64,000 nucleotides of DNA from NCBI RefSeq assembly GCF_037042905.1, contig NC_087251.1:25050001-25114000 (forward strand), given 5' to 3'. A program made the position numbers and the translations under genes. The notes beneath the pieces were generated by a model that saw only the letters and a program-made list of their open reading frames with translations, was not told where the DNA came from and ran no database searches. Origin of the DNA: Lytechinus pictus (Eukaryota). Of the stretch, positions 1 to 64,000 are shown one piece after another (the stretch's first letter is position 1; the number at the start of each line of letters is the position of its first letter).

Positions 1-2049
1 TTTACAATACATCTAGGCCTACATGCAGTAAGACAAGCATCTGCTATTAATTTTATAAGAGGGAAACCTTGATTTTCTTTATCCAAATTCCTTCTTGTAG
101 AGAAATTCACATTTGGCTCTTGTTTTATAGAAGAATGTAAACTGTAAAGCATATAAAATAGTTACCTCTTGATTTCAGGTGATGAGAAAAGCTATCACCT
201 TTACCAGTGGTGATTGTCAGTAAATACTATAAACTGATTAGTGTTATAAGGGCTGAGTCATTACATATTTGTTTTACCAGTGAGTGACCGCCAGTGATTT
301 TTTTTGTTGTTGACTACTAAAAAAACTATAAAAAGTTCAATTTCACCAATTATATGAATATCAACCACCTTATTCGTTGTCTAGGTCTGAAGTTATGACT
401 ACATATTACTACATGTATGTATAATGTATAATAGAGCAATGGGAATCATCTGGATATTTCAATTTTTTTGCATGAATTTATTGGCCCAGAACAAATTTCA
501 ATGATAGACACATGTGTCATTAAGGTTCAAGGAATGGATGGATGCTCTTTAAATACATAAATATTTTTTAAATATATATTTTAAGGTCTTTGTTGTCGAC
601 CTGCCATTTTTTAAGGAATTATTCCCAGCCTTGAAAATATGTACATGTAAAAGGTATGTCAATTGACAAACAATCGTTATGCTTCTAAAAATAAACATGA
701 TTATTTACCAGTGTTTTTCAGCTACAACTACAGTTTGATTACAATAACATCAAGAAGACCTACATGTACAGGTATGTTTGAGGCTTAGAGAAGCCGTGTT
801 AGGGAGTTTTTGCTCCTCGAATGCACAGCAGATTAAAGGACATGTATAGAAAATATATTGTCAAATGCTCTCCATGATAAAGCATTTATAACCAAGAAGT
901 CATTGATAATTGGTGAATCAAAACAGCAGTTTTGTCCTGGGCTCAGGAAAAACGACATATTTGCAATTTTTTGTCAGCTCCGAAACTGATGACGAAACTG
1001 CTATTCCGGTTCCCTAATTTTCGACAAAGACCTCCCAGCTAATCTTTGTCACTAATTTTTGGCATTTTTAATTTAGGTCTTCTGTGATTTTGTCTCTTGA
1101 ATGCACTGTGTGTTGTGGAGAAAAAAACTCCTTTCTATCAAATGAATTGATAATGAAATTACAAAGTAATTTTGTTCAAGTACCTGTAGTGTTGGATTTA
1201 AATATATCTACTATGTAAATGGTGAGCAGTTTAGTACATGTACATGTATATCATGTCCTATCTAGTAATCACAGTCAGACAGTATACCAAGAGCAGATGT
1301 ACTATCAGGATAAGACAACACAGCCGTTTGGCATGCCAGCTATGTGAATCCCTGTTGGAGGCCCTCTCGTTTTGCTCTTTCTATCACATGGGTTTTCTCT
1401 CTATTTTTGTGCACTATTCAATTGTCACTCTTCACTGTTTTGTCATTAGATGTAGATCTTTCTACTCTGTCCAATTTATTTCTGAAGATCTCATTTAACA
1501 GCACTTTGCTCATTGGAACACCTACATGTAGGAACATCTGCTCATACTTGTAAAACATAGGACTACCCGTACTTTATCTCTTGCGAATGATTGATTTATA
1601 ATATTACAGAATCAACCAAATTTGCTCCTCTGTAATTTCAGTCCTTTACTTTTCACTTTTGTCATTTTTCTGAAAAATGTTTGTCTATGCTACATGTAGG
1701 AGTAACTTATTACGGGTATTTTATGAGCTGAATGTGTTTATGCTCCCCACTCATTCACCCTTAAGTAGGATATTGACTAGATAAGGAGCTATTGAACAAA
1801 TTTTGTTATTTACAAATGTATTTTATATGTAGGCCTACATTCGTAATTTTTTTAAAAGTCATATTCTGAAATACAGCACTTACAGTATTGTACGCCTACA
1901 AAAGCTTGTTGTACTCAAGCAAATGGGAGGCTGAATGACATACATTTGTACCGTTGCACACGTAGCGTCCAAAATGTAACACTCATTATGTACCGTTGCA
2001 TCGTCAGAAACAAGGTGATGTCACTATAATAATTAGAATTATTTATTGT

Positions 2050-2392
2050 TATTATTTTTTGGGGGGCGTCACCTGTGCCTGGGAGGCGAAAAGCAAACTG
2101 AACCACTATGACCCGCAAGTCTCTCCTCCTTATATAACTGATTGGGGGAGTGCAGGTGGACCACTACACCAGGGTTTCCCCCTACTCTTTATATGAATAG
2201 TGCAGTGGGTTCTCCATTAACATCCTATCCGAGGGACTGAGTGTTTTCCATTGTAACAGCCTGCATGTATGAAACATGGGAGAGACTTTTACATACAATG
2301 CACTGGCTTCAGTCATCTGCCCTGGGTGGACTCGAACCCACGATCTTTGGTTCGACGGGCAGACGCGTTACCAACTAAGCGAACAACACTCC
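2050..2392 (-). mobile_element. tRNA-derived SINE
   Basis: Minus strand reads GGAGTGTTGTTCGCTTAGTTGGTAACGCG...GGGTTCGAGTCC (A and B boxes) followed by a non-tRNA body; left boundary approximate. Confidence 0.7.
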
Positions 2393-2480
2393 AGGTGCCG
2401 CGAAACGGTTTTCAAAGTGGGGGGGCTGACCATGCAAAAAATCACAATCATATGGTAATTTTTACGCTTCCACGGCCCCT
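2392..2480 (+). repeat. Dispersed repeat end (non-autonomous DNA element); second copy at about 51330..51442 on the - strand
   Basis: CAGGTGCCGCGAAACGGTTTTCAAAGTGGGGGGGCTGACCATGCAAAAAATCAC is shared by the two loci. Confidence 0.55.
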
Positions 2481-5400
2481 GCTCTCTAAATTCAAATAGT
2501 AAGTGCACATGCACTACGCGTAGGGCTCAAATGCGCTTTGCTGCTGCTGATCAGATGAGCGTTTGGGGGATTTTGCTTTTCGCTTTCAATAATTCTTTCT
2601 TATTTTCATAGATTAACGTAGGAAAAAAATGATTATTGTTAGTTTTTTTAAGCTAATTTCTGAAGCATTGTATTTGTGCAAGACGAATAGCGAATATTCT
2701 TATTCATGCAATGGTGCTAGATTTCGCACAAGGTGAAAAAATATGCTCTATTCAACGAGGCGCAACCTCATTGAATAGAGTGTCTCTTTCTTTCACCGTA
2801 TCGTACTCATGCCTATTCGCTACTGTATAGAGTGTTGTAAACCGAACCCGTTGCTAACATGCCGGTATCCCCCTGATGATGGGTTTACAGGTCGGGCCGA
2901 GTTCATTCTCCAACCCGCAGACCGGCACCATAGATAAGAAGAGAATGTCAACCCAGGCCCCAGAACTCTAGAATATTGATTAAATAAGCGAGTTTGGATG
3001 TAAATTCACTCTAGCTTAGTTGGAATATTCCCTTATGTGAGTGTGGGGATATCACGTGCGTCAAGGTGAACATGATTGAGTGAGTGCACATGGTAGACCT
3101 CGATTATGTGATTCAATCCGCGGGTTCAAATCCGACGGTCAGTGGGTCCGGGCTACAAATCATTGGATTATAAGGGATGGTATGGGTTGGGTTTGCACGT
3201 GCTGATACTACAGTGCTCACTACCATGATGCACACAGAGCTTACAAAATGCTTTCCCAAATGACCTTGGAATTTATTCTTCATCGTACCTTGTGATATCA
3301 AAAGCTTTTCCCCAACTCACAAATTACATTTATTTGTACATCTACTGATACGTATTGTACGTTGTATCCAGGATGCGAATTTTATCAGTGGTTATGTGCT
3401 ACATGTAGGCATTGGATTGGACACAAATATATGAGCTGAAACTTCAAAGAGGAGTAAGAAGGGATGAGAGTAATGAGAGGGAATTGAGAGAATGTATGAT
3501 GGGGGAGATGGAGATGTATCTAGGTGATACTGATTGATGTAGACATCTGTGCTAGACAACCCACTGATATGATGTGATACCAGGCTTTTAGATATCTGTA
3601 CTGGGATGATATAGACAGCATCATCTTGGTATCTTCTCCCCCAAAGTGATTGTCAGAGAAACCAACCCCTTTGTAACAGTGTAGGCCTACAGTGTAATTG
3701 TACCTCACAATTTTCAGCCACAAAGAACCTGATAACTGTAATCTATATCATGAAAGTCATAGGTAAAAATTTGTAAACATTAATTAGATAGACATGTATG
3801 TCTATGCACTTCCTTATAAACATTTTACAAATATGGAATACCTCATATTTATTATTATCTTATTCAAATCACAAGTCCAACAATGTGTAGGGTCCGACAG
3901 TGGACTGTATACAGGAAAGTCCTTCTGCCTACCAAGTACCAACATTTGTGAAAATACCCAATTTTTAAAATGAAAAAGTATATATTCTTAATTATTTAAG
4001 AGAAATAATAATCATGGTCATAAGATAAGGTCTACATGTAAAATGTGTGTCGAAAAAGTTACAGTGTTTTTCATTTCATGTCCATTTTAAATGTTTATGT
4101 TTAATACTTGAGTCATGTGACTCTCACTTAAATCATACATGTACATTATATATATGTAGATCTAGTCATAAATAGCCTACAGCTACATGTAAATGTAAAG
4201 AAGTAGGCCTATGTACATGCCTTACATGTAAAGTTTGTAAACTTTATGATTTGTGGAATTTTTACTGATTGCCTACACTGTCTGTGCATACTGAATATTA
4301 TCCAGTACTAACAAACCCTTAATGAGCCTAACCCAACAGAGCAATATGTATTTTTGCAATTGTTTTGACAGGCTATCAATCTGAACAGACTGTGTCTATT
4401 TTGTGACACAAATGTTGCGCCCCCCATCTTGTTTACATGTCTGCCATGTCCACAGCCTCGATGGAAGACATATGGCCCTAAATTCTATGCATGCCTGTAC
4501 CAAAGAGCTGTGAAAACAATGTCCTGGATGGTTTCACATAAGCTCTATTAAATCTCTTCAAACCAAAGAAAATCAAAGCAACGTAATTACAAAATAATGA
4601 TGTGCACTATAGACCAATGTGTAGACAGCATTGCAGTAAAGGATATCATATCACTGTTCTATTTTTACATTTCATCCAATTACGTTAATTAAGCAAGAGT
4701 CTGAAGTGAAAGATGATTAAATAAAATGACAGTCAAAGCTGGTACTCAATTATCACCTTCAGGATTAGGGTAGTACTGGAGGTGTATGGGTAACCAGGAA
4801 TTAAATTAAATACTGCAAGGTCACTCTGCATTAATAGCAGTCAGGCTGTCATTGAAAAAAAAAATCATATTTCTCCTCCCTTTTTTAAAGTAGAAACTAG
4901 TTGTAAAAGAATATTTCCATGGCAACATAGGAATTATTATTCAACATATCATACATTTAGAAACTCTTTCAAAGCCATACATGTATCTTTTTGGACCATT
5001 GAAATCTGTTTGACCATCTCGAGGAAGAATACATGTATGGTTTGACCGAAGAGAAATTTGATAAATAAATAGAACAATTATTTTGTATTTGATTAAATCC
5101 GGTTAAAAAAAAAATCACAAAGACGTGGGTGGTTATGCATCTTACATGTATATGACTTTGACTTTAACAAGGTTTACTGACTTTGGAAATTGCATATAGT
5201 GGCAAGGTTTATGAATGAACTGCTTGTACATTTTAGTTATAGTTTTGTTTACTTTCTCTGCGAGGTGCTATATCAGTAAACATTTAGCAACTTTTGGGGA
5301 ATCAGAATAATCAAATTCTTTAAAAAGTTACCATACAGTTTAAAAGCCAGTTTCTCATTTGGTATTGATTTGGAAGGTCGTAATCATATGAAGCAGCAAG

Positions 5401-6257
5401 GTTCATTGGCCAGTACAGTCACTTCTCGGCTGCATCAATTTTAATCAAGGTTCAAATTAAAGATGAGCATGTGTTGTCTCTTTGGATTAGTGGACGTCAT
5501 AACTGATAAACGACACCTCACCTAACCTCACTCTAGAATTCCCTTCATGAATTCTTGCCAGACAAGACGATGGGTAATTAGTCCATTGTTTACCCTATAG
5601 CTTTTTACATTTATGTCAGGTTGGGAATTACATGTTGTACATGTACATGTAGGGGAAAATTAGTTTAATCCATTTATTTGATATAGGATGTCAGGTGAGT
5701 GTTGCAAAGTTGCTGTAATATTGAAAATACAGTTTCTAAATAACTATGTAATCTGTTGGGTACATATACTGTACATGTAGGTATGAGAAAGTACATTTGT
5801 ACGTGTGTGTTTTTATTACCCGTGACAGCTTTTATCATTCTGACATAAAATACTTCGACTTGTTATATACATGTAAGATGTTTTCATAAATTATTTAGTA
5901 TCTCATGGGTAAAAAACCAACAAAACCAACATTGACATTTGTTTTCTGCTGTGTTGCAGATCTCTTGACACTTTCTCTTTTGCTACTTTCAGTACTTTGA
6001 TCATTTACAAATACATACTTTTGTTTGTGAAAAAGGTTCAGGATTAGAATTTGAAGGAAACACAAAACCCACTCTCTTTTGATGAACTCTCTTTTTTTTC
6101 TTCTTTGTCTGTTCTTATCTATTTTTCGATTATATTAAATTTCTGTTCATATTTTATTTGTCTTTCTATGTTTGGTAGGATGCTGAAAGAGCAGTGGGCA
6201 GAAGACCATACGTAGCAGTAACTCCCACCATCACCTGGATACCAAGCAGCGGTCGCC

Positions 6258-37399
<31,142 letters not shown>

Positions 37400-40030
37400 C
37401 GAGACAATGGAAGAACAGTATTCACCTGTTGACTAAACGATCCTGTACAAAGACTGAGAACTCGGTAGTCAACGGGATACAGAGGATTAGATAGAGGAGG
37501 AATATTTCTTGAACATTGTATTGCGTGGTATCAAGTATGGTGTCCAGTTGAATGTTCTCAGTAGACAAATGTTTTGGGGGTTGATCCATTGTTAAAACAC
37601 AATAGCTCATCATTCCAATGTTTTGTTTGGCCAGAGCATTCCGACACCACCGACAGTGTTAGGTGTTGGTGTTAGTGTTGCGAGCATAACTAAGTGTTCA
37701 TCTGCTGAACTAATCTCTGAAACAGACTTTGTGTTTAGAAAACAATATTAATCATGTTCATGGAAGCTTAGTAATTAAAATGTTAATGCCAACACCTGAG
37801 TTGACTCATGTTTGGTGTTGTACCAACTTCTTGTTTTGCCTTAATACCAACACTGGGTGATTTCAAGTCCGGTGTTGGCCTTGATGTTGTTGTTGAGATT
37901 TGGATTGCTTCCCCTAGCACCAAAACTTATTCAGAGTTTGTAAAACTGATCCAGATCACATTATTAACATCTCAACAAGTGAGTGACTTTTCGGGACCAT
38001 CTTCATTTTATGTTTGGTGTTATAATCATGTAAAAATTGACCTAACACCAACACCAAAAGGTCAACACTAAACTTGAAATCACCCACTGTTCAACACCAT
38101 ACTTGAAATCATCCTTTGAGCTTGGAAGTTGAAATGTGTTGATAACACCCACAAAAATGTAAAGATTGTCATATTCAATTTTGCAAAGCACTTGAATTTT
38201 CCTTGTTATATTGTGTAAAAGTTCTGGGTTATTTTACCGTGTGAAAATAAAATTTATCTATCTATCTATATCTTTCAGAGGCCCTTCTACTGAAAATGTA
38301 ACTTCATGACTATAAAATTTGTATTCAAAATAGCCAATCAGTGTCTACCTCTTGATAATCTACACCAGATCCTTAACTCTAATTGGTTGATGATGACAGG
38401 TTGCATTTGATTGCAGATAATTGCATGACTATCTGTCCAAGTATTCATTGAAATAAAATGCCAAATCACATTTTTTTAGTAAAGAAAACACTAAGAAAAT
38501 GTAAAAGTTATCTTCTTTTATCTCGTGAGGTATTTATATGAAAAGTGAAGTAATTTCCTATCTTTCAATTAAGAAACAGCATCACTAATTTACATATTTT
38601 TTTCGGGAAGTATTTTATATTAAAAATTGCCAACTATGAGTAATCATAAGATTTCTAATTCAATTGATGAATGATATCTTTATCAAATATCAAGGTTTCA
38701 TTTACTTAATGATAACATTTCAACTTTCAAGCACAATATTCTAGTCCCTTACCAATCAAGATATATTGGTGACTGTGTAAGGGATTGCATGTCAACAACG
38801 TCATTCTGTGAAGCAGTACTAGAGTAGACAAGCTGCATTGACTATTGAATAGTAGATGACACTAACTGTTCTCTGTGGGAGAGTATTGGTAAACCCTTGC
38901 AACAGGAATACTTTCTCTTATCTATGCACGAGGACTGAAGTCGTCCAAGCGGGATAATATTTGGTTTGAGGAGTGCTGCATCGATAACTTGCCTTGAAGC
39001 ACTGCCCAAGCTAATCAGCATACTTACTTGTGGATGTGGAGGAACCCACCGCCAGTGTGTATGATCATATGGTGCTATGTACTTACTTGTAGAAGTAGAC
39101 TTTGACTCTCGGAACCTTGGAAGTTGAGGCATTTGATGTCATTGACCAGCAATTTTCTTCACTGTACCTTCTTCCTGCTTCAAGACTCTAATCAAATCCA
39201 TTGGTGGTGATTGATATGATCTCTAAAAAGGATATCCAGCAAGATTGCCATTTCTGGGAGAAAACACCCGACTTCTGTATTACTAGTCTTTGACTGGGTT
39301 TATTCATATTATCCAACTTAACATGTACTCCACATGTCATATTGATATATTGTGCCAAAACAGTACCAATACCAGCTATTATATTGGTATTATTATCTCC
39401 TACTCAGGTTTTTATCTGGGCCAGTATCATGAAGGTCGATATTGACGGTTAATCGTCAGTGGGATTTGATTTACTGACAGTGTTGTTGCCATGGTAAATG
39501 TCAATGAATGGCAGTTTGTCAGTGGTGACAACCCTTCATGAAACAGCGCCTAGGGACCTTGTTTCGCATAGATTGTTCTCAAGTCGTCAGTCAGTGACAG
39601 CTTCAGTGACTTCCTGGATTTCGGTTGGCTGACACACACTGCTGATCTGTCATAGATTGACTTTTGATTGAAAACAACCTTTATGGACTTTGTCCCTGTT
39701 TGACTATGCAGAATGATTTCTTCTAAGTGGTAGCAAGCTGGATTCTATGAATAAGCCCAGGCACTGGGAAATTGTCTGGAATCAAATTCACTTTATAGCA
39801 TTATTTTGAAGGTCTGCTTGTATAATGTGTAATGTTTGCCCAACTGAAAATATGGTGCGAGTATGTAAGTTTGGCTATCTATCCTCGTCAGTTGAAACCT
39901 CTGTTGGTACTTCAGTCCATCATGCACCACACGGCCATCCTTAAACCTCGTTTTTAGAAAAAAAGTTATGGGAAGTGATATGAACGGTCCAACATCCAAA
40001 GGCATACAAATTTGTTGTATGAAAGTGTTG

Positions 40031-40206
40031 TACACTGTAAAAAAGGAAGTGCTAATTTAGCACTTACAGTGCTTGTATAGTGACTGCACTACGAGTGCTG
40101 ATTTTCTAATTTGAACTGGAATTTGAACTGGAAAATCAGCACTCGTAGTGCAGTCACTATGCAAGCACTGTAAGTGCTAAATTAGCACTTCATTTTTTAC
40201 AATGTA
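40031..40206. mobile_element. Hairpin MITE (TA-CACTGTAAAAA ... TTTTTACAATG-TA)
   Basis: About 75-bp arms, nearly perfectly complementary. Confidence 0.85.
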
Positions 40207-41505
40207 TGAATACAAAAAGGTGAAATTCAGGACTCTTGAGAATCCTCTTCTAGGTATAAAAGTGAAATAAATTTGTAATCATAATGGCATCAAAGCAGTC
40301 TTATAGTGGGCGAGAATTCAGAGTCATATTTGATTCTAATTCAAAGGCCTGCAGTTAATTTAAATTTAGTTTTCCTACATTTATGCTCAACCTGAAGCTA
40401 ATTCAATTGTCTATACTCTGATAATCTCCATGCCAGTCTGAAAATCGAATCACAGAATGGTTGTACGGTGTGTGATGGGCTTTACACTCCATATAAAACA
40501 AGCAGGACTGTATTATACTTGTGCTCATTGTGTGTACTTTCAGATCTATCAATATGACTAGTGCTTCCTGTATATCTTGTCTTCTTTGATAAAAACAAAA
40601 CAAACAAATAATGCAGGAAAAAAATAGTGCTAAATGTCAAGCACGCCTTGTACATACAGTTTATACCTGTAGATTTTGAACTCTTGACTTGTAACTATCT
40701 TCATTATGTACCATTAACTTATTTGCACATAATTTGTAAAACACCATTTATAAGAAAGTTCTATCATTACTCGCGATATACGACATGATGTCGTTGCTCT
40801 TTTTATATTATGATATATATTTGTGTAAAGTTTGAATATTTATTGAAACGGCTCTTGTGTGTCAAAAAGGATATGCAACTCAAGCTGTTGATCAGTTGCG
40901 ACCACACTCTTCTTTATTGCATGAAACCTACTCACCTATGCTAGTCAATGAGATGCATGTTTTCTTTACTTTCAGAGTAGACAAAGAATGAAATTTACTC
41001 TCCAGCTCCATGTAATTCTATGATTTATCAGTTCCATATAAGAGATAACTGTTAAAGCACCTTTACATTAGAAACTTTTATTTAGCACAGAAACAGAGTT
41101 TTATATTTCTTTTAGAAACAAAATCAAAATATTTTTTAGATAACCCTGTGTCCTATGTTACCTGTCAGCTTGTGTTTTTCTATTGATGAATATCCCTTAT
41201 ATTTCTTCAGCTCAGGATCCTCCTCCCCCCCCCCCCCTCATCTGAGACACCTGTTTGTCTAACTTAATGTTAGAGATGCATTAGCCTTTCATTATTGATA
41301 AGATTGTAAGCACTTCAAAGAAATCGATATGGGGAGATTTCATTTCTTGTATCAATGATTGGAATTAGTTTCAGATGATCTTGAGCCAAATTTATATTCA
41401 CACATGATTTGCACAGGATTTTAGAATGTCTACTAGGTTGATTTGTAGGTATTTACAGTTTTATCAATTACCCTGTTGGAGTCTGAGCTTGCATATGTGT
41501 GAGCT

Positions 41506-41664
41506 GGGCTCCGTAGCAGAAAGGTTTGCAATCGATCGCTAAATACTAATGACCAATCAAGATAATCGTTGCATGTGCACTCTATTTAAAATACTGACCT
41601 GGCACCAATCAGTGCCGTTCTTTCATATTTGCAATTCTTTGCAAACCTTTGTGTTACGGAGCCC
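41506..41664. mobile_element. MITE
   Basis: GGGCTCCGTA.CA.AAAGGTTTGCAA ... TTGCAAACCTTTGTGTTACGGAGCCC. Confidence 0.75.
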
Positions 41665-42821
41665 TTTAGTCTATGGAAACGTGTCGGCAAATTCATTTTA
41701 TCTCCAACGGGTTATTTTCTGTCAGCGTTTAGTTTCAGTCCCTCATGTCACATGATCAGTCGGGAAGAAAACATTGGTACATTAATAGTTTTCATCGATT
41801 CACTTTTTTTTCTCTTTGCTTCATTAAGATAATTCAATTACACTACAAACTGACTTTACAATAATATATTTGAATGAAAGCTTGTAAATCAAAGATTGAT
41901 CTTAATATTCTCTAGATTAACAATAATATTTTGATCATCTCCAATGATAAATTGCCAAAGAAATATCAGTCTTAGATTTGTCAACAAACCTCCATACATA
42001 TAGAAAAACAATCCAACCAAACTTAGCTTATTTCACATAACTTTCATAGGCTTTTTTCAATACTTCTTCTTTATTATAACATTGTTAAATGTTCAAACAC
42101 TTGAACATTAAATAATGCATAACAGTTCTATAATAGTTTAATAATCAAAATCTGGCTCACATTTTCTCTTTTAAGTCGTCCATCATTTAAATTACAATAC
42201 AAGAACTGTAGAGTATTAATCGAACACTAGCCTGGCTTCCAAATCTATCCATACCAGGAAAGTGCTCAGACACCACTTTGGGTTTGATCTAACACTAGAT
42301 AGGTGTTAACATAACACCACTTTGATGCTAGACACTGTTTCAGCACTTCTTTGTCAAGGATTGATGTTTAATGTGTTGAATAAACACTCTGAATTTGTCA
42401 GTGTAGTGTCTGATCAGTGTGCTTGCCCTTAAAATATGATTCAACTCAACAATGTTCAAATATTTTGAATGGAATTATTTTGTAAAGCACGTGAGATGTA
42501 CTCATTTTATCCTCTTTATTTTTTTATCCTTATTTCATTATTTTTCTGTATTGATATGTAGAAATTGTGAGAATGTGCAAATATTTTTTCTGTAATCTAA
42601 CTTGGGGAATGTTTTTTTTTCCTTCAGACAGAACTAATGTGGACTGCAAGGCTATATATATATTAATCTCTAGAATTTTAACTACAATTTCCTTGTAATG
42701 CATGCTATTTTTTCTGAATTATTATTAGTATATGTATATTGGTATTTTTGCCTTTTTAAACATCATATGTTCAACTTCAAATACTTCCCTAGGCAAAACA
42801 GCTGTAAGCCATTAAGCACCT

Positions 42822-43176
42822 AAATTCAGTTTAATTTTGTTCAGCAGAAATCCTTGATGGTTTATCTATTGGTATCAAAAAGAGGCCTAAATCTCTATAA
42901 ACCATAGTATTTGAATTAGCAGCCTACTTGGCACTCAAACTATGAACAGTCGTCTGGGAACAATGATTTTGATAATTTTTCTTCACCTATAAAGCTTTAA
43001 TTTAGTTTAAATTTGTTCACCAGAAATCCTTGATGGTTTATCTATTGGTATAAAAAAGAGGCCTAAATCTCTATAAACCATAGTATTTGAATTAGCAGCC
43101 TACTTGGCACTCAAACTATGAAAAGTCGTCTGGGAACAATGATTTTGATAATTTTTCTTCACCTATAAAGCTTTAA
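42822..43176. repeat. 176-bp direct tandem duplication
   Basis: CAGAAATCCTTGATGG... at 42845 and 43021; copies nearly identical. Confidence 0.9.
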
Positions 43177-44274
43177 AAAAAGAAGATGATTAATAAACAA
43201 AAGAAATCAATTTTAACAAGTTTTTTTCTTTTTTTTGCTTCCCATATTTTAGCACAGTCTTACATGAGGCATTGCTTAAATTCAACCAGAGTTTAGAAAA
43301 CAGGCCATTATGTTTCAGTGACACAAGCTACTTAGTTTTCTTTTTTTCTGCTTTTATGATACTGTTGGGCGTTTTGGATTTTGTTCATTCCTTCATGTGA
43401 AGCAGTTGCCCTTTTGTCATTTTAACTTTTTTTTACAGCAGGAAGACACATTTTTACTAAAAAATTTACTAAATGTGTTCCCATTTGTTGTTTTATCTGA
43501 CATTTTTTGTTTTTTCCTTTTCTCTATCTCCCTCTCTCTGTTCCGCCTCACTCACCCTCATTCACTTCACTTTAAACTTACAAAGAAATTTTAATTTTTT
43601 TATTAGTGCAATCCAAGTTTATGTACATGTATATCATTATTTATATTAGCTCAGCATGTTTTTCTTTATTATTTCATGTTATATGATATAAAATAGGGTA
43701 AATTTATTCATAGAAAATATCCGTCCCCAAAACAAGATTTCATGGTATTTATTATTTTTTCGAGATTAAATAATAATTCTTGTCCATGTCTTATGATATA
43801 GACAAGGAAGTTCATTTCAACAAGATATTTTTGTGAAATATTTACTTGTTTGTTTCGTTTACTTAAAAAAATAATGTGTCTTTTGCATTAGCCATTATCA
43901 GGTCCTCATTCAGCATGGAAACTTTAGAAAGTATAAGGTTTCCAATTTTACCAAAATTGTATTTCCCCATTCATAATTAAACCCTTTACTTTAATTATGT
44001 AAGCAACCTCTCGTGCTCATTAATATTACATGATAAAATTAAAGGACCATCAGCTACATCTCCACGAAATTCGTACAATGATGCACTTAATGCTCACGGT
44101 GGTTTATATTGCTTTGAAATTAATATTTCAATTGTTAAACATTACTCATCTGGTATTGATTTAATATCAATACGTATCAAACTTGCCTTTTTGTTGGTTA
44201 TAAAAACGAGGTAATATGTGTATTTGAATACAGTCTACCTGTACGGATCCTTTTTTGTACTTGTAGAGGCTGTA

Positions 44275-44280
44275 AATAAA
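44275..44280 (+). promoter_or_regulatory. Candidate distal polyadenylation signal of TTBK
   Basis: AATAAA in TGTAAATAAAAATATTTT context at the end of a long T-rich stretch; many other AATAAA hexamers exist upstream. Confidence 0.25.
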
Positions 44281-45189
44281 AATATTTTTACGAGTGATGG
44301 ACAGATCCTTATACCAAACGTGTTGATGTCATCTGTTTGATTCGAATGGAAAGGGTTTGGGCAGGAGAAATAAGAGATTGGCAAAGTGTGAGAGAGAGAG
44401 AGGGAACAGGTATATGGAGGGAAAGGGGGGAGGTGGAAAGATGTCGATATATGAGGAACGAGAGAAAAAGATGAGTTTAGCACAACGATAGACTGCATAA
44501 GAAAGAGATGATAATAGGTAAGATAATATATGTGTCTATGTATGATAACAGAAAGGGGATGATAATGGGAGATGGAGAGAGAAAGGAATCGTTAGATGAA
44601 ATAAGAGATGAATAGAGAAAGAATAGAGGGGGTAGGGTCAAAAAGTATTAAGAGAGAAATTCTAAAGTATTTAATATGTTGACATGAAAGGGACCTGTCA
44701 AGGACTGTTTGCAGTGACTAATTAAGAGGATACATATCTCATAAATCACAATGTAAGCGCGAGCTGAAATTTCTTTGATATTACGACCTGAAAACTGGCA
44801 ATAGATTACGGCGCAGATTCAATTTCCAAAAGTTAAAAACTCCAAGCGTCGTCGTAAATCAGCTGAAGAGCGAATTGAAAAAAAAATCAAATACTATAAA
44901 CGTAACATCATTTTTTTTTTAATTAGAGGATATGAAATGTAGTATGATCTTACATAGCGATACAGAACACTTTCAAATATATAATCGATAACCACATTTT
45001 CGACAAAGTAACATTGTCATTATCGTCTTATTATTGATGGACACATGAAAAAACAGTTGCATCATTCATCTGTGTGTTATCAACTTTAGTTTCACAGAAA
45101 ATGTCTACAAAACTTTTTCATAATATTGCAAGTAATCCATATCTGATCATAACCACAAAATACACCGAGGAGCTTTTAAACACACTTAA

Positions 45190-45777
45190 AGGTCAAGTCC
45201 ACCTCAGAAAAATGTTTATTTAAATCATATCAGACAAGCATAATGCTGAAAATTTCATCAAAATCGGATGTAAAATAAGAAAGTTATGACATTTCAAAGT
45301 TTCGCTTATTTTTCACAAAATAGTTGTATGCACAAAATAGTCACATGCAAATCAGAGAATCGATGACGTCCCTCACTCACTATTTATTTTGTTTTTCATT
45401 GTTTGAAATATACAATATTTCAATTTTTACAGATTTGACAATAAGGACCAACTTGACTGAACCATAAAATGTTAAACAATGGTAAATTCACATGTTCAGG
45501 GCGAAATGAATCTTTGTTTAAACAGGACAATGAGGAGAAAAGTCGAATATTTCATATAATAAAATACAAAAGAAATAGTGAGTGAGTGATGTCAGCAGTT
45601 CCCTCATTTGCATACCGACCAGGATGTGCATATAACTATTTTGTGAGATTAAACAAAACTTTAAAATGTCATAACTTTCTTATTTTACATCTGATTTTGA
45701 TGAAATTTTCAGTGTTGTTCTTCTTGGATTTTTCTCTTTTTATTCAAATCCACTTTTTGTTGGGGTGGACTTGTCCT
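45190..45777. mobile_element. Kolobok-like MITE (partial copy at about 20330..20445)
   Basis: TTAA-AGGTCAAGTCCACC ... GGTGGACTTGTCCT-TTAA; long subterminal inverted repeats. Confidence 0.8.
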
Positions 45778-46301
45778 TTAAAGTTATTTAATTTGGCACT
45801 GAGCTGATCGGAGCACTTGGATCTTACGGTTTAGATTAAATTGCAAAATGCATAGATTTATAGCTTTAATAAGCAAGCTAGCTCACTGAATACTCTAAAT
45901 CGATTTGAAATTTGGATAACTTATAGTTGTTGATATAGCTTTTAAATTACAACCTAAAACATTGCATACGCTGACCCTAATTGTTTGATTTGCATATACT
46001 GGTCACATTTGACTGACTAGTACTGTTCTAGTAAAAAATGATCCGGAATCGAGTGTTATTCAATTATCGACAAAACATTATACTTTATTTCATGTATTGT
46101 TTACCAGACGTCGGGTCAGGTTGTCAAGTTGAACATACAAAGCTTATAAAAAAAAAAAGATATACATGTAATAGGACTATATCAAAATAATGTGTATCAA
46201 TGATTTGCTCCTGTTTTGCATTGGAAACGAACATAATCACCATGTAGAGGGTTACGGGTGGGTGGTGGAGGGTGGGTTAAAGGAGACACGAACCCTCTCC
46301 C

Positions 46302-47474
46302 GGGGACCGTTTCATAAAGATGTTCGTAAGTTAAGAGCGACTATACAGTGCGTATCAAAAAAAAAGTTTACACTTTGAAAAAATCCTGTAAAATTACACA
46401 TTTGTAATATTCTGAAGATTTTTCCACATTTTAACATTGGTGCAGATCCATTTAAGCAAATGACGATATAACTGTCGAAAAATATTTCCGCTTGAGTGAG
46501 CACCACTTACTTTTGAAAAGTTAGTGAAAAATGATTTGCGCATAACTTTGAAATAGTTTAGCAAATAAAAGTAGACCTTAATCATGAAGAACACGTGGAA
46601 TTTAGCTAGTAAAATTGATTTGAAGATATCTTTTACCTTTTAAAACTTGTTTCCTTGTCCAAAACAATTCGAAGAGTGCATTGCGCCCCAGTCCACTCCC
46701 CCACACAACGAGGCCATCGAGACGTTATTTGCTTTACACTGAGCTGTGATTTACATTTAATAGCTTAGGCTTGATTTTCATTTAGTTAATCATTGTCAAG
46801 CTTGGGAAAAGTGTGGGGAAACAAGTATTAAATGAAAAATGAAATGTAAACCCACTTTAAATGATAAAAACTTAGTGAAAAATGCTGGATATGTCTGATA
46901 TAAACTTTTGTTCAGATTCAGTTATGTCCTCAGATCCAGCTGGCACAAAAAGGGTGAAAGATTGTGCTTACTAAATGTTAAAATTTCAATTTGGGTGGCA
47001 AAATAGTTACAAAATGCTTGAAGGTATCCGTTTTATTTCAATTGACTTAAAGTACAAGGGAAATGTACGAGAAATGTTTCGCAGGGTAAGTTTGATTTCG
47101 CCCTTTCCCCTTGACACAGCGTGAAAACGAGCATTTCTGCGCAAACAGATTTCTGCGAGCTTTACAAAAATGGACAGTACTCACTCCATTGTAACATTAT
47201 GTCAAAACCTTTACTTTCATTGGATAGATGAGACCCAAACCCAAGATTATAAGTGGAAAAAAAAACCCACATGTCGCATATTCTTTAATTCCCAGGGCTT
47301 TTTCAAAGTGTAAACTTTTTTTGATACGCACTGTATAAGAACGACTGGATCCTATCTTGTGGTAAATGGTATACACCAAAATGTTCATTGGCGGTGGTTT
47401 AGCGCGTAAGAAAGGATCACCAGTCGTTCGTAAAGCCGCTCTTAACTTACGAGCAACTTTATGAAATACCCACC
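46302..47474. mobile_element. Same MITE family as 20570..21157, here interrupted by a Tc1/mariner-type element 46346..47333
   Basis: Outer GTTTCATAAAG.TGTTCGTAAGTTAAGAGC TIRs; inner TA-CAGTGCGTATCAAAAAAA..GTTTACACTTTGAAAAA ... CACTG-TA. Confidence 0.85.
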
Positions 47475-50439
47475 CGTTGGCACAAAGTCGGATACTAAAG
47501 TATTACCCTGTGGTATGCGGTGTCCCCTCCCGCGCCCCTTTTTCGAAGATTAAGGGTCGAAATATATCACTTTTTTACTTTTTCGCATGGAACCAAATGT
47601 CTAAAATCCTTATATTTCCCCTATTTTCTCCTTTTTTCCTTGGTCGTGAAACTTGTGGGGTCCATGGGGCTCAAGCCCCTCCCATCTGTATGCCAATGCA
47701 TCATGTGATTTGGCAAAATATAAAGCGGTGAGTTTAGATCAAAGGTGATCTCTACATAGTCGAATAATATTTTGCCAGTATTGTTTCTTATTATTTTGTT
47801 CATTACAGTGAACCGATACATATTATACTGTCAGACCACGTATTTGACCTTTGATGACCCCCATAATCTGATTATCAATTCATCTTGTATATAAAAAACC
47901 CGCCATGCTGATTCAAGGATTAATAAAAACATAATGACAAAATTATAATCACGTGACAATGTTCCCCTTTTCACGCTCATCGGTAATTTTTAATGTTTTT
48001 TTTTTTTTAACATGAAAATTATAGGCGTCATTAGAAACCAAAAAACTTTTTTTTTAATTTCGAGGATAAATATAAAATATGTATTTTTTCAACTTCTGTC
48101 CATTTCAGCAAAGCGACCCCTTATGTATAAACATGAATATCGAAAAGGGTCAATCATTTTCAACAAATTTATCATAACATGTGCCCATCACCTCTCAACA
48201 ATTGAACAGACAAAAATAATCACGGACTAAAATAGTAGCTAAATTCTTAGTAATATACGTTATAAAAATAGTTTCAGTACAAAAAAATAAGAATCTACAT
48301 GATACGTTTGACAGAGAACCATATCATAACAATTAAATTTTAAAATGTCTCACATTCGTATATGTTGTAGTATCAATATATAAGCTCAATGCATTTATGA
48401 CATAAACAATTATTACAAAGTAATGCTGTATTTCAAATCATTTGTTTCATATACAACAGGGATCCATTACAGAAAGAATTGAGATCAAACACAACTTCTA
48501 AAATCAATCGCTAGTTGATTTTCAACCAATGTAAATAATGCTCATTCGGTAACCATGGTAAACGTCATTATATAAATCTAACGCAAAGGTCATGATAGTA
48601 GTTTATGTGCATTGACCTGAAAATGTTTGATAATAGTAACAGTTATTATAAAACTATTCCTTCTTTGGGTAATGCATTTAAGCCGACAGGCATATTTTAC
48701 TTTATATTTCAGCCGTTTGTAAGATTGAGCTTAAATCTAAAAATAACTTAATCGTGTTTATGAAAAAGTCTTCATGATGAAAGTTCGAGACCACATTGCT
48801 ATTCCATTTATAATTGTGGTTTTCAATGGTATGGTAATGGTAACCATATTTAAGTGACTTAATTGGTTTGGAAACATCAATCATGTTAATAAAATGAGGA
48901 ACTGAACCACAAAATGACAAAATAGTGCGTTGATTAGCGTAGATGGATATTTCATTTCCAGTTTGTCCGACCCCTTCATCGATATTCATCCCGATGTTGT
49001 CTATATATAGGCCTATATCTCTATCAAATTGTGACGGCTTGATGATAATATAGTTCATGAACTAAGGGGTAAACATTAGTAAAGCAAATTACTCAGCTTT
49101 ATTACTATCAACTTCAAAAAATAAAAAAATACCAGATACAAGTGGATCAGCGATTCAACCATGTAAACGCTTTCCGATAGCTTCTCTTAAAATCATAAAT
49201 TTATCTTTGTGTTTTTATCATTGAAGACATATTTATGAACGAGGACAAAATGGATTCTATATAAATCATTATCGAGTTGTTTGCTTTGAGTATCAAAACA
49301 TGTGAAAGGATTTACATATGTATAAATATATATGATAAAAATAAATATGCTCATATAGATGATAATTCTGTACCCTCGCTACCGTAATACAACTTTTTCG
49401 TAGTTACAGTTTGTACAAAAATCAGATAATAATAAATTTACACAAGCAGATGATTTCATTTTCAGAATCAGCACGTCTCATAAGCGATATCGTCTATGTT
49501 CATAACATTCGGCAAAGACCATGTATAGATTTGCACTTCTACGATAATATCAAATAATGCGAAACGTCTGGATAACTGTATTGTATTTTACACAAGTTTT
49601 GTATTTAATTATTTTTATCTTAAATTTATTCCCCATCCCGAAGAAAGAAAAAAAAGGAAAAATACAAAAGACCTTAAAAGTCAATTCTAACTCATCTACT
49701 CTATTTAGACTATTTATGTATTTCAGAAGTTTTACTTTTATAAGCACTATGTTTCAATAGACTCCTTTTTCAAAAGGAAATGAAGCAAGAAGAAAAGCTA
49801 CTTTAAATATTTACAGACCCTGTATAATCACACATTTTATTTTCAGAATCTTATTTATATAGAATGAATCATTTTCATAGAGCTGAATTAAAATTATTGA
49901 ATCCCGCTATTGGCCCATCTCTTGGTTATAGATTAGGGTATTTTATCCTTATCTTCCGATCGAATATCGCAGCTGTAAAGGGCACAAAAAGTAAGAAAAA
50001 CTGAATAAAAGTGGAGAAAAGAAGAAAAAATAGTATCAGGAACAACCACATGAGCTACTCTAAATTGGAAGGGGCGCAATTGTATCACTTACCCCGGGTG
50101 CCGCTATTCCGAAACGCCACTTTGGGGTAATTTATACGTCCTCAGTTGAGAATGTTTTTGTCGGGGAGCATAGCTTTGTAAAAATGTCTTTTATTCACGT
50201 TTTCGTGCATCTTAAATGAATTTCATTGTTAACGAATCAAGATAATCTCATCCAGAACTGTTTTTAATAGCGTTCAAACTGCACTATCTCTTGATAAGGG
50301 CTATACCGTCTTCATCGTGTTCCTGTTCTTAATTCCGCAAACTCTTGAAAATAAGAGCTCTTTATATTTACTAAAATTTACTAAAATTTATTAAATTTGT
50401 TAATACCAAGACACTGTTATTGTTAGTACTGTTGAAATA

Positions 50440-51078
50440 TCACTTCACACTTCCTTGTTTGCGGCTAATATAGTTCGATATGAGACTAGCTGCGTCTTTT
50501 CGTTCGATGGCTTTTACTGCTTCTTCAATGTAAGCCAATGTATAGCCCATACTTTCACAGCAGTCTAGTAGAGTTATCGTTGGACGGGAGCTGACGATAA
50601 AACGGTGCATGAGATGGTCCAGACCTAGATAGCGTGCTAACATGCTCCAGTCGTTCCCATACTCTGCTAAATCATCAAGAAGCTGACTCAGGTCTTCCTT
50701 CAACCCCTGTGGTATGGAAGTAGATTGTGTGGCTTGGCCACTCCCATCCGTGCTCGTTTCACTCGTCGTTGTCGAGGATGAGGCCTCCCCTTCCGACCCG
50801 CCCTGATATTTCTTCTGAAAGCCGCGGGGTGTGGTCCGGGAGAGTGGGGCGAGGCGTTGTCTGAGGAGGGAGGCGTGGTAGTGTCGAAGGCTCTGTTTCC
50901 TTTGCGCCTCGCGGCGTTCCGACGTATGGCGGGCGGGAAGCGGGTAAAAGTCAAGATGCACGTAGGCATCTTCCCCTGCAATGATGGAACCCCGAGAGCC
51001 GGGAGCTGGTGTTATGAGGTGTTGAGATTGGGCCTGCCACTTGGCAATGTCGAACGGCGTGCAGTATGCACCATGCTC
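50440..51078 (-). CDS. Terminal exon: linker plus UNC5-type death domain
   Basis: IPQGLKEDLSQLLD...GNDWSMLARYLGLD...PTITLLD...ERKDAASLI death-domain pattern; GCAG acceptor; TGA at 50440-50442. Confidence 0.88.
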   Translation of the reverse strand, partial: EHGAYCTPFDIAKWQAQSQHLITPAPGSRGSIIAGEDAYVHLDFYPLPARHTSERREAQRKQSLRHYHASLLRQRLAPLSRTTPRGFQKKYQGGSEGEASSSTTTSETSTDGSGQATQSTSIPQGLKEDLSQLLDDLAEYGNDWSMLARYLGLDHLMHRFIVSSRPTITLLDCCESMGYTLAYIEEAVKAIERKDAASLISNYISRKQGSVK

Positions 51079-53293
51079 CTGCCAACAAACAATGACAAAT
51101 ACTTTGACATGCAAAACAAGATGCACTAAAAAAACAGAGAACATACATTAGAGAAGAAAAACAATAATGTAAACAAACAGCGATCAAAATAATACCAAAC
51201 CCTATCCTTTCGGGGAGGGGTGTCTCATCAGCACCTCCATGATTTCCCTATACTGTATAACACCCATGGACTTACAGGGAGTTGCCAATATGGTCTACCA
51301 AGCCGGGCCCTAACTTTTCTAACACCGTGTAGAAAAAAAACGTAAAAAATACCATACAAAATTATGGTCGTGATTTTTTGCATGGTCAGCCCGCCCCCAA
51401 CCCCCACACACACACGTTTTCAAAACCGTTCCGCAGCACCTGTATCATTCTGTAAGCCCCACTTGGCATATTACACATAAGGACAACTACAAAGTTGATT
51501 AGTTTTGTAAACATTTCATCCACGTACAATCTATTGACCTTTTTTTCTAGGCCTACACCCATGAATGAAAAAAATACGACTTTGCCGATGCATTACTAGG
51601 ATTGTGAACAATAGAGACATCGTTAACACCAGTCAAACTTTAAATTATATAATAAACCCTTCACCACTGATCATGATATTATATTCCTTCATAATAACTA
51701 AAGTGCTTACTAATGCAAAGCATAATGAATTTAAACATTATTCAATTAAATCTAGGTATATACAGTGAAATATAATTATGTTGGTCATCAGTGCGAAAAC
51801 CCATTCGTGAATGAATATCTATTGAATATTTTAATGTAAAATTAATTAATAAAGAAAAAGCAACACAAACCTAGACATTTTGTTTTAAAGGAAAGAACGT
51901 AAACACAAAAGGGAAAGGGAAATAACATAAAATAATCTAAATGAAAAAAAAAAGACTTCAAACCATGTATGAAACGCATAGAACAATAAAAAACAACTGC
52001 ACATTACGAGATAAAAGTTCAAAATATTAGTCCTGGAATGATAAAAATGCTTCCCGAAAATTTCAAGAAGGAAAAAGATACGGGTTATAAAATAACGACA
52101 AAAGGAACGAAAAACAAAGAGAACAGAGTGAATGAGAATACTAATGAAATAAAGAGAATGGGGGAAGATGAAACAGAAAAGGAAATAAATAAAGATATAA
52201 TGGGGAGAGATAAGGAGAAAGAAGAGATCGAGAGAGAGAGAGAGAGGGAGAGGGAGAGAGAGTAGAGATATATACTATGATTAAAGAGAGGTGCAGATGA
52301 TAAAAGAAAAGAAGCAAATTCAACATGACGAGCAATCGATCATTGGGTATGATTGTATCATGGACTACATGATTGTACTAATCACCTGCTTATGTCATCA
52401 TGAAATCATACAAAACTACGAAAGATGAAATTATTTTGATTTATTTTATACCCGGGCAAACCCATTAGTTAACCTGTAGTATGTCACTCGTCTTATTTTC
52501 TGTTCTGCATGCATGGACTGGGCAGTTGTAAAATTGCAATTAACATGCATGTTTTACTAACATTGTAGTGTAGTTGTGGTGGGTTATTTTTTATTGATTC
52601 CGATGAATTAGACGAAGAATTTTATATGTATATTCTTATACAAGTCTTATGCATGACATAGGGAATCTTTGAGAGGAGCGTTGGATCACCTGACTAAGAT
52701 TTATAAAATGAAAAGCTCTTTGATACCATTAAACAATGGCGCTGAGTAGCCTACAAAAGAAAATCATCAGTGCCATATTCAGAAATAAAATAATAAGCCA
52801 TAAGTTTAATATTCCATGTGGATTAATGTGTAAAAAAAATCATTTGGTCTAGTTGTAATTAGGTCTAATTTGAAAAAAAAGTGGCAGCATAGTAGTTGTA
52901 GTTGAAAGAGCAGCAGCAGCAGCACTTTGCTAAAACAACACAAGTTGTAAAATAAAATTATAGTGGTGGTGGTACAAGTAGTAGTATAGTAGCAGTAGTA
53001 AAAGTAGTAGTAGTAGTAGTAGTAGTGGTAGTAGTAGTAGTATTAGTAGTAGAATGGTAGTAGAAGTAGTAGTAGTACACTCCAAAAACAATGAGTAAAA
53101 TTTGCAATATATAGGTAGAAAGGTAACATGCATGTTTTGGGGGCATTTTTTTTACCCCATGGGCCATTTTAACGCAATATTGCGAAAAATCTACACAACA
53201 TTGGGTATCTTTTTACCCAACCAACATGCATGTTCACATTTTACCCAATATTGGGTAAACGGTCTTTTAAGGTGTATAGCAGTAGTAGTAGTA

Positions 53294-53335
<42 letters not shown>

Positions 53336-53367
53336 ATAGTAGTAGTAGTAGTAGTAGTAGTAATAGC

Positions 53368-53404
<37 letters not shown>

Positions 53405-53686
53405 TAGTAGTAGTAGTAGCAGCAGTAGAATGGTAGTACTACACTCTAAAAACATTGAGTAAAATTTGCAATATTGGGTAGAAAGGGAACATGCATGTTT
53501 GTTGGGCATTTCTTTACCCCATGTTGGGCTATTTCAACGTAACATTGCGTAAAATTTACAAAATATATATATATCTTTTTACCCAACCAACATGCATGTT
53601 CCCATTTTAACCAATATTGGGTAAATGTTTTTTAGAGTGTATAGCAGTAGTAGTAGAAGTAGTAGTAGTAGTAGAAGTAGTGGTAA

Positions 53687-53728
<42 letters not shown>

Positions 53729-53739
53729 TGGTAGTAGTG

Positions 53740-53773
<34 letters not shown>

Positions 53774-53790
53774 TGGTAGTGGTAGTAGTG

Positions 53791-53827
<37 letters not shown>

Positions 53828-53856
53828 TGGTAGTGGTAGTAGTAGTAGTGGTAGTG

Positions 53857-53890
<34 letters not shown>

Positions 53891-53960
53891 TAGTGGTAGT
53901 AGTATTAGTAGTAGTAGTAGTAGTAGTAGTAGTAGCAGCAGTAGTAGTAGTAGTAGTAGT

Positions 53961-53999
<39 letters not shown>

Positions 54000-56900
54000 T
54001 AGTAGTGGCGGTGGTGCTGGTGGTGATGGTGTAAAAAGTAGTAATAGCAGAAAAGGGTCATCATCATAATCATCACGTCGTCTTTGTCAACGTCATAGTG
54101 CAAATGCTTACTTGCTGAATAAGTTTTTAGACCAGGTGATATCAAGAATATGTGCTAAAACATTCATTAATAGTGACCGGGTGAAATTATAATTTTGATA
54201 TTATATCAAAGTTATTGATGATTATTTGACCTAATTGCAAAAACCAAATGACAATGACCAATCAACATGATCAATGGATTACATGCGAGACTTTGGGATA
54301 CCTCCTTATGATATTTCCGGGCACAGTGGCCAGTTGTGATATAATTGCGGGCAGTTTTACACATTCAAGCGATTTTGATATAAATTATGGCGTCTAAATT
54401 AACGTACCGTATGCGTTTCCTCCGTGAGTGTTTCTACAAAAACAATGCACTGTGAAAGAATTTGGGCGTGTTAGACGAAAATTTGGTATTGCAAAACTTC
54501 CCCGTTATTACAATCATGGTTAAACAAAAGGTAGACATTTCTGATTTATTAGGGTGCTTTTAAAGTATGATTTTAATATTAGAATGGTATTCGATGTTAC
54601 CAACCTTTTCTATTCGATGATTATCTCGTATAAAAAATGGAAGAAAATAAATGTTTATTTGAATTGAATTGAATTGAAATATCCTATATCATCCTTAAAA
54701 TTTTACCATTATTTTCATTGTGATTTCGGGATAACTTTACAATATCTCTATAATAACGGCTCGCAGCTGAAGAAAAGGGAATATTCATTCAAGAATTATA
54801 ATGGTAATTAAATAATTAAACAAATATGCACTGGGCAAAAAAAACCTGTAAAAGATACAGATGCCCCTTTTCTGGACCAGCATGGACTTACAATAATAAC
54901 CAACATCTTGTCTGGTTCAACGCAAAATAAACATGATATAAAGAGTCCATTATTATATGCGCGTATATAGGCCAACAGTCATGTAGAAATAATTTATATA
55001 AAAGAAATAGACAATGAGCATGGTACACGGTACATGCAGTTGTGTGCATGCTTCAAAGTTTCTGAAAATATGAGACATAACATGCAGATTTGATTCAATG
55101 AATATCGCATTGCAAAAAAAAGGAAATAAATCATATCAACAGTCAATCCTGTTATGTTGATGATGTTAGAAATTAGAAAAGGAAAGACGAGAGAAGATGG
55201 GATAGGATTAAATGCTTACTTTGGCCCATCACTGCGAGACATTCCTAATTCGTTTTGCATGCAACGAATGGGGGATGAAATGTTCATAATGCGATGTTTC
55301 TTAACACGTTGACAACTGAATTCTGAAATTTCCATAAGATTTGCATAAGATTAGCCAGTTCTAGTAGGCAACAGACTGACAATATCTGCACCGTAATGGT
55401 ATATAACTTGAATACTCCAAGCAAACTTGATGCTGCTTTGGCAACTGGTTACTCGAATCAGGACAGTTATTTTCTGACATCAAACCAAGGCTTGGCAACT
55501 CTGACCCCGGCGACTTCATCTCTCATAAGTCACTGTCGCCAGAGGACATGTTTCGAAAACCAATGTAATTGTCATAATTTCAGAAACAACAGATAATCAC
55601 CGATGCAATAATTTTCGGGGCATGCATATAGCGTCGTTGCGCAACCCGATCCGGGGGGGGGGGGAACCCGATACTTACATCAGCTAAGAAACTGAATACT
55701 GCGTTTTCCTGCCAGCTGTCTCCCCCGGTGGAATCTGTCTGTTTGAGAGTGATATTAGCTTTTCCTTGGTGAGCTGTGTTGATAAACTTCACGACCAACA
55801 TGGTGAATGGAGACTGCCAGAGCTTCTTCTGTGGGACCGTCTGTAAGGAATTCGATTTGGAAGTTTGTTTCATCCAAATTCATTCACACATACAGTAAAC
55901 AAAATAGCAAATATCAACTATTTGTGATTATATTTATCATGTATTATATTATATTACAAGCATTTTCCTCTTAAACGGGATCCTGACTTGCCTGACCTAT
56001 AGTTTCTTTCAGTGTACCATTGGATTGTTTCTCGTAACAAATTAGTTTGAAGGTGCTATAGAAGATACATATTATAGCTTAATGATGACTATATCTAAAG
56101 TAAATATGAAGTTACGCCTGTCTATGTCAAATTTAAACTAAAAGACCTTTGGTCGATAATTCACTCACCAGCACATTTAGTTGACCATTATCTAGTTGGA
56201 GACCATCAATGTCATGTAAGGTCAACGACAGATCACTCCCATCTCTCTGGATTGAAAATGATGTACTGACGTCGCTCAAAACGGCGCCGGCATTGAACTC
56301 TTTCTCTTCAATGTTCTGTTCAATTCAGGAAAGAAAATAAGAAAGGATGTCTTTTATGCGACGACGATATTTTCTGTAAGACTTAGAGACTTATGAATGC
56401 TATATATATATATGACACATATATATATCAAAATTCGTGTTTAAAATCGTGTGATATAATATATTACATTCCTGTTACGTTAATATTTCCCAAATATTTT
56501 TGTACGCGAAATTTCGATGGCGTTTTGGCATCTTCTAAATCAAAATTGAAGGATGTTGACAGTTTGGATGAAATTTTGTGAAAATTTACAATAAAAAGTA
56601 GGTTTTTTTAAAATTCCCCCTCCCCACTGTTTACGACTGTGATGCCGAACTCAATGATGACCAAATTAGTCCAGCAAAATTCTCTAAATGTGTGGAGAAT
56701 TCAAAGGAATGATTGTATTTTTTTTTAATTTACCGTCCATACAGAGTCGCTGCTGATATTATTGAAGAGATAGATATGCGCTGTAACGACCTCGGTATGT
56801 GCACTGGCTCGGGTGAAGATAGCCATCTGCATCGCCTTTCCCAGTATTCCCGGACCATCTAAAAGGAATGTATAGCTTCCTAGATGGAGAGTGGTGAGTT

Positions 56901-59572
56901 GAAGACATCGTTGCTTTACACGGCATATGATGGCCGCATTCGTCTCGGGTACCTGTCGCCAACAATCAAGGGTTTCTTGTGGATAGAATGGTGAAAAAAA
57001 GAAGGATCAAATACGTGGATAAATATTTGGTGATTGCCAGATGTATTGTTATTGTCCTAATTGATATGACTCAGAAATACTTATACAGTGCCAGAGAAAA
57101 CAAGTGTATCTTGACGTAATCTTCAAGTATCCCTCCTCGTTTATACAGGTAGGCATGGGGTTTCCAATATATGTTTCGTTTACAGCATCTATTATTTCAA
57201 ATAAAATAAATGGGAAAAAAATTAAGAACATCGTCTCACCGTCACTCTGAAGTGTTTTATGCCACAGAGTAACTCTGCATTCGTTCAGGTCACCGATGTT
57301 AGCACAGTGAGGTATCTCTAACTGCAAAGGTTTCAGAAGCGGTCTGTGGTAGTTGAAACTCCGACATTCGACGACGTGGGCGCTGTAAGCATTGATGCCA
57401 GGTAGGTCGTTACCGTTGAACACTGGGCATTCCCGCTGATGTGGTGTCACAGAAATAAAACATTTATTCTCTTTTGGAGTGTCTATGGCTCCGTGTGGAA
57501 TCCTAAGACAGAAACCAAATGCCTTCACGCATGTCCCATGACCGTCCACCTTTGTGCAAATGATCGGTACGACGTCCATTTCAATGTACGCAACTTCCTC
57601 GTTCTCACTCTCGCTCGATGCATCAGGGAAGTCATCGTCGTCGCTTTGTACATCGCTATTTTGTCGGTCGATACTTGGGACGTAGCCAGGAAGTGTCTCC
57701 GCTGGCCTAGACAGATACAGAAGGAAAAAAGAAACATTTTTGTCCAATAATACTACCTTTAAAGCTAATTAGGAGAAAGCAACAGTTTACAAGACATTAG
57801 ATTATTGCCAGAAACTGAACGGGGTTGGATTAACTTTAGTACATCTCACCTTGGCATGACTGGTGGTGGAACGTCGTCAGAACTCGGTCTGAAGATGGGT
57901 TGGAGATATCCTTGTGAGTCTCTGTCAGAGACATCGGAGCTTATTCTCCTAGCAGGTGAATGGGAACGTGGGCTTGGTATCGGTGGATCAAGTAATGGAA
58001 CCGAAACTTGCGAGGTAACCCGACGCTTGACTTCGGGCTTCGGAACTTGGGGCTGCGGAACTTCGGGTTTTTGTACATCAACCTTGGGGACGTCGGGCAA
58101 GGAGTCCTTCGTTGATCTCGAGTTCAATTGTACCTTGGTTGGAGGACATGGTAAAGGGTTTCTACTAGAAGGCCGAGGCGGTGGTTGCGGCCGAGCTATA
58201 GAACAAAATGAGGATCAAGTCGAAATCCATTTGACATTGGAACAAATACACCACAGGACATAACAATGTAATGTAGAAACATTTTCTTAAATTTACATGT
58301 ATAGAGTTTCAGTACTTTAACACAGACTATGTTAGAGGTTCTACTTCTATGTGATTGGGAGAGCTAAATAGTCCACCTTCTTGAGGTTCGTTCAGTGTAC
58401 TGGAGCATAACTGTTTAAGTTAACTTCTGACGGGCCAAAAGCACTTTGGAAGTTAAAAGATCATCTTGAGTACATGGGGGGGGGGGGTAAAAGAATGATG
58501 AAGGACCTTTAGGCTGTTAAAGTAAAATAAATGTGGAAGTTATTGGATGTAGTTAAGAAACATGAAGCACGATACTAGTAATCAATTCCACTTGCGTATA
58601 AAATCGCGTACATACCTTGACACTTGTTTGGATTACACGCCCTAAAGAGGGCTCGATACCAGGCTTGTCTCTCTGATTCGGTATCTGCGCTGAAAGTGAA
58701 CACCCTTCCAGGGGTCTTCAGAAGAAAATGAAAGCCACCCTTGGGCCATTGAGGATGATGATCACCGGTCATTATCAATGAAAAACCGTCAGTGTGGGAA
58801 CCTAGTCTCACTACCTTGATTGGGTTAGCGTCCTGTCAAAAGAATCCATGATAAATTTTATTTGAAGTATTGTGGTATAAGATGATCTTTGTTTTAAGAA
58901 TTATATAAACGCGCCAAAATAACAATATATTCTTTATTTCATCTTTCAAGTAAGTTTAAAAACATAGTTCGGTTAATAATTCAAATGTATATTTCATTCT
59001 TTTTTTATATTTTACGTTTACATGCAGCCTTAGAACGGGATAAAAGGGTGAAATAAACATTATACAAATTCTTGATATTCATGAAATAATCGAACTCGTG
59101 AGTAAAATGTGAGCATCGAATACATTGATAAAAATTAACAATTAATTATGTATGAACATTATGAATGTTAGTGATTCATCCCAAATAGTTAGACATTATT
59201 CTTTCGTTCAGACAAGACAGACGTATTTTTTCACACTTGGATGAAAATAGAACTGTTCAAGTCTGTGCGAAAATGCCTAATTTTTTCAAATAGAAATTAA
59301 TAGGAATCTAGAATTATAGTCGAGACCAAACAATTTTTGGAACCCATTTCTTCCTCATTCAAATAGAAGACAAACCCCAAGAGGGATTAATATTCAGCGA
59401 TTGTTGCTACTAACTAAACGTGGCACAATATACTTACCAGCTCATTGTTGAAGTACATTAAGCTTTTACCGTAAAGGATACACCATCTTCTCCTGAAAGC
59501 CCGCCTAGCAGAACTATCAGTCTTCTGTAAAGAGCCTTCCAAGAGAATTTCATGGTTCAGATTTTGGAGAAT
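50440..59572 (-). CDS. PH - Pro-rich - ZU5 - UPA - death domain protein (UNC5-like cytoplasmic module); exons complement(59438..59572, 58616..58832, 57850..58195, 57240..57706, 56734..56975, 56169..56315, 55679..55840, 50440..51078); 5' end probably upstream
   Basis: Eight exons with GT-AG boundaries and consistent phases (0,1,2,1,0,0,0) give 784 aa plus stop. Recognisable PH, ZU5, UPA and UNC5-type death-domain motifs appear in that order. Confidence 0.82.
52960..54045. repeat. (AGT/GGT/AGC)n microsatellite interrupted by two about 200-bp MITE copies (about 53076..53278 and 53440..53641)
   Basis: Direct inspection; MITE ends TACACTC.AAAAACA ... TTT.AG.GTGTA. Confidence 0.9.
55679..55840 (-). 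CDS. UPA domain exon (TVPQKKLWQSPFTMLVVKF...FLAD)
   Basis: CAG/GTAAGT boundaries; 'IPxxxIW' UPA-like motif. Confidence 0.8.
56169..56315 (-). CDS. UPA domain exon (NIEEKEFNAGAVLSDVSTSFSIQRDGSDLSLTLHDI...)
   Basis: CAG/GTGAGT boundaries; resembles UNC5 UPA 'ExExxLGGxL...LxLSLHD'. Confidence 0.8.
56734..56975 (-). CDS. ZU5 C-terminus / UPA start exon (ETLDCWRQV...LHLGSYTFLLDG...KAMQMAIF...HIYLFNN...VWT)
   Basis: AAG acceptor after a pyrimidine tract; aligns by eye to UNC5 'QLGTYVFTGE...KRLQLAVF...LRVYCL'; different frame from the ORF-track entry. Confidence 0.8.
57240..57706 (-). CDS. Acidic linker plus ZU5 domain exon
   Basis: VDGHGTCVKAFGFCLRIPHGAI...SAHVVEC...LLKPLQLEIPHCA is a ZU5 signature; TAG/GTGAGA boundaries. 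Confidence 0.9.
57850..58195 (-). CDS. Proline-rich linker exon (RPQPPPRPSS...DSQGYLQP...PPPVMPR)
   Basis: TAG/GTGAGA boundaries, phase 1 to 2; overlaps ORF 57846..58127. Confidence 0.85.
58616..58832 (-). CDS. PH domain C-half exon (DANPIKVVRL...FLLKTPGRVFTFSADTESERQAWYRALFRAC)
   Basis: FxLxTPxRxFxFxAxxxxExxxWxxAL PH C-terminal helix; CAG/GTATGT boundaries. Confidence 0.9.
59438..59572 (-). CDS. PH domain N-half exon (ILQNLNHEILLEGSLQKTDSSARRAFRRRWCILYGKSLMYFNNEL)
   Basis: EGxLxK...RRWCxL...LxYF is the PH beta1-beta3 signature; CAG/GTAAGT boundaries; not in the ORF track. Confidence 0.85.
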
Positions 59573-59889
59573 CTGTGCAGAGTTTCAAAATAAAATTGTT
59601 TGCTTCAGAACCAACGTCTCTACTTTTACGGGTAATGTTCATAATGTGCATTTGTCCTAGCGATGTCAGTCTGAAACGGCTTTGTAAAATTCTGTTGTCA
59701 GACTTGTGTCTGTTTTGTCTTGTCTGCATGATGTTGGTATGTTGTCTTATGTCCGTCTGGTTTCTGTTTTTTTTTTCTGTTTGTGGTAACTCCCGTAGGA
59801 ACTCGGCAGGACAGCATTTTTTTTGCGGGTAAACGCCAAGCTGGTATATAACCAATTACCTTGGAAACATTTTACGTCTAGGTTAATCA

Positions 59890-60027
59890 GTCATAGTGGC
59901 TGACGTAATAGACGACAGATATCACTCTTGGGCCTTTTTATCAAAGTGGAGACAATGGCAGAGTTGGTTTTCGAACTCACAACCTTGCGATTATGAGTCC
60001 AATGCTCTAACCACTGGACCACACGAC
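59890..60027 (-). mobile_element. tRNA(Met)-like SINE head / tRNA pseudogene
   Basis: GTCGTGTGGTCCAGTGGTTAGAGCATTGGACTCATAATCGCAAGGTTGTGAGTTCGAAAACC: A box, CTCATAA loop and B box, but the stems do not close properly. Confidence 0.65.
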
Positions 60028-60037
60028 TAGTCGATTT

Positions 60038-62421
60038 CAGGGGCGGAAATCTCTCCCAGAAGGTAGGGGGGACACAGGTGCGGATCAAGCCTTCGCCAAT
60101 AGGGGGGGGGGGGCGGAAATTTGTTTCAGCCATATTTTCCCCGATCGGCAGCTCGAAGATGATTTTTGTTTGTTTCTTTGAAGGGGTAGTCCTCATTAGT
60201 CACTTCTTAGCTTAATTTATTCTCATAAATTGATATATAATATCATAATCCTTATTTATATGATGCGAGCGCGAAGCGCGAGCTAATTTTTTGGAAATGT
60301 TATGTATTTTTTCATAAAATTTGAACATTCTGGGCAATGTTTGTTATTCTAAAAAGATGTGTATGCAACTTAATAATTACTACGAACGCAAAGCGCGAGC
60401 AGAAATGAACTGATGGAAAAGATACCTGTTAAAGTAGCATTTAACAATCAAATAATGCGAGCACGAAGTGCGAGCTAATTTTTTTTTTACATTTTGACCT
60501 AAAGAATGGAAATTCTAAGCACTTTTTGTAACTAAAGCAGAATAGGTATACAAGTAAACAATTGATGCGAGCGCGAAGCGCGAGCGGAAAATTTCGAGAT
60601 TTAGTCCTATAATATTTACTGAACGAGACACTCTATTCATGTTTTGTAAATCATGAAAAGGATGAGAATTAATAATGCGAGCTCAATACGCGAGCAGAAA
60701 ATTTTTATATACGTTTTCAACTGGTACCTGTTGAAAAGGGAAATGTTAAGGACTGCTTGCACTTAGCCATGAAGGCGTTACATATTTCAACAATAAAAAA
60801 ATGAGAGCGCGAAGCGCGAGCTGAAATTTTTTTGAACTTTCTAAAATAAGAATGGAAAATTTTAATCAGTTTTTGTAATCGTGAACAGGATAGCTATATA
60901 ATTTAATAATTGATGCGAGCGCGAAGCGCAAGCAGAAAAAAAAATCGAGATTTAGACCTAAAAATGGGCCACTCTGTTCATGTTTTGTAAATCATGAAAA
61001 GGATGAGTAATATGGGGTCTTCCTACATTAATAATGCGAACACAAAGCGCGAGCCGAAAATTTTTGATATTGTGATCTGAAACTGGATAATGATTTAAAT
61101 AGAGAACAAGTTGAGTATCTGAATAAACATAGGCATTCTAAATACATCTTTAATCATGAAAATCAGGAAACTTTGATATTCTGATCTGAAAAAGTAAATT
61201 TCAGCTTTATATTTCAAGCACTTTGTAAAAAAATTGTAAGGTGGATATGGATTGCACTTAAAAAAGTGTTGATATTTTTATTATTATTACTCTGAGTTTT
61301 GACATAGGACCGGGACATCCATACGACATGTCATCATATGAAAATGATGACTATCTTCCTATTCCTCTTGCTAAGCGAGATGAAACAAAAGGGACAATTT
61401 GATTATTAAATTAATATCATATTTATTAATGCCTAATGAGGGCGCAAAATCTGATGATATTATGGCATAAAAACTGAACATTTCACTTTTGTAATTATGA
61501 TTAAGATGCATCAGTTAATATATTTTCAACCATTAATGCGAGCGCAAATCGCGAGCTAAATTTTTTAATAAACTGTCATGAAAAGGGGATTTTAAGTAGT
61601 TTATTGTATAATCAATATTGAAACATAATTATATAAGTCGCCAATCAAAATGCGAGCGTGCAGCGCGCTAGCTGATACGTCTTAACAATCAGACCTGCAA
61701 AGGGCTATTTTGAAAACTTTATGAAATATACGAAAATAATAGGTACCTGATAAATCAAAATTTGCGAGCGCGCAGCGCAAGCAGCAAATGTTAATATTCA
61801 GACCATAAAACTGACATTTTTACAGAGCACTTTAAAAAAATCAATTTGTAAATCACACAAAATAATGAAAGTTCGATTTCCGAGGTGAAATATGTTTTGT
61901 ATATTGACTTCCAAACTTGACATTCGAGCTCCATATTGAACAAGATATGTAAATCAACTAACAGGCAATGCGAGCGCGAAGCGCGAGCGAAAATTTTATA
62001 TAGTGGCACGAAAGATTCTTTTTATTTTCCAAGTCTTCCCCTCATCTTATTTTATGCATTCGTCGTCCTTCTCTTCTTTTTCTCCTCTCTTTTCCCTCCT
62101 TTATTCCTTTCTTCTTTCCCTTTTTCTTTTTTTTGCTCCGCCAAGAAGAGGGGGGGCGGGCCCCTCGCCCCCTGGTCCGCCTAAGGGGACAAGGGGCGGG
62201 AAAATTTGACAAGCAAAAAAAAAAGGTTATCATCCCAAAAGTAAGGTCATCTCGTCCCAACTCGTCCCCAAATACATGTTTTATTTCGATTTAGAATGCT
62301 GTATTTCTTACCATCATAAAAGACCAAAAATAGTAGGGGGGACATTTGATATTGTGTCCCCCCTACTATTTTGAGTAGGGGGGACACGTCCCCCCTGTCC
62401 CCCCTGGGATTTCCGCCCATG
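60038..62421. mobile_element. hAT-like non-autonomous element with a nested element (about 60075..62185) carrying about 12 GCGAGCGCGAAGCGCGAGC-like motifs
   Basis: TIR CAGGGGCGGAAAT ... ATTTCCGCCCATG; perfect 8-bp TSD GTCGATTT (60030-60037, 62422-62429). Confidence 0.85.
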
Positions 62422-62569
62422 GTCGATTTGACAGTCCCATAGGCTCAATACACCAACCTAGAAAAGTTCTTTCCGATGAAGTTTTTTTCTTGATTCGTGT
62501 TCCTATGGGGTCCTAGAACAAATTCAGCTTGGTTGCCCAAAGTTGCCGTTTGGGCAATTTTGCTAATTT

Positions 62570-63100
62570 GCATAAATCCAAAATGGCCGCCAGATGCCAT
62601 CTTAAAAACTTAACTTTTGAACCCCTTGCCCCAAAATGATGAGTAATGACTCTTTTTAGGGGTTTAGGAGTGTGTAGAATCCATTTCTATAATCATTTTT
62701 GCAATATAAGGTCATCTTCAGGTCAAATCAAAGATGGCCGCCAGATGCCATCTTGAAAAATTGACTTTTGATCCCCTTGCCCCATAATGACGAGTAATAC
62801 CTCTGTTTAAGGGTTTTGGGGTGTGTAGAATCTCTTTCTGCTATCTATTTTGCAATATAATGTCATCTTCAGGTCAAATCCAAGATGGCCGCCAGGTGAT
62901 ACCATTTTGAAAAAAAATTACTTCTGAACCCTTTGTTCAAGAATCATGAATAATACCTCTTTTCGTGAGTTATTTGATATGTTGATTCCATATCTGTTAA
63001 TAATTTTGCAATATAGGATCATTCAGATGAAGAAAAAAAAAGATGGCCGGTAAACGCCATATGAAAAAAAAACTATCCCCCGAGACTATTGAACCTTGAA
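62570..63100. repeat. Degenerate tandem repeat of about 150 bp (4 units) with AA(A/G)ATGGCCG(CC) cores
   Basis: Cores at about 62580, 62731, 62882 and 63040, most followed by ..CCATCTT.AAAA..ACTTTTGA.CCC. Confidence 0.75.
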
Positions 63101-63281
63101 GAAGTACTCTCCCCAAAATCGGACATGCTGTCCTAAAGAGATTACTATTATGTGTAGGAGCTCATGTAAGGGTATTTCAGTAAGAATGATTCATTTCTTT
63201 TAATTTCTCCATTTTCAGTGGTCAATAAAGTAAGGTCTGATATGGTAAGATGGTTGATATATTTTGTAATTTACCGCTCAC

Positions 63282-63359
63282 CTTGGAATGAAACCATTCA
63301 AGGTTTGGGCTATGACCTATTTCGGGAGTTCTCATAGTTATTTTTTTATGTCCAGCCAT
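63282..63359 (-). CDS. Candidate first coding exon of the PH-ZU5-UPA-DD gene (MAGHKKITMRTPEIGHSPNLEWFHSK)
   Basis: AATATGG Kozak-like ATG, 26 open codons, strong AAG/GTGAGC donor, phase 0 matching the acceptor at 59572; no homology support. Confidence 0.45.
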
Positions 63360-63469
63360 ATTTTTCTTGTGAAAGGACTTCAAAGTATTATTTTTAACTA
63401 AATAGTGATTTCTCAGTATTTTTCAGAAAATCTGTTAACTTATTACCTTCCTTTATAATTACCATTGGA

Positions 63470-63822
63470 CTTTTCGTCCTGACAAAAGCCTTTGACTTGG
63501 TTGCACGAGTGTACTTTTTAGCCTCCTGTAGAAGACAGGCTCCCCAAGACTGATCCATGGTCATATCATTCCATGTCAACAGTTTGCTACAATACTGGAA
63601 CATCTTGTAGCTTCCCTCAGTTCCTGTGAGCAGTGGCGTGAATCAATTAGGCTGCGCCTGGCCCTGACACTCAGGATCTTCTTCTCCATGCTTCCCCAGT
63701 ATGCACTTGGCGAATGCACAGAATGCATCTACCTATCCGTACCAGAGCAGATGGGAAACTCTTCAACATCGACCGGCTACGTGCCAAAACAATGGTCAGG
63801 ACGGTTCTCATTCGTGAGATGT
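63470..63822 (+). mobile_element. Decayed RTE-clade LINE reverse-transcriptase fragment
   Basis: Frameshifted peptides LTKAFDLVAR, MVISFH, PVSSGVNQ.GC, IFFSML, RTRADGKLFNIDRLRAKTMVRTVLIREM, typical of RTE/BovB RT up to just before the FADD motif. Confidence 0.85.
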
Positions 63823-64000
63823 CGCCCCTGCCTTTCATAAAGAAGCTGGAGTAGGCCTACAAGACCTAGTCATACAGCCGCCTGTTTTTTGCATGTAGGC
63901 CCCTACATGATGGAAGGAGTTTGAATGACCCATCAGCCTGTAAGACAGAAATCCTGATCGACTCAAGACACTGACTGTCCTCCAGATATCTCTATCAACA

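What the first reader, a model, noticed from the sequence alone, without database searches (positions are those of the whole stretch)
50440..63359. PH-ZU5-UPA-Death domain protein: an UNC5 signalling supramodule on a PH-domain anchor instead of a receptor ectodomain
Seen: eight phase-consistent exons, several missing or in the wrong frame in the ORF track, encode PH, a Pro-rich/acidic linker, ZU5, UPA and an UNC5-type death domain (GNDWSMLARYLGLD, PTITLLD). There is no signal peptide or transmembrane segment in the assembled part. Established: ZU5-UPA-DD is the cytoplasmic supramodule of UNC5 netrin receptors, ankyrins, PIDD and UNC5CL. There it is coupled to Ig/TSP/TM, ankyrin repeats, LRRs or a TM anchor. 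Inference: I do not recognise a characterised protein with an N-terminal PH domain on this module. It could be a lipid-recruited death-domain adaptor for apoptotic or innate-immune signalling. The basic beta1-beta2 loop (QKTDSSARRAFRRRW) fits phosphoinositide binding.
Basis: partly seen in the sequence, partly recalled or inferred. Interest (0 to 1): 0.8.

Follow-up and report, generated by a model that had tools for sequence, protein, structure and literature searches.

The report
Sea-urchin ADAP-like protein with death domain
The window holds the back two-thirds of a sea-urchin gene that joins a centaurin-alpha/ADAP-type lipid-binding module, whose ArfGAP domain lacks its catalytic arginine, to the ZU5-UPA-death-domain unit of UNC5 receptors, a combination seen only in echinoderms and never studied.

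Summary
The PH, linker, ZU5, UPA and death-domain exons are real and lie on the minus strand at 50440-59572. There are eight constitutive exons plus one 42-nt alternative exon. Six more exons lie 2.8-20.7 kb beyond the window's right edge and encode an ArfGAP domain and a first PH domain. Positions 59573-63359 are intron.

The full 15-exon GT-AG model gives 1084 aa. It matches a RefSeq "uncharacterized protein" of Lytechinus pictus at 1081 of 1084 residues. Residues 23-397 align end to end with human ADAP1/centaurin-alpha-1. Residues 564-830 superpose on the ZU5-UPA of UNC5B, and the death domain is closest to UNC5B's.

The ArfGAP arginine-finger position is not Arg in any of 8 orthologues, while the zinc-finger cysteines are kept. 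Orthologues occur in sea urchins, starfish, a brittle star and a sea cucumber. No other protein with this architecture turned up. No paper on it was found.

My reading is a cytosolic, phosphoinositide-recruited death-domain scaffold with a catalytically dead ArfGAP domain. The architecture is shown. The mechanism is inferred.

The parts
59438..59572 (-). Exon 7 of 15 (aa 287-331): first half of the second PH domain (PH2), with the basic beta1-beta2 stretch
   Evidence: GT-AG model; tblastn 100% to P0001 aa 286-331; Pfam PH E=7.4e-4 on this frame alone
58616..58832 (-). Exon 8 (aa 332-404): second half of PH2
   Evidence: Pfam PH E=8.9e-6; joined to exon 9 without a gap in transcript contigs of runs X1 and X16 (table 8)
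57850..58195 (-). Exon 9 (aa 404-519): proline-rich linker (25% Pro), no Pfam family
   Evidence: spliced to exons 8 and 10 in X1 record 1 and X16 record 7
57240..57706 (-). Exon 10 (aa 519-675): acidic stretch, then the ZU5 domain ending in the invariant H-C/S-A
   Evidence: Pfam ZU5 E=7.1e-7, 29.8 bits; H652 and A654 invariant in 8 orthologues; fold match to UNC5b
56734..56975 (-). Exon 11 (aa 675-755): UPA domain, first part
   Evidence: tblastn 98.8%; model residues 564-830 align to UNC5b 541-803, Z=13.8
56169..56315 (-). Exon 12 (aa 756-804): UPA domain, middle part
55679..55840 (-). Exon 13 (aa 805-858): UPA domain, last part
54408..54449 (-). Exon 14: 42-nt in-frame alternative micro-exon (aa 859-872), present in RefSeq isoform X1
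   Evidence: tblastn E=6.3e-4; GT-AG and phase 0. S. purpuratus isoforms carry or skip a short 6-aa segment at the same place
50440..51078 (-). Exon 15 (aa 873-1084 plus stop): S/T-rich linker and UNC5-type death domain
   Evidence: Pfam Death E=3.3e-9. The best solved relatives of the DD are UNC5B 3G5B (E=4.8e-8) and 1WMG
59573..64000 (-). In-window part of intron 6 (the intron runs to window-equivalent 66777). It is not coding for this gene and is repeat-rich
   Evidence: no tblastn match to P0001; no Pfam hit on frames 63222-63422 and 63394-63642; repeat-type read pile-ups; 151-bp tandem repeat

Best explanation
The window holds exons 7-15 of a single 15-exon, roughly 34-kb minus-strand gene of a Lytechinus sea urchin. 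The gene encodes a cytosolic 1084-aa protein with the order ArfGAP zinc finger, PH1, PH2, Pro-rich and acidic linker, ZU5, UPA, S/T-rich linker, death domain. It is an ADAP/centaurin-alpha module fused to the UNC5-type ZU5-UPA-DD supramodule.

Shown: the architecture, its splicing, its conservation in four echinoderm classes, and the absence of the ArfGAP arginine finger in all 8 orthologues.

Inferred mechanism: the two PH domains recruit the protein to 3-phosphoinositide-rich membranes, as in ADAP1. The ArfGAP domain cannot stimulate GTP hydrolysis. It serves instead as a zinc-stabilised binding surface, possibly for Arf-GTP or a kinesin-FHA-type partner as in the ADAP1-KIF13B structure. The ZU5-UPA-DD unit behaves as in UNC5B: a non-cleaving, probably self-closed module whose death domain, once released, recruits other death-fold proteins. 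Predicted isoforms without the death domain would act as non-signalling forms. I put the architecture at about 0.95 and the mechanism at about 0.35-0.4.
For: Gene model. There are 15 GT-AG exons. The translation equals RefSeq P0001 (L. pictus LOC129264688 X1) except A459V, R539Q and T691I.

Splicing. Contigs X1 record 1 (3900 nt) and X16 record 7 (1000 nt) join exons 10, 9 and 8 at exactly the modelled junctions with 0 mismatches. Depth bins over exons 7 and 6 (X1 1.76 and 3.23) fit the same 11.1x contig by my arithmetic. P0002 is a full 1057-aa orthologue read from contigs of at most 4939 nt, so these must be spliced transcripts.

ADAP module. Pfam gives ArfGap 59 bits and PH 86.6 bits. phmmer to ADAP1 3FEH covers aa 23-397 at E=2.9e-41. 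The profile search gives E=6.4e-68. Foldseek to 3LJU gives E=7.6e-20 and VIA gives Z=20.6. All 10 next-best HMMER hits whose names I looked up are ADAP-length proteins of 354-393 aa; 5 of them are named ADAP1/2 or ADAP-like, from scallop, fish, an arachnid and a sponge.

Dead GAP. The Arg of 'IHR' in ADAP1 and ACAP1 aligns with E62. That position reads E,E,E,C,Y,Q,Q,E in the 8 orthologues, so 0 of 8 are Arg. All 4 canonical ADAPs aligned have Arg there. C34-x2-C37-x16-C54-x2-C57 is kept, and an extra CxxCxxC (C26, C29, C32) is invariant in the 5-sequence alignment A2.

PH2 basic residues. K303 and R315 are invariant, and FRRRW aligns with FRKRW of ADAP1.

ZU5-UPA-DD. Pfam ZU5 and Death both hit. 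The profile hit to UNC5B 3G5B has E=1.1e-12 in 2 stretches. Foldseek to 3G5B gives E=7.2e-11 and to ankyrin-B ZU5-ZU5-UPA-DD 4D8O gives 1.3e-4. VIA to 3G5B gives Z=13.8 over 238 residues. The Atlas gives 0.95 to a ZU5/UPA/Death cluster.

No conserved [HS]F[ST] at the ZU5 C-terminus, judged against the cleavage-site description in PMC3210808 (passages read).

Range. Named orthologues come from Strongylocentrotus, Diadema, Acanthaster, Patiria, Amphiura and Apostichopus. The score then drops from E=1e-248 to 1e-17.
Against: No functional data exist. The full-length AlphaFold model is poor (mean pLDDT 48.5, pTM 0.32, alignment of 5), so domain packing, including a closed ZU5-DD state, cannot be read.

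Loss of the Arg finger is inferred from alignment. An arginine supplied from elsewhere is not excluded. Lipid specificity is inferred from conserved basic residues only.

Two raw-read RNA-seq runs of the same species label showed 0 reads on exons 8-10, with about 6% of each run read, so expression is low or restricted in those samples.

The exon 6-7 junction, which links the in-window part to the out-of-window part, was not displayed as a listed piece in this species. It rests on depth arithmetic, on the RefSeq model and on full-length orthologues.

ZU5 domains can also bind spectrin, as in ankyrin. A cytoskeletal role fits the same domains.
Confidence: 0.55

Rival explanations
1. Membrane-traffic or cytoskeleton linker rather than a death or immune adaptor. 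The ADAP module works in Arf6/PIP3-dependent trafficking, with residual or trans-complemented GAP activity. The ZU5-UPA-DD module tethers it to spectrin or another cortical scaffold, as in ankyrins. The death domain would be a structural or regulatory element only.
For: Ankyrin-B ZU5-ZU5-UPA-DD (4D8O, E=1.3e-4) and the AnkB/beta4-spectrin complex (6M3Q, E=6.7e-5) are among the fold matches. An 'ankyrin-3-like' cluster scores 0.91 in the Atlas. The ADAP1 structures found include a kinesin KIF13B complex, which is a transport context. Predicted DD-less isoforms exist in two species.
Against: The best match of both ZU5-UPA and the DD is UNC5B, not ankyrin. The Arg finger is missing in 8 of 8 orthologues. 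The DD is conserved in 7 of 8 orthologues across four classes, including the invariant GNDW-type core.
Confidence: 0.25
2. Autoproteolytic sensor of the PIDD / UNC5CL / FIIND (NLRP1, CARD8) kind. The ZU5 domain would cleave itself and release a UPA-DD fragment that signals after degradation or displacement of the N-terminal ADAP part.
For: FIIND clusters appear among the Atlas look-alikes at 0.86-0.90. These families share the ZU5-UPA layout (PMC3210808, passages read). Echinoids have an SFS tripeptide at aa 774.
Against: At the C-terminus of ZU5, before its last strand, where cleavage occurs in CARD8, NLRP1 and PIDD, all 8 orthologues read H-C/S-A. This has no Phe and no Ser/Thr at the third place. 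The echinoid SFS lies about 100 residues further on, inside UPA, and reads SFF or KFF in starfish and the brittle star.
Confidence: 0.07
3. The protein begins with the PH domain seen in the window, so a lone PH domain is the membrane anchor of a ZU5-UPA-DD adaptor of roughly 800 aa.
For: An internal promoter in the 7.2-kb intron 6 giving an N-terminally short isoform cannot be excluded. The in-window exons alone give PH2-linker-ZU5-UPA-DD.
Against: Exon 7 starts in phase 0 directly after a splice acceptor, and its frame has no start context matching any model. All named full-length orthologues carry ArfGAP and two PH domains. The proposed upstream frame at 63222-63422 matches nothing.
Confidence: 0.03
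4. Annotation artefact. Two neighbouring genes, an ADAP-like gene and a ZU5-DD gene, are wrongly merged by gene predictors.
For: Most orthologue records are computational predictions. One is flagged LOW QUALITY.
Against: Spliced contigs join PH2 (exon 8), the linker (exon 9) and ZU5 (exon 10) with 0 mismatches in two runs from different studies. Transcript-length contigs encode the whole orthologue, 1057 aa on at most 4939 nt. The same order of domains is found in 8 species, with a conserved linker-ZU5 junction. There is no stop or start at the junctions.
Confidence: 0.03

Closest known systems
ADAP1 / centaurin-alpha-1 (ArfGAP with dual PH domains; PDB 3FEH, 3LJU, 3FM8, 3MDB)
   Same: The N-terminal 400 residues have the same domain order and align end to end (aa 23-397 against 34-371), at E=2.9e-41 and 6.4e-68 with the profile, and VIA Z=20.6. 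The CX2CX16CX2C zinc finger and the basic PH residues are kept.
   Different: The Arg finger is replaced in 8 of 8 orthologues. An extra conserved CxxCxxC lies in front of the zinc finger. The ArfGap Pfam score is about half that of canonical ADAPs (59 against about 115 bits). About 680 further residues follow, comprising linker, ZU5, UPA and DD. The urchin genome also keeps a canonical ADAP gene on another contig, C10.
UNC5B netrin receptor, cytoplasmic ZU5-UPA-DD supramodule (PDB 3G5B)
   Same: It is the best solved match for ZU5-UPA (Z=13.8, 238 residues, rmsd 4.2 A) and for the DD (E=4.8e-8). The best non-family database hit for the C-terminal part is also an UNC5C-like receptor. Like UNC5B, it has no autocleavage motif.
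   Different: It has no Ig or thrombospondin ectodomain and no transmembrane segment. A long S/T-rich insert of about 130 aa separates UPA from the DD. Sequence identity is low, at 15-18%.
UNC5CL (ZUD) and PIDD1
   Same: These are non-receptor (UNC5CL membrane-tethered, PIDD1 cytosolic) proteins that use ZU5(-UPA)-DD for NF-kB or caspase-2 signalling. This is recalled knowledge apart from what PMC3210808 says of PIDD.
   Different: Both depend on HFS autoproteolysis in ZU5, according to my recall for UNC5CL and PMC3210808 for PIDD. The echinoderm protein has H-C/S-A there. Their N-terminal parts (a TM anchor, LRRs) are unrelated to ADAP.
Ankyrin ZU5-ZU5-UPA-DD (PDB 4D8O) and DTHD1
   Same: They share the supramodule fold (Foldseek E=1.3e-4). 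A DTHD1 cluster scores 0.91 in the Atlas.
   Different: It has a single ZU5 and no ankyrin repeats. The matches are weaker than to UNC5B.

Membership tests
ADAP (ArfGAP with dual PH domains / centaurin-alpha) | ArfGAP domain with CX2CX16CX2C zinc finger | tested here: met
   Pfam ArfGap 59 bits against a cut-off of 28.7. C34-x2-C37-x16-C54-x2-C57 aligns with ADAP1.
ADAP (ArfGAP with dual PH domains / centaurin-alpha) | Catalytic arginine finger directly after the zinc-finger His ('HR') | tested here: not met
   E62 aligns with the Arg of ADAP1 and ACAP1. 0 of 8 orthologues have Arg there, while 4 of 4 canonical ADAPs do. That this Arg is the catalytic finger is recalled knowledge.
ADAP (ArfGAP with dual PH domains / centaurin-alpha) | Two consecutive PH domains after the GAP domain, with basic beta1-beta2 residues | tested here: met
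   Pfam PH, 2 stretches, 86.6 bits. The alignment to ADAP1 is continuous through both PH domains. Lipid binding itself was not tested.
ADAP (ArfGAP with dual PH domains / centaurin-alpha) | Protein of about 370-390 aa ending after PH2 | tested here: not met
   The protein is 1084 aa with about 680 further residues. In the NJ tree the long proteins form their own clade (100/100), whose place among ADAPs is unresolved.
UNC5 netrin receptors | Ig and thrombospondin ectodomain plus a transmembrane helix | tested here: not met
   No such Pfam families were found in P0001, P0002, P0003, P0153 or P0154. The maximum 19-aa hydropathy is 1.21.
ZU5-UPA-DD supramodule (UNC5 / ankyrin / PIDD type) | ZU5 domain | tested here: met
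   Pfam ZU5 gives 29.8 bits on the exon and 27.1 bits on P0001, against a cut-off of 21. P0153 is also above the cut-off at 29.6 bits. P0154 is just below at 20.5 bits.
ZU5-UPA-DD supramodule (UNC5 / ankyrin / PIDD type) | UPA domain directly after ZU5 | tested here: met
   It is met by fold, not by Pfam. Model residues 564-830 align to UNC5b 541-803 with Z=13.8 and 238 residues. Pfam UPA appears only at E=0.0093, below the cut-off, in P0005. The model's local pLDDT is 50-80.
ZU5-UPA-DD supramodule (UNC5 / ankyrin / PIDD type) | C-terminal death domain | tested here: met
   Pfam Death gives 37.2 bits on the exon, against a cut-off of 22.6. UNC5B DD hits at E=4.8e-8. The DD is present in 7 of 8 orthologues.
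ZU5-UPA-DD supramodule (UNC5 / ankyrin / PIDD type) | Closed, auto-inhibited packing of ZU5 against UPA and the DD | not testable with these tools
   The full-length model has pTM 0.32, so inter-domain geometry is unreliable.
Autoproteolytic ZU5 proteins (PIDD, UNC5CL, FIIND of NLRP1/CARD8) | [H/S]-F-S cleavage motif at the C-terminus of ZU5, before its last strand | tested here: not met
   All 8 orthologues read H-C/S-A there, and no conserved [HS]F[ST] is present. The site definition comes from PMC3210808 (passages read). The positional equivalence is by alignment and secondary structure, not by a residue-level structural superposition.

The most novel reading that the evidence does not exclude
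An echinoderm-specific signalling node that couples membrane phosphoinositide or Arf state directly to death-fold signalling. A pseudo-ArfGAP (zinc finger kept, Arg finger lost, extra Cys cluster gained) would act as an Arf-GTP or cargo sensor beside two PIP3-type PH domains. Engagement at the membrane would open an UNC5-like closed ZU5-UPA-DD module, so that its death domain nucleates an apoptotic or innate-immune complex. DD-less splice isoforms would act as built-in antagonists. This would be an UNC5-style dependence-receptor logic without any receptor, driven from the inner leaflet.
Probability: 0.2. Interest if true: 0.7.

Novelty: new variant of a known kind. Interest (0 to 1): 0.45.

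Why it matters
Both halves are well-studied modules, but they are not known together. ADAP proteins link PI3K and Arf6 signalling to trafficking. ZU5-UPA-DD is the auto-inhibited signalling unit of UNC5, PIDD and ankyrins. A conserved fusion, present in at least four echinoderm classes, with a systematically disabled GAP site is a natural experiment. It bears on how death-fold signalling can be wired to membrane lipid state and on how GAP domains become pseudo-enzymes. Lytechinus pictus can be reared and genetically manipulated (recalled knowledge), so the gene is directly testable. It is nevertheless one of many lineage-specific death-domain shuffles in invertebrate deuterostomes, so a specialist would find it interesting rather than startling.

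Tried and rejected
- **ZU5 against solved structures.** phmmer of the ZU5 exon alone against the PDB gave 0 hits at E<=10. A narrow 3-sequence ZU5 profile (A3) gave only chance-level FlgG hits at E of about 1. I could therefore not get a residue-level sequence alignment of the ZU5 C-terminus to UNC5B.
- **Run index.** The look-up of sequencing runs listed no holder on record as RNA. Eight contig runs of 'organism A' held 0.24-0.28 of the words, which equals the exon share of the stretch.
- **Raw RNA reads.** Runs X20 and X21 gave 0 reads on exons 8-10, with about 6% of each run read.
- **Exon 6-7 junction.** Read laying did not list pieces over exons 7 and 6; 2094 pieces and 49 joints were not shown. 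That junction rests on depth arithmetic only.
- **Tree tools.** treekit and the ML tree programs could not be loaded twice. A Biopython NJ tree with 100 bootstraps was used instead. It does not resolve where the clade attaches among ADAPs (support <=28).
- **Full-length AlphaFold model.** It is too poor for inter-domain conclusions. I did not fold the C-terminal part alone, because only whole stored proteins or single window frames are clearly admissible.
- **RNA genes.** Rfam and ARAGORN found nothing in 50000-64000.
- **Earlier findings.** The search of earlier findings returned nothing for this place.
- **Literature.** Searches found no paper that describes an ArfGAP or centaurin plus ZU5 plus death-domain protein. 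The papers listed were seen as search listings only and use the terms in unrelated contexts. Subscription journals and supplements were not covered.
- **Possible start exon.** The frame at 63222-63422 was rejected.

Full report
**What is in the window.** Stop-to-stop frames on the minus strand between 50440 and 59584 carry recognisable protein domains. Pfam finds PH in two separate frames (59414-59584, E=7.4e-4; 58575-58835, E=8.9e-6). It finds ZU5 in 57049-57768 (E=7.1e-7, 29.8 bits, cut-off 21) and Death in 50440-51147 (E=3.3e-9). The Pro-rich frame 57846-58214 has no family. GC content is 29-49% across the window. The exon-intron structure and the database matches below show a sea-urchin genome.

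**The gene is larger than the finding.** A search with the ZU5 frame for longer proteins returned three echinoid proteins of 1055-1084 aa. The best is RefSeq 'uncharacterized protein LOC129264688 isoform X1 [Lytechinus pictus]' (P0001), 98% identical. Pfam on P0001 gives ArfGap (aa 19-133, 59 bits), two PH domains (169-262 and 297-397), ZU5 (578-667) and Death (1000-1075).

tblastn places only aa 286-1084 in the window. The window is C7:25050001-25114000 of its assembly. A search of that assembly places aa 1-294 in six further exons at C7:25116751-25134710, which is 2.8-20.7 kb beyond the window's right edge. No second locus matches. After fetching those stretches, tblastn gives 100% identity for aa 1-115 and matches the remaining upstream exons up to their splice boundaries.

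A scripted search for GT/AG boundaries yields one 15-exon model. All donors are GT and all acceptors AG. The 1084-aa translation differs from P0001 at three residues only: A459V, R539Q and T691I. The in-window exons are 59572-59438, 58832-58616, 58195-57850, 57706-57240, 56975-56734, 56315-56169, 55840-55679, the 42-nt alternative exon 54449-54408, and 51078-50443 followed by the stop. Phases are consistent.

The upper part of the stated span, 59573-63359, is intron 6. The candidate start frame at 63222-63422 matches nothing.

**Transcript support.** No listed run is on record as RNA for this stretch. Eight contig runs of one organism label nevertheless hold 0.24-0.28 of the sampled words, which is the exon share of the 9.2-kb query. 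I laid reads on L009, which covers window 57200-67000. Contig 1 of run X1 (3900 nt, depth 11.1) lies on L009 41-506, 650-996 and 1417-1632. Its own coordinates there are contiguous (1842-2307, 2308-2654, 2655-2870) and it has 0 mismatches. These segments are exons 10, 9 and 8, joined at the modelled junctions. A 1000-nt contig of run X16, from another study, does the same.

The pieces over exons 7 and 6 were not listed, because 2094 pieces were not shown. The X1 depth in the bins that hold them (1.76 and 3.23) equals what an 11.1x contig over 51 and 99 nt would give. The 1030 nt of the contig beyond exon 8 equal the summed length of exons 1-7 (993 nt) plus 37 nt. Both points are my arithmetic and inference. 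Two raw-read RNA-seq runs showed no reads on these exons, with about 6% of each run read.

Independent support comes from relatives. P0002, a full 1057-aa orthologue in the S. purpuratus cluster, was read from contigs of at most 4939 nt. P0186 (928 aa) comes from a 7317-nt contig. These are too short to be anything but spliced transcripts.

**The N-terminal half is an ADAP module with a disabled GAP site.**
- phmmer of P0001 against solved structures gives human ADAP1/centaurin-alpha-1 (3FEH, 3FM8) at E=2.9e-41. One alignment covers aa 23-397. A 5-orthologue profile raises this to E=6.4e-68.
- The AlphaFold model is poor overall (mean pLDDT 48.5, pTM 0.32) but has domain blocks at 50-80. It matches 3LJU, centaurin-alpha-1 with the PIP3 head group, at Foldseek E=7.6e-20 and VIA Z=20.5-20.6.
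- In an exhaustive HMMER search of 1.84 billion representatives, the hits after the orthologues and fragments are proteins of about 370 aa. I looked up the names of ten of them. Five are named ADAP1/2 or ADAP-like and come from scallop, fishes, a pseudoscorpion and a sponge. The rest are unnamed or hypothetical proteins of the same length.
- In the HMMER alignments, the Arg of 'IHR' in ADAP1 and in ACAP1 aligns with Glu62. That this Arg is the catalytic finger of ArfGAPs is recalled knowledge.
- Across eight orthologues that position reads E,E,E,C,Y,Q,Q,E, so none has Arg. All four canonical ADAPs in alignment A1 have Arg there.
- The zinc-finger spacing C34-x2-C37-x16-C54-x2-C57 is kept. Three further cysteines just upstream (C26, C29, C32) are invariant in alignment A2.
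- The ArfGap Pfam score is about half that of canonical ADAPs: 59 against about 115 bits.
- The basic residues of both PH domains are conserved. KRGRD...KRW aligns with ADAP1's KRGRD...SRK, and K303...FRRRW aligns with K...FRKRW.
- The same genome also has a canonical ADAP gene on contig C10, 53-60% identical exon by exon to a sea-cucumber ADAP1-like protein. This gene is therefore an additional paralogue, not the urchin's only ADAP.

**The C-terminal half is an UNC5-type ZU5-UPA-DD.**
- The best solved relative of the death domain is UNC5B: 3G5B at E=4.8e-8 and 1WMG at E=7.1e-5. NF-kB p105 follows.
- The orthologue profile hits 3G5B at E=1.1e-12 in two stretches.
- Foldseek ranks 3G5B directly after the centaurin entries (E=7.2e-11, 532 columns). 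It also lists ankyrin-B ZU5-ZU5-UPA-DD (4D8O, E=1.3e-4).
- VIA-align gives 3G5B Z=13.8, rmsd 4.2 A, 238 residues, model 564-830 on chain 541-803. This spans ZU5 plus UPA as one unit.
- Pfam's UPA model does not reach its threshold. Its best result is E=0.0093, in the sea-cucumber protein.
- The language-model Atlas gives 0.95 to a cluster with ZU5 in 100%, Death in 96% and UPA in 76% of members. Lower scores go to ankyrin-3-like, DTHD1 and FIIND clusters.
- The profile search's best non-family hit for this part is an UNC5C-like receptor of a gastropod (E=1.4e-13).
- There is no transmembrane-like segment or signal-like N-terminus.

**Autoproteolysis is unlikely.** According to PMC3210808 (passages read), CARD8 and NLRP1 cleave at SF|S and PIDD and Nup98 at HF|S. 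[quoted passage not shown] The second Ser is required, and non-cleaving UNC5b has Leu at the Phe position. At the corresponding place all eight echinoderm proteins read H-C/S-A, with H652 and A654 invariant. No [HS]F[ST] is conserved. The echinoid 'SFS' at aa 774 lies inside UPA and is SFF or KFF in starfish and the brittle star.

**Distribution.** Named orthologues are:
- S. purpuratus LOC582857, with isoforms of 1060, 1054, 933 and 843 aa
- Diadema antillarum
- Acanthaster planci LOC110987868 (993 and 855 aa)
- Patiria miniata LOC119741456 (998 aa)
- Amphiura filiformis (1008 aa, flagged low quality)
- Apostichopus japonicus PIK43140.1 (813 aa, an older model without the DD)

All are labelled uncharacterized or hypothetical, apart from an automatic ARAP1-type name on one UniRef entry. 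This covers four of the five living echinoderm classes. Crinoids were not seen.

In the profile search the score falls from E=9.7e-249 (brittle star) to 9.5e-17 (ARAP2). Of the 34 other hits longer than 450 aa from the exhaustive search that I scanned, none combines ArfGap with ZU5, UPA or Death (3, 8, 23). Only the best 150 of 1824 hits were visible, so very divergent members could have been missed.

An NJ tree of the ADAP part puts the five long proteins in one clade (100 of 100 bootstraps). It does not resolve where that clade joins the other ADAPs (support <=28). Predicted isoforms lacking the death domain exist in S. purpuratus (X3, X4) and Acanthaster (X2).

**How it most likely works.** The shown facts are the architecture, the lost Arg finger, the kept zinc finger and PH basic residues, the UNC5B-like non-cleaving ZU5-UPA-DD, and conservation across classes at 29-34% identity between classes over the full length. 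From these I infer the following.
- The dual PH domains bring the protein to 3-phosphoinositide-rich membranes, as in ADAP1 (3LJU is the PIP3-head-group complex, by its title).
- The GAP-like domain acts as a binding module, not an enzyme. ADAP1's own structures include a complex with the KIF13B FHA domain (3FM8 title).
- The ZU5-UPA-DD acts as a regulated death-fold adaptor.

A cytoskeletal-linker role in the manner of ankyrin is the main rival. An autoproteolytic sensor, a PH-only short form and an annotation artefact are much less likely, for the reasons given under the rivals.

**Novelty and verdict.** The two modules are textbook. Their fusion, with a systematically disabled GAP site, is not described in any paper I could find. 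Only open-access full text and bioRxiv were covered, and the listed papers were seen as listings only. The fusion exists in public databases only as unnamed predictions. I rate it a new variant of known kinds, of moderate interest. Its interpretation needs correcting, because the 'PH anchor' is a whole ADAP module whose first six exons lie outside the window.

Noticed in passing
window 29927-36124 (+): A single open frame of 2065 aa on the plus strand, K/S/P/E-rich and of low complexity, with strongly positive AT skew (about 0.3) over 30-34 kb. It is probably a giant exon of a neighbouring gene and is unrelated to the finding.
   Followed up: no
window 59489-62431 (L009 2290-5232), inside intron 6: Repeat-like segments with very high read and contig depth. 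Depth reaches about 334x in RNA-seq run X20 and thousands in summed contig depth. Many reads end at L009 2825-2828, and a frequent joint runs 2868->4986. These look like expressed interspersed repeats rather than exons of this gene. ARAGORN and Rfam find nothing there.
   Followed up: partly
window 50700-51011 (-), alternative frame of the last exon: A second frame of the last exon stays open for 103 aa. It matches the C-terminal tail of the predicted DD-less isoform X3 of the S. purpuratus orthologue. An alternative acceptor giving a frame-shifted, death-domain-less protein may therefore be conserved between two urchin genera.
   Followed up: partly
window 52977-54006 and 62574-62895: Long trinucleotide microsatellites, (AGT)n and (TAG)n with up to 121 copies, lie in intron 14. 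A 151-bp unit repeated 2.1 times lies in intron 6.
   Followed up: no
G000:C10:1428551-1491806 (+), outside the window: A canonical ADAP-type gene of the same genome. Its exons are 53-60% identical to a sea-cucumber 'arf-GAP with dual PH domain-containing protein 1-like'.
   Followed up: partly
protein P0058 (687 aa, organism unknown), a hit: Another unusual ADAP-like fusion: ArfGap, then PH, then a TRIM-type coiled coil, then PRY-SPRY.
   Followed up: no
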